Shown: positions 1 through 64,000 of the stretch, piece by piece
Layout of the letters: the number at the start of each line of letters is the position of its first letter
Position numbering within the stretch: position 1 is the first letter of the stretch
Source: Gammaproteobacteria bacterium
GTDB lineage: Bacteria; Pseudomonadota; Gammaproteobacteria; JABABF01
Assembly (NCBI GenBank): GCA_965237805.1
Contig: OZ250153.1
Location: 864,001 to 928,000 of the forward strand
Direction: 5' to 3'
Length of the DNA: 64,000 nucleotides
Program-made: the position numbers and the translations under genes
Notes under the pieces: generated by a model
Database searches by the model: none
What the model was told of the DNA's origin: nothing
Seen by the model: only the letters and a program-made list of their open reading frames with translations

Positions 1-272
1 CTCAGATCCTGAAAGACCAAGCCAATCCTGCGGCGGTGCGTTGGCAGCCATAGACCCGATGCCTGCCAACGCTCAGCGCCGAGCCGCACCTCGCTGGCAC
101 CACCGCGTCCGAGCAAGCCAGCAAGGCAATGCAGGGCAGTGGTTTTGCCCGCTCCAGAAGGGCCGAACAGCGCGCTGATGCCGGTGGGGGGACACTCGAA
201 GTCGGCGCGCAGGGCAAAGTCGCCAGCCGCCCCGCCAACACGACGCAAGCGCAAACTGGCGCTGAGGCTCAC
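1..272 (-). CDS. modC: Molybdate ABC transporter ATP-binding subunit (5' part; runs off the window)
   Basis: Manual translation from GTG 272: ...GISALFGPSGAGKTTALHCLAGL...LPTHRRRIGLVFQD (Walker A); lies directly after modB. Not in the ORF track. Confidence 0.85.
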   Translation of the reverse strand, partial: MSLSASLRLRRVGGAAGDFALRADFECPPTGISALFGPSGAGKTTALHCLAGLLGRGGASEVRLGAERWQASGLWLPTHRRRIGLVFQDL

Positions 273-309
273 GACTGGCGACCAGTAGCTCGCCCAAGCG
301 AGCGCCAGA

Positions 310-972
310 TCACCACAAGCGCAGGCGGCGGCGCTGCGAGTAAAGCGCCGTCAATAGCAATAGCGAGCACAGTAGCAGGCCGCCCGCAAGACGGTGGGCG
401 GCGGCGTAATCCAGTGTTTCGATGTGATCGAACAGTGCCATTGACAGCACCCGAGTCTCGCCCGGGATATTGCCGCCGACCAGCAACACCACGCCAAACT
501 CCCCCACCGTATGGGCAAAGCCCAGCGCAACGGCGATGAGCAGTGCCGGTGCCATCAACGGTAGCGTCACCGAGAGCAGCCGGTCGATGGGCGTGGCACC
601 AAGCGTGGCGGCAGCGGCGAGCAAACCATGCGGCAAGCGCTCAAAACCCTGTTGCAGGGGCTGTACCACAAAGGGCAGGGAATAGAGCACCGAGCCGATG
701 ACCAAGCCGGTGAAACTGAAGGCCAATCGCTGCCCGGTCAGCTGCTCCCACGGCCCGCCTAACCAACCGCCGGGTGCCAATGCCAACAGCAGATAGAAGC
801 CGATCACCGTCGGCGGCAAGACCAGCGGCATGGCCACCAGCGCCTCGACGATGCTACGTCCCGGCCAGCGGCTGGCCGCCAGCCACGCCGCCAGCGGCAG
901 ACCGACCAGCAACAGAATCAGTGTGCTGAACGCCGCCAGCTTCAGCGTCAGCCACAGGGCGAGCCAATCCAC
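310..972 (-). CDS. modB: Molybdate ABC transporter permease
   Basis: LWLTLKLA...PLVLPPTVIGFYLL...FAHTVGEFGVVLLVGGNIPGETRVLS; start trimmed to GTG 972, just after the modA stop. Confidence 0.93.
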   Translation of the reverse strand: MDWLALWLTLKLAAFSTLILLLVGLPLAAWLAASRWPGRSIVEALVAMPLVLPPTVIGFYLLLALAPGGWLGGPWEQLTGQRLAFSFTGLVIGSVLYSLPFVVQPLQQGFERLPHGLLAAAATLGATPIDRLLSVTLPLMAPALLIAVALGFAHTVGEFGVVLLVGGNIPGETRVLSMALFDHIETLDYAAAHRLAGGLLLCSLLLLTALYSQRRRLRLW

Positions 973-977
973 GCCGC

Positions 978-1790
978 TTAGTTCGCCACTGCTGGCGGCA
1001 ATTGATAGCCTGCCTGACGCAGGCGACGGCGGACTTCTGCGCCGCGCAGAAAGCGCCCCAAGTCGCGGGCACCGGCAGTGGCAGGTCGCAGCAACAGCGC
1101 CTGTTGCACCACGGGGCGATGCAAACGACTCGGCACAGGCCAATGCGCTGCATCCGGCACCAAGCGCGCCTGCGCCAGCGCAACAAAGCCTGCCTGCGCG
1201 GCACCGCTGTACACCAGATGTAGCACATGCGCCGCATTCGGGGCGCGTACCAATCCCGGTGCCAGCTGCCGCCACAGCCCCAGCTCCACAAGCACATCCT
1301 GCGCCGCTGCCCCGATCGGGGCCAGCGCCGGGTCGGGCAGGGCCAAGCTGCGCGGCGGCAGGGCCGCTAGGCGTGCGGCGACGGCCATCGTCTCGGTAGG
1401 CCACGGCGGCTCGGTGGCGGTGCCAAGCAGAGCGAGCCGCCCCAAGACATAGGTGAAACGCGAACCGGGCGCGGCATACCCCGCACGCTCCAATACCAGT
1501 GGGCGCGCCGTGTCAGCCGACAAAAAGACATCGAAAGGCGCACCGGAGAGGAGCTGGGCGGCCAACACTCCCGAAGAAGCGGCGCTCAGGCGCAAGCGAT
1601 GACCAGTCTGGGCATGGAAATCTAAGGCCAGCGCCGCCAAAGCCGGGCGGAAACTGCTGGCCACGGCCACCCGAACCAGCTCGGTGCGGGCGACGGGCGG
1701 CGTGAGCGCGGCCAGCGAAAACGCGAGCGCCGATGCCACCAACACCGGTCGGCACCGACGCCGCAACGGGCGGGTGTACAGCGGCACCAT
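978..1790 (-). CDS. modA: Molybdate ABC transporter periplasmic binding protein
   Basis: Signal peptide, then VAVASSF, ASSGVLAAQLLSGAPFDVFLSAD, PDPALAPIG; start uncertain. Confidence 0.9.
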   Translation of the reverse strand: MVPLYTRPLRRRCRPVLVASALAFSLAALTPPVARTELVRVAVASSFRPALAALALDFHAQTGHRLRLSAASSGVLAAQLLSGAPFDVFLSADTARPLVLERAGYAAPGSRFTYVLGRLALLGTATEPPWPTETMAVAARLAALPPRSLALPDPALAPIGAAAQDVLVELGLWRQLAPGLVRAPNAAHVLHLVYSGAAQAGFVALAQARLVPDAAHWPVPSRLHRPVVQQALLLRPATAGARDLGRFLRGAEVRRRLRQAGYQLPPAVAN

Positions 1791-1893
1791 GGAAAAGCGG
1801 AATACAGCTGCCATCGCGCCGCCATGATAACCGCCCAAGCACAAGTCCATCGACCCACCCATCGAAGCTGGAACCACACGCCGCCCGCCCACC

Positions 1894-2619
1894 TCAGGCG
1901 CGTGCCAAACACCACAGGTGCAGCTCCACGCCCGGCATCGCCCGTCGCCAAGCGCGCCCCAACTCCATCGCCGTGGCACCGGAAGTCAGCACATCGTCGA
2001 CCAGTGCCACCCGGCGGCAGCTCAGCGCACGCGGTGCCGGGCGCAGCGCAAAGGCCCCGCTCAGCGCACGCCGACGCTGGGGCACGCTACGCCCCACCTG
2101 TCGCCCGGTGTCCCGCCGCCGCCTGCAACTGCGCACATCTAGCGGCACGGCCAACTCGGTGCGCAACGTGCGGGCAATCTCCAAGGCCTGATTGAAGCCG
2201 CGCTGGCGCATCCTGCCAGTGTGCAACGGCACCGGCACCAGCAGCTCGGGCCACGCCTCGCCGCGATACTCGTAGCGCAACCGCTCGGCCAGCAGTAACG
2301 ACAGACTGCGCCCATCGGCCAATTCGGCGCGGTATTTGAAGCCCGCCACTAGGCGATCGACCGGCGGACGGTAGGCAAAGGGGGCGACACAGCGGGCGAA
2401 AGGCCAATCGCGGCCGAGGCAGAAACCGCAGTCGAGTGCTGGCGCGGCGATATCGGGACTACCGCAGCGCCGACACGCTGATGACAGGCGCGGCAAGGTG
2501 GCCTCGCAGCCACTGCAGAGATCGATGAGCCGATGAGTCGCCCGCCCGCACAGCGCACAACGCCCCGGAAACAAGCGGTGAATGAAGCGTCGCAAAGCGC
2601 CGCTGTCAACCCTGTCCAT
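1894..2619 (-). CDS. comF: ComF family protein (double zinc ribbon + phosphoribosyltransferase)
   Basis: CxxC pairs, [25 protein letters not shown]; divergent from bioB. Confidence 0.92.
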
Positions 2620-2658
2620 CCCTGATCCAGTTGACAATGTCGATTCAGCGTCTACCAT
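2604..2658 (+). promoter_or_regulatory. Putative BirA operator overlapping the bioB sigma70 promoter
   Basis: Inverted repeat TGTCAAC-N19-GTTGACA (2604-2636) containing TTGACA (-35), with TACCAT (-10-like) at 2653-2658. Confidence 0.55.
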
Positions 2659-2674
2659 GACGCCACTATCCGCC

Positions 2675-3691
2675 ATGATAATCGGAAGACCCCACCCTGT
2701 GGAAGCCACCCCTGTTATTCGCCATGACTGGACCGCCGACGAAGTCGCCGAGCTGTTCGCCCTACCCTTCCCCGAATTGCTGTACCGTGCGCAGAGCATC
2801 CACCGCACCCACTGGAATCCTGACGAGGTGCAGGCCTGCACACTGTTATCGATAAAGACTGGTGCCTGCCCAGAGGACTGCGCCTACTGCCCGCAAAGCG
2901 TGCACCACCACACTGAGCTGAAGCCCGAGCCGCTGATGGATGCCGAACGCGTTTTGGAAGAGGCGCGGGCGGCGCAAGCAGCCGGTGCCAGCCGCTTCTG
3001 CATGGGGGCGGCGTGGCGCTCGCCCAAACCCAGCCACATGAGCGCCTTGGTGCGCATGGTGCGCGGCGTCAAGGAACTCGGCATGGAGAGCTGCATGACT
3101 CTGGGCATGCTGAGCGACGCGCAGGCGCGGCAGCTGGCAGCCGCCGGTCTCGACTACTACAACCATAATCTCGACAGCTCGCCTGAGTTCTATCGCAAGA
3201 TCATCACCACGCGCCGTTATGAGGAGCGCTTGGAGACATTGGGGCATGTGCGCGCAGCTGGCATCAATGTCTGCTGTGGCGGCATTATCGGCATGGGTGA
3301 ATCCGAGCACGAGCGCATCGGACTGCTATTGCAGCTGGCCAATCTGCCCCAACACCCACAGAGCGTGCCGATCAACCTCTTGGTCAAGGTCCCCGGTACG
3401 CCGCTGGAAGATGTGGCACCGTTACACCCACTGGACTTCGTGCGCTGCGTGGCGGCGGCGCGTATTCTGATGCCAGTCTCCTATGTGCGCCTATCCGCCG
3501 GACGCGAGGACATGTCGGACGAGTGCCAGACGCTGGCCTTTATGGCCGGAGCCAACTCCATTTTCTACGGCGAGCACCTGCTGACCACCGACAATCCCGA
3601 CACCAACGCGGACGACGACTTGTTGGCGCGGCTCGGCATGCGCTTCGCTCCACCCCAGCTACCGGGCGCAGCTACCGCCCAGTGCGGCTGA
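2675..3691 (+). CDS. bioB: Biotin synthase (radical SAM)
   Basis: [34 protein letters not shown]; start could be ATG 2675 or GTG 2699. Confidence 0.97.
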
Positions 3692-3732
3692 GCAAAGCGC
3701 AGCGCACGGCCACACCACGGCAGCAGCCGCTG

Positions 3733-4902
3733 ATGCGCACGGCGCTGGAGGCGGAACGCTCGCGCCGCAGCGCCGCTGGCGGCGAGCGGCGGCGGCGGCG
3801 TCTCGACAGCCCCCAAGGCGTGGAGCTGGTACTAGAAGGGCGGCGCTGCCTGAACTTCTGTAGCAATGACTACCTCGGCTTGGCGGCGCATCCAGCGCTG
3901 GTCGAGACACTGGGCGCAGCGGCACGCCAGCACGGCGTCGGCAGCGGCGCATCGCACTTGGTCTGCGGCCACAGCGCCCCGCACGAGGCACTGGAAAGGG
4001 CACTGGCCGCCTTTACCGCACGCCCCGCCAGTCTCGTCTTCGCCGCCGGCTACATGTGCAACCTCGGCACGATCACGGCGCTGGCGCAACGCGGCGACGC
4101 GATATTCCTCGACCGCCTGTGTCACGCCTCACTGGTCGATGCCGCACGGCTGTCCGGTGCCGCGCTACACCGCTTCCGCCACAACGACAGCGCCGATCTG
4201 AGCCGCCGACTCGACGCTGGCAACTGGCGGCGGCGACTGATCGTCGTCGACGGTGTCTACAGCATGGACGGTGACTTGGCACCACTGCCGGAGCTGTCCG
4301 CAGTGGCGACGCAGCACGAGGCCTGGCTAGTGGTCGATGACGCCCACGGCATCGGCGTGCTGGGTGAACGCGGCGGCGGCAGCGTCGAGCACTTCGGTCT
4401 GGGGATGGCACAGGTGCCAGTGCTGATCGGCACCTTGGGCAAGGCGCTGGGCACGGCCGGAGGCTTCGTTGCGGGCGAGCAGGCGCTGATCGATCACTTG
4501 CTGCAGACCGCCCGCCCCTACATCTATACCACTGCCCCGCCGCCAGCATTGGCAGCGGCGGGGCAAAGCGCGTTGACAATCGTGCGCGAGGAGCCCCAGC
4601 GCCGACGACAAGTGCTCGCACTGGTGCGTCACTTCCGCGCCGGAGCGAGCGCGCTGGGGCTGCCGCTGGGGGAATCGCAGACCCCGATACAGCCATTGGT
4701 GGTGGGCGATTCAGAGCGTGCCGTCGCGCTATCGGAACAGCTGTTGGAGGCGGGCTATTGGGTGGCCGCAATCCGCCCGCCCACCGTGCCTCAGGGATCG
4801 GCAAGGCTGCGCGTTGCGCTCAGTGCCGCACACAGCGAGCAGCAGGTGGATGGTTTACTGGAGGCTTTGGGGCGGCTGTGGGAGGCGGGCGAGGATGGAT
4901 AA
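3733..4902 (+). CDS. bioF: 8-amino-7-oxononanoate synthase
   Basis: NFCSNDYLGLA, DGVYSMDGD, DDAHG, GTLGKALG, AIRPPTVP. Confidence 0.96.
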   Translation: MRTALEAERSRRSAAGGERRRRRLDSPQGVELVLEGRRCLNFCSNDYLGLAAHPALVETLGAAARQHGVGSGASHLVCGHSAPHEALERALAAFTARPASLVFAAGYMCNLGTITALAQRGDAIFLDRLCHASLVDAARLSGAALHRFRHNDSADLSRRLDAGNWRRRLIVVDGVYSMDGDLAPLPELSAVATQHEAWLVVDDAHGIGVLGERGGGSVEHFGLGMAQVPVLIGTLGKALGTAGGFVAGEQALIDHLLQTARPYIYTTAPPPALAAAGQSALTIVREEPQRRRQVLALVRHFRAGASALGLPLGESQTPIQPLVVGDSERAVALSEQLLEAGYWVAAIRPPTVPQGSARLRVALSAAHSEQQVDGLLEALGRLWEAGEDG

Positions 4903-6529
4903 CGCGCTGTCGCGGGCACAGCCTGTGGTCACCAAGGCGCACACGGCATCGGCAGCTGACCTCCCATCCACACCCCCACCCCTCGTCCTCCTCCCCGGTC
5001 TGGGCTTTGCCCCCAGCGTCTGGGATGGACTGCGTCGAGGATTGGCGCGGCACTTCACCCCGTCGGATATGCCGCTGCCGGGCTTCGACGGTGGCAGGGC
5101 GATGCCACCCGATGCCAATATCGAACAGTGGCTGGATGCCCTGTTGCCGCGACTGCCGAGGGGCAAGGCCTGCTATCTGGGCTGGTCACTGGGCGGCCTG
5201 TTGGCGCTGGCGCTGGCGGCGCGATACCCAGAGCGGGTGATGGCGCTGGTCACCATCGGCAGCAATCCACGCTTCTGCCGCGACCGGGACTGGCGCTCCG
5301 GGCTACCCAAACGCTGGTTTGACGACTTCCAAGCCCGCGCCGAGGACAATCCCGCCGCCGCGCTGCGACGGCTGCTGTTGCTGACCGCGCACGGTGAAGC
5401 GGCACCACGAGCGCTGGCCGCTCAGCTGCGCCCCCATGCCCTGCCCGGCGCGCCCGGCGCATTCGCCAGCGGCCTCAGCCTGCTGCGGCGCGCCGAGCTG
5501 CGCGCGACACTGGGCACCCTGCGCGTCCCAGTACTACAGCTGCTAGGCGGGTGCGACGCGTTGGTGCCAGCGGCGCTGGCCACGCCACTGCGCCGCCTCA
5601 GCGGCGACGGACAACGCATCGCCGTACTGCCGCACGCTGGCCATGCCGCCTTCCTCTCGCAGCCAGTGCCCGTGCTGGGTGCCGTGCGCGCCTTCGCCAG
5701 CGACTACGGCATCCTGCCAACACCACGGCAGCGGCCAGCACCCAAGCGCATCGCTCAGCGCTTCGGTGCGGCCAGCGCCAGCTACGACAGTGCGGCATGG
5801 CTCCAACGCGAAGCCGGGCACTGGTTGCTCGAGGCACTACCTACCTCGCACCGCGCCGCACACAGCCCCGAATGCATCCTCGATCTGGGCTGCGGCACCG
5901 GGCGCTGCCTCGCGCCGCTGGCGAGGCAGCGCCCGGGGGCACAACTGCTGGCGATGGACATCTCCTTCGCCATGACCCAGCGCGCAGCCGCACGACGTGC
6001 CGACAAGGCGACGGCCACCATGGCGCTGTGCGCGGAGGCGAAGCAACTACCACTGGCCGACGACAGCGTGGACTTAGTGTTCTGCAATCTGATGCTGCAG
6101 TGGTGCCAGCACCCACAACAGGCTTTGACCGCTATATGCCGTGCGTTGCGACCCGGCGGCTGGCTGCTGTTCACCACTTTCGGCCCCGATAGCCTGTGGC
6201 AATTGCGCGCCGCCTTCGCGGCCACCGGCCCGCGGCAACCCGTGCTGGCTTTCCAATCCGCAGCCGACTGGCAGGCGGCGAGCCGGGCCAGCGGGCTGCA
6301 GTTGCAGGACTGGGCCGAGCGTCGCCGCGAGCGCCGCTGCGCCGATGGCTATGAGATGCTGCGCGAACTGCATGCACTCGGTGCCACAGCCAGCACCGAA
6401 GCGCCACCCCCCGGCCTGGCTGGCCGCACCGCGCTGCGCCGCGTCAGCGAAGTGGCCGCAGCCTTTGGCGATGCGCGCGGCCCATCGTTCAGCTTCCAGC
6501 TATTCCGCGGAGCCTTGCAAAAACCGTGA
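4895..6529 (+). CDS. bioH/bioC: Fused pimeloyl-ACP methyl ester esterase (BioH) / malonyl-ACP O-methyltransferase (BioC)
   Basis: N-half alpha/beta hydrolase (GWSLGG, GHAAFLSQP); C-half FGAASASYD..AWLQRE, ILDLGCGTG; lies between bioF and bioD. Confidence 0.9.
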   Translation: MDNALSRAQPVVTKAHTASAADLPSTPPPLVLLPGLGFAPSVWDGLRRGLARHFTPSDMPLPGFDGGRAMPPDANIEQWLDALLPRLPRGKACYLGWSLGGLLALALAARYPERVMALVTIGSNPRFCRDRDWRSGLPKRWFDDFQARAEDNPAAALRRLLLLTAHGEAAPRALAAQLRPHALPGAPGAFASGLSLLRRAELRATLGTLRVPVLQLLGGCDALVPAALATPLRRLSGDGQRIAVLPHAGHAAFLSQPVPVLGAVRAFASDYGILPTPRQRPAPKRIAQRFGAASASYDSAAWLQREAGHWLLEALPTSHRAAHSPECILDLGCGTGRCLAPLARQRPGAQLLAMDISFAMTQRAAARRADKATATMALCAEAKQLPLADDSVDLVFCNLMLQWCQHPQQALTAICRALRPGGWLLFTTFGPDSLWQLRAAFAATGPRQPVLAFQSAADWQAASRASGLQLQDWAERRRERRCADGYEMLRELHALGATASTEAPPPGLAGRTALRRVSEVAAAFGDARGPSFSFQLFRGALQKP

Positions 6530-7257
6530 ACGCAGTGTGCTTCTTCGTCACCGGTAGCGACACCGGTGTCGGCAAAACCCTCGCCTGCTGCGCCCTGCTC
6601 CACGCCGCTCGGCGGGATGGCCTGAGCACGCTGGGCCTCAAACCGCTGGCCGCGGGTGGCGAGCGGGTCGGCGGCCAGCTGCGCAACGGCGACGCACTGT
6701 TATTGCAACGGCACAGCAGTCGGCAACTGGACTACGACGCCATCAACCCGGTGGCGCTGGCGGCACCGATCGCCCCGCATCTGGCAGCCACCGATGCCGG
6801 CTTGCAGTTGGATGCTGGCACGCTGGCCACGCACTGCCAGCGCACGTTGGATGCCGAGCGAGTCGAGCTGGCGCTGATTGAGGGGGCTGGCGGCTGGCGG
6901 GTGCCACTTAGCGATGACGAGACGATGGCCGAGCTGGCGCAGGCGCTGGGCTACCCGGTGATCCTCGTGGTCGCCATGCGCTTGGGCTGCCTGAACCACG
7001 CCCTGCTCACCGCCGAGGCCATCGCGGGAGACGGACTGCGGCTGGCCGGATGGATCGCCAACAGCCCCGGAGGCGAGCCAATGCCACGCTTGGCCGACAA
7101 TGTCGAAACGTTGCGGCAGCGGCTGCCCGCCCCCTGCTTGGGTGTGATCCCACCACTGTCTTCGCCCGCGCCCGAGGCCGCTGCCGCGCAGCTGTCACTG
7201 ACGGCACTGCTGGGGGCGACCACAGCTGCTCGGCCACCCGCGCATGGTGGACAATAA
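6526..7257 (+). CDS. bioD: Dethiobiotin synthetase
   Basis: FVTGSDTGVGKT, IEGAGGWRVP, LGCLNHALLT. Confidence 0.97.
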   Translation: MNAVCFFVTGSDTGVGKTLACCALLHAARRDGLSTLGLKPLAAGGERVGGQLRNGDALLLQRHSSRQLDYDAINPVALAAPIAPHLAATDAGLQLDAGTLATHCQRTLDAERVELALIEGAGGWRVPLSDDETMAELAQALGYPVILVVAMRLGCLNHALLTAEAIAGDGLRLAGWIANSPGGEPMPRLADNVETLRQRLPAPCLGVIPPLSSPAPEAAAAQLSLTALLGATTAARPPAHGGQ

Positions 7258-7313
7258 AGAGCGGCGGCGGGGCCTGGGGCTGCATCCACATCAATCATCT
7301 AGAGCGCTAGACC

Positions 7314-9062
7314 ATGACCATCCAGACAGCAGATTTTGATGCCATCGCACGGGACATGCACTTCATCATCAGCGAGGTGTTCCCCGAGCCGACAGCACAG
7401 CTGTCGGCGGCGGAGTTGCGCCCGCTGATCGAGCAGATCGCGCGACTCGCCGCCGAACAGATGGCCCCGCTGAACCAGTGCGGCGATGAGGTGGGTCTGC
7501 GGCTGGAGGATGGCGAGGTGTTCATGCCACCCGGCTTTGCCGAGGCTTGGCGACAGATCGCCGAGGGCGGCTGGCTCGCCATCGGTGGCGCAGAGGAATT
7601 CGGCGGCGTCCCGGCACCGCATGTGTTGCGCATGTGTGCGGACGAGCTGAGCAGCGCCGCCAACCTATCGCTGGGGCTGTTCGGCGGGCTGACGACAGCG
7701 GCCGCTCTGACCATCCGGCTACACGCTACAGACGAGCTGCGCCAACGCTGCCTGCCACAGCTGTACCGCGGCCAGTGGAGCGGCGCGATGTGCCTAACCG
7801 AAGCGCAGGCGGGTAGCGACTTGGGGCTGATCCGCAGCCGCGCCGAAGCAGATGGCGACGGCAGCTACCGCCTCAGCGGCAGCAAGATCTTCATCAGCGC
7901 TGGCCGCCATGACATGGTCGAGAACATCATCTACCTCGTGCTGGCGCGGCTGCCCGATGCACCACCCGGCCCGCGCGGGCTGTCGCTGTTCCTCGTCTCC
8001 TCACATCAGCTCGAGGCGGATGGCTCGCTGGGTGCCGCCAACACCGTGCGCTGCGAGCGTCTGGAGCGCAAGATGGGCATGCACGCATCGCCGACCTGTG
8101 TACTGGAATTCCGGGACGCGCAGGCCTTCCTCATCGGCTCACCCCACGCTGGCCTGCCCTGCATGTTCACGATGATGAACGATTCCAGACTGTCGGTCGG
8201 CACCCAAGGCTTAGGCTGCGCTGCCGCCGCCTACGCCCACGCCAGCCGCTACGCTGCCGAGCGCCTGCAAGGCAACGCCCCCGGCGCGGTGGACGCCAGC
8301 GGGCCTCAGCCCATCGTGGGCCACGCCGATGTGCGCCGTATGCTGCTCAGCCAGCGCGCACTGGTGGAAGGGGCGCGCGCCTTGGCGCTGCACGCCGCCC
8401 GCGTGCGCGACCGCGCCGAGACCGGAGATGCCGACAATACGGCGCAGCTGCAGCTGCTGATCCCAGTGGTCAAATCCATGCTCACCGACATCGGTATCGA
8501 AAGTTGCCTGCTCGCCCAGCAGATCTACGGCGGCCACGGCTACATCCGCGACCACGGCGTCGAGCAATTGCTGCGCGATGTGCGCGTCACCGCACTCTAC
8601 GAAGGCACCAACGGCATCCAAGCACGCGATCTGCTGGAGCGCAAGCTGCTGCGCGACGGCGGCGCGGCGGTCGAGCGCCTGTGCCAACAGATGGAGCGCA
8701 GTGCGCTGGCGGCGGGTGAGGATGCCGCCAGCCACTTCTGCGCCGGGCCACTGGCTGGGGCGGTCGGCCGCCTGCGACAGCTGAGCGGCGAGTTGCTACA
8801 GCGCTGCGGCGAGGAGCCCGCACTGGCTGGCTCGGCCGCCGTCGAATACCTGCAGCTCTTCGGCTACACCGCGCTGGCGTGGACTTGGACCGAGATGGTC
8901 ACCGCAGCGTTGCGGCGAACGCCGGGCGACCCACTGCGCGAGGCCAAGCTGGGGGTGGCGCGCTTCTATATGGCGCGAATACTGCCGCGCATCCGCGGCT
9001 TGGGCGAATCTGCACTGGCTGACAGCGATACCGTCATGGGGCTGGATGCCGAATTGTTCTGA
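7314..9062 (+). CDS. Acyl-CoA dehydrogenase (long DmdC/FadE5-like type)
   Basis: MCLTEAQAGSDLG, GSKIFISAG, QIYGGHGYI, LYEGTNGIQA. Confidence 0.93.
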   Translation: MTIQTADFDAIARDMHFIISEVFPEPTAQLSAAELRPLIEQIARLAAEQMAPLNQCGDEVGLRLEDGEVFMPPGFAEAWRQIAEGGWLAIGGAEEFGGVPAPHVLRMCADELSSAANLSLGLFGGLTTAAALTIRLHATDELRQRCLPQLYRGQWSGAMCLTEAQAGSDLGLIRSRAEADGDGSYRLSGSKIFISAGRHDMVENIIYLVLARLPDAPPGPRGLSLFLVSSHQLEADGSLGAANTVRCERLERKMGMHASPTCVLEFRDAQAFLIGSPHAGLPCMFTMMNDSRLSVGTQGLGCAAAAYAHASRYAAERLQGNAPGAVDASGPQPIVGHADVRRMLLSQRALVEGARALALHAARVRDRAETGDADNTAQLQLLIPVVKSMLTDIGIESCLLAQQIYGGHGYIRDHGVEQLLRDVRVTALYEGTNGIQARDLLERKLLRDGGAAVERLCQQMERSALAAGEDAASHFCAGPLAGAVGRLRQLSGELLQRCGEEPALAGSAAVEYLQLFGYTALAWTWTEMVTAALRRTPGDPLREAKLGVARFYMARILPRIRGLGESALADSDTVMGLDAELF

Positions 9063-9091
9063 GGGCGGGGGCCCCACCCTCATCGCCAAAG

Positions 9092-11026
9092 CTACTGCGT
9101 TGGCTGGTACCAGATGGCAGAACTGATCGCCCGCTCCTGTAGTCGCGACGGCTCGGGCGGCTCGATGCCCAGCCGCACCGCATCGTAGGCGGTCCAGCGC
9201 GGCGTCGGTATCTCCAACACCCGCGCATAGTAGAAGGCATCGCGGCCGGGCGCGAACTCGGCATCTTCCCACACCGCCGACAGCTCGGCGGCACCGATGC
9301 TGTTGTCGTAGCTGGGAACACTCAAATCCACCGTGTCGCCGACCGGGGGATAGGCCCCCGTCTGTGGATCCGGGTTGCGGTTGTCCGACACCGCCACATC
9401 GAAGATCTTCTCGCGACTCTCGCCTGCTGGCGTCACCCAAGCCTTGATGATCTGGATGCGATCCAAGTTGGCACCGTCCGGGTCTTTCATCGCCCATACG
9501 GCGAAACGCGGCCCGTGCTGGCTCGCGCGTGGGGATAACACACCACCCATCGGCACACCGCGGGCATAGGCCAAGATGAGCCGCTGGCGCAGTTTCGGCA
9601 GCTGCTGCGAATAGCGCCAGCCACCGAAGAAGCGCAGGCGGATGCGCGGTCCCGAGGTGGCATAGGTCTCGCGGTTGCGCATGGCATCGAACAGCGAAGC
9701 CCGCGTGTTTTCCTTAGCCCACACCGCTGCCAAGCCCATAGCGCTCCATTTTTTCACCACTTCGCTGGAGGCCGCTGACAGCAAAGAAGTGCCGAGCCGT
9801 AGCCCCGGGGTGCCGTCCATCGACGGCAGTTTGCCGTGGAACTTATCCTCCTCCACCGGTGCGCTGGCATTGTGCCCATCGCTACTGCCGATGAAGCCGA
9901 ATTGATAGGGGTTGAAGCCCGAGCTGTGACGCATCTCCAAGCCGGTGCGCAGCGCGTCCCGGGCATAGCTACCATTGGGCTTGCTGGGCAGCTGCTCAGC
10001 GCTCATGGTCTGATCCCAGATCTCAAAGTTGGCGAATTCGTCCTCGCTGGAGAGCACCGGATGGGTCTCCGACTGCCCCTTGACCTGCAAGATCTCGCTG
10101 ATGGGCTCGTTCTTCATGCGCACAGCGGCGTACTCCGCTGTCAAGGGCTCGCCGTTGAAATCGCGCTTGGCGTACATCCGGCCATTGCTGAGATTGGCGT
10201 TGTGGGGAATGGCAAGCATCTGCAGACCCGCCCGACGCTGCTCCTCCAGTGCCGCCCACAAATCCATCGGGTTGGGCGAATCCAAGGCGCTGAAGGGGTA
10301 GTCCGGTGCCCGCCCATCGCGGTAGATGACATTGCGGTGCAGGTTCTCGTCATTGGGCATCGAGGTCCACTCATAGCCGATGAAGGCGGTGAACACGCCT
10401 GGTTGGTTGTGGCGCTCGGCGGCATCAATAATCTGCTGCCAAGCGCGGGTGGACACACCCTCGGCCTGAAATTTGCTGAAGTGCTTGTCGCGCGCCGCAC
10501 GATTGGCGCGCATTTCCCGCTGCGTGACCCGAATCATATGCCAAGTGATTTTGAAGCGATTGCGGCTGTTCAGTGCCCGTCGCAGGCGGTCGTTGGAGCG
10601 CACATCATCGTCGCGCTCGGCGTGGCGGGGCAGGCCCAAAAATGCGGCATGGTCGGTGACGGCCGCAAAATCCAAAGGCCGGGAGAGTTGGATCGGATAG
10701 CCCACCGAGTGCTCGATCGCACCGCCCTTGGCGTAGATATAGGCCTCGTCCGGCGTCGCCTTGACGCCGAAGGTGTAGGCATCGAAAGACAGGCCGCTGT
10801 GGATGTGCAGATCGCCCCAGAACAGCTGGCGCTGGGCCTTGCGTGACACGGCGGCTTTGGGCGGCGGCGGGGCGGCCTCAGCCGGATCAAAGACCGGCGG
10901 CGGCGGTGTCTCCAGATGCCGCTCGCCACAGGCTGAGGCCAGCAGGGCCAGCAGGCAGAGAGCGGCCCAAGGTGCCAGCGCACATAAGCGTGGCGGCAGC
11001 CTGCGATGTGAGGATTGGCGTGACAT
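9092..11026 (-). CDS. DUF3604 family lipoprotein (PHP-like metallohydrolase)
   Basis: Lipobox LASAC; WGDLHIHS..SFDA, LDFAAVTDHA, NLHRNVI, IPHNANLSNG, ETYATSGPR, QERAISSAIW. Confidence 0.88.
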   Translation of the reverse strand: MSRQSSHRRLPPRLCALAPWAALCLLALLASACGERHLETPPPPVFDPAEAAPPPPKAAVSRKAQRQLFWGDLHIHSGLSFDAYTFGVKATPDEAYIYAKGGAIEHSVGYPIQLSRPLDFAAVTDHAAFLGLPRHAERDDDVRSNDRLRRALNSRNRFKITWHMIRVTQREMRANRAARDKHFSKFQAEGVSTRAWQQIIDAAERHNQPGVFTAFIGYEWTSMPNDENLHRNVIYRDGRAPDYPFSALDSPNPMDLWAALEEQRRAGLQMLAIPHNANLSNGRMYAKRDFNGEPLTAEYAAVRMKNEPISEILQVKGQSETHPVLSSEDEFANFEIWDQTMSAEQLPSKPNGSYARDALRTGLEMRHSSGFNPYQFGFIGSSDGHNASAPVEEDKFHGKLPSMDGTPGLRLGTSLLSAASSEVVKKWSAMGLAAVWAKENTRASLFDAMRNRETYATSGPRIRLRFFGGWRYSQQLPKLRQRLILAYARGVPMGGVLSPRASQHGPRFAVWAMKDPDGANLDRIQIIKAWVTPAGESREKIFDVAVSDNRNPDPQTGAYPPVGDTVDLSVPSYDNSIGAAELSAVWEDAEFAPGRDAFYYARVLEIPTPRWTAYDAVRLGIEPPEPSRLQERAISSAIWYQPTQ

Positions 11027-11034
11027 AACAGCGA

Positions 11035-11424
11035 TTACCCCTCTTCTTGCTCGGTCTGCTCCTTGGCCATCTCAGTGGTAACTTCCATCAGCGCCATGCG
11101 CAGCTTGGACATCTTCGGATAGCCGACATATTGGGTCAAGAACAGCACCAGCTTCTCCAACTGCTCGGCACTCAGCTCCCCGTTCATCATCGAGGCGCGC
11201 GCTTGAATCTTAAAAGTCATCTCCTCGCCCTGCGCGGCGATCGCCCCGAGCAAGGCCAAGCGGCGGTCGCGGATGCTGAGTGCCTCATCCAGCCACAGCC
11301 GCCCGAACAGCGTCTCCAGCATATAGTCGTAGAACTCGTCTTGACCCTCCGGCGGCGGTGTCGGCAACTGGCCGCCATAGACCTCTTGGAGTTTTGCCAG
11401 ACCTTTGTCGCGCACACTAGCCAT
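11035..11424 (-). CDS. Carboxymuconolactone decarboxylase (CMD/AhpD-like) family protein
   Basis: LFGRLW...LSIRDRRL, FLTQYVGYP. Confidence 0.85.
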   Translation of the reverse strand: MASVRDKGLAKLQEVYGGQLPTPPPEGQDEFYDYMLETLFGRLWLDEALSIRDRRLALLGAIAAQGEEMTFKIQARASMMNGELSAEQLEKLVLFLTQYVGYPKMSKLRMALMEVTTEMAKEQTEQEEG

Positions 11425-11436
11425 TGCTCTGCACTC

Positions 11437-12186
11437 CTATGGACGCATCAGCTGGCCGCCGTCGACATTGAGCACGTGGCCAGTGATCCACGAGGCTTCA
11501 TCCGACAGCAGGAAACGCACCGCGCGAGCTAAATCCAGCGGCGTGCCGATGCGGCCGATCGGCATACTCTTGAGCATCTCGCGCACATAGTCGCCAGCGT
11601 TCTGCTCTAGAGCCGGGGTGTCGGTGGGGCCAGGGGCGATGGCGTTGACCCGGATATTACAGTGCCCCAGCTCGCGCGCCAGCGAACCGGTGATGCCGTT
11701 CAGTGCCAGCTTGGCGACACCGTAGAAGCCCATATTCATCCACGCGGCGGTGGAGGATTGGTTGACGATGGCACCGCCGCCACGCTCTTTCATCAGCGGC
11801 ACGGCAGCGCGGCTCATGATCACCGCACCGTGCACATTAATGTGCATGAAGCGCGTCAAGTAGTCCAAGTCTACATTCATATAACCATCCAGCCGCATGC
11901 CGCCAAAGATGGCCGCATTGTTGACCAGATAGTCCACACCGCCAAAGCGCTCGGCGGCTGCCGCCGCACAGGCATTAGCCGAAGCCTCGTCGCCAACATC
12001 GGTGTGCGCAAACAGCGCCTCACCGCCACTGGCCTCGATTTCAGCAGCCACACGCTGACCGCCCTCCTCGTCCAGCTCGGCGACGACCACCTTCATGCCG
12101 TGCTCGGCGAAATGCTTGGCGTAGCCCTCGCCGATGCCCCGGCCAGCACCAGTGACGATGACAACTTTGTCTGTTTGATCGGTCAT
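11437..12186 (-). CDS. Short-chain dehydrogenase/reductase
   Basis: TGAGRGIG, LVNNAAIFG, YGVAK, NVDGG. Confidence 0.95.
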   Translation of the reverse strand: MTDQTDKVVIVTGAGRGIGEGYAKHFAEHGMKVVVAELDEEGGQRVAAEIEASGGEALFAHTDVGDEASANACAAAAAERFGGVDYLVNNAAIFGGMRLDGYMNVDLDYLTRFMHINVHGAVIMSRAAVPLMKERGGGAIVNQSSTAAWMNMGFYGVAKLALNGITGSLARELGHCNIRVNAIAPGPTDTPALEQNAGDYVREMLKSMPIGRIGTPLDLARAVRFLLSDEASWITGHVLNVDGGQLMRP

Positions 12187-12336
12187 GGGGGAATCCTTAG
12201 TAGGCGGATGAGATGATTTTAGCGTAAATGGGGGGTAAACAGTCCAGCAGATAGCATGCGTGATCCCCGACCCAATCAGCCATGCCGTGAGATCCGGCAT
12301 AGAACGGCACAATAGTCTGTAGTCACGTCAAATGAC

Positions 12337-13218
12337 TTACAAGAATTTCATCCAATCCTCCTCAGACAGAATTAATATCTGATGGCCTGCCTGATTGAAT
12401 TTCAGCGCCTTCTCTATCTTTTTTCCGTGTCGCTGAAATCGCCAATCCCTGCTAGCGATTGTCCCGATGATCAAAGCATCCAGCTTGGAAGAGATTGACT
12501 TGGATATTATGGCTCCCTTGGCTTTGGCTTTCGCTTCACAGTCCGTGCGGGTTCCCAGCAGAAATTTTCCAGTAAAGCATGTCCGTGTCCCTTGATGGGA
12601 AAATTCGGAACAATCAGTGGAAAACACCTCTGCCACTGAGCCTTCTGCATCTCCAGTCTCATCAAATCGGCTACCCGTGATTTGCTTCAGGGACTCCAAT
12701 AGATTTTGTTTGGATTTTTTTATTCCATTTACTCTACCTATTAAGACCCACAATGGCCACTTTTGTTTGGCTTCTTTGATTTCATTTACTCTATCTATTA
12801 AGACACACGCTGGCCACTCATGCGCTAAATATTCATTACGACCAAGCCATGTATCTAGGCTCGAAAGCTCTTCATCAGTTATTTCCCCGTCCGAGATAAT
12901 TCCCAATAATGGTCCGTGTAATGAATGAATACTATCCTCGGTTGATTGGCTTCCTTTCTGAAAACGAGGAACAGCTTGCATGATCCGTTCTTTTACTGCA
13001 TATAAATCTGATGAAGATATAGTGCCATCTTGTAGAACGCCCGCTATAACCGCGAGTAAATCTTGTGCATCTTGATTCTTATTCAAGTGATCTTGTGAGC
13101 GAATCCAAGAGTCTAAAAATAATATCTCCATGTCGCCTAGATTGCTATCAGCCATCACACCATTCAAAATTCCAAGAAGAGCATATGCTGATTTATCGGG
13201 ATTGCGCTTATTATTAAA
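12337..13218 (-). pseudogene. TerB-like/BRCT-domain protein, interrupted near its N-terminus by the IS; first 12 codons lie at 15430-15465
   Basis: C-terminal BRCT (CFTGKF..GTR..CE; LIIGTIASRDW..HGKKIEKA; ILSEEDW); reading frame continues through the TSD into ATG 15465. Confidence 0.8.
12704..12817. repeat. 57-bp in-frame tandem duplication (2 copies) inside the BRCT gene
   Basis: 12704-12760 and 12761-12817 both begin TTTTGTTTGG and end TGGCCAC; encode WPACVLIDRVNEIKEAKQK / WPLWVLIGRVNGIKKSKQN. Confidence 0.9.
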
Positions 13219-13256
13219 CGCAATAAGTGGTTGCGGGATTGGGCTGAAACGCCATT

Positions 13257-14732
13257 TTATCTCATGTCCTCTAATGCCAGTGCTTCATTCACGCCCACTT
13301 TTCCTATTGGATGTGGTGTTGAAAATCGCTTGCCATTCAATACTTCAACCAGCGTTAATATTTGCATTCTTGGGTACTCAGCGCTTATCGTTTCCAGCAT
13401 TCCAGCGGCAGACATTTCTTGCAGAAAATTACGGCGCTTTGTGCTAGATAGTTCACGAACAATCAAGCCAGCCATCTTTGCCTCATCGCGTTCTAAAACT
13501 CCGCGCAAGTCCCTTACTGTATTTATCCCAACATTCTTGCCACCCTTGACCTCTATTGCCATGGAGTCAAGAGATTGATGCTTTGGAGATATTTGGAAAT
13601 AAATGCGCCCATCAATGCCGCCATCTGCCGTTCTCTTTGTCGTAACAAAGCCATTTATCGTTTCAACAATCCAGCGTTGGAATTGATACTTATCTTTATT
13701 CCATAGATCAAGAGCGCCTTCCACGTTGCTTGGCACACCATCCACTGTAAAATCCTCTCCATCTTTAAGACGATAATTTGTTTCTAGACGCTGTGTCACC
13801 ACTCTTCTTATAGCGTGATAGGCAATGTCTATACCTATCCATTTTCTTTCCAGTTCATGAGCTGCCGCAATAGTAGTAGCACAACCGCAGAATGGGTCAA
13901 ATACTACATCTCCTTTTTTAGAGCTGGCTAAGATAATGCGCCGCATTAGTTCAATGGGCTTTTGCGTAGGATAACCCAAGCGTTCTTTTGCTTGGCTATT
14001 TATATAGGGTATTTCCCATACATCCCGCATATTTGACCACCTATAAACTCCTTTTTCATCCTCAAAAAATGTTGTGTTTCCTGCCCCGTAATTTATTGTT
14101 CCTGCTTTACGGCCTGATGCTTTGGTATATGCTTTTTCTTTTTGCAATAAAAAATAAGATTTATTGCTAGCCTTGTAGAATAATATGGCATCGTGTTTTT
14201 TGGCGAAGTGTTTTTTACTGGCGCCGCCTGTTCTGTAAGCCCATATTATCTCATTCGTGAAGTTTCGGTGGCCAAAAATCGCATCCATAAGAGACTTTAT
14301 ATAATGAGATGCTGTTTGGTCGCAGTGCAAATAAATTGAACCCGTAGGGCGCAGAATCCTTTTCATTGCAACCAGCCTTTCCGTCATGTATAACAGGTAA
14401 GCAAGTAATCTGGGCTGTGTGTGGCGTAACGCTTGCATCCAAAGTTTCCATAGTTGTTGCGCTGCGTCCTCTATGCCGGCATTAGCAAGCAACACGGGCA
14501 TGTTCCTAATCACACTCATTCGCTCTGGTGTAAGAGTCCATATATCGCAAAATGCTTCCACTTGGTCTGGCAATTCGCGTCCAGTAGCATCTTTGTAAAT
14601 CAAGTTATATGCCTTATTAGAGTTAAAAGGCGGGTCTAGATAAATCAAATCCACGCTTTGCGATCGCATATCTTGCATGATAGACAGGCAATCACCATAG
14701 AACAATTTGTTTTTATGGCTTTTATTTTTCAT
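13257..14732 (-). CDS. Beta-class N6A/N4C DNA methyltransferase fused to a C-terminal Mrr-like PD-(D/E)XK endonuclease
   Basis: IYLDPPFNS precedes YPTQKP and VFDPFCGCATT; C-terminal DGGIDGR...IEVKGG. Confidence 0.88.
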   Translation of the reverse strand: MKNKSHKNKLFYGDCLSIMQDMRSQSVDLIYLDPPFNSNKAYNLIYKDATGRELPDQVEAFCDIWTLTPERMSVIRNMPVLLANAGIEDAAQQLWKLWMQALRHTQPRLLAYLLYMTERLVAMKRILRPTGSIYLHCDQTASHYIKSLMDAIFGHRNFTNEIIWAYRTGGASKKHFAKKHDAILFYKASNKSYFLLQKEKAYTKASGRKAGTINYGAGNTTFFEDEKGVYRWSNMRDVWEIPYINSQAKERLGYPTQKPIELMRRIILASSKKGDVVFDPFCGCATTIAAAHELERKWIGIDIAYHAIRRVVTQRLETNYRLKDGEDFTVDGVPSNVEGALDLWNKDKYQFQRWIVETINGFVTTKRTADGGIDGRIYFQISPKHQSLDSMAIEVKGGKNVGINTVRDLRGVLERDEAKMAGLIVRELSSTKRRNFLQEMSAAGMLETISAEYPRMQILTLVEVLNGKRFSTPHPIGKVGVNEALALEDMR

Positions 14733-15335
14733 CACGCCGCCACCAAAGATTGAATGAACTCATCAAATAGATTTCCATGTTTTCTGTTGTTGTATTTGTA
14801 GCAGGATTCGGCAATATATAGATTTGAAAAAGTCTTGCTATAGTGGTGGTGAGCGCCATACCAAGCCCGTCTTATAAGGGACCCAAAACCCTCAATGGTG
14901 TTGGGATGAACTATGCCATCAACATACGCCATGGCATGCCTAATCGTTGCATGCCGCAGGCTCTTGTGCATTGAGCGATAGCCTTTATACTCGTCGATTA
15001 CTAGTAATGATGCGTCTTTATCCACATGCTTTGATACAAAGGCAGTCAGGATGTTGGCATTCACTTTTTTAGATGGCCTAGCAATGACTTTCCCTCCACG
15101 CTGAACAACGCCAATAACTGGCAACTTGCTAGTGCCTCTGCCGTGAGGGGAAGGCTTGTCAGAATCGCGTTTGCCGCTCTTCCGAGGTCTGCCGCCTACA
15201 TAGGTTTCATCCATCTCAACTACACCTTGCAGCAGTTCGCATGATGGTGCTTCTATCATCGCGGCGCGCAGATTCAAGGTGTTCCAAGCAAGCATCATGG
15301 TCAGGAAACTTTTGAAAGATACTAAAGAGATTCAT
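14732..15335 (-). pseudogene. IS1595-family DDE transposase with an internal frameshifting deletion
   Basis: True N-terminus MNLFSIFQKFPDHDACLEHLESAR (ATG 15335) is out of frame with the core VEMDETYVGG..DEYKGY..HPNTIEGF; zinc ribbon/HTH region absent. Confidence 0.88.
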
Positions 15336-15538
15336 AGCGTTATGCCTCTACAAGACGAATTCACTAGGCATTAGAATACCCAATTTTAGCCCATTTGCCA
15401 AGCCCGTAACTACTTATTGCGTAATTAAATCCCCGGATCACAGCTTGGCCATCCGGATCTAGCATGGGGGAATTTTGCATCATAGTTCGACAAGTGCAGT
15501 GATATAGCCAGCATCAGAACAAGCTGTTGCCCTACCCC

Positions 15539-17005
15539 TCAGACCCCAATCGCCACCGTCTTGGTCTCGAGGTGTTCCTCGAAGCCCTCCAGCCCCATCT
15601 CGCGGCCGATGCCGCTCTGCTTGTAGCCGCCGAAGGGGGCGTCGCCGGAATAGAAATTGCCGCCGTTGATATTGATGGTGCCAGTGCGGATGCGCTTGGC
15701 CACCGATAGCGCGCGCTCTTCGCTGGCCGAGCTGACACCGCCGGAGAGACCGTAGATGGAGTCGTTGGCGATGCGTACCGCGTCGTCGTCGTCCTCGAAG
15801 GTGATCACCGACAGCACCGGCCCGAAGATCTCCTCTCTGGCGATGGTCATGTCGTTGGTGACATCGGTGAAGATGGTCGGCTCGATGTAATAGCCCTTGG
15901 GCAGTCGCTCGGGCCGCTTGCCACCCATCAGCAAGGTGGCACCCTCTTGCTTGCCCTTCTCAATGTAGCCCAGCACCCGGTCGCGCTGGCGCTCGCTGAC
16001 CACCGGCCCCATGATCTGGTTCGCCGCCTCGGGATCGCCGTATTCAATGCCGCCGTAGTACTGCTTGAGCAGCTCCTCGGCCTCCTCGCGGCGGGAGGCG
16101 GGGATGAGTAGCCGCGTCGGTAATGCGCAGCCCTGGCCAGCGTGGAAGCAAACCGACAGCGTCGGCAGCAGCGCCGTACCCATGTCGGCATCGTCCAGCA
16201 CGATGTGCGCAGACTTGCCGCCCAGCTCCAAGAAGACCTTCTTCACCATCTCGGCCGCCTGCCCCATGACGCGACGCCCGGTGGCCGTGGAGCCAGTGAA
16301 GGAGACCATGTCGACGCGATCATCGCCGACCAGCTGCTCGCCCAGCGTCACCGGGTGGCTGGAAGTGACCACATTGAAGATGCCGGCCGGAATGTCGGTC
16401 TGCTCTTTGACGATGCGCCCCAGATGGGTCGCTGCCCACGGGGTCTCCACCGCTGGCTTGAGCACCACCGAGCAACCGGCCGCCAGCGCCGGAATGCTCT
16501 TGGCCAGATTGATTTGCATCGGCACATTCCACGGCGTGATGCAGGCGACGACACCGACGGGCTCCTTGTACACCGCGAGGCGACTGCGCCAGCCGAAGAC
16601 CTCGGACTCGCCCAAATCGCGGCTCCACTGAAAGTTCCCCAGCACCTGGATGGCAGCGGGGATGAAGCTGATCGCCGAATCGCAGATCGGGCCGCGGGCG
16701 ATGCCCATCGGCGCGCCGGCCTCAGCGGCTAGTGTCGGGCGAATCTCGTCCTGTGCGGCGACGAGGGCCTCGTGCAGCTGGCACAGGCAACGCTTGCGCA
16801 GCTCGTGGTCAGTGGCCCAGCCGCTCTCGTCGAAGGCGGCGCGGGCGGCGGCGATGGCGCGGTCCATGTCCTCGGCGGAGGCATCGGCCGTCTCGCCGAG
16901 GCACTCTTCGGTGGCCGGGCTGATGTTCGGGTAGCGCTTGCCACCGGCGGCCTCGACCAACTCGCCATCGATCAGCATCCGGGGCTCGGGGTTCAATGGG
17001 GACAT
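15539..17005 (-). CDS. Aldehyde dehydrogenase
   Basis: ITPWN, FTGST, LELGGKSA, GQGCA, EEIFGPV. Confidence 0.96.
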   Translation of the reverse strand: MSPLNPEPRMLIDGELVEAAGGKRYPNISPATEECLGETADASAEDMDRAIAAARAAFDESGWATDHELRKRCLCQLHEALVAAQDEIRPTLAAEAGAPMGIARGPICDSAISFIPAAIQVLGNFQWSRDLGESEVFGWRSRLAVYKEPVGVVACITPWNVPMQINLAKSIPALAAGCSVVLKPAVETPWAATHLGRIVKEQTDIPAGIFNVVTSSHPVTLGEQLVGDDRVDMVSFTGSTATGRRVMGQAAEMVKKVFLELGGKSAHIVLDDADMGTALLPTLSVCFHAGQGCALPTRLLIPASRREEAEELLKQYYGGIEYGDPEAANQIMGPVVSERQRDRVLGYIEKGKQEGATLLMGGKRPERLPKGYYIEPTIFTDVTNDMTIAREEIFGPVLSVITFEDDDDAVRIANDSIYGLSGGVSSASEERALSVAKRIRTGTININGGNFYSGDAPFGGYKQSGIGREMGLEGFEEHLETKTVAIGV

Positions 17006-17073
17006 GGCGGTTGCTCCTGTAGCAATGCGTGGGGGAGATGTTCTGTGGGGGGGTTCAGGGCGATGACATCGGG

Positions 17074-17943
17074 CTAATAGGCCTTCAGAAAAGCATTCAT
17101 GATTAGCTCACGACTGCGCTCGGCACCGGGCAACTGCAGCTCCAATGCGGTGGCGGAAGCCAGCGCGGCATCCAAATCCTTTTCCGCCAAGTGGCCGAAG
17201 GGGCCTAAGACCTGCTCCGCCAGCTCGGCACCGCCGCCGTCGATGACCGCATCGCGGCCCTCGATGAAGCTGCGCATCTGCGCGGTGACGACACCGTTGG
17301 ACGCCCCCACATCGTAGAGCAGGCTGGCATCCAGCCCACAGGCCGCCGCCAGCTTGGCCGCCTCGTGGATGGCGATGAAGGCAGCGTAAGTCATGGCGTT
17401 GTTGCACAGCTTCAGCGCGAGGCCAGCGCCCAGCGCCCCGGCGTGGATGATCTTGTCGGCACTGGGTTCAAAGAACGGGCGGCAGCGCTGCAGCGCTGCC
17501 TTGGAGCCGCCGACCATGTAGCACAGCTTGCGGTTCTTGGCACCATCGGCACCGCCGGTGACCGGCGCATCGATCAACGCCAAGCCGCGCTCGGCGGCAT
17601 CGGCAGCCCATTTGCGCAGCCCCGACTGGCTGACGGTGGAGTGGATGGCAAACAAAGTTCCCGGCTCGGCGTGCTCCAGCAGGCCAGCGGAGCCGTAGAG
17701 CACGGCCTCCACATCAGCATCATCGCGCACACACAGGAAGATGGTGCGACAACGCCCGGCCAGCTGCGCCAAGTCGTCGGCACCCTCGGCACCTTGGGCG
17801 ACCAGCTCGGCCACCGCCTCCGGGCGCACATCGAAGGCCGTCAGCTGCCAGTCGTAGCGCCGTCCATCGGGATCGCCGATGAGATTGGCGCACATCGGGG
17901 CACCGATGTTCCCCAGACCGATAAAAGCGATGGGCTCTGTCAT
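17074..17943 (-). CDS. NAD(P)-dependent oxidoreductase, 3-hydroxyisobutyrate dehydrogenase family
   Basis: FIGLGNIG, DAPVTGG, KLCNN, KDL. Confidence 0.92.
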   Translation of the reverse strand: MTEPIAFIGLGNIGAPMCANLIGDPDGRRYDWQLTAFDVRPEAVAELVAQGAEGADDLAQLAGRCRTIFLCVRDDADVEAVLYGSAGLLEHAEPGTLFAIHSTVSQSGLRKWAADAAERGLALIDAPVTGGADGAKNRKLCYMVGGSKAALQRCRPFFEPSADKIIHAGALGAGLALKLCNNAMTYAAFIAIHEAAKLAAACGLDASLLYDVGASNGVVTAQMRSFIEGRDAVIDGGGAELAEQVLGPFGHLAEKDLDAALASATALELQLPGAERSRELIMNAFLKAY

Positions 17944-18111
17944 GGCTGCGACCTGTGCGGTGGACGGGATGGCTGCGGGCATTTGGCGCAGGGAGGTTAA
18001 TACTAGCAAGGATGCGGCGGGCGCAGATGGTGCTGGCATAGCGGCTCACCACGCCCCAGCACGGCAGCGGTCGACCGAGCTTACACTATAATTTCGGCGT
18101 ATTGCGGCCAT

Positions 18112-18188
18112 CGGAGTGTAGCTCAGCTTGGCAGAGCACTGCCTTCGGGAGGCAGGGGTCGTGAGTTCGAATCTCGCCACTCCGACCA
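18112..18188 (+). tRNA. tRNA-Pro(CGG)
   Basis: CGGAGTG..CACTCCG acceptor stem, CTGCC-TTCGGGA-GGCAG anticodon arm, GTTCGAATC T-loop, 3' CCA. Confidence 0.97.
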
Positions 18189-18367
18189 TTGGAAAATAAC
18201 AGCTCGGCGCGTGTGGCGCGACAGCTGATGTAATCACAAGACGCCCGCTTGCGGCGGCAGATGGGCTTGTGCCATCTCAAAGCGTCGTGAGCCAGCCCCT
18301 GGTTGATGCTTGCATGCCGCACGGGAGTTTGCTATATTCGCTACACATTGCATGAATAGATTAGCTC

Positions 18368-18517
18368 ATGAGCAAGAAGCCTAGCAAAACGCCTGCTCCG
18401 CCTGCTACTCCACCCACACGCACCCCACGATCAACACCGAGCGGGAGACCTCTGACCAAAGAAGTAGTATTCTCCGTGCCGCCCCGAGAGCGCCCGCCAC
18501 CTCCAAGAAAGAAATGA
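18368..18517 (+). CDS. Small Pro/Lys-rich peptide (49 aa)
   Basis: MSKKPSKTPAPPATPPTRTPRSTPSGRPLTKEVVFSVPPRERPPPPRKK; stop overlaps the next ATG (ATGA); below the ORF-track cutoff. Confidence 0.55.
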   Translation: MSKKPSKTPAPPATPPTRTPRSTPSGRPLTKEVVFSVPPRERPPPPRKK

Positions 18518-19104
18518 GCACCCCGATGACCGCGCACAAAGCACCAGACCTGACGATACCAGCGGGCGACCTGCTGACCGATTGCGAGCGCTCCATGCGC
18601 TATCACTCCAGCTGGAATCTGTTTTACTACCGCCTCCACTGTTGCCTTATGCTGCTGTTCTTCATGAGCGGCAGCGCCGTCTTTGCTGAATTTGATGCGG
18701 GGGGAAATGTCTGGTGGGGGCTATCGATTTACAAGTGGGTCGGCGCGGCCACCGCATTGATCGCCGCCCTCTCGGTAATCATCGACTTGCCGGGAAAGCG
18801 CGCCCTGCACAAATCCCTGTATCAGCGCTACGCCATGCTGGCGAGTGATGTCGTCGCCTGCGATGCCACCGAGCGGAAGCAGTGCGAACGCAAATGGAGT
18901 GCAGCGATCTACAACATCTACCGTGAGGAGCCACCGGGCTTCCGCGCCGCCAATGAGCATGCACACAATCAGATGTGCATCCAACTGGGCAACAAGTCCG
19001 AGCTGATCAAAATGAGATGGTGGCACTATTGCTTCATGCACTGGCTGCCCTTCAACAACAGCGAATTCCCCTACCGCAACCCCGAGCTGCGCCCAAGCAG
19101 CTGA
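18514..19104 (+). CDS. Two-TM membrane protein, SLATT-like
   Basis: S-RYH helix, two hydrophobic helices, then KRALHKSLYQRY amphipathic helix, as in SLATT effectors. Confidence 0.6.
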   Translation: MSTPMTAHKAPDLTIPAGDLLTDCERSMRYHSSWNLFYYRLHCCLMLLFFMSGSAVFAEFDAGGNVWWGLSIYKWVGAATALIAALSVIIDLPGKRALHKSLYQRYAMLASDVVACDATERKQCERKWSAAIYNIYREEPPGFRAANEHAHNQMCIQLGNKSELIKMRWWHYCFMHWLPFNNSEFPYRNPELRPSS

Positions 19105-19242
19105 GCTGGCAATGCTGCCGCACCCCCACGGCACTCCATCCCCTCAGTACCGCGGGTGAACGATCTCCACGCTACAGCAGTCGATTGCATCCGAGCTCTA
19201 GCGGGGGCACCCACTCTCACTCGCAATCCCCTGATCAGCAGC

Positions 19243-20886
19243 TCAGTGCCGCGGGTGGATGATCTCCAAGTCGGGCAGACCGTAGGAGCGGTGTCCCATG
19301 TCGCGGGCCATCATCGACAGACCCTCGGTCTCAATGTAATGGTGGTAAGGCTGCTCAGGGAAAACCAAGCCCCGGCGGTGTAGATCGGCACGCACCAGTA
19401 GCATCGTACCGCCAACGGCATCCAGCTCAGCGCAGCGCTCGTCGCGCAGCTCGCCCAGATAGCTGCGACCAAAACCCGATGGTGGCTGGATCAACCCGTC
19501 GACGATGTAGGGGGCAAAATCCGACTCGCCGAAACCTGGCTGGATGCGGAAAGTATTCTTGTCGAAAGTCTCACCGTCGGGGAAGATGCAGTGCGGCACG
19601 ATGATATCGCGCTCCTCAGCCAGCAGGCAGCGCAGCGCATTTGGCGGCCACCACTGCACATCGACATCGAACCACAGCACCCAGTCCTCATCACCCAGCG
19701 CCTGCTGGACGAGGCGGTTGCGGCTACAGGCCATGATGGAGCGGCGCCTCAGCTGCTCGGCGATGTCGCTGCGGGAGCGGTGAGTGCGATAGCCAAAGTG
19801 CTCTTGGAACAGCTGGAGCGAGTGGTACTCGGCCTCCAGCTCGCCACGGCGCGCCTCGAGAGCCTCCCAGCTGCCATCGTCGCTATCGCTCTCCAAAAAA
19901 GCCAATGACAGCTGGCTGTGTGGGAAGTCCAACGCGGCCAAGTTGGCAAAAAAATTGGGCAGGAAAGCGGCGGCGTTCTTGACCGGCACCGCCACCAGCA
20001 CACGCTGCGCGAGCTCCTGCTCGCCGAGCGCTCGCAGCGGCGCAAAGGGCGCACGCGGTGGCGGCGACGGAGTGGCGGAGCGACGGCGCAATAGGGCGAC
20101 GAGGCGGCGACGGACACTGCGCAACAACGGGTAGAGCTGCCGCGCCGCGCCGCTGATGGAGGCATTGGAATGCAACACCAGCCAGCGCCCACAACGGGCG
20201 ACGAGGCCGCGTCGTATCCAGCTGCCGTGCCAGTGGTGCAATGCGTAGCTGCGGGCGGTGCGCTCGGTGCGCAGCGAGTCGGCCAGCCCCGATTCGACCT
20301 CCTCCGCCGTCAGTGGGTAGAGTAACTCCGCAGGCAGCAACACGATGTCGCCGTGTGATTCATAGCGCTCGAAGGCAGCGCTGAGCATAAAGGGACCAGT
20401 GGCGTCCAGCGGGACGGCCTCTTCCCGGCGGGCGCGCAGCTCGGCGATGACAGCGCGCCAGAACGAGTGCTCCGGCACCGAGGCCATCAGCGCATTGCAC
20501 AGGATGCGCGAGAGCCCGCGCTCTCGGGCCAAGTCCCGTTCGGAATGCGCGGCAGGCTCGAGGCCGATCAGCACCGAGCCGCGGGCGAGCAGCTCATCAT
20601 CGAAGGGTCGCAGGCATTCAAAGTCCAGGTCGACATAGAGGCCGCCGAAGTGCAGTAGCAGGAAGTAACGCACCGCGTCGGCACGCATCACAGGCTCCGG
20701 ATAGGCATCGAAAATGGGCAGGAACCACGGGTAGTGCTCGGTGAGGAAGGCACGGTTGTCGGCATCTGTCCACAGCCGGTAATCCCAATCCGGATGGTGA
20801 TCGCGCCAAGTCTGCTGCCATGTGCGCAACGGTTCCGGCGGACTGTCGTCCTTCCATGTCTGGTGCAGGATGCGGGGGATAGACAT
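19243..20886 (-). CDS. Bifunctional glycosyltransferase: GT32 (Och1-like) fused to Anp1/Mnn9-like (GT62)
   Basis: IPRILHQTWK, RADAVRY..L..FGGLYVDLD, TGP; second domain FLESDSDD, WVLWFDVDV, LDAVGGTMLLV, IETEGLSMMARDMG. Confidence 0.85.
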   Translation of the reverse strand: MSIPRILHQTWKDDSPPEPLRTWQQTWRDHHPDWDYRLWTDADNRAFLTEHYPWFLPIFDAYPEPVMRADAVRYFLLLHFGGLYVDLDFECLRPFDDELLARGSVLIGLEPAAHSERDLARERGLSRILCNALMASVPEHSFWRAVIAELRARREEAVPLDATGPFMLSAAFERYESHGDIVLLPAELLYPLTAEEVESGLADSLRTERTARSYALHHWHGSWIRRGLVARCGRWLVLHSNASISGAARQLYPLLRSVRRRLVALLRRRSATPSPPPRAPFAPLRALGEQELAQRVLVAVPVKNAAAFLPNFFANLAALDFPHSQLSLAFLESDSDDGSWEALEARRGELEAEYHSLQLFQEHFGYRTHRSRSDIAEQLRRRSIMACSRNRLVQQALGDEDWVLWFDVDVQWWPPNALRCLLAEERDIIVPHCIFPDGETFDKNTFRIQPGFGESDFAPYIVDGLIQPPSGFGRSYLGELRDERCAELDAVGGTMLLVRADLHRRGLVFPEQPYHHYIETEGLSMMARDMGHRSYGLPDLEIIHPRH

Positions 20887-20993
20887 GGCACCAGTGGGCA
20901 CGTGGGATGGCACGGACATGATGCCATAATGAGGGGGTGTGAGCTGCGGCATCAGGGATGCAGTACAAAGGGGAAATCACGGGGTAATGGGAA

Positions 20994-21110
20994 ATGACTG
21001 AGCTGCGCTTGAACCCACAAGCCAAGCTCAAGGGTGCCCAATGGAGAGAAGCAGATGTCCTTGATTGGGGAACAGTGCTTAATACCCTCGCGTGGTTGAT
21101 CAGCTCGACC
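20994..21110 (+). pseudogene. Truncated KAP NTPase N-terminal fragment
   Basis: MTELRLNP...QWREADVLDWGTVLNTLAWLIS aligns with WCEADKLEREVMANELCGLID and WRQHDLLDRGVFVDVLCQLIS of the downstream KAP proteins. Confidence 0.55.
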
Positions 21111-21307
21111 AACTATTGTTCGGACGACCTCCACTACCCTCCTAGTAGGCATAGGGCGTGTCCATCAAGCACAACCCCAGCATCTCCCACCTCCCCCCAG
21201 CCCTTGTGATAATCTAGCTCTCCCGCCACCGTCCCGCAACACCTCCGGAAGACGGGCAAGGCATGGCCAAAACGCAGCAATGACAGGCTAAGGAGAGCGC
21301 AAGCACG

Positions 21308-22594
21308 ATGAACAATGAGGCACTCCATCTGTGGCCGGGGCCAGCAATGCCCGAGGACAAAATGTGGCGACAACATGATCTCCTTGACCGGGGGGTTTTT
21401 GTCGATGTCCTCTGCCAGCTCATCAGCTTGTACCAATCCGGCCCGGGTTTTGTGGTCTCCTTGAATGGTCATCGGGGCACTGGCAAGAGCTTCCTCGCCA
21501 AGATGCTCTGCGAACAGCTGACGGAGCTCGGCATCTTGTCCGTCTATGTCGATACCTGCACCACTGGCTATGCCACCGACCCTCTCGCCACAATTACCAG
21601 CAAAATCATCCGATCCGACAGCTTGGACGCCGAGAAACGACGTGCGTTCCAAGCGGCCTTTCTCCGGATCAGGCCGCAGTACACCAGCGGGCAGCCCACA
21701 CCGGCTCCGCCGCCGATCGCCATGGCCGATCAGCTGATATCCACTGCGGAGGGTGCCCCCTCCTCCGGAGAATTCCGGGAGGCTTTGGCCGCTTTGGCGA
21801 TGGGTGATGGCACCGCACAGCCCATGCCCTTGGTGATCGTGGTGGACGAACTCGATCATTGCCCAACCAGCTACACGATGGAGATGCTGAGGGTGATCCA
21901 AAATTTCTTCCGTGTCCCAAATGTGTTCCTGCTGTTGCCAATCCATAAAAAGCAACTGGAACAGAGCGTCATCGATTGCTATGGGGAGATTGATTCGGCT
22001 GGCTATCTGCAAAAATTTATCAAATACAGCATCAAGGTGCCGACGCGGGACAACCCGAAGCACGGCTTGACCGATACCGAGCAATACATCGATCACCTCA
22101 ATCGCGACGCGGGCAACCTGCTGTCCTCCAATACCTGTGACTTCCTGACCAAGCTCGCCCTCATGCATCGGTGCTCTTTGCGGCAATTGGAGTTGATCGT
22201 CGTGCGCATCTCCATCCGCCTCGCCCTCCATCAGGGAAGCGCTTCCTTAATCAACTGGCTACTGGCCTATTTGGCCTGCGCTGAAATCGTGGATCCCCAA
22301 CACTTCAACAGACTGCAAACCGGCACCGAGACAACCGACGGGGTGGACGAGTTCTTGGGGTCACCTAAAACCCAACGGCTCGTGCGCGATGAAGAGCTGT
22401 GCGAGTTGAGGAACCTCATGTGTTATCTGCTGGACACTGATGCGGATATCAAACGCCGGGAAGGCCCCGGTGTCGGTGCCGAATTGATCCGAATCGGGGA
22501 AAACTTCATCGTGAATCCCTCCGCTCGGGAACACCGCAAGCAAATCATCCCCAGCCATGCCCAAGTCATGGCGAAATTCGATATCCGCTTATAA
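21308..22594 (+). CDS. KAP family P-loop NTPase (copy 1)
   Basis: Walker A NGHRGTGKSF; Walker B LVIVVDELDHC; YLQKFI. Confidence 0.9.
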   Translation: MNNEALHLWPGPAMPEDKMWRQHDLLDRGVFVDVLCQLISLYQSGPGFVVSLNGHRGTGKSFLAKMLCEQLTELGILSVYVDTCTTGYATDPLATITSKIIRSDSLDAEKRRAFQAAFLRIRPQYTSGQPTPAPPPIAMADQLISTAEGAPSSGEFREALAALAMGDGTAQPMPLVIVVDELDHCPTSYTMEMLRVIQNFFRVPNVFLLLPIHKKQLEQSVIDCYGEIDSAGYLQKFIKYSIKVPTRDNPKHGLTDTEQYIDHLNRDAGNLLSSNTCDFLTKLALMHRCSLRQLELIVVRISIRLALHQGSASLINWLLAYLACAEIVDPQHFNRLQTGTETTDGVDEFLGSPKTQRLVRDEELCELRNLMCYLLDTDADIKRREGPGVGAELIRIGENFIVNPSAREHRKQIIPSHAQVMAKFDIRL

Positions 22595-22603
22595 ACCCGC
22601 CCT

Positions 22604-22880
22604 CAGATAGCTGCGCCCCAAACCCGATAGTGGCTGGATCAGCCCATCGGCCATGTGGAGGGCAAGCTCCGACTCACCGAAGCCCAGCTACGCGGAAGCT
22701 GTTCTTAGCAAAGATGCTGCCGTCTGGGAAGACGCAGGACGGCACGGTGATGTCGCGCTCCTCGGCCAACAGACTATGCAGTGCATTAGGTGGCCACTAC
22801 TGCACATCGTATGGTGTAGGATGGGTTGGGGACATGATCCCATAATGTGGGGAGTGTGCTGTGGCTCTTGGGCTGCGGCA
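22604..22880 (-). pseudogene. Degenerate duplicate of glycosyltransferase gene segments and its 5' region
   Basis: 22604-22809 aligns with 19456-19663; 22812-22880 resembles ~20861-20950 (GGACATGAT.CCATAATG). Confidence 0.85.
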
Positions 22881-22920
22881 CGGTAGAGTACGAACACATG
22901 CAGATTAAGGGAGCAGCGAG

Positions 22921-24276
22921 ATGACTGACGAAGGTGTGCAGATTATGCCGGGGGAGAAGGAAGAGGGGCCAACATGGTGCGAGGCCGACAAACTCGAACG
23001 GGAAGTTATGGCCAATGAACTGTGCGGGCTAATCGACAAAATCGATAGTAAAGCTGGCGCTGTCATTGCCGTGGACGGCGATTGGGGCACGGGCAAAACA
23101 TTTATCATGAAGATGTTGCAAGAAAAACTAAGTGCCAATAAGGTCGCAAATATCTATCTTGATGCCTATGAGACAGATTACATGGAGGATCCATTAATCA
23201 CTATTTCGAGCCAAATAATAGCGGCACAAAATCCAGATGCTGGGCAGGAGAATCCATTCAAATCGTCATTTTTAAAACTTATATGGGCTAGAATCATGAA
23301 AACAGGGCTGCGGGTGGCTGGCTTAGGGGTTTTAGAGGGCGTGGTCGACGATTATCAACAAGCACCTGAAGAATCCGCATTAGAGCAAGATATAAAAAAT
23401 AGTGTCGGCAGAATCGAGTTCGTCGCCGAATTCAAAAATCAGCTATCTGAAGTTGCACCAAGCATGACAAAGGTTGCAGATGACATTAAAGAAAACAAGT
23501 TGGTCATCATAGTAGACGAGCTAGATCGATGCAAGCCAAACTACACATTGAAGATGTTGGAAGTGATGAAGCATATTTTTACTGCAGAAAATATTATTTT
23601 CATTTTGTCTGTCAATAAAAAAATGTTGGAAAAAACAATAGAAAATACTTACGGAGAGGTCAATGCTCATCAATATCTTCAGAAATTTATAAGCTACAGC
23701 ATAGGGATATTGGCACCCAATAAAACGATGTCGGAGGGGCATGTCAGGGGTTTAGCTGCAGAAAGCCAACTTATTTTAAATCGGGACTCACTCGAATTGT
23801 TGACACACTTATTATCTCAAGGTGGTTGCTACTTACGAGATGTGCAGAAGATAATCGGCAACCTTGCTGTGTATAAAATGAAATATAATGAATATTTTGC
23901 ACAGCTGCAAGTATATGAAACATACATGGCATGCGCATATGTTATCAATCCAGCGCATTTCAACGCTCTGAGAACGGGCATGTCCACGATATCTCCAATA
24001 GAGAAGTTCTTGCAAATAGAAGTGGAGGGGTTATTACAAAATGCAACGATGTCGGCCCAAGGCAGTATCAGCGGTGCTATCTTAGCGCTTCGGGATCATA
24101 TGGTCTATCTAACTGTCTCAGATGAAAACATAAACAAGGAAGCAGGAGGAAATAATGCAGCCGATATCATACACGTGGGCGATAACATATTCCTAAACCA
24201 TGAGTACTCGATAAGGCGGGAGGACTGGATTCCTTTCTTTGCCGACAGGATCGCCGCATTAGCTCCCCAGCGCTAG
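22921..24276 (+). CDS. KAP family P-loop NTPase (copy 2)
   Basis: DGDWGTGKTF; VIIVDELDRCKP; YLQKFI; C-terminus alignable with copy 1. Confidence 0.92.
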   Translation: MTDEGVQIMPGEKEEGPTWCEADKLEREVMANELCGLIDKIDSKAGAVIAVDGDWGTGKTFIMKMLQEKLSANKVANIYLDAYETDYMEDPLITISSQIIAAQNPDAGQENPFKSSFLKLIWARIMKTGLRVAGLGVLEGVVDDYQQAPEESALEQDIKNSVGRIEFVAEFKNQLSEVAPSMTKVADDIKENKLVIIVDELDRCKPNYTLKMLEVMKHIFTAENIIFILSVNKKMLEKTIENTYGEVNAHQYLQKFISYSIGILAPNKTMSEGHVRGLAAESQLILNRDSLELLTHLLSQGGCYLRDVQKIIGNLAVYKMKYNEYFAQLQVYETYMACAYVINPAHFNALRTGMSTISPIEKFLQIEVEGLLQNATMSAQGSISGAILALRDHMVYLTVSDENINKEAGGNNAADIIHVGDNIFLNHEYSIRREDWIPFFADRIAALAPQR

Positions 24277-24688
24277 CTATATTAGGATCCCCAAGCTAGG
24301 CACCATCAGCTATCCACCCACTCCCTACAGAGTACTTCTGCTTGCTCTAAAACAGTGCGGGTGGCCTGCTCTTGCTTATCAGATGGATAGCCATGCCGAC
24401 GGAGGATACATTTTACTATGACGCGAATCTGTGCTCGGAAATTTTCTCCCAAGGCCTAATCGATTGTCACGCTCTGCCGCACCTTCTCGACTAATTCAAG
24501 GGCGATGGCCTGCATCAAGCCGTGCCCACGCATCGGCTTGTCGGCGTACATCGTGTGCAGTGACGGGCAATCGAATCCGGCCAGCTACATATCTCGAACA
24601 ATCTATCGGGAAGCCCCGCACAACCTCTCCCACATGCCATAATTAGCCCCAACATCTTGCCCGCCCTCCCCCAACTGAAGCAACACCC

Positions 24689-26197
24689 ATGGCCAAAGCC
24701 AGCATCAACCCTTGGGTGCGCCGCTTCGAGGATGCCGATAGCCCCCACCTGAGCGCCGAGGTCGTCATCTGTGGCTATGGTGGCGCCGGTGCATCCGCCG
24801 CGCTGGAGGCCAGGCGCGCCGAAGCCGATGTGCTGGTGCTGGAGCGGGCTGCCGGTGGCGGCGGCTCCACCGCCATGTCCAGCTGTGAGATGTACTTGGG
24901 CGGCAGCGGCGGCACCCGTCTGCAACAGGATATCGGCCTCGAAGACTCCACCGAGAACATGATCGCCTATCTGCGGGAGTGCTTCGGCCCACAGGGTGAT
25001 GAAGAGCGCATCCGCCGCTACGCCGAGGGGGCCGCCGAGCACTTCGACTGGGTGGAATCCCTCGGTGTGCCCTACAAGCGGGCCGCCTTCCTGGAGCGCA
25101 CGGTGGTGCCGCTGAGCGATGAGTCGCTGCTGTTCACCGGCAACGAGCGCGCCTACCCCTTCAACCGCATCGCCGAGCCGGTGCCGCGCGGCCATGTGCC
25201 ATCCAAGGAGGGCGACGAGGGCGGGCGCATGTTCATGCAGGCACTGATGGCCGCCGTGGTGGCCGAGGGCGCACGCGTGGAGCCCAACGCCCGCGTCCTC
25301 GCCCTGTTGCAGGACGACAGTGGTCGGGTGCGCGGGGTGGTGGCGAAGATCGACGGGGCCGAGCGCAGCATCATCGCCAGCCGTGCGGTACTCCTCACGG
25401 CTGGCGGCTTCGTCATGAACCAAGAGATGATCGAGCGCTACGCCCCCGAGGTGCTGCCTTACGGCGTGCCGTACGGCAACCAGTGGGATATGGGCGACGG
25501 CATCCAGATGGGCATGGCCGCTGGTGGCAACACCATCAATATGAACGAGTGCTTCCTCAGTTTCGCCTTCTATCCACCAGCCAAGCTGACACACGGCCTG
25601 CTCGTCAACGGCAACGGACAACGCTTCATCAACGAAGATGCCTACCTCGCCCGCCTCGGCCACTACGCCGCCCTGCAGCGGGGGCAGGAGGTCTACTTGC
25701 TGGTGCAGAACGAAGACTACGAGCCGACGATGTACATGGAGAGCACGCGCATGGCTGGCACCGGCGACACCATCGCCGAGGTCGAGGAAGAGTCGGGTCT
25801 GCCACCGGGCTCGCTGCAGGCCACGGTGAGCTACTACAACGAACATGCCGCCCGCGGTAAAGATCCACTGTTTCACAAGACTGAGGACTGGGTCAAGCCG
25901 ATCGACAAGCCGCCCTACGCGCTGATCAGCTACAGCCCGCAGGATGTCAAATATCAGCTGGGCGACCGCCCCGGCTACCTGATGTTCACCTTGGGGGGAC
26001 TGGAGGTGCAGCCCACCGGGGAGGTGCTGAGCCCGACTGGCACGGTCATCCCCAGCCTCTTCGCCGCCGGTCGCACGGCGGCGGGGCTGCCGCGCACTTC
26101 CGAGGGCTACGGCAGCGGCATGTCGGTGGGCGATGCCACCTTCTTCGGGCGGATGGCCGGGCGGGCGGCGGCGGCCAATGCCGTAGCGATGGGCTGA
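24689..26197 (+). CDS. FAD-dependent oxidoreductase (3-ketosteroid dehydrogenase/fumarate reductase-like)
   Basis: CGYGGAGA, GGGGSTAMS, RFINED, FTLGGL, LFAAGR, YGSGMS.GD..FFGR.AG. Confidence 0.88.
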   Translation: MAKASINPWVRRFEDADSPHLSAEVVICGYGGAGASAALEARRAEADVLVLERAAGGGGSTAMSSCEMYLGGSGGTRLQQDIGLEDSTENMIAYLRECFGPQGDEERIRRYAEGAAEHFDWVESLGVPYKRAAFLERTVVPLSDESLLFTGNERAYPFNRIAEPVPRGHVPSKEGDEGGRMFMQALMAAVVAEGARVEPNARVLALLQDDSGRVRGVVAKIDGAERSIIASRAVLLTAGGFVMNQEMIERYAPEVLPYGVPYGNQWDMGDGIQMGMAAGGNTINMNECFLSFAFYPPAKLTHGLLVNGNGQRFINEDAYLARLGHYAALQRGQEVYLLVQNEDYEPTMYMESTRMAGTGDTIAEVEEESGLPPGSLQATVSYYNEHAARGKDPLFHKTEDWVKPIDKPPYALISYSPQDVKYQLGDRPGYLMFTLGGLEVQPTGEVLSPTGTVIPSLFAAGRTAAGLPRTSEGYGSGMSVGDATFFGRMAGRAAAANAVAMG

Positions 26198-26206
26198 GGC
26201 GCAGCC

Positions 26207-26677
26207 ATGCCGCAATACTTCGAGGACATCACAGTCGGCGGGCCACCGCGAGAGTCGACGGAGTCATACAAGGTCAGCGCCGAGGAGATCAAGCGCTTCG
26301 CCGCCGAATTCGACCCCATGCCCTTCCACCTCGACGAGGAGGCCGCCGCTCAATCAGCGATGGGTGCGCTGTGCGCCTCGGGCATGCACACCATCGCACT
26401 GGCGCTGAAACTGGCCCACAAGATGTCGCAGAACACAGATAACGGGCGCGCCGTGTTGGCTGGCTTGGGCTGGGATGAAGTGCGCTTCATCGCGCCAGTC
26501 TTCGTCGACGACGAGCTCCGGGTGCGCGCTTGGGTCTGCGACAAACGGCCATCGCAAAGCAAGGCCGACCGCGGCATCGTCAGGACGCGGATCGAGATCT
26601 TCAAGCAAGACGGCACCGTCGTCGCCCACTACACCGCAGCCAGCCTGATACGGCGACGCCCACCGGCGCAAAGCTGA
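26207..26677 (+). CDS. MaoC-like dehydratase
   Basis: YFED, FAAEFDPMPFHLD, ASGMHT, RFIAPVFVDD. Confidence 0.92.
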   Translation: MPQYFEDITVGGPPRESTESYKVSAEEIKRFAAEFDPMPFHLDEEAAAQSAMGALCASGMHTIALALKLAHKMSQNTDNGRAVLAGLGWDEVRFIAPVFVDDELRVRAWVCDKRPSQSKADRGIVRTRIEIFKQDGTVVAHYTAASLIRRRPPAQS

Positions 26678-26714
26678 GGCAGTGCAAATGCCGCACGGCA
26701 TGTCGGCGGCGCTT

Positions 26715-27581
26715 TTAGAAGTGGCGGATCAGCTGCTCGGCGATGCGCTCCAGATGGCGCTTCTTATCGTCTAGGCTCGAGCGCTTGCCCAGCGCAAAAC
26801 TGAATGGGTAGCACACGGTGCTGGTCATGCCGTGACCAGCCATCTCCTCGAGTAGCGTCGGCGTCAACTCCGCCTGCAAACCGATCATGCTGTCGAAGGG
26901 CAGCTGGCCGCGACCGGCCTCCTCGCGCCAACCATCCAGCCGCGCCATCAGACCAGGCACCTCTGCGGGCGTGTTGCCAGCACCGATCCAACCGTCTCCG
27001 AGCCGCGCCGCACGGCGCAAGGCCGCCTCGCTGGCACCGCCGATGTAGATCGGCGGCGGTTCAGCGGGCACCGGGCTCAGCTGCACCCGCGGGAAATCAA
27101 AATGCTCGCCGTGGTGCTCGACCATGCCACCGCGCCACAGCTTGCGCAGTACTTCGATCATCTCGTCTGTGCGTTTTCCGCGACGGTGAAAATCGACGCC
27201 GTAGATCTCGAACTCCTCTTTCATCCAACCGATCCCGACACCCAAGACGAAGCGCCCCCCACTCAGGATCGCCAAGGTAGCGGTGGCCCGCGCCACCTCG
27301 TGTGGATTGCGCGCTGGCAACACATAGACGCCGGTCGTCAACCGGATGCGCCGCGTCACCGCCGCCATTGCCGCGATGCTCACCCACTGGTCGGGATACT
27401 CATCCTCCGGGCGCATCGGCGGCAAGCCGTTCTCGGAATAGGGGTAATCCGGGGCGATAGTCTCGGGGTAAACGGCGTGGTCGCCGCCCATCAGGCCGTA
27501 AAATCCCAGCTCCTCGGCGCAGCGGGCAATGCCGGGCAGCTGCTCGGTCTCGACCCACGTGACGGCCTGCCAAAATCGCAT
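26715..27581 (-). CDS. LLM-class oxidoreductase (TIGR03619-like, probably F420/flavin dependent)
   Basis: AEELGF....GDH, SGGRFVLGVGIGWMKEEF, ALRRAARLGDGW. Confidence 0.9.
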   Translation of the reverse strand: MRFWQAVTWVETEQLPGIARCAEELGFYGLMGGDHAVYPETIAPDYPYSENGLPPMRPEDEYPDQWVSIAAMAAVTRRIRLTTGVYVLPARNPHEVARATATLAILSGGRFVLGVGIGWMKEEFEIYGVDFHRRGKRTDEMIEVLRKLWRGGMVEHHGEHFDFPRVQLSPVPAEPPPIYIGGASEAALRRAARLGDGWIGAGNTPAEVPGLMARLDGWREEAGRGQLPFDSMIGLQAELTPTLLEEMAGHGMTSTVCYPFSFALGKRSSLDDKKRHLERIAEQLIRHF

Positions 27582-27651
27582 GGAGAATCTCCCTATCACC
27601 CCCACTCGCCCCTAAATTATGCATGGCGAGCTGGGGGAAACTGCTCGCAGC

Positions 27652-28893
27652 CTAGCCCGAGTGATGGACGCGATAAACCAACCCGGCGGCGTCGTCGCTG
27701 ATCAGTAGCGAGCCGTCCGGCAACACAGCGACATCGACGGGGCGCCCCCAAGTCTTCTCGCCAGCGCGCAACCAACCTTCGATAAAGATCTCCGGGCTTT
27801 GCGCGCAGCCATCGCGCACCGGGATGAAGGACACACGGTAGCCGACCGGCACGCTGCTGTTCCACGAGCCGTGCTGTGCAAAGAAGATGCCGCCGCGGTA
27901 GCGCTCGGGGAATTGATCGGCGTTGTAAAAGCGCATGCCGAGCGCGGCCGCATGCGCTTGCAGCTCGGCTCGCGGCAACTCGAAGCTGTCGCAGGAGCGG
28001 GCGATGGCCGGGCTGAATTTGGGATCGGCAATGGCGCGGCCATGGCAGAACGGGAAGCCGAAATGCAAGCCCTCGAAGGGTGCCGAATTCAATTCGTCTG
28101 GCGGCAGTGTGTCACCCAACAAGTCGCGGCCGTTGTCGGTAAACCAAAGCACATCGTCATCCGGGTTCCAGTCGAAGCCCACCGTGTTGCGCACGCCGCG
28201 CGCGAAGACCGACAAATCGCTACCGTCGGGGCGCATGCGTAGGATGGAGGCAAAGCGCTCGTCATCCACGCGCAGACAGACATTGCATGGCGCGCCGACT
28301 GGCACATAGAGATAGCCGTCGGGGCCAAAGCGGATGAACTTCCAACCATGGTGGCCATCAATGGGGAGGTCGTCGCGCACGACAACCGGCTCTGGCGGGT
28401 CTTCCAAGCGAGCGGCGATATCGTCGTAGCGCAGGATGCGGGAGATCTCTGCCACATAGAGCGCGCCGTCGTGGTAAGCCACCCCGTTGGGGGACTGCAG
28501 ACCGGTGGCGATGGTCAGCACGCGCTCGGCGCGGAAATCGCCGTTGGCGTCGACCATGGCATAGACATTGCCCTCTTTGCGGGAACCGACGAAGACCACG
28601 CCCTCAGGGCCGGGAGCCAACGAGCGTGCCCCCGGCACATCCAAAGCGTAGAGGCTGAGATGAAAGCCGTAGGGAATCTCGAGGACAGCGATGCGCTGCT
28701 CGACTGCCAGCGCGTGGGATGGGGGATCCAGCGTAGGCACGGAGATGCGCACCGGATGCGGTATCGGCGACGGGGCACCGAAAAAGATGATGGCAAGAGT
28801 CCACACCAAGGCAACCGCGGCTACCAAGCCCGCGATCAAGAACGCATTTTTGCGGTCGGTGACGGGGAAGCGCCTCCTGCTGTGCCCAATCAC
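27652..28893 (-). CDS. PQQ-dependent sugar/sorbosone dehydrogenase family beta-propeller protein
   Basis: HGWKFIRFGPDG.LYVPVGAPCN, GVRNTVGFDW, HGSWN, GRPVDV. Confidence 0.9.
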   Translation of the reverse strand: MIGHSRRRFPVTDRKNAFLIAGLVAAVALVWTLAIIFFGAPSPIPHPVRISVPTLDPPSHALAVEQRIAVLEIPYGFHLSLYALDVPGARSLAPGPEGVVFVGSRKEGNVYAMVDANGDFRAERVLTIATGLQSPNGVAYHDGALYVAEISRILRYDDIAARLEDPPEPVVVRDDLPIDGHHGWKFIRFGPDGYLYVPVGAPCNVCLRVDDERFASILRMRPDGSDLSVFARGVRNTVGFDWNPDDDVLWFTDNGRDLLGDTLPPDELNSAPFEGLHFGFPFCHGRAIADPKFSPAIARSCDSFELPRAELQAHAAALGMRFYNADQFPERYRGGIFFAQHGSWNSSVPVGYRVSFIPVRDGCAQSPEIFIEGWLRAGEKTWGRPVDVAVLPDGSLLISDDAAGLVYRVHHSG

Positions 28894-28973
28894 AGGGAGC
28901 TCCTAGGCAAACACGGTGAATGGCTTGTAATGGACTAGTGTAGCGCGAGCATAGCACCATCCGGTGTCCGCGC

Positions 28974-29918
28974 TCACAGCCGCCGCAACAGCTCCAAGGC
29001 CACCTCGGCCAACGCTTGGCCACGCTCTTCTTGAACAAAGTGACCGGCACCCGCTATCTCCACATGGGGCTGCCCCTGCGCACCGGGCACCCGGTCGCGG
29101 AACACCGCCTCCCAAGCCTTGGTACTTGGGTCACCATCGCTGAAGGCGGTGATGAAGGGGCGTTCCCAACGCTCCAGCACGCGCCATACGGCACGGTTCT
29201 CCACCGTGCCCGGCATGTCCTCACGCACCGGAATCAGTCCGGGAAAGACCAATGCCCCAGCCTTGTAGGCAGCGTCTGGGAAGGGCGCAGCATAGGCTCG
29301 TATCACCGCTTCTGACAGAGGCTGGACGCTGGCTCCGGCAACGATCTTCGCCACCGCCATATCCTCGGCACTGGCCGCGAAATCGACCCAGTTCTGCACC
29401 ATCGCGCCAGGCCAGTCCGCCACGCCACGAGGCGGTGGCTCACAGTTGGGCAACAGGGTGTTGGCGGCGATAACACCGGCGAAGCGCTCGGGCATCGCCG
29501 CCAAGACGCTGAGGCCGATGGGACCGCCCCAGTCCTGACACAGCAACACCACTCGGCTGAGATCCAAAGCCGAGACGAACTGGCGTATCCAGTCGATATG
29601 GCGCCGATAGCTGTAGTCTGAGCGCTGCCGCAATTTGTCGGAGCGGCCGAAGCCGATGTGGTCGGGTGCCACGGCGCGGAAGCCAGCCGCCGATATCGCC
29701 GCCAGCTGCCTGCGCCAGGCGAAGCTCCAGCTGGGCTCTCCGTGCAGCATCAAAACGGTCAGGGAATCCTCAGGGCCAGCGTCCACATAATGCATCCGCA
29801 GGGGGCCAAAATCCGGGTCGGCCAGCTCGAGATAGCAGGGGCGGTAATCGAAGTCCGGCAAGCCCTCGAAACGCTCATCGGGGGTACGCAGAGCAGCCGC
29901 CGAAAGAGCGCTGTCCAT
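28974..29918 (-). CDS. Haloalkane dehalogenase
   Basis: LRTPDERF, HGEPSWS, QDWGGPIG nucleophile motif, GHFVQEE. Confidence 0.92.
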   Translation of the reverse strand: MDSALSAAALRTPDERFEGLPDFDYRPCYLELADPDFGPLRMHYVDAGPEDSLTVLMLHGEPSWSFAWRRQLAAISAAGFRAVAPDHIGFGRSDKLRQRSDYSYRRHIDWIRQFVSALDLSRVVLLCQDWGGPIGLSVLAAMPERFAGVIAANTLLPNCEPPPRGVADWPGAMVQNWVDFAASAEDMAVAKIVAGASVQPLSEAVIRAYAAPFPDAAYKAGALVFPGLIPVREDMPGTVENRAVWRVLERWERPFITAFSDGDPSTKAWEAVFRDRVPGAQGQPHVEIAGAGHFVQEERGQALAEVALELLRRL

Positions 29919-29940
29919 ATCAATAGCTCCGGGCTCGGGC

Positions 29941-31194
29941 TCAGCTGGCCGCTGCGCTTGGCGCGTACTGACTCGGCAAGCGCAGAAACAGCAGCAACAC
30001 CGCGACAGCGGCACTCAGGTAGAGGTAGCTTTGGAAGGCGAGTTGGTAACTGCCCGTGCTGTCATAGCACCATGGCACGAAGAAGATGCCGATCAGGTTG
30101 GGTGGCATCAGCACCACGCTCTGCAAACCCATCACTTGGCCGAGGGACTCGCTACCGTAGCACTCGGCGAGGAGCGCACCCCACAGCGGCAACAGGCCGC
30201 CGAGGGCGGCACCGAAAATCATCGCGCCGACAACCAGGCCAGCGAAGCCCGGCGCACGCATTAGGATCAGCAGGAATATTGCCAGCATGGCAATGGCTGC
30301 CCACATCAACAAGCGCTTGTCGATGCGGTCGGAGACGGTGCCAAACACCAGCTTGCCAGCGATGCCGCACAGCGACAGGATGGAGATCAACAGCGCCCCG
30401 CGCTGAGCCCCCACGCCGAACTCGGAGACGATGGGCACCAAATTGGGAATGGTGCTGCCAGCCATCGCCATCATCGTACCGATGGCGAGGCCAATGACCC
30501 AAAAATTGGAGTCGTGAGCGAGCCGTGCGAAGGTCCAGCCGCCCGGCGGCAGCCCGGTGGGCGGCGGCGGTTCGTCTGCGCCGTCCTCATGCAAACCGAT
30601 ATCGGAGGGCTGGTTATGGATAACCCACCAAATCGTCGGTGGCACCACCACGAGCAGCACAATACCGCTGGCGATCAGCGCCCCGCGCCAACCCCAAGCA
30701 ATGATGGCAGCGGCGATCAGCGGCGGCGCGATGAAGCCGCCGATAGAGGTGCCGACGGCGCTCAGACCGAAGGCGCGGCCACGCATGCGAGCAAACCACG
30801 CGGAGACCAGCTTGGAAGCGGGGACGGGGCCCAGCCCCAGCATGCCCGCCGCGGAACCCAACACGAAGAGCAGACCGATGGCCGGGAGCCACGAGAGCAA
30901 CCCCATGACGATGTAAGACAGGCCCATGCTGGCAGCCCCCAGCACCATAACGATACGGATCGGGTTGCGATCAAGGACGCGACCGATGAAAGGCGCGACG
31001 GCAGCGGTGATGAACATCTGGCCGATCAGGCCGAGCGACAAGGTGCTGCGCGAGACGCCAAACTCCACGATCAGCGGCTCTTGAAACAGGCCGAAGACAT
31101 AGCTGGTCAAGCCGACGGCAAAGCTCTGAGTGAGCATGACTGTGGCGACGATGCGCCAGCCGTAGAAAAAGTGTGCAGAGGCGTGTGAATTCAT
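29941..31194 (-). CDS. MFS transporter (MCT/OFA-like)
   Basis: FYGWRIV start, about 12 hydrophobic helices, GRVLDR, WFARMRGRAFG, G.VSDR. Confidence 0.92.
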   Translation of the reverse strand: MNSHASAHFFYGWRIVATVMLTQSFAVGLTSYVFGLFQEPLIVEFGVSRSTLSLGLIGQMFITAAVAPFIGRVLDRNPIRIVMVLGAASMGLSYIVMGLLSWLPAIGLLFVLGSAAGMLGLGPVPASKLVSAWFARMRGRAFGLSAVGTSIGGFIAPPLIAAAIIAWGWRGALIASGIVLLVVVPPTIWWVIHNQPSDIGLHEDGADEPPPPTGLPPGGWTFARLAHDSNFWVIGLAIGTMMAMAGSTIPNLVPIVSEFGVGAQRGALLISILSLCGIAGKLVFGTVSDRIDKRLLMWAAIAMLAIFLLILMRAPGFAGLVVGAMIFGAALGGLLPLWGALLAECYGSESLGQVMGLQSVVLMPPNLIGIFFVPWCYDSTGSYQLAFQSYLYLSAAVAVLLLFLRLPSQYAPSAAAS

Positions 31195-31198
31195 AGTG

Positions 31199-31621
31199 CT
31201 ATGTCCGCTGTATGGTGTGATGCCCCACAGCATTAGCTGGCGGGATGAAGTTCTGCTGCGGGCTATGGCGATGCGGCAGACGCAACAGTAGCACCAGCAC
31301 TACAACCACAGCGCTGATCTTCAGATAAGTGTTGCAGGCCAGATCGTAGCTGCTCATGCTATCGAAGCACCATGCCACAAACAGCGCCCCCAAGATATTG
31401 GGTGGTAATAGTAAAGGGCTCTGCAAGCCCATGACTTGGCCAAAGGACTCGCTACCGTAGCACTCGCCGATCAGCGCCCCCCACAGCGGCAACAGACCGC
31501 CAAGGGCAAAGCCGAAGACATAGCTGGGGAGGCCGATGTTGAGGCCTTGGCTGAGCATCACCGTGGCGACAATCCACCAGCCGTAGAAGATGCGGGGAGG
31601 CGTGGGGGAAGCGGTGTTCAT
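31199..31621 (-). pseudogene. Internally deleted tandem paralog of the adjacent MFS gene
   Basis: N-terminal FYGWWIV..SYVFG joined in frame to C-terminal ALGGLLPLWGAL..ECYGSES.GQVMGLQS; middle helices missing. Confidence 0.85.
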
Positions 31622-31716
31622 CACAATTGCCCCTTTTTAGATGGTGGCAATACACGCGACAGTGCCAGCCACTGAGATCGCCACCAAGAAGCGATATATG
31701 GTCGATGCGGGGGCAG

Positions 31717-32628
31717 CTAGCCCACCAACCAGTCTGGGTGCAGCGTCTCGACCATACGGCGTATGCCGTCGCGCCATGGCACTTGCGCCGGCCCGACCAG
31801 CTGCTGCATGCGTTGGTTGGAACTCATCACGCTGTCAATGGTCTGGTCGGTCTCCTCGAATGCCGGTGCCAATCCCGTCAGCTCGCCCAAATAGGCACAC
31901 CACTCTTGGATCGCCACATGTTCCTGCCCGCACCAATTGATGGTCGGGGCTGGCACGCTGGCCGCCGCCAGCATCCCCGGCACAGTGCGGCAGATGTCGT
32001 CCTCGTGAAACAGCGTGTAGCGCGACGGGGTGGTGGTGTGCACCGGGATCGGCACCCCTTCTTTCATCATCAGCAGGTGGAAGTAGGGCCAGCCACCCGA
32101 GCTGCCATAGGGCGCGTTGAGGCGGGCGATGATCGTCGGCAACTCATAGACGCGGGCGGCGAAGCGGGCCACCGTCTCGGCTGTGATCTTGGCGATGCTG
32201 TAAGTCGGCATCATGACGCGATGGTTGTCGCCGAGCGGGCTGTCCTCGCTGAACTCGGTGTGACCAGCAGCCTCGTAGACACCAGTGGTCGAACAATGTA
32301 AGAATGCCTTGGCGCGCTGGCAATGGCGCATCAACAGGCCGACACCCTCGCCATTGGCCCGCAACGCAGTGTCGAAGTCCGGTGGTTTGGCAACCCCAAA
32401 ATTTAACACATAGTCGAAGTCTTGTGGCAGCGAGGAAAAATCCCCGGCATCAAAATCGGAGGGCTCGCAGCGGATACCGCGCTCCTCCAGCTGCTGACGT
32501 TTGTCAGCATCCTTAAAACGAGCCGTGGCCCAAACCTCATTGGCAGCTGCCAATGAGACGGTAACTGGGCCGGCAACTTGGCCGGTGGCACCGGTAATAA
32601 GAACCTTCTGTCCAGCGAGTACTGGCAT
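31717..32628 (-). CDS. NAD-dependent epimerase/dehydratase (extended SDR)
   Basis: ITGATGQV, CSTTGVY, YSIAK. Confidence 0.88.
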   Translation of the reverse strand: MPVLAGQKVLITGATGQVAGPVTVSLAAANEVWATARFKDADKRQQLEERGIRCEPSDFDAGDFSSLPQDFDYVLNFGVAKPPDFDTALRANGEGVGLLMRHCQRAKAFLHCSTTGVYEAAGHTEFSEDSPLGDNHRVMMPTYSIAKITAETVARFAARVYELPTIIARLNAPYGSSGGWPYFHLLMMKEGVPIPVHTTTPSRYTLFHEDDICRTVPGMLAAASVPAPTINWCGQEHVAIQEWCAYLGELTGLAPAFEETDQTIDSVMSSNQRMQQLVGPAQVPWRDGIRRMVETLHPDWLVG

Positions 32629-32810
32629 GTGTTACCCCCTGCTGTGATCGGTGTGCGGCCAACCCCCGAGTACCAAGCGATCGGTGCGCAGAGAACCAAG
32701 GGCAACACGTCTGGCAGCATGATACCACTAGCATGGGAGATGGCAATGACCATTGCCCCACGCCACGATTAGCGCTATAGTGAGAGGCTGGCAAACGACG
32801 ATGAGAGGCG

Positions 32811-33476
32811 ATGACAGATATGTTGCGCATCAACGATCCGGCACCCGATTTCAGCGCCCAAACCACGCAGGGTGAGATCCGGTTTCACCAGTGGATTGGC
32901 GACAGTTGGGCCATCCTGTTCTCACATCCCAAGGACTTCACGCCGGTGTGCACCACCGAGCTCGGTTATGTGGCGCACCTGGTACCAGAATTCACCCGCT
33001 GCAATTGCAAGGTCATCGGCCTCAGCGTCGACCCGCTGGACAACCACACAGCATGGGCCAATGACATCGAGGAAACCCAAGGTGCCAAAGTGAGCTTCCC
33101 GATCATCGCCGACACCGACATGGCTGTGGCCAAGGCCTACCACATGCTACCGGCCAGCGAGACAGGCGATTCCGAGGGACGCACGGCAGCCGACAATGCC
33201 ACCGTGCGCTCGGTGTTCATCATCGGTCCGGACAAGCGCATCAAGCTGATACTGGTCTACCCGATGACAACCGGGCGCAACTTCGACGAAATCCTGCGGG
33301 TGCTGAACTCCATGCAGCTGACGGCCAAGCACCAAGTCGCTACGCCAGCAAACTGGCAGGACGGCGACGATGTGATCATCGTGCCTTCGGTCAGCGACGA
33401 GGAGGCGACGGCCAAATATCCTGCTGGCTTCAAGACGATCAAGCCTTATCTACGCTTGGTCAAGCAACCGGACTAG
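32811..33476 (+). CDS. 1-Cys peroxiredoxin (Prx6)
   Basis: FSHPKDFTPVCTTE, YPMTTGRNFDE, ATPANW. Confidence 0.96.
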   Translation: MTDMLRINDPAPDFSAQTTQGEIRFHQWIGDSWAILFSHPKDFTPVCTTELGYVAHLVPEFTRCNCKVIGLSVDPLDNHTAWANDIEETQGAKVSFPIIADTDMAVAKAYHMLPASETGDSEGRTAADNATVRSVFIIGPDKRIKLILVYPMTTGRNFDEILRVLNSMQLTAKHQVATPANWQDGDDVIIVPSVSDEEATAKYPAGFKTIKPYLRLVKQPD

Positions 33477-33515
33477 ACGCGCTTTCCGGGGCGGCTCTGC
33501 CGCGCCCCAGCCACG

Positions 33516-34514
33516 CTACTCGGCGGCAGCCAGCAAGGGCGTGATGACCTGCTTCACATAGAGCCGCAGGCACTCCCAGCCCTGCTCCAAGGGCATGCCG
33601 CCGACCAACGGGTGCAGACAAAACAACTGGCGCGGGCGCTCGCGGTGGCGTTGCAGGCAGGCTTGCGGCGACAAGATCTCGTAGTGCCCCTCCGCACGCA
33701 CCGCCGCGATGGAATCGGCGCTCATCGCCAGTGGTCGTCGGGTGTTCGCGGCGGCACCCCAGCTGCTGTACTCCGTCACCTCATGCAACAAATACTGGCC
33801 GAGCTCGTCCCAAGCGCGCTCGGGATCCTCGTGCACAAAGAGGAAGGAAACATCACCGGACGGCGCGTAGACAAAGCCCTCTTGGCCGTGCTCGCTCAGC
33901 TGCTCGTAGTAGTAGCTATCCAGCTCCGGTAGGATTTTCGGTGGCGCGAAGGGCAGGCCGAAACGGGCGGCACGACGGGCGGCAGGTCTGCTCATGCCAG
34001 CCACCATGAACAGCGGGTGCGGTCGGGTGTAGGGCTTGGGCGTCACATTGATGGTCTGGCCCTTGTAGTCGAAGGGCGCATCGCCCCAAGCGGCGAGCAA
34101 GGTCTCCAACACATGGTCCATCCACGCGCCGCGGCCGACAAAGGGCTTGTTGGCGATATGGTATTCCAGCTCTCGGTAGCCCATGCCAGCGATGACCGCC
34201 AAGCGCCCCCGGCTGAGCAGATCCACCACGGCAATGTCCTCGGCGACCCGCACTGGGTCGTAGAGCGGTGCCAGCAGTGCCATGATGCTGATGCGAATGC
34301 GCTCGGTGCGCACCGCAATGGCGGCGGCCATTGTCAACGGCGAGGGTAGCCAGCCGCTCGCCGTCACATGGTGCTCCTCCAGATTGATGCTGGGGATGCC
34401 ATGCCGGTCGGCGTAGACCGCCATCTCGACAGCGGCCCGGTAACGCTCTGAGCGCAGCTCGGGATCGCTCACCGCCCCGGTCATATTGATGCGCAAATTG
34501 CATTGCACGGCCAT
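33516..34514 (-). CDS. LLM-class flavin-dependent oxidoreductase (paralog A)
   Basis: EEHH...GWLPSP, DPVRVAEDIAVVDLLSRGR, LHPLVGG. Confidence 0.92.
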   Translation of the reverse strand: MAVQCNLRINMTGAVSDPELRSERYRAAVEMAVYADRHGIPSINLEEHHVTASGWLPSPLTMAAAIAVRTERIRISIMALLAPLYDPVRVAEDIAVVDLLSRGRLAVIAGMGYRELEYHIANKPFVGRGAWMDHVLETLLAAWGDAPFDYKGQTINVTPKPYTRPHPLFMVAGMSRPAARRAARFGLPFAPPKILPELDSYYYEQLSEHGQEGFVYAPSGDVSFLFVHEDPERAWDELGQYLLHEVTEYSSWGAAANTRRPLAMSADSIAAVRAEGHYEILSPQACLQRHRERPRQLFCLHPLVGGMPLEQGWECLRLYVKQVITPLLAAAE

Positions 34515-34527
34515 GGTGGCAGCCACC

Positions 34528-35529
34528 TCAGACCCCGCGCTCGGCCAGCAAGGGCTGCAACACCTGCTCGGTGTAGAGCCGCAGGCACTGCCAGCCACGC
34601 TCTAAGGGCATGCCACCAACCAGCGGATGGAGGGCGACGAAGAGCTCGGGGCGCTCGCGGTGACGCCGCAGGCACTCCTGCGGTGTGAGGATCTCGTAGC
34701 GCTTCTCCTCGCGCAAGGCCTCGACGGTATCGCCGCCGAGCGACAGCGGACGCTGGACGCCTGCCCGCGCCCAGCTGCTGTACTCCACCACCTCGTTCAT
34801 GAAGTGGTGGCCGAGTTCGGCCCATGCGCGATCTGGATCCTCGTCGACGAACCACACCGAGAAATCCTCGGGCGGCGAGAACACGAAGCCGCCCTCTTGA
34901 CCGTGCGCCGCCAGCTGCTCGTAGTAATAGGCCTCCAGCTCCGGCATGGCGACTGGCGGCGCGAAAGGCAGGCCGAGGCGGGCGGCACGGCGGGCGGCAG
35001 GCTTGCTCATCCCCCCCACCAAGAACATCGGATGCGGTCGGGTATAAGGCTTTGGCGTCACGTCAATAGTCTGCCCCTTGTAATCGAAAGGCGCATCCCC
35101 CCACGCTGCGAGCAGCGTCTCCAACACATGATCCATCCATGCCCCGCGCTCGGCGAAAGGCTTGTTGGCGATGTGATACTCCACTTCGCGATAACCCATG
35201 CCAGCGATGAAACTCAGCCGCCCCCGGCTGAGCAAATCTACCACAGCGATATCTTCAGCCAATCGCACCGGATCATAGAGCGAGACCAACAATGCCATGA
35301 TGTTGATATTGGTGCGCTCGGTGCGCACCGCGACGGCGGCGGCCATCGTCAGCGGCGATGGCAACCAACCGTTGGTCGCCACGTGGTGTTCTTCTAGATT
35401 GACGCTGGCAAAGCCGTTCTGGTCGGCGTAGGCTGCCATCTCCATGGCGCTCTGGTAGCGCTGCGCACGTGCCTCTGGATCGCGCTCGGAACCCGTCATA
35501 TTGAGGCGTAAATTGCTGTTGACCGGCAT
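34528..35529 (-). CDS. LLM-class flavin-dependent oxidoreductase (paralog B)
   Basis: Same motifs; closely similar to paralog A along its length. Confidence 0.92.
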   Translation of the reverse strand: MPVNSNLRLNMTGSERDPEARAQRYQSAMEMAAYADQNGFASVNLEEHHVATNGWLPSPLTMAAAVAVRTERTNINIMALLVSLYDPVRLAEDIAVVDLLSRGRLSFIAGMGYREVEYHIANKPFAERGAWMDHVLETLLAAWGDAPFDYKGQTIDVTPKPYTRPHPMFLVGGMSKPAARRAARLGLPFAPPVAMPELEAYYYEQLAAHGQEGGFVFSPPEDFSVWFVDEDPDRAWAELGHHFMNEVVEYSSWARAGVQRPLSLGGDTVEALREEKRYEILTPQECLRRHRERPELFVALHPLVGGMPLERGWQCLRLYTEQVLQPLLAERGV

Positions 35530-35619
35530 GCCGCCACTCCGTGCATCGCTTGGGAAAACCATATTTATGGTACAGTGTGCGACCCTAGTCTTGGCACTCT
35601 GCTGTGAGGTGGTGCCTCA

Positions 35620-36144
35620 ATGTCGGCGATAATCTGTGCACGCGATTTCGCCAAGGCGAACCCTGCCTTGTTCGGTGTGGCCTCGGCAGCAATCGGGCTG
35701 TTAACTGGCTTAGCTCTCAGCTACTACTTCCCGCTACAACCTACTTTTATTGCACCTGCCGATGTCGTGCCACCGCCCGCGCCGCTGACGCGGGAGGAGC
35801 ACATCGCCAGCGCACACTATCAAGTGGTCTTCCGTCGCGACCTCCCCGGCTCAGACGACACCCACTGGGGAGAGGGTCAGCTGTACATCAGCGCCGACCG
35901 ACTGGTCTTGGATGGGAATCTCTCATGGGGACCAGATATGCGGATCTATCTATCCCCCCGCTATGTTGTGGATGAAGCACAGTTTCGCCGCATCAAGGCG
36001 CAGGCGGTGCAGGTCTCCCTCGTCAAACACTTTGTAGACTTCTCCTATCCCCTGCCACAGGGCATTGATGTTGGTGACTACGCTGCAGTCGTGGTCTGGT
36101 GCGAGCGTGTCAGTCGCTTCATCACTGCCGGGCGAATTTACTAA
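35620..36144 (+). CDS. DM13 domain protein
   Basis: N-terminal TM, HWGEG, GPDMRIYLS, VVVWCER. Confidence 0.85.
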   Translation: MSAIICARDFAKANPALFGVASAAIGLLTGLALSYYFPLQPTFIAPADVVPPPAPLTREEHIASAHYQVVFRRDLPGSDDTHWGEGQLYISADRLVLDGNLSWGPDMRIYLSPRYVVDEAQFRRIKAQAVQVSLVKHFVDFSYPLPQGIDVGDYAAVVVWCERVSRFITAGRIY

Positions 36145-36255
36145 GCTACAACTGGCGCGACTCGACACGAAGCCAAGCAATAGGGGCAGGTGGGCAAGTG
36201 CATGCTCCCGCCGAATAGAAGACCATTGAGATGGCAAAAACGCCAGGAAAATACT

Positions 36256-36828
36256 GTGGACCATGTGATTGATCCCCGCAAGAATTGGGCGCTGGCCGAG
36301 CGACAACTCGCCGATGAGCGCGACCCGCGCCGCCGCCAAATCTTGGAGACGGTGATCGCACACTCCAAAGCCGAAGCCAAAGCCGACTTCGAGGCGCTGA
36401 TGACCACGGTGTCGCCGTGCGCGCACTATCACAGCTACGCCGTCTACGGCGACACCGAGGCCACCGCTGCCAATAGCCCGCAAGGCAAAGACGGCGTCGC
36501 CGCCTACTATCAAGGCATCGTCAGCTCTGGCTGCAACCACATCGAACACGCCGTGGAACGCATGGCTGTCGGGCGCGACAGCCTGACCACTGAGGGCGAG
36601 ATGAAGATGGCATACCCGGGCAGTGTGCTCGACATGATGGGCATCAAAGTGCCAGCTCTCGGGGCTCTCTACCTCTACGAGCAACGCTTGCTGATCGTCT
36701 GGGATTTCGATGAGGACGGCCTCGTGATCTGCGAGGACAGCTATTCCGGCGGCGGTCGCGGCTTCGACGACATCGCTGAACACCCGCTATCGCCAAATCA
36801 GATCTACCAAGTGGCGGCAGGTGCCTAG
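36256..36828 (+). CDS. SnoaL/NTF2-like protein
   Basis: H..AE...D.EALM.T, G.DGVAAYY, W.FDEDG....EDSY. Confidence 0.75.
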   Translation: MDHVIDPRKNWALAERQLADERDPRRRQILETVIAHSKAEAKADFEALMTTVSPCAHYHSYAVYGDTEATAANSPQGKDGVAAYYQGIVSSGCNHIEHAVERMAVGRDSLTTEGEMKMAYPGSVLDMMGIKVPALGALYLYEQRLLIVWDFDEDGLVICEDSYSGGGRGFDDIAEHPLSPNQIYQVAAGA

Positions 36829-36971
36829 CAGGAGATGCGGCCATGCTGTCAGCCCACACCACTTGCCAACAAGCGACAGCTGTGCTATTTTCACAGACTA
36901 TCAACCTGAGGAGCGGTAATAGGCCGTCTTAAACAATTGATCACGATCTCTACCAGAGTGGCTACAACATC

Positions 36972-37808
36972 ATGGCGCTAATCGATGGCATCGCCATGGA
37001 GCTGCGGGCAGCCGCCCGCGATGCAAAAATGGCTCGCGGGCTGATCTACGCCATGGTGCTGGATGCAGACGAAGGCATGCGTACGCGCCAACTGCAAGGC
37101 ATTGAAGAAGAAGCGGACGTCGGTATCGCCGAGTCAGTGCGCCAGCTGTACCCCCTGCTGGCAAACATCAACCCCCTGCAACGCATCGTCTTGGTTGAAG
37201 AAGCCCTGAGTGCGCTGAAAAAACTGCCGATGCCAGCACATCAACGCTTTTCAGAATATTTGGTAGCGCTGAGCGAATCTGATCTGCAGATCACACTGTT
37301 CGAGTGGGTGTTGCATCAAATCGTGCTACAGGGGCTGACACCACGTGCTGACAGTTCCCCAAACCGAACGCTCGCCACGGCCACTAAAAGCATTGTCACA
37401 CTGTTGTCGACGCTGGCCAACCATGGTGGCGACATGCCCCCGACGGGGCCAGGAAATGGTGCTGGAATGCGGTCAAAGACGGCGATGGATAAAATGCAGA
37501 CGACGTTGGCGCGACAGGCTTTTGCGCAGGGGTGCCAAGCACTTGACATCCAAGAGGAGCTGGATGATAGTCCGGATCCCGACTACCTGCGCCTGAGCCA
37601 TGCCATACGAGATCTTCGCGAATTGCCTCAAGAGCTGCAAGAAAAGGTGCTAGATGCCTGCGCCACTATCGCGCTCGCCGACGCGCAGCTGGCCGGTGAC
37701 GAAGTCGCCCTGCTGTACGCTTTCGCCACCGCCCTCAATTGCCCCTTGCCGAACTCGATCGCTCAGGCCGTCAAGGCACTGGACAACACCGCAGGCGCTC
37801 CCGCCTGA
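36972..37808 (+). CDS. Isolated C-terminal region of a LemA-associated M48/HtpX-like peptidase (no HEXXH; probable remnant)
   Basis: ARGLIYAMVLD, LVEEALSALKKL, ESDLQITLFEW, ADAQL...E..LL...A.ALNCPLP pattern; lemA remnant nearby. Confidence 0.6.
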   Translation: MALIDGIAMELRAAARDAKMARGLIYAMVLDADEGMRTRQLQGIEEEADVGIAESVRQLYPLLANINPLQRIVLVEEALSALKKLPMPAHQRFSEYLVALSESDLQITLFEWVLHQIVLQGLTPRADSSPNRTLATATKSIVTLLSTLANHGGDMPPTGPGNGAGMRSKTAMDKMQTTLARQAFAQGCQALDIQEELDDSPDPDYLRLSHAIRDLRELPQELQEKVLDACATIALADAQLAGDEVALLYAFATALNCPLPNSIAQAVKALDNTAGAPA

Positions 37809-37984
37809 GGGACGGCGGGCGACTGATGGCGGCCCCTTAGCGGCCAGCCAGTAGCTCGAGCCGCAAAACCAGCCACAGTGCCGCCAGCTGCCACCCGTGC
37901 CGGCTGGTGCAGGGTCGGGCTGTGGCGTGCGATATAGGCATCCGAATAGCGCGGCATGGCGGGCGATAACGGTGTCTGCGGGAG

Positions 37985-38080
37985 CGCTTGCCCAAGCACG
38001 GCATTTGTGCTATGTTGCCGCTGGGTTGCGGCGCGAGCTGCACAGTGCGTGGAGGTAGCAATGAGCATCAGTGTGGCCGT
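37985..38080 (+). repeat. Degenerate ~96-bp direct repeat of the mhpF upstream region, RBS and start (second copy 39575-39671)
   Basis: CGCTTGCCCAA.CACGG...TGTGCTATGTT...TTGCGGCGCGAGC...GTGCGTGGAG.TAGCAATGAGC.TCAGTGTGGCCGT shared by both copies. Confidence 0.9.
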
Positions 38081-38082
38081 CA

Positions 38083-38351
38083 GGCGCGATTCTCTGGGTG
38101 ATCGCCAGCTGCAACAAGCTGGTTTTGTTGATCAATCACATCACAAATGGCTTTGGCCAGATCGAAGTACAGTCCAAGCGGCGCTACGATCTCATCCCCA
38201 ATCTGGTGGAGACGGCCAAGGGCGACTTGTCCCACGAACAGGAGACTCTGGAAAATGTCATCTAGGCACGCAATCAGGCTTCGGCAGGCTTGGCGGCGGC
38301 GGCAAAAAACCCAACGGATTCCGGTGCCATCAAGGGTTTGGCCAGCGCTGA
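38083..38351 (+). pseudogene. lemA: lemA fragment
   Basis: QIEVQSKRRYDLIPNLVETAKG..SHEQETLENVI*ARNQA; in-frame TAG, truncated. Confidence 0.85.
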
Positions 38352-38461
38352 GTGGATGCAGGCGGCACCCGAGATCTCCTTTTCCTAAGCGTCCATTGAA
38401 ATGGCTAACGGGGATGCCGCCACCGTGCTGTCGACACACCGTGCACATGGGGCTAAAAACA

Positions 38462-39502
38462 ATGACTTTGCTCAAGCATAAAAGTTGTAACAACATAATC
38501 CAGCTTGGGTTGGTGTCGCTCGTTGTGTTGTTGAGTTCCTGTGCTGACTATGCGACGGTGTATACGAAATCGCCGAGTACAGCGGAGCCACATGCGGCCA
38601 TTTGGCCCGCCAAGACCTACTATCGAAACGTCGATGTTCGGGGACACAATATCTTCTATCGAGAGGCTGGCGACCCAGCGCATCCGACCGTACTCTTACT
38701 GCATGGTTATCCGTCTTCGTCGCACACTTATCGCGAGCTCATCCCACTCCTTTCCGGGCACTACCATGTGATCGCTCCCGACTATCTGGGCTCTGGCTTT
38801 AGCGATCATCCCACCGATGTGAGCTATAGTTTCGATCTGCTCGCGGAATACCTAGCTGCGTTTATCGCCGAGCTCGGCCTGAAAAATTACTTTCTCTATA
38901 TGCAGGACTTCGGGGCGCCGGTGGGCTTTCGCGTCGCCATGGCCAATCCCGACCGTCTGTGTGGATTAATCGTGCAAAACGCCAACGCATACCTCGATGG
39001 ACTCACACCCGCACGCCAAGCATTTTTTCGCCGTGCCAATAGAGATCGCTCCCCCGCACACGTCGCCAAACTGAGCGGGTTTGTCAGCGATGAAGCCGTC
39101 AAATTGAAGCAATACCTGCGCGATGTGCCGGGGGATAAATCGACCCGCATGAGCCCCGATGCCTGGATCCACGATATCGCTTTAATGCCACAGCCTGCAG
39201 ACCGGATGATCCAGGTGCAATTATTGCAGGACTATCAGACCAATATCGACGCGTACCCGAGCTGGCAAGCCTTTCTGCGCGAGCAACAGCCCCCCACACT
39301 CATCGTCTGGGGGCGACACGATCCCGCATTTATTCACGCCGGTGCCAGTGCCTACCTGAGAGATGTCCCGAATGCGGAGCTCCACCTGCTCGATGCGGGT
39401 CACTTTGCCGTCGAAGAGCAAAGCGCCACCATCGCACAATACATGGTTCATTTCATCGAGCGCACTGCGGGGTCAGGGCGACGCTGCTCCGATGACAGCT
39501 AG
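38462..39502 (+). CDS. Alpha/beta hydrolase (epoxide hydrolase/dehalogenase-like), possible lipoprotein
   Basis: LLSSC lipobox; LLHGYPSSSH, QDFGAPVG, DAGHFA. Confidence 0.88.
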   Translation: MTLLKHKSCNNIIQLGLVSLVVLLSSCADYATVYTKSPSTAEPHAAIWPAKTYYRNVDVRGHNIFYREAGDPAHPTVLLLHGYPSSSHTYRELIPLLSGHYHVIAPDYLGSGFSDHPTDVSYSFDLLAEYLAAFIAELGLKNYFLYMQDFGAPVGFRVAMANPDRLCGLIVQNANAYLDGLTPARQAFFRRANRDRSPAHVAKLSGFVSDEAVKLKQYLRDVPGDKSTRMSPDAWIHDIALMPQPADRMIQVQLLQDYQTNIDAYPSWQAFLREQQPPTLIVWGRHDPAFIHAGASAYLRDVPNAELHLLDAGHFAVEEQSATIAQYMVHFIERTAGSGRRCSDDS

Positions 39503-39651
39503 CGTGATGGGTGCCACTCAGCTCCTGAACAGCGCGGCATAACAGCCGAAACGGCATCTTCGGGAGGCCTCTCTCGCTTGCCCAAACACGGTGTCTGTGC
39601 TATGTTTCTCTATGAATTGCGGCGCGAGCCGCGCCGTGCGTGGAGATAGCA

Positions 39652-40596
39652 ATGAGCGTCAGTGTGGCCGTAATCGGCTCCGGCAATATCGGCACCGATC
39701 TGATGATCAAGATTCTGCACGGCACCGGGCCGCTGGAGATGGGATGCCTGGTCGGCATCGACCCCGACTCAGACGGCCTCGCCCGCGCTCGCAAACTGGG
39801 GGTTGCCACCACCCATGAGGGTGTCGAGGGGCTGCTCAAAATGCCCGGCTTCCAAGACATTCGCATCGTCTTCGATGCCACCTCTGCCAGCGCGCACCGC
39901 CACAACTGGGAGGTCTTGCGCAAGCACGGCAAGCAGATGATCGATCTGACACCAGCGGCCATCGGCCCCTACGCCGTGCCGGTGGTCAATCTGGAAGAAC
40001 ACCTCGATAAAGACAACGTCAATCTGGTCACCTGCGGCGGCCAAGCGACCATCCCGATGGTGGCGGCGGTGAACCGCATCGCCCCGGTGCGCTACGCTGA
40101 GATCGTGTCCTCGGTGTCGTCGCGTTCAGCCGGGCCGGGCACGCGCGCCAACATCGATGAATTCACCCAGACCACGGCGCGTGGCATCGAGCAGGTGGGC
40201 GGTGCCGAACGCGGCAAGGCCATCATCATCTTGAACCCGGCCGAGCCGCCCTTGCTGATGCGCAATACCGTGTTCACGCTGAGCGACGAAGCCGACGAGG
40301 ATGCCTTGCGTGAGTCCATCGACACGATGGTCGCCGCCGTGCAGAGCTATGTGCCGGGCTACCGCCTGAAACAACACGTACAGTTCGAGCACCACGGTAC
40401 TGACAGCCCACTGCACATCCCCGGACACGGCGATGTCAGCGGCGTGCGCAGCTCGATCTTTCTCGAAGTCGAGGGTGCGGGGCACTACCTGCCCGCCTAC
40501 GCTGGCAACTTGGACATCATGACCTCAGCGGCGCTGGGCACTGGCGAGCGGCTGGCGCAACTGAAGTTCGGTGCCGACTTAGATCAGGCGGCCTGA
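39652..40596 (+). CDS. mhpF: Acetaldehyde dehydrogenase (acylating), MhpF/DmpF/HsaG family
   Basis: [42 protein letters not shown]. Confidence 0.95.
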
Positions 40597-40633
40597 GAGG
40601 CAGCAGAGTACAGGCAATGACGGGGATAGAGCA

Positions 40634-41734
40634 ATGAGCGAAATCAAGCGGGCCAAGGCCATCACCGAGGACGGTGCCAAGCTGTTCATTCAGGATGTGA
40701 CGTTGCGCGACGGCATGCATGCCATCCGCCATATGTATGGCATCGAGCATGTGCAGAAGATCGCACGGGCACTCGACGCGGCGCGGGTGGATGCGCTGGA
40801 AGTGGCGCACGGCGACGGCTTGGCTGGCTCCAGCTTCAACTACGGCTTCGGCGCACACACCGACAAAGAGTGGATCGCGGCGGTGGCCGATGTGCTGGAG
40901 CACGCACGGCTGACGACGCTGATCCTGCCCGGTATCGCCGTCAAGGGAGACTTGAAATGGGCGTGGGACTTGGGGGTGCGTTCGGTGCGCGTGGCGACGC
41001 ACTGCACCGAGGCCGATGTCTCGCGCCAGCACATCGAATACGCCCGCGAGCTGGGCATGGACACTGTCGGCTTTCTGATGATGTCGCATATGAGCGGGCC
41101 CGAGGCGCTGGCCGAACAAGCCGCTCTGATGGAGAGCTACGGGGCGCAGTGCGTCTATGTCGTAGACAGCGGCGGGGCGCTGAACATGGACGACACCGAG
41201 GCGCGCTTCCGCGCTTTCGACGCCGCGCTCAAGCCCGAGACCGAACGCGGCATCCACGCGCACCACAACTTGGCCTTGGGCGTGGCCAATTCAGTGGTGG
41301 CGGTGCAAAACGGTGCCAACCGGGTGGACGCCTCGCTGGCCGGCATGGGTGCCGGTGCTGGCAATGCGCCACTGGAGGTATTCATCGCAGCAGTGGAGCG
41401 CATGGGCTGGAACCACGGCTGCGAATTGTATCCACTGATGGATGCCGCCGACGACTTGGTGCGACCACTGCAAGATCGCCCGGTGCGGGTGGACCGCGAG
41501 ACGCTGTCCTTGGGCTACGCCGGGGTCTATTCCAGCTTCCTGCGTCACGCCGAGCGGGCGGCGGAGCGCTACGAGTTGGAGACGCGGGACATCCTCGTCG
41601 AGCTGGGACGCCGCCGTATGGTCGGCGGACAGGAAGACATGATCGTCGATGTGGCGCTGGACATGGTGAAAGCGCGGGAAGGTGCTGGCGAGGCGGCGGC
41701 GGACAGCGAGGGCCAGCGCAAGGCGGCGGGGTGA
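40634..41734 (+). CDS. mhpE: 4-hydroxy-2-oxovalerate aldolase, MhpE/DmpG/HsaF family
   Basis: [40 protein letters not shown]. Confidence 0.95.
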
Positions 41735-43284
41735 TGGCTAAAGACAAAAATCGCAAAACCATACCGGCTATTCGCATTGAACAATGGATGCAGGAGTGGG
41801 AGGAAATACCTGACTCACAGGAGATGGAGAGGCATTTCTATGCTTTCAGCATGAATGTTTTAGATCTGAAGCGATTAAGCGCTGTACATCAACGTAGCAC
41901 TCAAGGGAGAGAGAGTGCTAGTCAGGATGACAATATACAACGAAGGCTAGATATAGGGAGATCTAAAAAGATTGCTCAGTATGTGCGCTATGGGTACCCG
42001 ATGGACACTGTCACAAAAACCGCACAGGAAAAGGAAGATATAAGCCTGCGTAATCCCGGATGGTTGCCTGCCATTATAGTAAATATCGTCAAGAGTGAAG
42101 ATACAAGAATATTGAGAAAGGATGCAGTAAAAATCGAAGATAATGGGAATTCAAGATTTGAGATCAAACTACCAAACGGATTTAACAAGAATTGGGAGCC
42201 TACAGCACTACACCCAATCGAAGTCATTGATGGGCAACACAGGCTTGCTGCATTCGAAGAAACCACTGAGGAGGGCAAATATGAAAAATATGAGTTGCCA
42301 GTTATCGCATTCCACGGCCTTAGCCGCGCAAAGCAAGCCTATCTGTTTTACACAATTAACATACGCCCCAAAAAAATAAATACAAGTTTGGCTTATGATT
42401 TATACCCATTGTTGAGGCAAGCAACATGGCTGGAAAGCGGCCCAGATGCCCACAAGGTGCAGGCATACAGGGAGATCAGGGCACGCGAGATTATCGACCT
42501 GCTGTGGGGGCACCCCAAGAGCCCGTGGCAGCATCGTATAAATATGCTTGGAGAATCCTTGGGGCAGGAGGCTGGAACCCAAGTATCACAAGCAGCTTGG
42601 GTGCGGTCACTATATAGTACTTTCATGAAAAAATCCACAAGTAAAATTGGTGGTTTATACTATGCTAAAAACCTTAATTCCGACAACGAAAACAACGATC
42701 CATGGGCTTGGCCTATTAGTCAGCAAGTAGCTCTTTTGATAACAATGGGGAATATGCTACGGCACCATCTGAATAATAGTGAGTCCTTCAATAGCAAATT
42801 TTGTCTTCTAAACCAAGATGTTGGCATGCGAGGTTTGTTAAATTTATGGAATGACATGCTTTTTACTTGGGCAAGTGAATCTTCCAACAATGCCAAACAA
42901 TTGCACGACGCTTTCAAGTTGCCACCCCCAACAGGACAGCAAGAGGAGCCCTCAGAGGCACACAATGAATTGCACAAAAAAATAGATATGTGTCTTCAAA
43001 AAAGCATGGTCAGGGATCCGACAGATGAAAATTCAGCACTAGATTTCATGGACAACTTGTCTAAACATCTTTCCAGTTATAATTGGAACACTTTCAAGCA
43101 TGAAGCAGTGCAGCAATTACCTGCAGATTCTATCACCCGGATCCAAAAACAAGCCTTGCGAGGATCCGCCGGATACAAAATCATACGAGAAGGGCTGATC
43201 AAGCATATACAGGATCAGGGCAGCAATACGGAAATTTCAAATATAGCAAGCATTATATCGGAAAAACATGGAATCCAACCCTAA
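41734..43284 (+). CDS. DGQHR-domain (DndB/ParB-like) protein
   Basis: IQRR, PGWLP.IIVNI, IEVIDGQHRL, QAYLFYTIN..PKKIN.SLAYDL; ATG overlaps the mhpE stop (TGATG); AT-rich. Confidence 0.9.
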   Translation: MAKDKNRKTIPAIRIEQWMQEWEEIPDSQEMERHFYAFSMNVLDLKRLSAVHQRSTQGRESASQDDNIQRRLDIGRSKKIAQYVRYGYPMDTVTKTAQEKEDISLRNPGWLPAIIVNIVKSEDTRILRKDAVKIEDNGNSRFEIKLPNGFNKNWEPTALHPIEVIDGQHRLAAFEETTEEGKYEKYELPVIAFHGLSRAKQAYLFYTINIRPKKINTSLAYDLYPLLRQATWLESGPDAHKVQAYREIRAREIIDLLWGHPKSPWQHRINMLGESLGQEAGTQVSQAAWVRSLYSTFMKKSTSKIGGLYYAKNLNSDNENNDPWAWPISQQVALLITMGNMLRHHLNNSESFNSKFCLLNQDVGMRGLLNLWNDMLFTWASESSNNAKQLHDAFKLPPPTGQQEEPSEAHNELHKKIDMCLQKSMVRDPTDENSALDFMDNLSKHLSSYNWNTFKHEAVQQLPADSITRIQKQALRGSAGYKIIREGLIKHIQDQGSNTEISNIASIISEKHGIQP

Positions 43285-43292
43285 AATCTATT

Positions 43293-44570
43293 ATGAGTTC
43301 CCAGGGGCAGCGCAGAAACACGGAAGAAATGATGGGAGTATTTGACCGTGCATCCACTGCCAGTGTCGCAGGGGCTGCCGCGGAAATTCAGATTGAAGAT
43401 TTCAATTTTTCCACCCTAAACCCAAGTAATAGTTCACCTAAAAATACACATTTTTTGGCTAGCGCGATAGCGCATGGGCTAGATGGGTGGGAATATTTGG
43501 GTATGGCACTTATGAGCCACCTCCATGGCAGGCATATAATAGCCTTCCATCTGGCTTATTACGCACAGTTGAGAGCAGCTAAATCCCTATTATGCTGCAA
43601 CGGAATCTATCTAGAAGGCAGCATTGCATATGTTCTGAAAGAAAGCCAGTATAAGGGTGAGAGAGAACAATTGTCAGGGGCAAAAGGGCCGCATGAAATA
43701 ATATGGGAAATGCACAATAAAATGCCTGCAGAAAGTTGGATTGACAATGTATTCGGCTTCAATATACTGGAATTTATTAAGGACGTAACAGATGGCATGG
43801 TCGGCGATGAAGCAGTTTCCAAAGTTATTCAAAAACTAAAACAGCAACTCGGCAGAGAATCTGCATTCAGCGATAAAACAAAGTTCTACAGAAATCATGT
43901 GAGTTATCAAGCTCAATCTATTATTAAGGGTGAAAATACGGCAGAATCAATCGACGATAAATATGAATTTGCAAAGACATTTTGGGCCACAATGTCTCCA
44001 GACATAGCAATAAAATTAATCTTGATTTCTGAAATTTTACGAAGCCTAAAAAGATATGTGTCCAGATCACATTTAGCACGCTATAAGCTGAAAATTGAAT
44101 CCGCACTGCAAGATCATGGAATTGATCAGGGAGGGATAGAATGGATAACAAGAGGACCAGATAGTGAAGATGGTAAAAGTATTCAATTTTGGGCTCTGCA
44201 AGAGGATATATTAATGGGAGAGGATTTTTCCAAAGTGGCACCGCATTATGTGCAATGCGCTATAAGCAGAGGCGCCTTATTGCTCCAGATCGCATCGGAT
44301 GCCTGCAAGGACAGGATCGGAGACTCTCAGAATGCTAAATCAGTAGTACACGAAGTGGCAGAATTGTTTGGTGAGAAAAGGGCTCTGTGGGAAGACTCAG
44401 GAGAGATCGAAAGGTATGCTGATTTATACATTCCTATAACAAGTTATTTCGATGATGGGGATGGGGGAGATGATGCGAGAAAATGGACGTCTATACAAAA
44501 AATAGCGGCACTGGGATGTGAAAGAATTGCGCTCTGGCTACTCATGCCAGATGATGGGCCTGAATCGTGA
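43293..44570 (+). CDS. Putative HEPN-fold protein
   Basis: HLAYYAQLRAAKSLL..NG, conserved-looking His (GPHE), and YRNHVSY (R-x4-Y) match the HEPN pattern. Confidence 0.6.
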   Translation: MSSQGQRRNTEEMMGVFDRASTASVAGAAAEIQIEDFNFSTLNPSNSSPKNTHFLASAIAHGLDGWEYLGMALMSHLHGRHIIAFHLAYYAQLRAAKSLLCCNGIYLEGSIAYVLKESQYKGEREQLSGAKGPHEIIWEMHNKMPAESWIDNVFGFNILEFIKDVTDGMVGDEAVSKVIQKLKQQLGRESAFSDKTKFYRNHVSYQAQSIIKGENTAESIDDKYEFAKTFWATMSPDIAIKLILISEILRSLKRYVSRSHLARYKLKIESALQDHGIDQGGIEWITRGPDSEDGKSIQFWALQEDILMGEDFSKVAPHYVQCAISRGALLLQIASDACKDRIGDSQNAKSVVHEVAELFGEKRALWEDSGEIERYADLYIPITSYFDDGDGGDDARKWTSIQKIAALGCERIALWLLMPDDGPES

Positions 44571-45697
44571 CTATAAAATATATGGGCTCAAAACAAAATA
44601 TGCTTGCAAATGGTCTTGGAAAATTATTAAAGAAAGAATGCGAAGGGAGAAAAAGATTCGTTGACCTATTTTGTGGATCTGGATCTGTATCCCATTACAT
44701 GGCAGAGCACAGTTCTCTGCCTGTTGTAGCGGTTGATCTACAGAAGTATTCCACTATGCTTTCTAATGCCATAATAAATCGAACCGACACTGTCGAGCCA
44801 AGTATATTTGACCAATGGCTGAGTCGTATTAATTCCAAAAGGATCAAGCGAAAATTCCGGAACATGGAATATAAGGAAAATCACTGTTTCAAGGAGTACG
44901 CAGAACAAGCACGAATGTCTTGTGCGCAATCACGCGGCTATATAACCAAAGCATATGGGGGTCATTATTTTAGCCCACAACAAGCATTGACTTTAGATGT
45001 GGCATTGGAAACCGCTCCTCAACGTCAGCCCGATTACACGATGGGTATCGCAGCTCTCATTGTGGCTGCAAGTAAGTGTGCTGCCGCCCCTGGCCATACG
45101 GCACAGCCATTGAATCCATATAAAAAAGCATCTAAATTTGTTCGGCGAGCATGGGAGAATGATATTCTTATTATTTTAAAAAATACTCTAATAAATTTCT
45201 CCCAAAGAAAAGCACAAAAAAGAGGGGGTGCTTTGGTGTCAAATGCAAATGATTTTGCCAAGGAAGTAAGGCGTGGCGACCTAGTGTTTATTGATCCTCC
45301 ATATTCCGAAGTGCAATATAGCAGATTCTATCATGTGTTAGAAACAATTGCTCAAGGACGTTGCAGTAAAGTTTCTGGCGTTGGGCGCTATCCTCCTCAG
45401 CTAGAGAGGCCTAGATCAGAATATAGTCTCCGCTCGCAATCAAGTAAAGCTTTAGAATCTATATTAGATATTTTATCTTCCAAAGGTTGTAAAGTGGTGA
45501 TGACGTTTCCAAGAAAAGAGTGTAGCAATGGGTTATCAGGTGACCAGGTGATTTCCTTGTCTGAAAAATACTTTAGGAATGTAGCAACGACAACACCGGA
45601 TCATGCGGAATTAAGCACTTTAGGTGGTTTTAAGGATACAAAACGTGGAGCCCGCCAAGTATCAACAGAAATGATCCTGACCTTATCAACACATTGA
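44567..45697 (+). CDS. D12-class (alpha) N6-adenine DNA methyltransferase, M.NlaIII/M.FokI-like
   Basis: KYMGSK, FVDLFCGSGSVS, FIDPPY..VQYSRFYHVLETI; GTGA overlap with the upstream gene. Confidence 0.92.
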   Translation: MTIKYMGSKQNMLANGLGKLLKKECEGRKRFVDLFCGSGSVSHYMAEHSSLPVVAVDLQKYSTMLSNAIINRTDTVEPSIFDQWLSRINSKRIKRKFRNMEYKENHCFKEYAEQARMSCAQSRGYITKAYGGHYFSPQQALTLDVALETAPQRQPDYTMGIAALIVAASKCAAAPGHTAQPLNPYKKASKFVRRAWENDILIILKNTLINFSQRKAQKRGGALVSNANDFAKEVRRGDLVFIDPPYSEVQYSRFYHVLETIAQGRCSKVSGVGRYPPQLERPRSEYSLRSQSSKALESILDILSSKGCKVVMTFPRKECSNGLSGDQVISLSEKYFRNVATTTPDHAELSTLGGFKDTKRGARQVSTEMILTLSTH

Positions 45698-45724
45698 TGA
45701 CCGACCAGAACCACACGCCCCCCC

Positions 45725-46051
45725 ATGCCATACCTCTACCTCACCCTAGCCATCGTCACCGAAGTCATCGGCACCAGCGCGCTCAAGGCCTCAGAAGGCT
45801 TTACGCTGTGGCGGCCCAGTGCGCTGACGATGTTCAGTTACGCCCTGTCGTTGTATTTTTTTGCCCTGTCGTTGAAAACCATTCCGGTCGGCGTCGCCTA
45901 CGCCATCTGGGCTGGCGCTGGCATCGCTCTGATTACTCTCGTCGGGGCGGCAGTCTTCAAGCAGTACCCGGACGGCCCAGCTCTGTTCGGTATCGCCCTG
46001 ATCTGCGCTGGTGTGATCACCATCTATCTGTTCTCTAAAATGGCACACTAA
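45725..46051 (+). CDS. SMR family multidrug efflux protein (EmrE/QacE-like)
   Basis: AIVTEVIGTSALKASEGFT, IPVGVAYAIWAG.G. Confidence 0.95.
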   Translation: MPYLYLTLAIVTEVIGTSALKASEGFTLWRPSALTMFSYALSLYFFALSLKTIPVGVAYAIWAGAGIALITLVGAAVFKQYPDGPALFGIALICAGVITIYLFSKMAH

Positions 46052-46087
46052 ACATCGTAGCACCCGCTTGGGAGTAGACCTCACGCT

Positions 46088-47155
46088 ATGCCCCACCACC
46101 GCATTCTCATCGTCGGGGCCGGGCCGACCGGTCTGACCGCCGCGCTGGAACTGGCCCGCCGCGGTATCGTGCCCGAGGTGGTGGAGAAACGCGCCACGCC
46201 CTCCGGTCTCTCCCGCGCTGTCGGTATCCTGCCCCGCACCATGCGCCTGCTACAGCCCTCGGGCGTGAGTGAAGCCATCCGCAATGAGGCCGTCGCCATA
46301 GGCGGCGTGCGCCTCCACCTAGACGATGCCCTCATTGCCCGCATCGCACTGAACCTGGAGAGCGACCCCAACAACCGCCTCTTCGCGCTGGCGCAAGACC
46401 GCACCGAGACGCACCTGTGCGAGGCCTTCACCCGCCATGGCGGCTCCGTGCGCTATGGCGCGACACTGGAGGCCATCACGCAAACGGAGGATAAAGTCCA
46501 AGTCACCGTCGATGGCAGCCCCGACGACTATGACTATGTGATCGGTGCCGACGGCGCGGGGAGCGTGGTGCGACAGGCGCTGGGCATCGCCTTCGACGGC
46601 ATCGATCTGCCAGAAAAATGGGCAATCGCCGATGTCGACTGCCCCGATTGGCCCTCCCCAGAGTGTTTTTGCCTCTACCTGTGCAGCGCTGGACGCGTCG
46701 TCGTCGTCGTGCCGCTGGAGGCCACACGCTTTCGCGTCATCTCCAATACTGAAGATGCCTTGGCCACCCTGCCCGTGCCGATGCCGGTCAGCCACATCCG
46801 CCGACAGGCCAGCTTCCACATCGCTGTACGGCAGGCGACGCACTACCGACAGGGCCGCGTTTTTCTCGCTGGCGATGCCGCCCACTGCCACTCGCCGGTC
46901 GGTGGGCGCGGCATGAATCTGGGCATCGCCGATGCCGCCGAGCTGGCTCGGTGCATAGTCGAGGATGATCTGGACGGCTATCAGGCGGCGCGCCATCCAC
47001 ATGGCACGCAAACCATCGCGATGAGCGAGCGCGCCAGAAAAACTGCCACCGCTTCCTCGGCGTGGCGGCGTGGGCTGTTGACCGTGCCGATACGGCTGGC
47101 GAGCGCCCTGCCACCCCTGCAACGGCGCTTGGGCAGAGTGCTGTTAGATCTCTGA
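46088..47155 (+). CDS. FAD-dependent monooxygenase
   Basis: VGAGPTGL, IGADGAGS, LAGDAAHCHSPVGGRGMNLG. Confidence 0.93.
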   Translation: MPHHRILIVGAGPTGLTAALELARRGIVPEVVEKRATPSGLSRAVGILPRTMRLLQPSGVSEAIRNEAVAIGGVRLHLDDALIARIALNLESDPNNRLFALAQDRTETHLCEAFTRHGGSVRYGATLEAITQTEDKVQVTVDGSPDDYDYVIGADGAGSVVRQALGIAFDGIDLPEKWAIADVDCPDWPSPECFCLYLCSAGRVVVVVPLEATRFRVISNTEDALATLPVPMPVSHIRRQASFHIAVRQATHYRQGRVFLAGDAAHCHSPVGGRGMNLGIADAAELARCIVEDDLDGYQAARHPHGTQTIAMSERARKTATASSAWRRGLLTVPIRLASALPPLQRRLGRVLLDL

Positions 47156-47262
47156 GGGCATCGCCCACGCTCGCGGTCACCAGCTTCGCAACTGGAAAAT
47201 CTCCTCCGCCGACGGTCGCACAGCAACTGCAAAGTCTGCCATAATAGCCCTCGTCCAATCCA

Positions 47263-47453
47263 TCGGATGGGAGAGCGCAGGGGCGGTGACACCGCCAAAC
47301 TGCCGCCGAAGGAGCAACCGCCCCGGAAACTCTCAGGCTCCCGTACCATTCGACGGGGACACTCTGGAAAGTGGCTCCACAAGAGCCCACCGAAGGGGCA
47401 AACCCAGCGCCAAACCGCACTGGGTGAATCTCTCAGGTTCAGCAACAGAGGGG
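47263..47453 (+). ncRNA. Tandem glycine riboswitch
   Basis: Two aptamers: GGAGAG..CCGAAGGAGCAA..AAACTCTCAGG and CTCTGGAAAG..CCGAAGGGGCAA..AATCTCTCAGG, upstream of gcvT. Confidence 0.93.
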
Positions 47454-47512
47454 CTGCCAGCGTCGCACAACCAGCGTGCGACACCGGAGCCCGCCGCTGA
47501 CCGGAGACCTCA

Positions 47513-48697
47513 ATGAGCGCTGCCCCCGCCCGCGGCATCCCACTCCCAGTGGCACCAGCCACCCCCAGCGCAGCCCTCCCCGCCCGACCGTCGGTTCCCG
47601 CATTGCGCCCGACGCCACTGGCCGAGCTACACCGCGCACTCGATGCCCGCATGACGGCTTTCGCTGGCTGGTCGCTACCGTTGCACTACCCGGCTGGCAT
47701 CCGCGCCGAACACTTGCACTGCCGCGATGCCGCCGCACTGTTCGATGTCTCACATATGGGACAGATCACCGTGCGGGGCGCAACGGCGCGCACGGCACTC
47801 GAAGCGCTGCTGCCCACCGATCTGTCCACCCTCGCCCGAGGGTGCTGCCGCTATTCTCTGCTGCTGGACGAGTACGGCGGCATCCTCGACGACTTGATCA
47901 TCAACTCCCACAGCGGGGGCTATACCCTCGTCGTCAACGCCTCCCGCAGCGCCGCTGACTTGGCCCATATCCGTGCGGCCCTGCCCACCGGAGCCGCAGC
48001 CGAGCTACTCGAAGGGAGCGCTCTGCTGGCGCTACAAGGCCCGGCCGCTGGCCCCGTGCTGGCCGCCATATTGCCCGGCACCACGGCACTGTATTTCATG
48101 GAATCCGCCGAGCTGCCATTCGACGGAGCCAAGCTGCAAGTCTGCCGCACTGGCTACACCGGCGAGGACGGCTTCGAGATCTCTGTCCCACCAACAGTGG
48201 CGACGGCACTGGCTCAGCGACTGTTGGCCGACCCGCGAGTGCGGCCCGCTGGCCTCGGCGCACGCGACTCGTTGCGACTCGAGGCCGGATTGCCGTTACA
48301 CGGCCAAGACATCGGCACGGACACCAACCCGATCGAGGCGGGTCTGGGCTTTGCCATCAGCCCGACCCGGCAGCGGCACGGCGGCTTTCCGGGGGCGGCT
48401 TGCATCGCCACCGAGCTGGACACGCCGCCCGCCCGCTGCCGGGTCGGGCTACGCCCAGAAGGCCGCCAGCCGGTGCGCGCTGGGGCGCTACTGCTGCGCG
48501 ACGGCCACCCGGTCGGGCAGATCAGTAGCGGCGGTTTCTCCCCCAGCATCGCTGCCCCCATCGCCATGGGCTACGTGGAGGCCGACTCGGCTGTCCCCGG
48601 ACAAGCCTTGATCGCCGTGGCGCGTGGGCGCGAACACCCACTGCGCGTCACCGCCCTGCCCTTCACCCCATCCCGACAGCGGCACCGACCGCGCTGA
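47513..48697 (+). CDS. gcvT: Glycine cleavage system aminomethyltransferase T
   Basis: LFDVSHMGQ, RTGYTGEDGFEI, GLGARDSLRLEAG. Confidence 0.96.
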   Translation: MSAAPARGIPLPVAPATPSAALPARPSVPALRPTPLAELHRALDARMTAFAGWSLPLHYPAGIRAEHLHCRDAAALFDVSHMGQITVRGATARTALEALLPTDLSTLARGCCRYSLLLDEYGGILDDLIINSHSGGYTLVVNASRSAADLAHIRAALPTGAAAELLEGSALLALQGPAAGPVLAAILPGTTALYFMESAELPFDGAKLQVCRTGYTGEDGFEISVPPTVATALAQRLLADPRVRPAGLGARDSLRLEAGLPLHGQDIGTDTNPIEAGLGFAISPTRQRHGGFPGAACIATELDTPPARCRVGLRPEGRQPVRAGALLLRDGHPVGQISSGGFSPSIAAPIAMGYVEADSAVPGQALIAVARGREHPLRVTALPFTPSRQRHRPR

Positions 48698-48724
48698 CAC
48701 CCCCACCGCCACCAGAGCCTACCC

Positions 48725-49075
48725 ATGAAGAAATACCGCGACACACACGAATGGTTCGACGAGGCCGACAACTGCGTCGGCATCAGCGAGCACGCCGTTC
48801 GGGAACTGGGCGACATCATTTTTCTGGAGTTGCCATCGGTGGGGGTGGCAGTCGCTAGCGGCGAAGCGGTGGCCGTGATCGAATCCGTCAAGGCGGCCAG
48901 CGACATCACCGCCCCGCTCAGCGGCAAAATCACCGCCGTCAACGAAGCGCTAGCCGAGGCCCCAGAGGCACTGGCCGACGCGCCCGGCACATGGTTGTTC
49001 AAGCTCGAGCCCAGTGCGCCTGAAGAACTGGCACAGCTGATGGATGAGGCGGGCTACACCGCCTCTCTGACCTGA
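48725..49075 (+). CDS. gcvH: Glycine cleavage system H protein
   Basis: HEW, LGDI.F.ELP, lipoyl-lysine ESVKAASD. Confidence 0.95.
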   Translation: MKKYRDTHEWFDEADNCVGISEHAVRELGDIIFLELPSVGVAVASGEAVAVIESVKAASDITAPLSGKITAVNEALAEAPEALADAPGTWLFKLEPSAPEELAQLMDEAGYTASLT

Positions 49076-49109
49076 AGACCGACAACACTGAGCCCGACGG
49101 AGCAAAGCG

Positions 49110-49340
49110 ATGAAGCAAGGAAACAAGCAGGCTCAAGCAGTGCGCCACGCAGAAGAGGAGCACACCGCGCCCGCCCTGAGCGCACACTCAACCGCCCCCC
49201 ACGAGGACAAGGCCGCAGCGGCACCAGCCACGAAGACAGCGCATACCACATCGGCACGAGTGGGACTCGGCGACGCGCAACGGCCATCCTCCCTCTACAT
49301 AATCGGTCATGGCCGGCACTTGCAAACCAGCACCTCCTAG
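49110..49340 (+). CDS. Small orphan ORF between gcvH and gcvP
   Basis: GGAG RBS 7 nt before the ATG; 76-aa Ala/His/Thr-rich; no recognisable family. Confidence 0.35.
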   Translation: MKQGNKQAQAVRHAEEEHTAPALSAHSTAPHEDKAAAAPATKTAHTTSARVGLGDAQRPSSLYIIGHGRHLQTSTS

Positions 49341-49364
49341 CTGTGGGTGTGCTCGGGGTCTCCC

Positions 49365-52262
<2,898 letters not shown>

Positions 52263-52430
52263 GGCCAATGACGACCAGCCCTTGCCAGAGGCTCCGGCAC
52301 CATATCCGAGCTCAATTCGCCATGAAGTGGACGCTATTTGATATTTGACTTTTCCCCACTCCTCTTTGCCCGACATCTTGTTGCTAAATGAGCGATGTAT
52401 TGAGAGCGCATTGTGATCCCCAAAACACCA

Positions 52431-52635
52431 ATGATTCCTGATCGGCCTAGTAGCGTGCCGGGTGGCTATGACCAGCTGCCAGCTCGTCTGAGCACGGTCG
52501 AGGCAACATTGCCGCATATGGCCTCGCACGCTGAAGTGTGGGAACAGACAAATGCCCTCTCAAAGGAAATGGGGCAACTTAATTAGGTCTATGGCGGAAG
52601 AGTGCGGTGCCGTGAGGTCTGAGATCGGCGCTTAG
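52431..52635 (+). pseudogene. Remnant of a coiled-coil (CCDC90/DUF1640-like) gene
   Basis: RLSTVEATLPHMASHAEV...LSKEMGQLN* then, in another frame, MAEECGAVRSEIGA*. Confidence 0.3.
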
Positions 52636-52791
52636 ACTGCCAAACACCGCGACTTGCGCTCGACCATGCTGCCGTCCACAGCTGCCTAAGCCCCCAACGC
52701 CAACACCATCTCATCCACACCCCCCAACGGCCAGCCAGCTTCTATAATGCCGGGGATCGCCATTGCCTCGACGACAGACGAGTACCCCGCT

Positions 52792-54039
52792 ATGAATTTG
52801 CCTACCGACATCAGCTTCGATGACCTGCGCGACCCCATGCTGAGCGACCACCAGCGGGGAGGCATACAATACGCCGCCGCCAACGAACCCGATCTGAGCC
52901 CACAGGCTATCCTCGACCAAGCCGCCGAGCAGACTGGTCTCGACGACTTCGGCCCATCCGATTTCCGCGAGCGCCTCGATGTGCTGAGCCAAGCCATCCT
53001 TGAGGATGAAACGCTGGGAGCGCTGGGACGCCTGAGCCTGCACAGCGATCTGGTGCGCTACGCCGCCAACCGGCTGCGCCTCTTCGATCTGCTCCGCCGC
53101 CACCCCGAGATCCACGAGGTCGAGCTGCCAGCGCCGATCATCGTCATCGGCCTGCCGCGCTCGGGTACCACCCATCTGGTTAATCTGATCGCCAGCGACC
53201 TGCGGCTGCGCTCGATGCCGTTCTGGGAGAGCCGCGAGCCGGTGCCGACCCCCGGCGAGCCGGAGAATGCACGCTTCGAGCGCTGCCGCGAGGCCCACGC
53301 CGCTGGCGATGCGGTGCTACCGCTGCTCAAGACCATGCACGATATGACGGCGGATCATGTGCACGAGGAGATCGAGCTGCAGGCCGTCGATTTCAGCACT
53401 TATATCCCGGAATGGCTCGCACATGTGCCGCGCTGGCGCGACTACTATCTGGCGCACGACCAGCGCCCCCACTACCGCTTCCTGAAGACGGCGCTGCAGG
53501 CGGTGCAGTGGCAGCGGCCCGGCCCGGCGCGCTGGGTGCTGAAATCGCCGCAGCACTTGGAGCAGATAGGCCCGCTGATCGAAATCTTCCCGGACGCCGT
53601 CGTCGTCATCACGCACCGCGACCCGATCTCGGTGATCGGCTCGGCGGCGACGATGCTGGCCTACGGCGACCGCCTGCGGCGCACCGAAGTTGATCCGCCG
53701 CGCATCGCGGCCTACTGGGCCGCGCGGGTGGAGCAATTGCTGCGCAGCTGCACCCGCGACCGCGAACTGCTGCCAGCCGAACGCAGTATCGATGTGCTGT
53801 TCCACGAATTCATGGCCGACGACATCGGCATGGTCAAGCGCATCTATGACGTGGCCGGGTTGGAGCTGGGTGCCGAAGACCGCCGCCATCTGACAAACTA
53901 CATGGACGAGAACCCACGCGGCAAACACGGCCGCATCGTCTATCAACTGGAGCGGGATCTGGAAATGGATATGGCAGAGCTCTCAGAGCGTTTCGCCTTC
54001 TATTACGAGCGCTTTGGCGTGCGCCGCGAGCACGTCTAG
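52792..54039 (+). CDS. Sulfotransferase (mycobacterial Stf-like)
   Basis: IGLPRSGTTHL (PAPS loop), WVLKSPQH, THRDP. Confidence 0.93.
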   Translation: MNLPTDISFDDLRDPMLSDHQRGGIQYAAANEPDLSPQAILDQAAEQTGLDDFGPSDFRERLDVLSQAILEDETLGALGRLSLHSDLVRYAANRLRLFDLLRRHPEIHEVELPAPIIVIGLPRSGTTHLVNLIASDLRLRSMPFWESREPVPTPGEPENARFERCREAHAAGDAVLPLLKTMHDMTADHVHEEIELQAVDFSTYIPEWLAHVPRWRDYYLAHDQRPHYRFLKTALQAVQWQRPGPARWVLKSPQHLEQIGPLIEIFPDAVVVITHRDPISVIGSAATMLAYGDRLRRTEVDPPRIAAYWAARVEQLLRSCTRDRELLPAERSIDVLFHEFMADDIGMVKRIYDVAGLELGAEDRRHLTNYMDENPRGKHGRIVYQLERDLEMDMAELSERFAFYYERFGVRREHV

Positions 54040-54088
54040 CAGCGCCGCCCACAGCCGACGCAGAGCCGCGACAGGATAAGCCGCCGCC

Positions 54089-55168
54089 ATGAACAACCCC
54101 AAAGATGCCACCCACGCGCTGCTGAAAGCCCTCGCCGACGGCATCCAGAAAATCGAGGACACCCCCGGCATGGATGACATCGACAACTCCGTGGCCTACA
54201 GCAACCTGATGGATCTCACCAGCTTCGGCCTTGAGGGCTATGTGCAAAATGACCCGGGCCAGCCGCGCTGGGTGGACATCTTGGCTGGCCCGCGCAAGAT
54301 CGGCGGCGACAACCAGCACGCCCGCTACTTCTTCGCTCCGCTCTCCCCCAAGCACCGCTACCGCATCCGCGGCAAGCTGCAGGGAGCAATCTACTTGGGC
54401 TTCACTGTCTACGGCTGCGAGGCAGACGAGGAACATATGCACATCGTCACCAACACCAACAGCAGCGAGATCACAATGCGTCCGGACGGCAGTTTCGAGC
54501 TGGAGCTGTCGGCAGCTAAAAACGGCGGGGTCAACCACATCCACTTGAAGCCCGAAACCAATTCGATCATCCTGCGCCAGTACTTCGGTGCCCCGGCGCT
54601 GACACAGGGGCACCACTTCGAAATCGAAGCGCTGGATGGCCCGGCGCCCAGCGGGGTCAACAGTAGCGCGGAGATCGCCCGGCGCATCGCGCAGACGGCA
54701 GCCTTCCTGCGCGGCTGGGTGAATATGACACCGATGCCGTGGCCCGAGGACGATGCGGCTTGGAACCAAGTCTGCAACCCCTTCCACACTGGCGAGTCCA
54801 CTGGCCATTGGTCCACCCCCGACAACATCCATGCCTTCGGCCACTTCCGGCTGGCTGAGGACGAAGCGCTGGTGCTGCGCGGCACAGCAGTGCCCTGCAC
54901 CTACTGGAGCTGCCATCTGTGGAACATCAGCATGCAGACCTTCGACTTCGACAACTTCCGCTGTGCGCAGCTGGGGCACTCTCTGCCGCTGACTGAGGAC
55001 AGCGGCTGGCGCATCGTCATCGCCCGCGGCGCACCGCGCGGCCCGGGCTGGCTGGACACCGCTGGGCACCACCGCGGCTTTATCTATTTCCGCTGGCTGG
55101 AGACGCGCCAGCAGCTGCCGGGACCGATACAAGCTGAGCTGGTCAAGACCGACACCGTCCCAGACTAG
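54089..55168 (+). CDS. DUF1214-like protein
   Basis: KIGGDN..A.Y, YRIRG, DGSFEL.LS, L.EDEALV, C.YWSC.L.N, WLDTAGH..G....RW. Confidence 0.75.
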   Translation: MNNPKDATHALLKALADGIQKIEDTPGMDDIDNSVAYSNLMDLTSFGLEGYVQNDPGQPRWVDILAGPRKIGGDNQHARYFFAPLSPKHRYRIRGKLQGAIYLGFTVYGCEADEEHMHIVTNTNSSEITMRPDGSFELELSAAKNGGVNHIHLKPETNSIILRQYFGAPALTQGHHFEIEALDGPAPSGVNSSAEIARRIAQTAAFLRGWVNMTPMPWPEDDAAWNQVCNPFHTGESTGHWSTPDNIHAFGHFRLAEDEALVLRGTAVPCTYWSCHLWNISMQTFDFDNFRCAQLGHSLPLTEDSGWRIVIARGAPRGPGWLDTAGHHRGFIYFRWLETRQQLPGPIQAELVKTDTVPD

Positions 55169-55171
55169 GCG

Positions 55172-56372
55172 ATGGCAATCTACCCGCCGCCGGAGGCTTG
55201 TCCGGCGTCTGAACTACTTGGGGCTTGGCATCGGTGGTGCCAGCAGCTGGTGCCAGCTTTTGAGGCCGAGGAGCTGCTGGAACGTGCGCGCGAATCCACC
55301 GGTCTCAAGGACTTTGGCACCGACACTTGGCGCGAGCCTTGCGAGCGGCTGTTGCCCGCGCTGGATGACGAGGCGCGGCTGAACACGCTGGGGCGGGTGA
55401 TGAGCCGGCCGAGCTGATCCGCATCCTGCGCACGCGGCTGTTGCTGGAGGAATGCCACCGCCGCCATCCAGAGCGCACTGGCCAAGCGATGCCCAAGCCG
55501 GTATTCATCACTGGCTCCGGGCGCACCGGTACGACCATCCTACTGGAACTACTGGCGCTGGATCCACGCCTGCGTGCGCCGCTGGCTTGGGAGGCCATCC
55601 ACCCGCCACCTTGGGCCGGCGACGAGGCTCTGCCCGGGCGCGAGCTGCTGGCCGAATGCGAGCAGGGCAGCTGGGCGGACATCATGCCAAAATTCGATGC
55701 CGTCCACGAATTGCGCGCGGCACTGCCGGTGGAATGCATCACGGCGATGGCCTGCGAGTTCAGCACCGGACACTGGATGACCGTGACCAATGTCATGGAA
55801 TTCGCCGCTTGGCGGGCAACTGAAACCGACCCGTTGCCAGCCCACACCTGCCACAAGCGGTTTTTCCAAGCACTGGCCGCGCCGGGGGATGGACAGCGCT
55901 AGCTATTCAAGTCACCGGGGCATCTGGCAGGCTTGGTGCCGCTGTTCGCGACCTATCCCGACGCGACTGTGATCCACACCCACCGCGAGCACGACGACGC
56001 ACAGCCAAGCGCTGCGCAGTGACCACCATGAAAAGCGCGAGCGCGGGCCGATCATCGCTTTCAGCTAGCAGATGATGGCAGAGACGATCATCCGCCAGCG
56101 CGAAGCGGAGGAATTGCCGAACGCACAGTTCGCAGACCTCCTATTCTCCGATTTCATGCGCGGCCCGGTGGCGGTGATCGCGGCGCTCTATCCGACGATG
56201 GAGCTGGAATTCCGCGACGAGGATGCCGGGCGCATCCACGCCTATTTGGCGGCCAAACCACAGGGCAAACACGGCGTGCATCGCTACGCTAGAGGAGTAC
56301 GGGCTGGATGCGGAGGAGTTGCGGGAGCAATTTGCCCCGTACTGCGAGTATTATGGAGTGGTGGCAGAGTGA
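55172..56372 (+). pseudogene. Sulfotransferase pseudogene
   Basis: Fragments in several frames: TGLKDFG; VFITGSGRTGTT; R*LFKSPGHL; GKHGVHRY. Confidence 0.88.
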
Positions 56373-56480
56373 TTGGACGTGGCAACTGCCCCGGTCTAGC
56401 CAAGAAAATGAATCCCGATGTCAGCAAGCCGCTCAGCAGCGTCGCGCCAAGCTGTCGGGTCACGCTTGATCAAAGAGGAA

Positions 56481-57467
56481 ATGACTATGTTCAGTATTGA
56501 ATTCCTAGAGCAATTGCCAAGGGATCCGTTGACGAGAATCAACCAGCTATGCGAAAAATTGGCACCGGATGTGGTGCAGGCGAAGCGGCTCTGGCTAGCT
56601 CGCAACGCTGTACTGTTGGTCTTGACCAGTCTGTCAGCGTTCCTTGTCATCCGGATTGGCATTGCGTTTAGCGGCAGCATCTATTCGCTTTTTACCGAAG
56701 CGCGTGGCATCGGGGCCTTGCTGGCCTTGACCGCGTTCTGCATCCCGTTTTTTTTCGTGATCAGAGAATTCAAAGGCCACTTGGAAAGGATTTACAAAGA
56801 CATCATCTTGGATCTGGATACCATCCGGCTGTACGTGAAAAATTGCTCTGAGACAGTGGATTTGTTTCTGGTAAAAACAAATCTGTTTGTCATGGTGGAT
56901 TCTGATCTGGATCTAAAACACCGCCAATCTGCCAAGAACAAGCTGATGTACGACATCAGCACGGATATGCGCACGGTCTGCGCCGCCATCAACGAAATTG
57001 ACTACAATCGCATACGGCGTAAAAACCAAGAGGAAATCCAAGCGCGACTGGATGCTGAAGAGCCCTATGAATATATGCCCCAAGCACCGTATGAGCTGAC
57101 GGATGCTGAATTGCAACGGGTGCAGGATCTGATACAGGAATTGAAGACGTCGATCCGCAATAGTGGGGAATTGACTGAAAGTCATAAGGATCGCTTGCTG
57201 AGCCGCTTGGATGCACTGCAGCAACGAGTCAATAAAAAGATGTCTTCTTTAGACAAAGTGTTTGCCCTGATCGGGACGGCGGGAATCACCCTCGGCAAGT
57301 TGGGACCGGAGGTGAAACCACTGGTCGATTCCTTCAGGGAGCTGGCGGATGTGTTCAGAGCTGTCGGCGCACGTGGCGATAGCGGGCGTGATGCCAACAC
57401 ACTGCTCACAGGGCCAGACTCGGATCCTGTGCCACTGATGCCGCAGGATGAACCCGCCAAGATCTGA
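56481..57467 (+). CDS. Hypothetical two-TM protein with a C-terminal helical bundle
   Basis: Lower GC, AGAGGA RBS, two hydrophobic helices, coiled-coil C-terminus. Confidence 0.7.
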   Translation: MTMFSIEFLEQLPRDPLTRINQLCEKLAPDVVQAKRLWLARNAVLLVLTSLSAFLVIRIGIAFSGSIYSLFTEARGIGALLALTAFCIPFFFVIREFKGHLERIYKDIILDLDTIRLYVKNCSETVDLFLVKTNLFVMVDSDLDLKHRQSAKNKLMYDISTDMRTVCAAINEIDYNRIRRKNQEEIQARLDAEEPYEYMPQAPYELTDAELQRVQDLIQELKTSIRNSGELTESHKDRLLSRLDALQQRVNKKMSSLDKVFALIGTAGITLGKLGPEVKPLVDSFRELADVFRAVGARGDSGRDANTLLTGPDSDPVPLMPQDEPAKI

Positions 57468-57531
57468 AGTGGCCGAGCTGCTGGGCTGATTCCGCCACCC
57501 ATCCCTCACCGGGGGCGACCCCCACAGCCCC

Positions 57532-58248
57532 ATGTCCGACTCCCGAAACGCTGGTGCCAACCCTTTCCCCCGCGGTGCTGCTCGCTTTCTGATCAGCGCC
57601 GCTACCCCGACGCAATGGCCAGCCGACGAGGGTGCCGAGACGGTGTTCATCGGGCGCTCCAATGCCGGCAAGTCCAGCGTGCTCAACGCGCTTTGCGGCA
57701 TCGGCAGCTTGGCCCGCACCAGCCGCTCGCCGGGACGCACCCGACTGTTCAACTTCTTTGCCTTGGATGATGCCGCCACCCGGCGACTGGTGGATGTGCC
57801 GGGTTATGGCTTCGCCCGCGCCAGCATCGCCGAGCGCCGTCGTTGGCGACTGAACTTAGAGCGCTTCTTGGCACAGCGCCGCAGCCTGCGCGGCGTCGTG
57901 CTAATCATGGATGCCCGCCACCCGTTGCAGCGTAGCGACTGGGAACTGCTCGCCACCGCCCATACCACCGACCATCCGGTGCATGTGCTACTCAACAAGG
58001 CCGATAAATTGTCGCGTAGCAAGGCGATGCACAGCCTGCACGAGGTGCAGCGGCAACTGGAAAGCGCCCCCGAGTCGGAGCCAGATGATGGCGCATATCG
58101 GAGCGCCTCGGCGACTGGCGACGGGTCACCACCCCCGGCAGCACAGGCCCCCCCGCCGCTCAGCCTGCAACTGTTCTCTGCACTCAAGGGCGATGGCGTG
58201 GACGATGCCCGCGCGTGCATTGCCAGCTGGCTAGCTGACCACCGCTGA
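57532..58248 (+). CDS. engB: Ribosome biogenesis GTPase YihA/EngB
   Basis: GRSNAGKSS, TSRSPGRT, DVPGYG, NKADK, FSA. Confidence 0.95.
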   Translation: MSDSRNAGANPFPRGAARFLISAATPTQWPADEGAETVFIGRSNAGKSSVLNALCGIGSLARTSRSPGRTRLFNFFALDDAATRRLVDVPGYGFARASIAERRRWRLNLERFLAQRRSLRGVVLIMDARHPLQRSDWELLATAHTTDHPVHVLLNKADKLSRSKAMHSLHEVQRQLESAPESEPDDGAYRSASATGDGSPPPAAQAPPPLSLQLFSALKGDGVDDARACIASWLADHR

Positions 58249-58265
58249 GCGGTGCCTGACCCGGC

Positions 58266-59192
58266 CTAGCGGGCACCCTCTCCCACCGCCCCTCGCAGCT
58301 CAAAGGCGAGCAGGGCTGGCAACACTTGGTGGCGTTGCTGGCTGAGCAGCACCACATGGTCACTGCCCGGCAGCTGTAGCCATTGTTGCTCACCTCGGAA
58401 CTGCATGACCCCCGCAGCAGCGGCAAAGGATGCGGTACCGTCACCCTCGGCGTGGGCGGCGAATACCCGTGCGTGGATTGCGCGCAGGCGCTCCGGGGCG
58501 ATGGCATTGTGGATCCAGTCCAGCGAGTCGGCCACTGGCTGCCACGGAAAGTTCAGGTAGCGGATGCGCGGCAGACTGTCGCCGGGATAGTGCAAAGCTG
58601 CTACGCTCGTCTTCTCATAGTGCAACAGGGATCCCAAGCGCTGTAGTAGCCACTCGGCCTTGATGCCGTGGATGGAGGGGGCACGGAAGTAGGGGTTCAT
58701 CAAGTAGATGGTCCGCAACCGTTGCTCCGCCCGGTAGTGATATCCCAAGCCCACGCTGATGGTGGCACCGAATGAGGAGCCGACGAGGTTGAGGCTCTGG
58801 CAGGAAGCTAGCAGCTCCTCGCTACGCGCCAGCGCTTGGGCGAACCAGTCCTCTATGTCCAAGCCGAGTAGCTCCCCCGGCTGGCGGCCATGCCCGGCGA
58901 GTAGCGGAGCCTCAATGTGCTGGCCGGTCTGCGCCGACAGCCACTCGCCCAGTGCGCGCATGGCCTGCGGCGAGGAGGCGTAGCCGTGTAGCAGCAGCCA
59001 GCAACGCTCGCGCCCACCCTCGAAAACGAAGGGCTGGGCACCTTCGATCAGGCCATCCGACCGATACTGCCAGTGGGCGAGGTCGCGTGCGTCGATAGCG
59101 GCGCGGGAGAAAATGCCAGTGTGCTGGTGCAGTTGGAATAGGAGGCCACCGCAGAGAGCTACCAGCGCGGCTAGCCAGAGGGGCCCTCTCAT
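58266..59192 (-). CDS. Alpha/beta hydrolase (carboxylesterase-like)
   Basis: N-terminal TM, LLLHGY, LAGHG, GSSFG, SDHV. Confidence 0.85.
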   Translation of the reverse strand: MRGPLWLAALVALCGGLLFQLHQHTGIFSRAAIDARDLAHWQYRSDGLIEGAQPFVFEGGRERCWLLLHGYASSPQAMRALGEWLSAQTGQHIEAPLLAGHGRQPGELLGLDIEDWFAQALARSEELLASCQSLNLVGSSFGATISVGLGYHYRAEQRLRTIYLMNPYFRAPSIHGIKAEWLLQRLGSLLHYEKTSVAALHYPGDSLPRIRYLNFPWQPVADSLDWIHNAIAPERLRAIHARVFAAHAEGDGTASFAAAAGVMQFRGEQQWLQLPGSDHVVLLSQQRHQVLPALLAFELRGAVGEGAR

Positions 59193-59249
59193 GGTCGGCA
59201 ACGCGGAAACACTGTACTCAGCCCGGCGGCCACGCCGCATCGCTCCCGC

Positions 59250-59930
59250 TCAGCCCAAGGCCCCGTCGGCAAGGTGTCGACGCACGGCGCGGTAGGCGCG
59301 CTCCAAGCGCTCGGCCTCCACTGGTGGCTTGAGATAGGCACGCAGCTGGCCGTCCGGGGAGATAACGAAGACATTGGCACCGTGGTCGAATCGCTCGCCG
59401 CCATCCCCCGCACGCTGCACCGGCACACCGAGCCCGGCGGCCAAGCCGCGCAGCGCCACCGACGGGCCGCTCAGCGCTGTCATGTCGGCACGCCCGACGC
59501 GGCGCAGGAAGTCTGCCAAGCGCTGTGGCGTGTCGCGCACCGGATCGATGCTGATGAACAACAAGCGCAAATCATCGCCCCACTGGCGGCCCTCCAGCGC
59601 CGTGCCGAAACGAGCCATCTCAGCCACCGTCAGCGGGCACACATCGGGGCAGTGACTAAAGCCGAAGAAGGCCAGCGTCCACCCCCCACGCAGCCTTCCG
59701 GCGTCGAAGGGGATACCGTGCTGGTCGACGAGGCCATGGGGCAGCGGCACGGCTCGCGCCGCGGGCAACAGCACGATACCCAGCTGTTGCAACCGCACCA
59801 CCGGCTCCGGACGCAGGAAACGCGCGGTCGCCAGCGCCACCGCCAACATCGCGATGCCGAGTAGCGCCACCACCACCAAGCCGTGGCGGCGGCGCGGCAC
59901 GGCGCGCTCCGACATATCAGCCAAACTCAT
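59250..59930 (-). CDS. SCO1/SenC copper chaperone
   Basis: FGFSHCPDVCP, ISIDPVRDT, DH. Confidence 0.93.
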   Translation of the reverse strand: MSLADMSERAVPRRRHGLVVVALLGIAMLAVALATARFLRPEPVVRLQQLGIVLLPAARAVPLPHGLVDQHGIPFDAGRLRGGWTLAFFGFSHCPDVCPLTVAEMARFGTALEGRQWGDDLRLLFISIDPVRDTPQRLADFLRRVGRADMTALSGPSVALRGLAAGLGVPVQRAGDGGERFDHGANVFVISPDGQLRAYLKPPVEAERLERAYRAVRRHLADGALG

Positions 59931-60868
59931 AGCGTCTGTGGAGCCAACAACAACGGTTGGCTGGGCGGCAACAAGTAGTGATCTGCCAGTATGGCAGCGA
60001 ACAGCAACCCCAGATAAAGGATGGAATAGTTGAAATTCCAACGCGCCGTGCGACGGTCTCTACGGCGCATCAGCGCCAGCGCCAAGCCGAAATAGACCGC
60101 ACCCAACGGTAGCGCGGCCAGCAGGTACAACCCGCCGCTCTGGCCGACGACGAAGGGCAACAGGCTCACCGCCCACAGTAGCAGGGTATAGAGCAAAATG
60201 TGCAAGCGGGTATAGGCCTCCCCGTGGGTCACTGGCAACATCGGCACCCCGGCGCGGGCGTAATCCTCGCGCCTATCCAGTGCCAGCGCCCAGAAATGCG
60301 GCGGCGTCCAAGCGAAGATGATCAACACCAACAGCAACGCATAGGGGTGCACCGAGCCAGTGACGGCAGTCCAGCCCAGCAGCGGCGGCACGGCACCGAA
60401 AAGGCCTCCGATGACGATATTCTGCGATGTGACGTGCTTGAGCCAAGTGGTGTAGACGACGGCGTAGCCGAGCAATGCCACCAGCGTCAGCGCGGCGCTC
60501 AGAGGATTGGCGAAGACCAGCAGCAAGCCCGTACCAGCGGCGACCAGCAAAGCAGCAAAGCGAAGCGCCGCAACGGTCGACAAGCGCTGCTGTGGCAACG
60601 GTCGCCCTTGGGTACGCGCCATCTTGGCATCAATGCGGCGGTCGAACACATGGTTGAGGGTGGCGGCGGCAGCGGCGCACAGCGCGATGCCGAGGTTGGC
60701 AAAAAGCAGTATCGCCAGCGGCGGGAAAGTCGGCAAGGCAAGGCACATGCCGATGATTGAGGTGAGGATCATCAGCGCCACCACCCTTGGCTTACACAGC
60801 GCCAAGTAGTCGCGCCACAGCGGTGGCGACGGGGCGCTTGGCAACTCGACGGCGGCGGAAGTGGTCAT
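59927..60868 (-). CDS. cyoE: Protoheme IX farnesyltransferase (heme o synthase)
   Basis: LCKPRVV, DRRIDAKMART..RPLP, NIVIGG, WTPPHFWALA, VPMLPV. Confidence 0.96.
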   Translation of the reverse strand: MTTSAAVELPSAPSPPLWRDYLALCKPRVVALMILTSIIGMCLALPTFPPLAILLFANLGIALCAAAAATLNHVFDRRIDAKMARTQGRPLPQQRLSTVAALRFAALLVAAGTGLLLVFANPLSAALTLVALLGYAVVYTTWLKHVTSQNIVIGGLFGAVPPLLGWTAVTGSVHPYALLLVLIIFAWTPPHFWALALDRREDYARAGVPMLPVTHGEAYTRLHILLYTLLLWAVSLLPFVVGQSGGLYLLAALPLGAVYFGLALALMRRRDRRTARWNFNYSILYLGLLFAAILADHYLLPPSQPLLLAPQTL

Positions 60869-61022
60869 GGGGGACTCGGCACTGCACGCGGTGGCAGGGC
60901 GGGCTGCCGTGCGGTAGCCTTGGATGCTGCTGGGGGATTATACGAGAGGCAGCTGCGGGGGCAAGGTATTGCGCATAGCGGCAAAAGTGCACAGATTGGC
61001 AGACATCGCCTGCCCCGCCGCT

Positions 61023-62810
61023 TTATAGCGCCCTTGCGCGTGCCTCCTCGTACAAAACAAAATCCTGATGGTAGATCTTTTGAATCCTTGCCCGGACTTG
61101 CGGGTCGTTTTCCACATAATCTCGCAGCGTGGAATATTGGAGCTGTGTGACTGTCAGTGGGGCTGGTTTGAACCCCATAAAGATGTTGTGTATTACCCCA
61201 ACCAGTCGACGTGGATGTGTCAAAAAATAATATATCCGACGCATCGTTCGAAGACCAAGGTGGAAGAAATCGAGCAAGGCTAGGTTGCTAGCACTTGTTG
61301 AGTGGATTCTGAACAGAGAATCATGTCTAAACTCAGCATTAAATCCAAGGATTTTGTTTAGTTTGTCAATGCCGGATTCAATACTTTCCTGTAAAAGCAC
61401 ATAGTCAATGTCACTGAGTGTCAATCCCTTACTTGACAAAAACTCATGCTGTGGGAATATATGCACATTATAAAATCGTCCTTCTATATAATCCAAAAAT
61501 AGGTTGAAACTATTTTTGACATCAACGCTTAAAACTTCATGCCACTTGGTTTGTATGGTTTCAGCAGAGCAGATGTCATATCTGTGCGTCTTGGCAAGGT
61601 GGAAGAAACCAGACACTGCCCTGTGAAATGGGTCGCGGATCACCACGATTGTACGGTGCCCATATGGCTCCACCTCTGAAAAACAAAACTCGTCCGCTAT
61701 GGTATATCCCCACATCTCAGCAAGGCTCGTCGACATATTTTTAGGGATATGGATCAATCCAAATGGTTGATTTGAGACGGTGTTGTCAAACATGCGGATT
61801 TCTTGCAAATCCACCTCCCTCCCGCCGAAGTTCTCTTTGAAATCAATCACCGGTGCTAGGGGGTTATTGCCGCTGAGTGCTTGTTTCAAATCCTTGGCCT
61901 GCGATAGCACATCGATGAGCTTGTGGCCGATGTGGCGAAAGCGTTGGATTTGCACAAGATGCCGGGATTGATCGCTCAGGCCATCGCCTAGTGGTGGGAC
62001 CTCCTGCTCAATGTAATAGTCGAGCTCGCGACGTAGAAATCCGGCACCTTCGTGATCAAAAATTCCTCGTATGCTATATTCCTCTAACCAATGGCGCACC
62101 CGGGCTGTGGAAACAGCATGTCCTAAAAGTTTCAGGCACCCACTAATGCGCTCCGCCACCTCTTTGTTTATGATGTGCTGACTGCGTTTTTGATCGTCGA
62201 CACGATGCTCTAAGTAAATGGTGGAGTGGTTGTATTGCTGGATCACAGGTTGATCTTCACGCAACATAAAACGGCGGTTTTTGTCGTTCGAAAATTTGAT
62301 ATCACCCTGCTCTGAGCTTGGCCCAACTGTTTTAAACTGTATCTCTCCAATAGGAAACCATACGATATAGTCACGGTAATACTTAATCGTTTGGATGGTG
62401 TGCCAGCTGTAGTTCCGCCAGTGGCGTTTGCTCGCTTTGTCCTCGGTGTAGTAGCGGCGGAAAAACCGACATAAGTGCCCATATATCTCGCGCTCCGCAG
62501 TGTGGGTATCCGCGCCCGCAAGCTCATGCTGTACCTGCAATGCCTGAGTCTTAGGTGATATCCCTGGATCCATCCTTGTGGGTTCAAGGCGCACAACTTC
62601 CGGATCGGGTGCTCGTTGCGCCTCGGCCTTGTCGTTGGAGTGGCATTCAGCAAGCACCCTGCGTATCTGTGGCGGCAGGCCATGTTCCAAAAATGCGTCC
62701 AGCTCTTCGCGGTGCGCGTTCATGTGCCGACAAATGCTAATGTCTACATCAACCTGACCCAGCTTAAACAGCGTTACGAGCTTGCCCTTTAGTGCGTAAA
62801 TCTTCTGCAT
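61023..62810 (-). CDS. Fusion of a type III R-M Mod-like N-terminal region and a Sulfotransfer_2-type sulfotransferase
   Basis: N-part LF.L...D.DI.I.R.MN, IY.HL..FFRRYY, GFLRRELDYYI, IGHKLID.L.Q; C-part IHIPKNMSTS, IRDPFHRAVSGF, H..PQ..FL, IY.QDF.LY. Confidence 0.75.
   Translation of the reverse strand: MQKIYALKGKLVTLFKLGQVDVDISICRHMNAHREELDAFLEHGLPPQIRRVLAECHSNDKAEAQRAPDPEVVRLEPTRMDPGISPKTQALQVQHELAGADTHTAEREIYGHLCRFFRRYYTEDKASKRHWRNYSWHTIQTIKYYRDYIVWFPIGEIQFKTVGPSSEQGDIKFSNDKNRRFMLREDQPVIQQYNHSTIYLEHRVDDQKRSQHIINKEVAERISGCLKLLGHAVSTARVRHWLEEYSIRGIFDHEGAGFLRRELDYYIEQEVPPLGDGLSDQSRHLVQIQRFRHIGHKLIDVLSQAKDLKQALSGNNPLAPVIDFKENFGGREVDLQEIRMFDNTVSNQPFGLIHIPKNMSTSLAEMWGYTIADEFCFSEVEPYGHRTIVVIRDPFHRAVSGFFHLAKTHRYDICSAETIQTKWHEVLSVDVKNSFNLFLDYIEGRFYNVHIFPQHEFLSSKGLTLSDIDYVLLQESIESGIDKLNKILGFNAEFRHDSLFRIHSTSASNLALLDFFHLGLRTMRRIYYFLTHPRRLVGVIHNIFMGFKPAPLTVTQLQYSTLRDYVENDPQVRARIQKIYHQDFVLYEEARARAL
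61026..61120. repeat. 95-bp direct repeat (second copy 62883-62977)
   Basis: 8 mismatches in 95 nt by manual alignment; 3' ends of the two paralogs. Confidence 0.93.
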
Positions 62811-62882
62811 AGCCAAGTTTTTTTCATCTTAATGGCATCGCTGTTTATTAGCTTGGAAGCCAGCCGCATCACAGCCGCTTTC

Positions 62883-64000
62883 TAGCGCCCTTGTGAGTGC
62901 CTCCTCGTACAAAACAAAATCCTGATGGTGGGGCTTTTGAATCCTTGCCCTGACTTGCGGGTCGTTTCCAACATAATAACACAGCATAGATTAAAGCTGT
63001 GGAGGTGGTTTTGTGGTGATTGGCATAGGGGCCAGAAAACCCATGAAAAACTCGTCGACTAGCCGGGGAAATTCAACTAGATTTATATATAAACGGTGTC
63101 CGTATAGCGCCGCCTCCGAAAAATCAAATGTTTGCTCTAAGCTCAATTGCCACATAGCCTCTAGGCTGGAGGAGGCATTCTTGGGGATGCTAATGTATAC
63201 GAAAGTCTCGGTGCCGAAGCTATCGATCAGGGAGCATGGCTCCGTCGCGCAATCCTCCTTAAAATAAGTGGTCGACACAAGGCTTTGCTTTAGCCTGAGA
63301 TCTTGTTTTAAATTCTTGGCCTCCGCCAAAAAATCGAAGAATCTGTAAGCGATCCGGCGGAGAGCTATGGTGATCCGAGTAAATCGCTCTGGATTGATTG
63401 GGGTTGCCTTAATGTAGGCGTCAAGCTCGCTGCGCAGAAAGCCAGCAACATGGTGATCAAAGGCGGATCGGTTGAGATAATATAATAAATTTCCATACAG
63501 AAGTTTGGCTGGCAAATAGCGCCTCCACTTGGCCAGTTTGGCATCGTCCAAGCTGACGATGATGGCTTCGTGATATTCCTGCAGATGACATTCAAATTGT
63601 CTTTTTGATCGTCGACGATACGATTCTCGAAATGCAGCTCCAAGCGGATTCCATCTGGGGTGACTGGCTTGTCTGCACGCAACAGCGGGCGCAGCTTGGC
63701 ACCTTCAGCCAATTCGACATCGCCCTGCCCCGCAGCAGTCTTGAAAGCCAAATAATAGCCGCGCGGATTAACCTTGACGAGTACCGAGCCACTTTGATAT
63801 CGTACCGGCTGTAGTGACCCCAGTGGTGTTTTTCCGCCCCTTCCTCACCGTAGTAGCGGCGGAAAAATCGACATGGGTGCTGGTAGACTGCGTGCGCTAC
63901 AGCTGTGGCGTCGCCACTGGCCAGCTCAGACTGCGCCCCCAATGCCCATGGCTCGGCAGACTGTTGCGGAGCTCCCCCGGCGAATTCTCCCCGCAGCTCG
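62883..64000 (-). pseudogene. Decayed tandem paralog of the Mod-N/sulfotransferase fusion (runs off the window)
   Basis: VYQHPCRFFRRYY, GFLRSELDAYI, ISIPKNASSS spread over three frames; premature TAA at 62991; internal deletion. Confidence 0.85.

Follow-up and report, generated by a model that had tools for sequence, protein, structure and literature searches.

What does a short AT-rich block of three genes do in the middle of an otherwise GC-rich bacterial chromosome segment? The block occupies positions 41734-45697 of the window (the whole 64,000-nt stretch of gammaproteobacterial DNA analysed here), and a first-pass annotation proposed it as a candidate defence system composed of a DGQHR protein, a HEPN-like protein and an N6-adenine methylase. 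We therefore examined the block itself, the three encoded proteins and the occurrence of the same genes in other genomes.

Three coupled genes at a variable site

The GC content of the block is about 0.42 compared to about 0.65 in the flanks. All 500-nt bins from 42000 to 45499 lie at 0.40-0.44 while most flanking bins lie at 0.63-0.70, and the content is back at 0.65 on the right side from about 46000. The block contains three genes on the forward strand. Gene 1 (41734..43284) encodes P0001, a DGQHR-domain protein of 516 aa. Gene 2 (43293..44570) encodes P0002, an unannotated and mostly helical protein of 425 aa with a predicted HEPN-like core. Gene 3 (44567..45697) begins with a GTG start and encodes P0003, a putative D12-class N6-adenine DNA methyltransferase of 376 aa. 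The translations carry the motifs VIDGQHRLAAF, HLAYYAQLRAAKSLL, RNHVSY, FCGSG and FIDPPYSE.

The genes are tightly packed. At the left junction (TGATG, 41732..41736, forward strand) the stop codon of a DmpG/MhpE-type aldolase gene (TGA, 41732-41734) overlaps the ATG of gene 1 (41734), with one A in common. Genes 1 and 2 are separated by 8 nt (43285-43292), and the TGA of gene 2 (44568-44570) is overlapped by the GTG of gene 3 at 44567 (GTGA). On the right, a 27-nt spacer (45698..45724, forward strand) is followed by a small multidrug resistance (SMR) gene (45725-46051) that belongs to the core genome. The GC bins, the ORFs and a direct reading of each junction agree with the first-pass description of an abrupt AT-rich block of three intact, co-oriented genes. 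The same holds for the reported absences: genes resembling dndC/D/E or dpdA are missing from the block, as is any recognisable restriction endonuclease, and no DndC match was found in the whole genome. A promoter and terminator scan of the block returned fewer sites than shuffled sequences, with no separate promoter-like site upstream of gene 1.

The trio sits at a variable site between the aldolase and SMR genes. In a genome of the same genus (G001), the identical GGGGTGATG junction leads into a different cassette: a methylase-like ORF (FADPPYNL) comes after the shared aldolase gene, an Mrr_N+HNH gene stands ahead of the shared SMR gene, and the SMR homologue is 77% identical. In two genomes of the same family (G002 and G003) synteny breaks off some 50 nt ahead of the aldolase stop codon. 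A search of 40 relatives did not find the middle protein. The GC contrast, this absence and the different genes at the site in G001 suggest that the block was horizontally acquired. A search for marks of mobility at the block gave no integrase, no nearby tRNA and no convincing flanking repeats.

A DGQHR protein and a Dam-like methylase

P0001 scores 87.3 bits against the DGQHR model TIGR03187 (cut-off 58.85) over residues 32-318, and 38.5 bits against the Pfam DndB model (cut-off 29.1). The family signature, as defined in the relevant section of PMC4619093, consists of a QR pair, the DGQHR pentapeptide and FxxxN. All three elements are invariant across 55 sequences (Q69-R70, D166-G167-Q168-H169-R170, F205 and N209). 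In the AF2 model (pLDDT 80.2), an N-terminal domain of predicted ParB/Srx fold spans residues about 30-215, and a helical C-terminal domain without a clear match covers residues 230-516. The best fold match by VIA-align is PadC (6ryk_B, Z 7.2, rmsd 2.9, 100 aligned), and the pNOB8 ParB-N domain (Z 5.5), KorB (4.8) and sulfiredoxin (4.7) come next, all at modest Z; SspE (6jiv, Z 3.8) and BrxU (7p9k, Z 3.3) are weaker still. Foldseek against the PDB gave no match to the model at E<=0.001, and the profile of the family (alignment A3) no meaningful match to PDB chains.

The core of P0001 is homologous to DndB (hhalign probability 86.7%, E 4.4e-6), with the homology limited to that core. P0001 scores far below the equivalog cut-offs of both DndB (TIGR03233, 12.9 vs 328 bits) and DpdB (NF041060, 20.2 vs 300 bits), and its only PADLOC match is a weak one to DpdB (E 3.7e-4). 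Neither PF03235 (GmrSD_N) nor DUF1524 is matched in Pfam at E<=1.

P0003 scores 66.9 bits against PF02086 (cut-off 22) and matches PADLOC MTase_II at 2.8e-25. It combines motif I (FCGSG) with motif IV (DPPY), in line with the FxGxG plus (D/N)PPY pattern, and its nearest solved relative is T4 Dam, a weak match (E 0.003). Judged by its sequence, P0003 is a D12-class (Dam-like, alpha-type) N6-adenine DNA methyltransferase. With HMM scores above the cut-offs, both family calls of the first-pass annotation, DGQHR and N6-adenine methylase, are upheld.

A large unannotated family with a predicted HEPN-like fold

P0002 matched no Pfam, NCBIfam or PADLOC model. Its 55 relatives gave no match in Pfam and merely two unrelated single-member matches in PADLOC. 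The family is nonetheless large, with at least 590 clusters (defined at 50% identity, E<=1e-3) among 1.84 billion representatives. P0004, 56% identical, is the only near relative seen, and the patterns used found no close relatives in metagenome contigs.

The AF2 model of P0002 is confident (pLDDT 87.4, pTM 0.90). Compared with 48,161 chains by VIA-align, its top five matches are all HEPN domains, at Z 9.3-7.4, where values below about 13 may be generic for helical bundles. The first is 2hsb_A (AF0298; Z 9.3, rmsd 2.9, 124 aligned), followed by 4nqf_B (8.3), 1ufb_A (8.1), 1wol_A (7.7) and 3o10_A (7.4); the lower ranks include Csm6, a HEPN toxin, AbiV and AbiA. Foldseek against the PDB gave no match at E<=0.001 and the profile (alignment A4) no meaningful match to PDB chains. 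Among named Atlas clusters, YaaC (0.77) and HEPN_AbiV (0.75) come nearest, and both serve as leads only. Based on the model, P0002 is predicted to have a HEPN-like fold. An ordinary type II restriction endonuclease, which would have undercut the initial proposal, is not what the data show: no nuclease family is matched and the fold search returns HEPN.

The HEPN call made at first pass may stand for the fold. It does not stand for the catalytic motif. The His of RNHVSY varies, and the conserved motif is R200-N201-x-x-S204-Y205, so P0002 is without the canonical Rx4-6H; no conserved Rx4-6H is present in alignments of 79 and 55 sequences. The conserved residues are H61, W66, H86, Y90, R94, H134, R200, Y205 and R326. 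In the 2hsb (AF0298) subgroup, the motif His is missing and an alternative His comes from an insert between helices 2 and 3, according to the passage on this subgroup in PMC3710099. By analogy, H134 is a possible candidate for an alternative His of the AF0298/AbiV type in P0002.

A complex prediction for P0001 and P0002 (alignments A3 and A4) scored 0.24, under the 0.32 mark needed for a verdict. A search for fusions of the middle protein (>=822 aa) found none, which is weak evidence. At one locus (L018) there is a single 826-aa ORF, in which the protein may be fused to the methylase or which may come from misassembly.

A conserved pair with interchangeable modification genes

Across many phyla, the gene immediately upstream of the middle-gene homologue is the DGQHR gene in 79 of 80 loci, and the remaining locus is cut by a contig end. 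The intergenic distance between the two genes is -40 to +18 nt in 54/55 pairs. The trio reaches bacteria of many phyla, at least one archaeal MAG, plasmids and predicted viral contigs. The repetition of the gene order in many unrelated genomes excludes a chance run of ORFs.

A DNA-modification gene is adjacent to the pair in 73/80 loci overall, and in 64 of the 67 assessable ones (at least 1.3 kb of flank on both sides), which bears out the trio as a conserved neighbourhood. In half of the loci (40/80), the gene directly downstream of the pair encodes a P0003 homologue of 38-48% identity. The modification gene is D12-long alone in 38 loci (40 counting two double loci), D12-short in 14, a Bacteroidota form of D12 placed upstream in 7, MT-A70 in 2 and N6_N4 alone in 6, with one more N6_N4 beside a D12-long gene. 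In three loci (L030, L040 and L051) the pair stands among dnd-like genes, with a DndC-like gene and a DndD-like gene nearby. One locus has its D12 gene on the opposite strand and two loci contain two methylases. The modification types cluster on a tree built from the pair, yet about 10 changes are needed.

The three full-flank loci without an adjacent modification gene are L005, L006 and L014. The pair seems intact in L005 and L014, while the DGQHR ORF of L006 is short (353 aa). In two loci a BglII-type endonuclease gene also adjoins, so that the pair need not be the sole restriction component there. A conserved core with exchangeable modification enzymes is a feature of R-M-like systems.

The homology of the P0001 core to DndB raises the question of whether the pair is a modification-control module, which would load, target or limit the neighbouring modification enzyme in an orphan or epigenetic system with no killing arm. 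The sections of PMC10853773 and PMC12839542 that deal with DndB and DpdB place both on the modification side, the former as regulating phosphorothioation and the latter as an ATPase in base insertion. The weak DpdB match, the three loci among DndC-/DndD-like genes and the negative search for nuclease domains in the pair are consistent with such a role. Nevertheless, a specific enzyme-loading partner is hard to reconcile with at least four unrelated methylase families plus Dnd-like genes. Dam-like methylases act alone, and a 940-aa accessory pair is big for a regulator. The island or hot-spot setting, with the methylase-like ORF and the HNH gene of G001 at the site, fits defence. We consider modification control unlikely.

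The predicted HEPN fold of P0002 would also suit a self-contained abortive-infection or toxin-antitoxin-like module, in which a HEPN-fold toxin is curbed by the ParB-like NTPase and which guards or accompanies methylases and R-M systems, like PrrC, with no reading of the mark. The passages of PMC3710099 on HEPN clades place many of them within R-M operons, where they serve as a second defence line, and the intact pairs of L005 and L014 do without an adjacent methylase. A parallel case is found in cyanobacteria, where the GmrSD_N gene is directly upstream of HEPN_MAE_28990 in 15/15 loci and a C5 methylase is adjacent in 3/15. However, the 64/67 adjacency of modification genes to the DGQHR pair is far tighter than this, the three genes of the window are translationally coupled, and the canonical RNase motif is absent. 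We regard such a self-contained module as distinctly improbable.

Mobility and genomic surroundings

The trio is also found on mobile DNA. In Zymomonas mobilis it occurs solely in four identical plasmid records of 30,952 bp, where it lies beside DarT/DarG-like genes. The record labelled as a ZM4 plasmid derives from strain CP4, according to PMC5930841. The ZM4 methylome (in the part of PMC8432527 that reports it) was considered as evidence and is not applicable because of this origin. Among 2.9 million viral contigs, the middle gene was found in 4 by the pattern used, and all four of these IMG/VR contigs carry the trio. About 29 of the 110 nearest flanking ORFs (>=200 aa) are R-M, toxin-antitoxin or mobile-element genes, a count based on Pfam names and without a control; transposase, integrase and conjugation genes are present in some flanks.

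This distribution could mean that the cassette serves a mobile element, the methylase protecting the element's DNA against host restriction while maintenance, partition or anti-defence falls to the ParB-like pair. ParB-fold/methylase fusions are enriched in phages, according to the portion of bioRxiv 10.1101/2025.10.10.680097 that treats them. Yet most of the 80 loci are chromosomal, the viral contigs with the middle gene are merely four, no parA-like or centromere feature was seen, and the block in the window lies between metabolic genes with none of the mobility marks searched for. We regard service to a mobile element as very unlikely.

A proposed modification-keyed defence cassette

We give a probability of about one half to the reading that the trio is a horizontally acquired, modification-keyed restriction or abortive-infection cassette, in which the conserved pair would provide sensor and effector. 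We favour defence because the pair is conserved as a unit, its modification genes are swappable, the setting is horizontal and island-like, and the predicted folds fit defence proteins. Such a cassette would require that each protein has the activity proposed below, that a complex forms, that self is told from non-self and that phages or plasmids are restrained.

Under this reading, gene 3 would methylate host adenines and thereby mark self. Genes 1 and 2, translated together, would form one unit that responds to DNA without the mark. The DGQHR protein may be a sensor that engages DNA in an NTP-dependent manner and possibly nicks it, as the DUF262 domains of SspE and GmrSD do, and the HEPN-fold partner would be the effector or its regulatory scaffold. 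The site of the partner may be non-canonical, of the AF0298/AbiV kind, with H134 (in the insert after helix 2) and a conserved Arg in place of Rx4-6H.

Several observations speak against defence. By sequence, the pair appears to have no recognisable DNase domain (PD-(D/E)xK, HNH, PLD or GIY-YIG). The conserved Rx4-6H is missing, and the modelled HEPN fold, called from possibly generic Z values of 7-9 with Foldseek giving no match, may mislead. By analogy, P0001 might act on the modification side, as the studied DGQHR proteins DndB and DpdB do. In addition, three loci have the pair among dnd-like genes and three full-flank loci have no modification gene.

More speculatively, the pair could be a modification-agnostic reader and effector for any DNA mark, which would restrict or abort infection when the mark is absent and would work through a ParB-type NTP switch together with a HEPN active site of non-canonical kind. 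The marks would be m6A/m4C (at least four methylase families) or phosphorothioate (DndC/D-like genes). We hold this idea tentatively and think it rather doubtful. If true, it would represent a new restriction principle, and would suggest that the DndB-type proteins of Dnd and Dpd clusters are reduced effector relatives rather than mere regulators.

A working defence role for the trio would add a compact and widespread R-M-like module to the known set, with a restriction arm that has no classical nuclease fold and a modification arm that has been swapped repeatedly. The unannotated P0002 family, and with it a large DGQHR subfamily now annotated only as 'DGQHR domain-containing protein', would then have a function. 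The trio bears on the real role of DndB, DpdB and other ParB/Srx DGQHR proteins in DNA-modification systems. Zymomonas mobilis CP4 offers a culturable, genetically tractable host with the trio on a native plasmid.

Comparison with known systems

No description of the trio was found in the literature searched; the supplementary family lists of PMC3710099 and PMC10853773, outside that search, may include the family. In PADLOC-DB 2.0.0 (2023), no named system matches the non-methylase components beyond the weak DpdB match of P0001, as the initial proposal of an unnamed system implied.

Like DpnII-type R-M systems, the trio has a stand-alone D12 methylase beside non-methylase genes in a mobile, variable cassette. 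Type II R-M differs in its endonuclease: the searches of the pair revealed no PD-(D/E)xK, no HNH and no other known endonuclease fold. PrrC/EcoprrI offers the likeness of a HEPN protein, predicted in the case of P0002, attached to an R-M context (PrrC passage of PMC3710099), whereas the trio is without the ABC-ATPase or anticodon-nuclease architecture of PrrC.

With DndB and DpdB, P0001 has the DGQHR domain in common, and in three loci the pair has DndC-/DndD-like neighbours. P0001 is about 150 aa longer than either, is always found with a partner of about 440 aa, and lies outside any dndBCDE cluster, as neither the block contains such genes nor the genome a DndC match. The idea of a split DndB was rejected for P0002 (hhalign probability 0.2% against DndB).

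In SspE and GmrSD, a ParB/Srx-fold NTPase domain with DGQ(Q/H)R is coupled to an effector and linked with DNA modification. P0001 resembles them in its predicted ParB/Srx fold, with SspE and BrxU among its weaker fold matches. However, SspE and GmrSD/BrxU each carry a DUF1524 (HNH-like) nuclease domain within one and the same protein, and P0001 contains neither PF03235 nor DUF1524. The effector candidate of the trio is a separate, putatively HEPN-fold protein, and the mark would be mostly m6A made by a simple methylase.

The closest precedent is the ParB + HEPN + methylase operon of 2013. Table 1 of Anantharaman et al. 2013 (PMC3710099) lists, on computational grounds only, operons in which HEPN_MAE_28990 (PF18737) is accompanied by a DNA methylase and a ParB-type protein. 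The first-pass statement that no characterised system has this composition holds within the literature searched, and is qualified by this computational entry. The two arrangements are alike in that a ParB/Srx-fold gene lies directly upstream of, and tightly coupled to, a gene for a HEPN-fold protein (a predicted fold for P0002), with a methylase adjacent in some loci of the 2013 family. They differ in the partner, which in the 2013 family is DUF262/GmrSD_N and not DGQHR (hhalign of alignments A3 and A6, probability 2.5%), and in the HEPN protein, which has about 220 aa and an invariant R-x4-H (R168, H173) compared to the 425 aa of P0002 without the motif. Membership of P0002 in HEPN_MAE_28990 was rejected, with no Pfam match and an hhalign probability of 0.1% against its profile. 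The methylase linkage is near-constant for the DGQHR pair and occasional for HEPN_MAE_28990. We rate the kind of system (ParB + HEPN + methylase) as already noted computationally, and the DGQHR-based trio as a new variant of it.

A compact AT-rich cassette of three genes

Between 42000 and 45499 every 500-nt bin has a GC content of only 0.40-0.44, while most bins on the flanks lie at 0.63-0.70. The ORF call places three genes here, all on the + strand: gene 1 (41734-43284), encoding the DGQHR protein P0001, gene 2 (43293-44570), encoding the middle protein P0002, and gene 3 (44567-45697), encoding the methylase P0003. The AT-rich block of three co-oriented genes described in the first-pass annotation is thus confirmed, as are its junctions: TGATG joins an upstream DmpG/MhpE-type aldolase gene (Pfam) to gene 1, genes 1 and 2 are set 8 nt apart, and genes 2 and 3 overlap through GTGA. 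Every motif it quoted was also found in the trio. On the right flank, an SMR gene lies 27 nt beyond gene 3; a flavin monooxygenase gene and gcvT/H/P come next (Pfam). We found no tRNA, integrase or convincing flanking repeats at the block. A simple promoter and terminator scan of the cassette gave nothing exceeding shuffles, and therefore the cassette may be transcribed by read-through from the upstream operon.

Elsewhere in the window, a 278-aa ORF located 5′ of meta-cleavage genes (36972-37808, +) matches no Pfam family at E<=0.001. Outside the window, the source genome encodes a second D12-class methylase ORF of 291 aa (locus L107, G000:C1:769104-769817, -; PF02086, 55.4 bits).

The DGQHR protein and the methylase

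P0001 scores 87.3 bits against TIGR03187 (DGQHR; cut-off 58.85), in agreement with its first-pass assignment, and 38.5 bits against Pfam DndB. Its core is homologous to DndB (hhalign probability 86.7%). We rejected P0001 as DndB or DpdB proper, its scores being far under both equivalog cut-offs. In the AF2 model (pLDDT 80.2), residues about 30-215 match the ParB/Srx fold, with PadC (Z 7.2), pNOB8 ParB-N (5.5), KorB (4.8), sulfiredoxin (4.7), SspE (3.8) and BrxU (3.3) among the neighbours; the fold search gave no clear structural neighbour for the helical C-terminal half. All three signatures of the DGQHR domain (the QR pair, DGQHR and FxxxN) are invariant in 55 sequences.

P0003 is a D12-class N6-adenine methylase, as first annotated: it matches PF02086 with 66.9 bits and PADLOC MTase_II, and carries FCGSG and DPPY. 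Its closest solved relative is T4 Dam, a weak match.

A probable HEPN-like core in the middle protein

P0002 has no match in Pfam, NCBIfam or PADLOC, and Foldseek with its confident model (pLDDT 87.4, pTM 0.90, 79 sequences) returned none. When this model was aligned to each of 48,161 chains, the five top-ranked chains were all HEPN domains: 2hsb_A (Z 9.3, rmsd 2.9, 124 of 126 residues aligned), 4nqf_B (Z 8.3), 1ufb_A (Z 8.1), 1wol_A (Z 7.7) and 3o10_A (Z 7.4), Z values in a range that, as the alignment tool cautions, may be generic for helical bundles. Csm6, a HEPN toxin, AbiV and AbiA ranked lower. Because HEPN entries fill the top ranks, the model makes a good but not conclusive case for a HEPN-like core in P0002. 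The closest named Atlas clusters, YaaC (0.77) and HEPN_AbiV (0.75), serve as leads only.

Eleven residues (H61, W66, H86, Y90, L93, R94, G104, R200, N201, Y205 and R326) are invariant in the 79 sequences; in a 55-sequence set H134 is invariant too and N201 nearly so. Neither set contains a conserved instance of R-x(4-6)-H, and RNHVSY, read earlier as the HEPN motif, does not qualify since its H varies among relatives. The fold speaks, though not conclusively, for the first-pass HEPN call, and the motif does not. According to PMC3710099, the HEPN domains of AF0298 (2hsb) and AbiV are without the motif His, and a different conserved His is found in their helix 2-3 insert. In the P0002 model, helices 51-77 and 81-102 precede a beta hairpin, and H134, which comes after these, may sit in an insert of the AF0298/AbiV type. 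R200-x4-Y205 closes a helix that is followed by a loop.

The absence of the canonical HEPN motif from P0002 leaves room for the main rival to a restriction-type reading, namely that genes 1 and 2 play a DndB/DpdB-like role in controlling modification. The pair also has no classical nuclease fold, and what is known of DndB and DpdB points the same way. We nevertheless regard this role as rather improbable, given the organization of the pair across genomes.

A conserved gene pair with interchangeable modification genes

Close relatives of P0002 are scarce (one sequence is 56% identical, the remainder 28% or less), yet the family is genuine: a search of 1.84 billion representatives at 50% identity found 590 clusters at E<=1e-3. 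A pattern scan of species-representative genomes gave 127 loci with the middle gene, of which 80 were retained. These loci and the tree span Acidobacteriota, Chloroflexota, Actinomycetota, Pseudomonadota, Bacteroidota, Cyanobacteriota, Planctomycetota, Armatimonadota and Patescibacteria, plus an archaeal member from a Methanoregula MAG. In 79 of the 80, the gene immediately upstream of the middle gene encodes a P0001 homologue (30-43% identity); a contig end cuts the one remaining locus. By the longest-ORF rule, the intergenic distance ranges from -40 to +18 nt for 54 of 55 pairs. A DNA-modification gene adjoins the pair in 64 of the 67 loci whose flanks each extend 1.3 kb or more (73/80 overall), so the trio stands as a conserved unit.

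The family of this modification gene differs from locus to locus. A P0003-like 'long' D12 gene is found downstream on its own in 38 of the 80 loci (40 counting two double loci) and a short Dam-like D12 gene downstream in 14. The Bacteroidota D12 form is found upstream in 7, N6_N4 (PF01555) on either side in 6 on its own and in one further locus together with a long D12 gene, MT-A70 upstream in 2, and a D12 gene on the opposite strand downstream in 1. A PAPS-reductase (DndC-like) gene is found downstream in 3 loci, each with an AAA_23 (DndD-like) gene nearby; no modification gene was seen in 7. When a maximum-likelihood tree was built from the concatenated pair (55 rows), modification type came out clustered, yet with about 10 changes required. 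The tree is incongruent with taxonomy, and the copy in the window has a very long branch.

Several loci depart from the common layout. In the Bacteroidota-type loci (L012, L027, L042, L044, L062, L066 and L077), with the D12 gene upstream rather than downstream, the DGQHR protein reaches about 725 aa through ~210 extra N-terminal residues, for which the L012 protein has no Pfam match at 1e-4. Where the pair lies among DndC-like and DndD-like genes (L030, L040 and L051), the flanks carry genes for Uma2-family putative endonucleases; the L040 DndC-like gene shows no long ORF on the map and may be broken. A single 826-aa ORF (L018:9824-12304) joins the middle protein to a D12 methylase, either as a real fusion or through an assembly or frame error. 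Other copies look decayed: a 1.1-kb gap separates the pair beside an IS110 transposase (L064:8637-9778), DGQHR ORFs are split or short (L046, L006), and one middle gene is truncated to 253 aa (L073).

Genomic setting and mobility

P0002 was not found in 40 relatives, among them one same-genus and two same-family genomes. In the same-genus genome (G001), the aldolase gene has an identical end, GGGGTGATG, and 3′ of it a different AT-rich stretch reaches the contig end, which cuts an ORF with FADPPYNL near its N-terminus (L082:2733-2951, +). On another contig, also in AT-rich DNA, a gene whose product combines Mrr_N and HNH domains (L085:1869-2420, -) precedes the SMR homologue. In G001, therefore, these same flanking genes neighbour a methylase-like ORF of another kind and a gene for a nuclease. 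We infer that these form a single cassette, split over two unjoined contigs. The site between the aldolase and SMR genes appears to be a hot spot for cargo of the R-M type.

For 57 loci we also surveyed, on either side, the nearest ORF at least 200 aa long. About 29 of these 110 ORFs belong to R-M, toxin-antitoxin or mobile-element Pfam families, by our own classing and without a control; 44 match no Pfam family at E<=1e-6. All four IMG/VR contigs with the middle gene carry the trio, as does a 30,952-bp Zymomonas mobilis plasmid, where it is annotated as 'DGQHR domain-containing protein / hypothetical protein / Dam family methyltransferase'. On this plasmid, recorded as 'pZZM405' (L105, NC_013788.1; labelled ZM4, the source strain actually being CP4 according to PMC5930841), DUF4433 and macro-domain (DarT/DarG-like) genes are found 1.9 kb downstream of the trio.

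Proposed function

Because the pair is conserved and translationally coupled while its modification enzymes are interchangeable, we favor, with a rough probability of 0.5, a core of restriction type by which a self mark is read. The modification enzyme would set the mark and the pair would read it: the DGQHR protein is predicted to sense or nick DNA under NTP gating, and its HEPN-fold partner is a putative effector or scaffold. Horizontal transfer and the island or hot-spot setting fit this restriction-type reading.

Comparison with known systems

No model in PADLOC 2.0.0 covers the pair, in line with the first-pass statement that no characterised system is known to have this composition. Our literature search found no description of the trio; supplementary files of two Aravind-group papers, beyond that search, may list it. 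Makarova et al. 2013 (PMC3632139) describe the ParB-like core of the COG1479/DUF262/DGQHR family as often fused to HNH, PD-(D/E)xK or HEPN domains, and DndB as such a core with a fused HEPN domain. Profile comparison of P0002 with DndB showed no similarity.

The compared precedent consists of operons combining HEPN_MAE_28990 (PF18737), a ParB-type protein and a DNA methylase (Anantharaman et al. 2013, PMC3710099). We rejected P0002 as a HEPN_MAE_28990 member, since PF18737 matches neither P0002 nor its relatives.

PF18737 is above cut-off in 59 of 301 cyanobacterial genomes. In the 15 best loci (L086-L100), a GmrSD_N (DUF262) protein is encoded directly upstream in all 15, and a C5 methylase gene adjoins in 3. 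The HEPN_MAE_28990 genes there encode about 220 aa, the upstream partner about 370 aa, with an overlap of 1-4 nt. As far as we have seen, this two-gene module is widespread in cyanobacteria and we met no name for it.

Profile comparison gave no relation between the P0002 family and HEPN_MAE_28990 (probability 0.1%), or between P0001 and the GmrSD_N partner (2.5%). The trio and the HEPN_MAE_28990 operons thus share an architecture but differ in protein families and in the tightness of methylase linkage. Based on these profile and neighbourhood tests, the architecture of the trio has a precedent, a purely computational one, while its families and its methylase linkage are distinct.

Follow-up and report, generated by a model that had tools for sequence, protein, structure and literature searches.

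The fusion gene and its assembly

In the window (the whole stretch of 64,000 nucleotides that was analysed), an intact open reading frame is found at 61023..62816 on the minus strand. It encodes a fusion protein of 597 residues, with a TTG start codon at 62816 and the stop codon at 61023-61025. The alternative start, an ATG at 62810, gives a protein of 595 residues, which is entry P0002 in the protein database; the initial annotation had described one ORF of 595 codons from this ATG, and the single open frame was confirmed.

The protein is built of three parts, all encoded on the minus strand: a module derived from the Mod subunits of type III systems (residues ~13-314, 61875..62780; defined by BLASTP, PADLOC, phmmer and alignment), a linker (residues ~315-345, 61782..61874; from the alignment), and a PAPS-dependent domain of the Sulfotransfer_2 type (residues ~346-597, 61026..61781; Pfam PF03567). 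The linker follows the final long helix of the Mod module, precedes the first strand of the sulfotransferase (ST) domain, and is the junction of the chimera. This junction is crossed by independent contigs from two runs of one sample, and a single contig of each run covers 61043-62926 and 61043-62864, respectively, with zero differences. An artificial joining of unrelated sequences, envisaged in the initial annotation, is contradicted by these contigs; within the available data the fusion is genuine and not an assembly chimera. The search of NCBIfam with the fusion gave 0 families, and the promoter and terminator scan gave counts no higher than in shuffled sequences. No match in the PDB was found by sequence for the N-terminal half, for the ST half or for the fusion itself.

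The Mod-derived N-terminal module

Homology between the N-terminal half and the corresponding region of large type III-associated Mods had been proposed from motifs, and BLASTP, PADLOC and phmmer agree on it. Residues 13-314 of the fusion align with residues 12-354 of a 1027-residue adenine DNA methyltransferase (BLASTP, E-value 5e-39, 31% identity), the PADLOC profile MTase_III (PDLC03646) matches residues 3-135 at 1.4e-14, with the match ending at profile position 134 of 1057, and phmmer found 533 matches of the N-terminal half at E≤0.001 among 1.84 billion representatives. Three of the four motifs quoted earlier for this half are exact, namely HLCRFFRRYY (residues 114-123), GFLRRELDYYI (259-269) and IGHKLIDVLSQ (296-306). 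The fourth, LFxL..D.D..IxRxMN, gives no regular-expression match as written; the corresponding segment read from the translation, LFKLGQVDVDISICRHMN, has one residue more before the first D than this notation.

The methylase motifs are absent, as had been observed: neither [DNS]PP[YFWH] nor FxGxG is matched by regular expression in the fusion protein, and N6_N4_Mtase (PF01555) shows no match in it even at E≤10, while all five homologues (5/5) have PF01555. The conserved segments that had looked shortened proved to be true deletions. In the alignment with Mods, the module has a 22-residue gap after RRYY, and the FIHKDL segment of the Mods is missing. Among the 134 Mod-conserved columns, the fusion keeps 50, has changed 54 and has deleted 30. 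The Mod residue is kept in all three copies at 25 of the 134 columns (counted from the column listing), and these 25 are concentrated in the RRYY, HW.NY and GFLRRE motifs.

The front module of a Mod was modelled confidently (pLDDT 85.7), and in the N module predicted for the fusion the helices and strands are ordered as in this model. One segment conserved in Mods and deleted from the fusion, GDF...YAIPYEGEEVK, was considered as a PD-(D/E)XK nuclease motif; this assignment was unsupported and was dropped. In the confident Mod model the segment is a low-confidence loop (pLDDT 48-65, residues ~130-160), and neither the fold searches nor Pfam gave a nuclease. Foldseek against PDB and BFVD returned nothing at E≤0.001 for the models of either the fusion or the Mod module. 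The best VIA-align result for the Mod module (Z 6.9) covers 69 residues of a helical hairpin and is within the noise range, and no solved structural relative of the front module was found with the two tools. The prediction of an N-module homodimer (score 0.00, mark 0.42) gives no evidence either way.

The sulfotransferase domain

The presence of a Sulfotransfer_2 domain with both PAPS motifs, the second main claim of the initial annotation, was borne out. The Pfam profile PF03567 matches residues 387-590 of the fusion with 40.4 bits (cut-off 22, E-value 4.8e-10), and the copies of the sister species score 26.1 and 35.6 bits. The sister copy P0156 covers profile positions 8-250 of 252. The conserved C-terminal tail (...YH.DF.LYEEARARAL) was considered as a secretion signal and rejected, because it lies inside the Pfam match, which extends to profile position 250 of 252.

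Two motifs of the PAPS-binding site were located by motif search: the PAPS-binding loop (PSB) IPKNMSTS (residues 357-364, with Lys359; 61725..61748, minus strand) and the 3'-phosphate-binding motif RDPFHRAVS (residues 394-402; 61611..61637, minus strand), which fits the PxxRxxS of PF03567. According to PMC11625862, the PSB lysine is a hallmark of Sulfotransfer_2 and PxxRxxS is the PF03567 consensus for 3'-phosphate binding. In the three aligned ST sequences Lys359, R394, P396, R399 and S402 are invariant, as is a C-terminal motif of the domain; in the intact copy of the sister species, N replaces P before the PSB lysine. The alignment also places a conserved segment, HIFPQ, at residues 452-456 (61449..61463, minus strand), where the same three sequences agree at H452, P455 and Q456. 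His452 is the candidate catalytic base.

Relatives of the ST domain outside the genus were not found by indexed sequence searches. The ST profile, run over 401 genomes of the class, gave two distant stand-alone sulfotransferase-like stretches, both without the Mod module. In the AF2 model of the fusion, pLDDT is below 50 over residues 308-386, the PSB region included. The best VIA-align result for the fusion (Z 5.7) is within the stated noise range of the tool. The match to heparan sulfate 6-O-sulfotransferase (5t03_A) is weak (Z 5.3, rmsd 6.0, 134 residues aligned, 18% identity), and it stands amid helical noise of equal Z. The orphan ST sequence, this weak fold match and the low pLDDT of the PSB region speak against an active enzyme.

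The tandem pseudogene and the neighbouring genes

An adjacent paralog of the same architecture had been reported, and it does exist, at 62883..64000 on the minus strand (ORF and alignment), continuing to ~64155 beyond the end of the window. It is, however, a decayed pseudogene and not a second working gene: its pieces lie in three frames, with in-frame stops, and ST residues ~406-526, the PB motif included, are deleted. The stretch 62900-64000 of the pseudogene is reproduced gap-free by contigs of both runs. A direct repeat of 144 nt (no strand assigned), with copies 83% identical, is present at 60993..61136, where it comprises the 3' end of the intact gene and ~30 nt downstream (1468-1611 of L001), and at 62850..62993, at the 3' end of the pseudogene (3325-3468 of L001).

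The neighbours of the fusion gene encode heme O synthase, SCO1, an acyl-CoA synthetase, SnoaL and an enoyl-CoA hydratase. These genes give no clue to the substrate of the sulfotransferase, and no glycan-synthesis genes are found beside the fusion gene. The fusion gene is inside a low-GC islet; the other low-GC islets of the window hold defence or mobile genes.

Distribution and evolution of the fusion

The search for the architecture in other genomes, suggested in the initial annotation, found it in a sister species, so the fusion is not unique to one genome. It was found in only one genus (2 of 61 relatives). The scan of the genome collection found only the two loci of the sister species, and two metagenome scans gave 0 relatives. 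The combination of Mod module and sulfotransferase was not found outside the genus among 1.84 billion protein representatives, nor did literature searches reveal it.

Both species carry the fusion at the same chromosomal site, where it is 37% identical between them while the flanking genes are 73-85% identical; the gene changes several times faster than its neighbours. Both also keep a 597-codon open frame at this syntenic site, despite replacement of ~63% of the residues in a stretch of ~47% GC. The two halves diverge at like rates (32-43% for the N half and 36-47% for the ST half), which indicates that neither is free of constraint. The second copy of the sister species is interrupted by a stop, and in total two of the four larger copies are broken; a third, tiny remnant is present in G000.

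In the tree built with FastTree, the fusion copies form one clade with an SH-like support of 100 and very long branches. The architecture and the same deletions are common to every copy in the two species, and the copies belong to this clade; the fusion thus predates the duplications, in agreement with what had been deduced from the adjacent paralog. In two other genera of the family, the sequence upstream of the heme O synthase gene shows no synteny and is therefore uninformative for dating the insertion.

Relation to parent Mod systems and supply of PAPS

The fusion can be compared with the large (~1000-residue) type III Mods (PDLC03646; e.g. the 1027-residue P0003), whose N-terminal ~310 residues are homologous to it. 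The core motifs RRYY, HW.NY and GFLRRELD.YI are common to both, together with the order of secondary-structure elements. The differences are that the fusion has the sulfotransferase at the position of the N6_N4_Mtase methylase and is without the 22-residue conserved loop and FIHKDL. The parent Mods were found in clusters with SNF2 and type III Res at all five plasmid loci inspected (5/5), whereas the fusion has neither neighbour. The front module of the parent Mods (~350 residues) is present in hundreds of protein clusters, and no Pfam family was found for it; the Atlas search with the N part of a homologue gave only unannotated methylase-fragment clusters. PDB matches of the large Mod span only residues 454-805, with the methylase part (residues 490-803) matching 4zcf_A at 2.3e-49. 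The EcoP15I-type Mod (PDB 4zcf) is related to the fusion only through this methylase part of the parents, and its matching region excludes parent residues 1-354, the part kept in the fusion. With the Sulfotransfer_2 family (chondroitin/heparan sulfate sulfotransferases and bacterial relatives), the fusion shares an above-cut-off Pfam score, the PSB lysine and PxxRxxS; it differs in being bacterial, predicted to be cytoplasmic, fused to a Mod module and without glycan-synthesis neighbours.

A sulfotransferase directed to a restriction-modification (R-M) complex, one of the roles proposed initially, was not supported. The res gene sought beyond the 64 kb was not found within 15 kb past the window, nor in the 6 kb that flank the fusion gene in the opposite direction. 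Across the genome (1.73 Mb, 97.4% complete), no REase_III helicase was detected with a single 1112-residue REase_III query, no DrmD-like SNF2 with a single query, and no full-length Mod of the parent family with the queries used. The genome contains an APS kinase (7.8e-66) and an ATP sulfurylase (2.3e-75), and is thus able to make PAPS.

Discussion

On balance, the sequence data lean towards a functional, lineage-specific chimera, in which a stand-alone sulfotransferase carries an exapted Mod module. This reading is preferred because both halves are identified, the PAPS residues are invariant, the genome supplies PAPS, and two 597-residue frames are open at the syntenic site at 37% identity. 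Stand-alone action is suggested by the absence of a full Mod, a REase_III helicase and a DrmD-like SNF2 from the genome searched, and of an adjacent res. We infer both the catalytic activity and the role of the N module from sequence, and the fusion is most likely an active sulfotransferase.

In the proposed mechanism, an SNF2-associated type III Mod would have contributed its entire non-catalytic N-terminal module, joined via the ~30-residue linker to a divergent Sulfotransfer_2 domain, with loss of the methyltransferase and target-recognition part of the Mod. The protein would act alone, outside any R-M complex. The sulfate donor would be PAPS, made by the endogenous ATP sulfurylase and APS kinase, and it would be bound by Lys359 of the PAPS loop and by the Arg and Ser residues of PxxRxxS, with His452 probably acting as the base. 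Targeting or assembly may be provided by the exapted Mod module, which would bring the enzyme to the binding partner of the module; "targeting" is a guess, because neither a Pfam family nor a solved relative was found for the module of the parent proteins.

The breakage of two of the four larger copies and the very long branches would also fit relaxed selection, and the gene could be a decaying relic: a sulfotransferase gene would have inserted into a degenerating mod gene, the chimera would be drifting towards loss, and the frames that are still open would have survived without a selected function. The tiny third remnant in G000, the 37% identity at the syntenic site, the 54 changed and 30 deleted Mod-conserved columns, and the lack of partners and of relatives found beyond one genus are compatible with such an origin. 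We nevertheless consider it unlikely, since two frames of exactly 597 codons have stayed open through ~63% residue replacement at ~47% GC. None of the three aligned ST sequences departs from the others at the PAPS-loop lysine, the key residues of PxxRxxS or the C-terminal ST motif, and the Mod core motifs are retained in all three copies. Moreover, decay at these loci takes the form of frameshifts and a ~120-residue deletion, and the intact copies are without either.

Another reading concerns the substrate. The Mod module might keep a contact with DNA or other nucleic acid and take the sulfotransferase to DNA, RNA or a nucleotide, which we regard as a rather slim possibility; the same low probability applies to a sulfated nucleic-acid mark that would, for instance, label self or be directed against invading DNA. 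Such a role would be in line with the origin of the N module in a DNA-modifying subunit, where the ST domain substitutes exactly the methyltransferase part, and with the fast birth-and-death evolution and the low-GC islet, which resemble those of defence genes (the other islets of the window being defence or mobile). PAPS is available in the cytoplasm, and no obvious signal peptide is seen at the N terminus of the fusion when the translation is read by eye.

On the other hand, DNA recognition in type III Mods, as established for EcoP15I, resides in the methyltransferase/TRD part, and it is this part that the fusion has lost. Pfam, PDB and fold searches give no sign of DNA binding by the N module, no cognate nuclease or reader was found nearby or genome-wide, and literature searches gave no DNA sulfotransferase. 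The characterised members of Sulfotransfer_2 act mainly on glycans, according to PMC11625862. We consider it improbable that the module derived from Mod has retained recognition of DNA, or of a DNA-bound state, and that the enzyme sulfates a nucleic acid (on a base, a sugar hydroxyl or a terminus), and DNA sulfation by the fusion is speculative. If a nucleic acid were nonetheless the target, the reaction would be one not described among DNA or RNA modifications, and it would have evolved when a sulfotransferase took the place of a restriction system's methylase.

Finally, an ST-like domain that no longer transfers sulfate and acts as a PAPS/PAP-binding sensor or a purely structural element, leaving the effector or oligomerisation role to the Mod module, would suit the very divergent, orphan sequence, the weak fold support and a catalytic base that is not assignable from the family profile (PMC11625862). 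We give this little credence, since every residue that defines PAPS binding and transition-state stabilisation is retained, the PSB lysine included.

For the stand-alone chimera that we favour, both halves belong to known superfamilies, and it is their combination that was found in no other genus. The fusion suggests that SNF2-associated type III Mods have a front module (~350 residues) that can be separated from them and used by another enzyme, and it offers a handle on this module, as the binding partner of the module should be the target of the sulfotransferase. Even in the ordinary case, it would be a clear example of domain exaptation from a defence system. The gene itself has the traits of a conflict or accessory gene, with its location in a low-GC islet, confinement to one genus, very fast evolution, and repeated duplication and loss.

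The fusion gene and its Mod-derived half

The fusion gene is real and chimeric. It lies on the minus strand of the window (61023-62816) as a single open frame of 597 codons from a TTG, or 595 from an ATG two codons on. Logan contigs from two runs of a single sample, which may be the one that the assembly came from, cover positions 61043-62926 and 61043-62864 without differences and thus span the junction between the two halves, which within these data speaks against the assembly chimera considered in the initial annotation; the contigs also reproduce the adjoining pseudogene gap-free over 62900-64000. The sole family above the Pfam cut-off in the fusion is Sulfotransfer_2 (40.4 bits, cut-off 22, E 4.8e-10, aa 387-590). 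Pfam gave no family for the first 340 residues and NCBIfam none for the fusion. Regular-expression searches recovered both PAPS motifs that had been annotated (IPKNMSTS, aa 357-364; RDPFHRAVS, aa 394-402) and confirmed the lack of DPPY-like and FxGxG methylase motifs. Three of the four motifs listed for the N-terminal half were matched exactly, and the first was unmatched as notated, the translation reading one residue off.

The proposed homology of the N-terminal half to type III Mod proteins holds. In an indexed search with the fusion (5572 candidates), six proteins were returned at E≤0.001, namely the fusion itself and five DNA methyltransferases of 941-1045 aa; aligned by BLASTP with one of these five, P0003 (1027 aa), aa 13-314 of the fusion are 31% identical to residues 12-354 (5e-39). 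The N6_N4_Mtase domain starts as late as residues 471-502 in all five homologues, so the part common to the fusion and the Mods is the non-catalytic front. The PADLOC model MTase_III (PDLC03646) matches homologues end to end (1e-235, 4e-215), and its match to the fusion is confined to aa 3-135 (1.4e-14). Exhaustive phmmer with the N-terminal half over 1.84 billion cluster representatives matched 533 proteins at E≤0.001, of which 239 reach ≤1e-10. Pfam was run on 47 of the shorter proteins among the matches listed: 33 carry N6_N4_Mtase, 11 (fragments) no family, and one each Reg_prop repeats, a weak DUF6575 and Sulfotransfer_2, the last being P0008, a protein of 597 aa.

The fusion took over the entire Mod module as far as the last long helix, and the core motifs are retained. 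Among 134 columns conserved in at least 80% of 75 full-length Mods (first 480 residues), the window's fusion protein keeps 50, lacks 30 and has changed 54; by our own count, all three fusion copies retain 25 of these columns, grouped in a few motifs. In the alignment, two deletions are common to all copies: 22 residues after RRYY, with loss of the conserved GDF...YAIPYEGEE segment, and FIHKDL ahead of GFLRRELD. The exapted module has probably kept some of the function that it has in the Mods.

The front module in the parent Mods

In all five plasmid loci inspected, the large Mod stands beside a DEAD/DEAH helicase of ~1100 aa and an SNF2-related protein, identified by PADLOC at one such locus as a type III restriction enzyme (PDLC03654, E 0) and a DrmD-like SNF2 (1.3e-201). 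The methylase part of the large Mod (residues 490-803) matches EcoP15I Mod (4zcf_A, 2.3e-49). For the front module, the PDB gave no match by sequence, and Pfam no family common to its members. The AlphaFold2 model of a 450-residue front fragment (87 aligned sequences) is confident, with mean pLDDT 85.7 and pTM 0.72, and consists of long helices, a five-strand sheet and a closing long helix; the conserved loop missing from the fusion is a low-confidence part of it. The fold search suggested in the initial annotation found nothing in Foldseek at E≤0.001 against the PDB or viral models, and the best VIA-align result (Z 6.9, 69 residues of a helical hairpin) is within that tool's stated noise range. 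With no PDB relative by sequence, no Pfam family and no clear relative by fold, the front module is therefore a widespread domain without assigned function. As a module of ~350 residues it is found in the SNF2-associated type III Mods P0003, P0037 and about 530 other proteins, none in the window. The segment conserved best in it (GDF...YAIPYEGEEVKLHWAN) appears in the model as a loop of low confidence and may serve to bind a partner.

Copies, distribution and divergence

A paralog of the same architecture had been reported next to the fusion. The copy exists upstream, at window 62883-64000 and on to ~64155 (locus L005 1-1360), as a pseudogene broken up over three frames, with in-frame stops; sulfotransferase residues ~406-526 (~120), including the 3'-phosphate-binding motif, are deleted. 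A PAPS-loop-like ISIPKNASSS is still legible in it. The 3' ends of both genes share a 144-nt repeat of 83% identity.

Among 61 related genomes, the architecture occurs in that of the window and in one congeneric species, and is absent from the other 59. The sister species has an intact 597-aa copy at the syntenic site (enoyl-CoA hydratase, SnoaL, fusion, UbiA, SCO1). In its second copy (L007 1498-3285, contig C181), flanked by dicarboxylate symporter and MAPEG genes, a single in-frame TAG separates a 267-aa Mod-module frame from a 326-aa sulfotransferase frame; this copy may be a pseudogene, or else a version made as two proteins. In the window's genome, a 33-residue stretch at 574788-574895 (L033 ~1510-1608) resembles the family's conserved C-terminal tail (48% identity to the sister copy) and probably represents what is left of a third copy. 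A 186-aa frame at 812070-812399 (L013) matches Sulfotransfer_2 below threshold (19.9 bits, cut-off 22) and lacks the PAPS loop; BLAST showed no closeness to the fusion family.

Two metagenome scans gave nothing related, the species-representative genome collection added just the sister loci, and two indexed searches with the sulfotransferase half returned the sister's sulfotransferase frame alone. A sulfotransferase profile over 401 genomes of the class found, besides the tiny third remnant, just two distant matches that stand alone and lack the Mod module. Literature searches, at the level of titles and abstract openings, brought up neither a fusion of this kind nor a DNA sulfotransferase associated with restriction systems.

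Identity between the syntenic copies is 37%, whereas the flanking proteins are 83.6, 85.3, 84.2 and 72.9% identical; both halves diverge alike (N-terminal 32-43%, sulfotransferase 36-47%). In a FastTree of N modules the three fusion copies form one clade (SH-like support 100, stem 0.69+0.41), with tips of 0.75-0.79 compared with a median Mod tip of 0.47.

Probable sulfotransferase activity and alternatives

As hallmarks of PF03567, excerpts from a polysaccharide sulfotransferase review (PMC11625862) give a conserved lysine within the PAPS-binding loop together with the 3'-phosphate-binding motif PxxRxxS. The fusion has both, and the hallmark residues are invariant across the sulfotransferase sequences aligned. 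The AlphaFold2 model of the fusion (mean pLDDT 65.9) is weaker than that of the Mod front; its N part has the same order of elements, and for its C part the fold comparison listed a single sulfotransferase, HS 6-O-sulfotransferase 5t03_A (Z 5.3, rmsd 6.0, 134 aligned, 18% identity), among unrelated structures of equal Z. The genome encodes a PAPS reductase, and also APS kinase (7.8e-66) and ATP sulfurylase (2.3e-75), so PAPS is available in the cell. Because the hallmarks are invariant and PAPS is at hand, the fusion would most likely be an active sulfotransferase, a reading to which we give somewhat better than an even chance.

We think it improbable that the fusion is a drifting relic: its frame is kept open in two species despite very fast change, and the other copies are in ordinary decay. 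Sulfation of nucleic acids by the fusion is less probable again; the ancestry of the Mod module and a locus that behaves like a defence gene speak for it, but the positive support ends there. A role directed at a restriction-modification complex, also proposed initially, is not supported, because no partner was found in the genome (single contig, 1.73 Mb, 97.4% complete; the window is its 864001-928000): one type III Res query and one DrmD-like SNF2 query gave no match, the Mod family model matches just the fusion and its pseudogene, with no full-length Mod, and no res gene lies in the 15 kb past the window end or in the 6 kb on the other side of the fusion. Less probable still than nucleic-acid sulfation, with the hallmark residues invariant, is a non-catalytic PAPS-binding domain in place of the active sulfotransferase that we favour.

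Genomic surroundings

The fusion is followed downstream by the genes of a UbiA-family heme O synthase and of SCO1. On its upstream side, past the second copy and beyond the window, come those of an acyl-CoA synthetase, a SnoaL-like protein and an enoyl-CoA hydratase. The fusion lies in a low-GC islet (N-terminal half 0.51, sulfotransferase half 0.435, window 0.60), with GC3 of 0.57 and 0.47 compared with 0.78 in the neighbouring gene. Defence or mobile genes occupy the other low-GC islets of the window. At 13257-15298, a 492-aa N6_N4 DNA methylase is fused to an Mrr-type restriction nuclease domain, with an IS1595-family transposase adjoining. Side by side at 21308-24276 are two P-loop NTPases of the KAP family, one of 428 aa and, in a low-GC islet, a second of 451 aa. 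An islet at 40870-45697 (GC 0.43-0.45) combines an 804-aa protein with a DndB-like domain, a 425-aa frame to which Pfam assigns no family, and an adenine methylase of the D12 class (Dam-type), possibly together a module for defence or modification. A 349-aa frame without Pfam family is found in a lower-GC stretch (0.57) at 56418-57467. Past the window end (L005 4622-6026), two adjacent frames carry repeated D.D.NGYLD-type segments, which on reading of the translation look like EF-hand calcium-binding loops.
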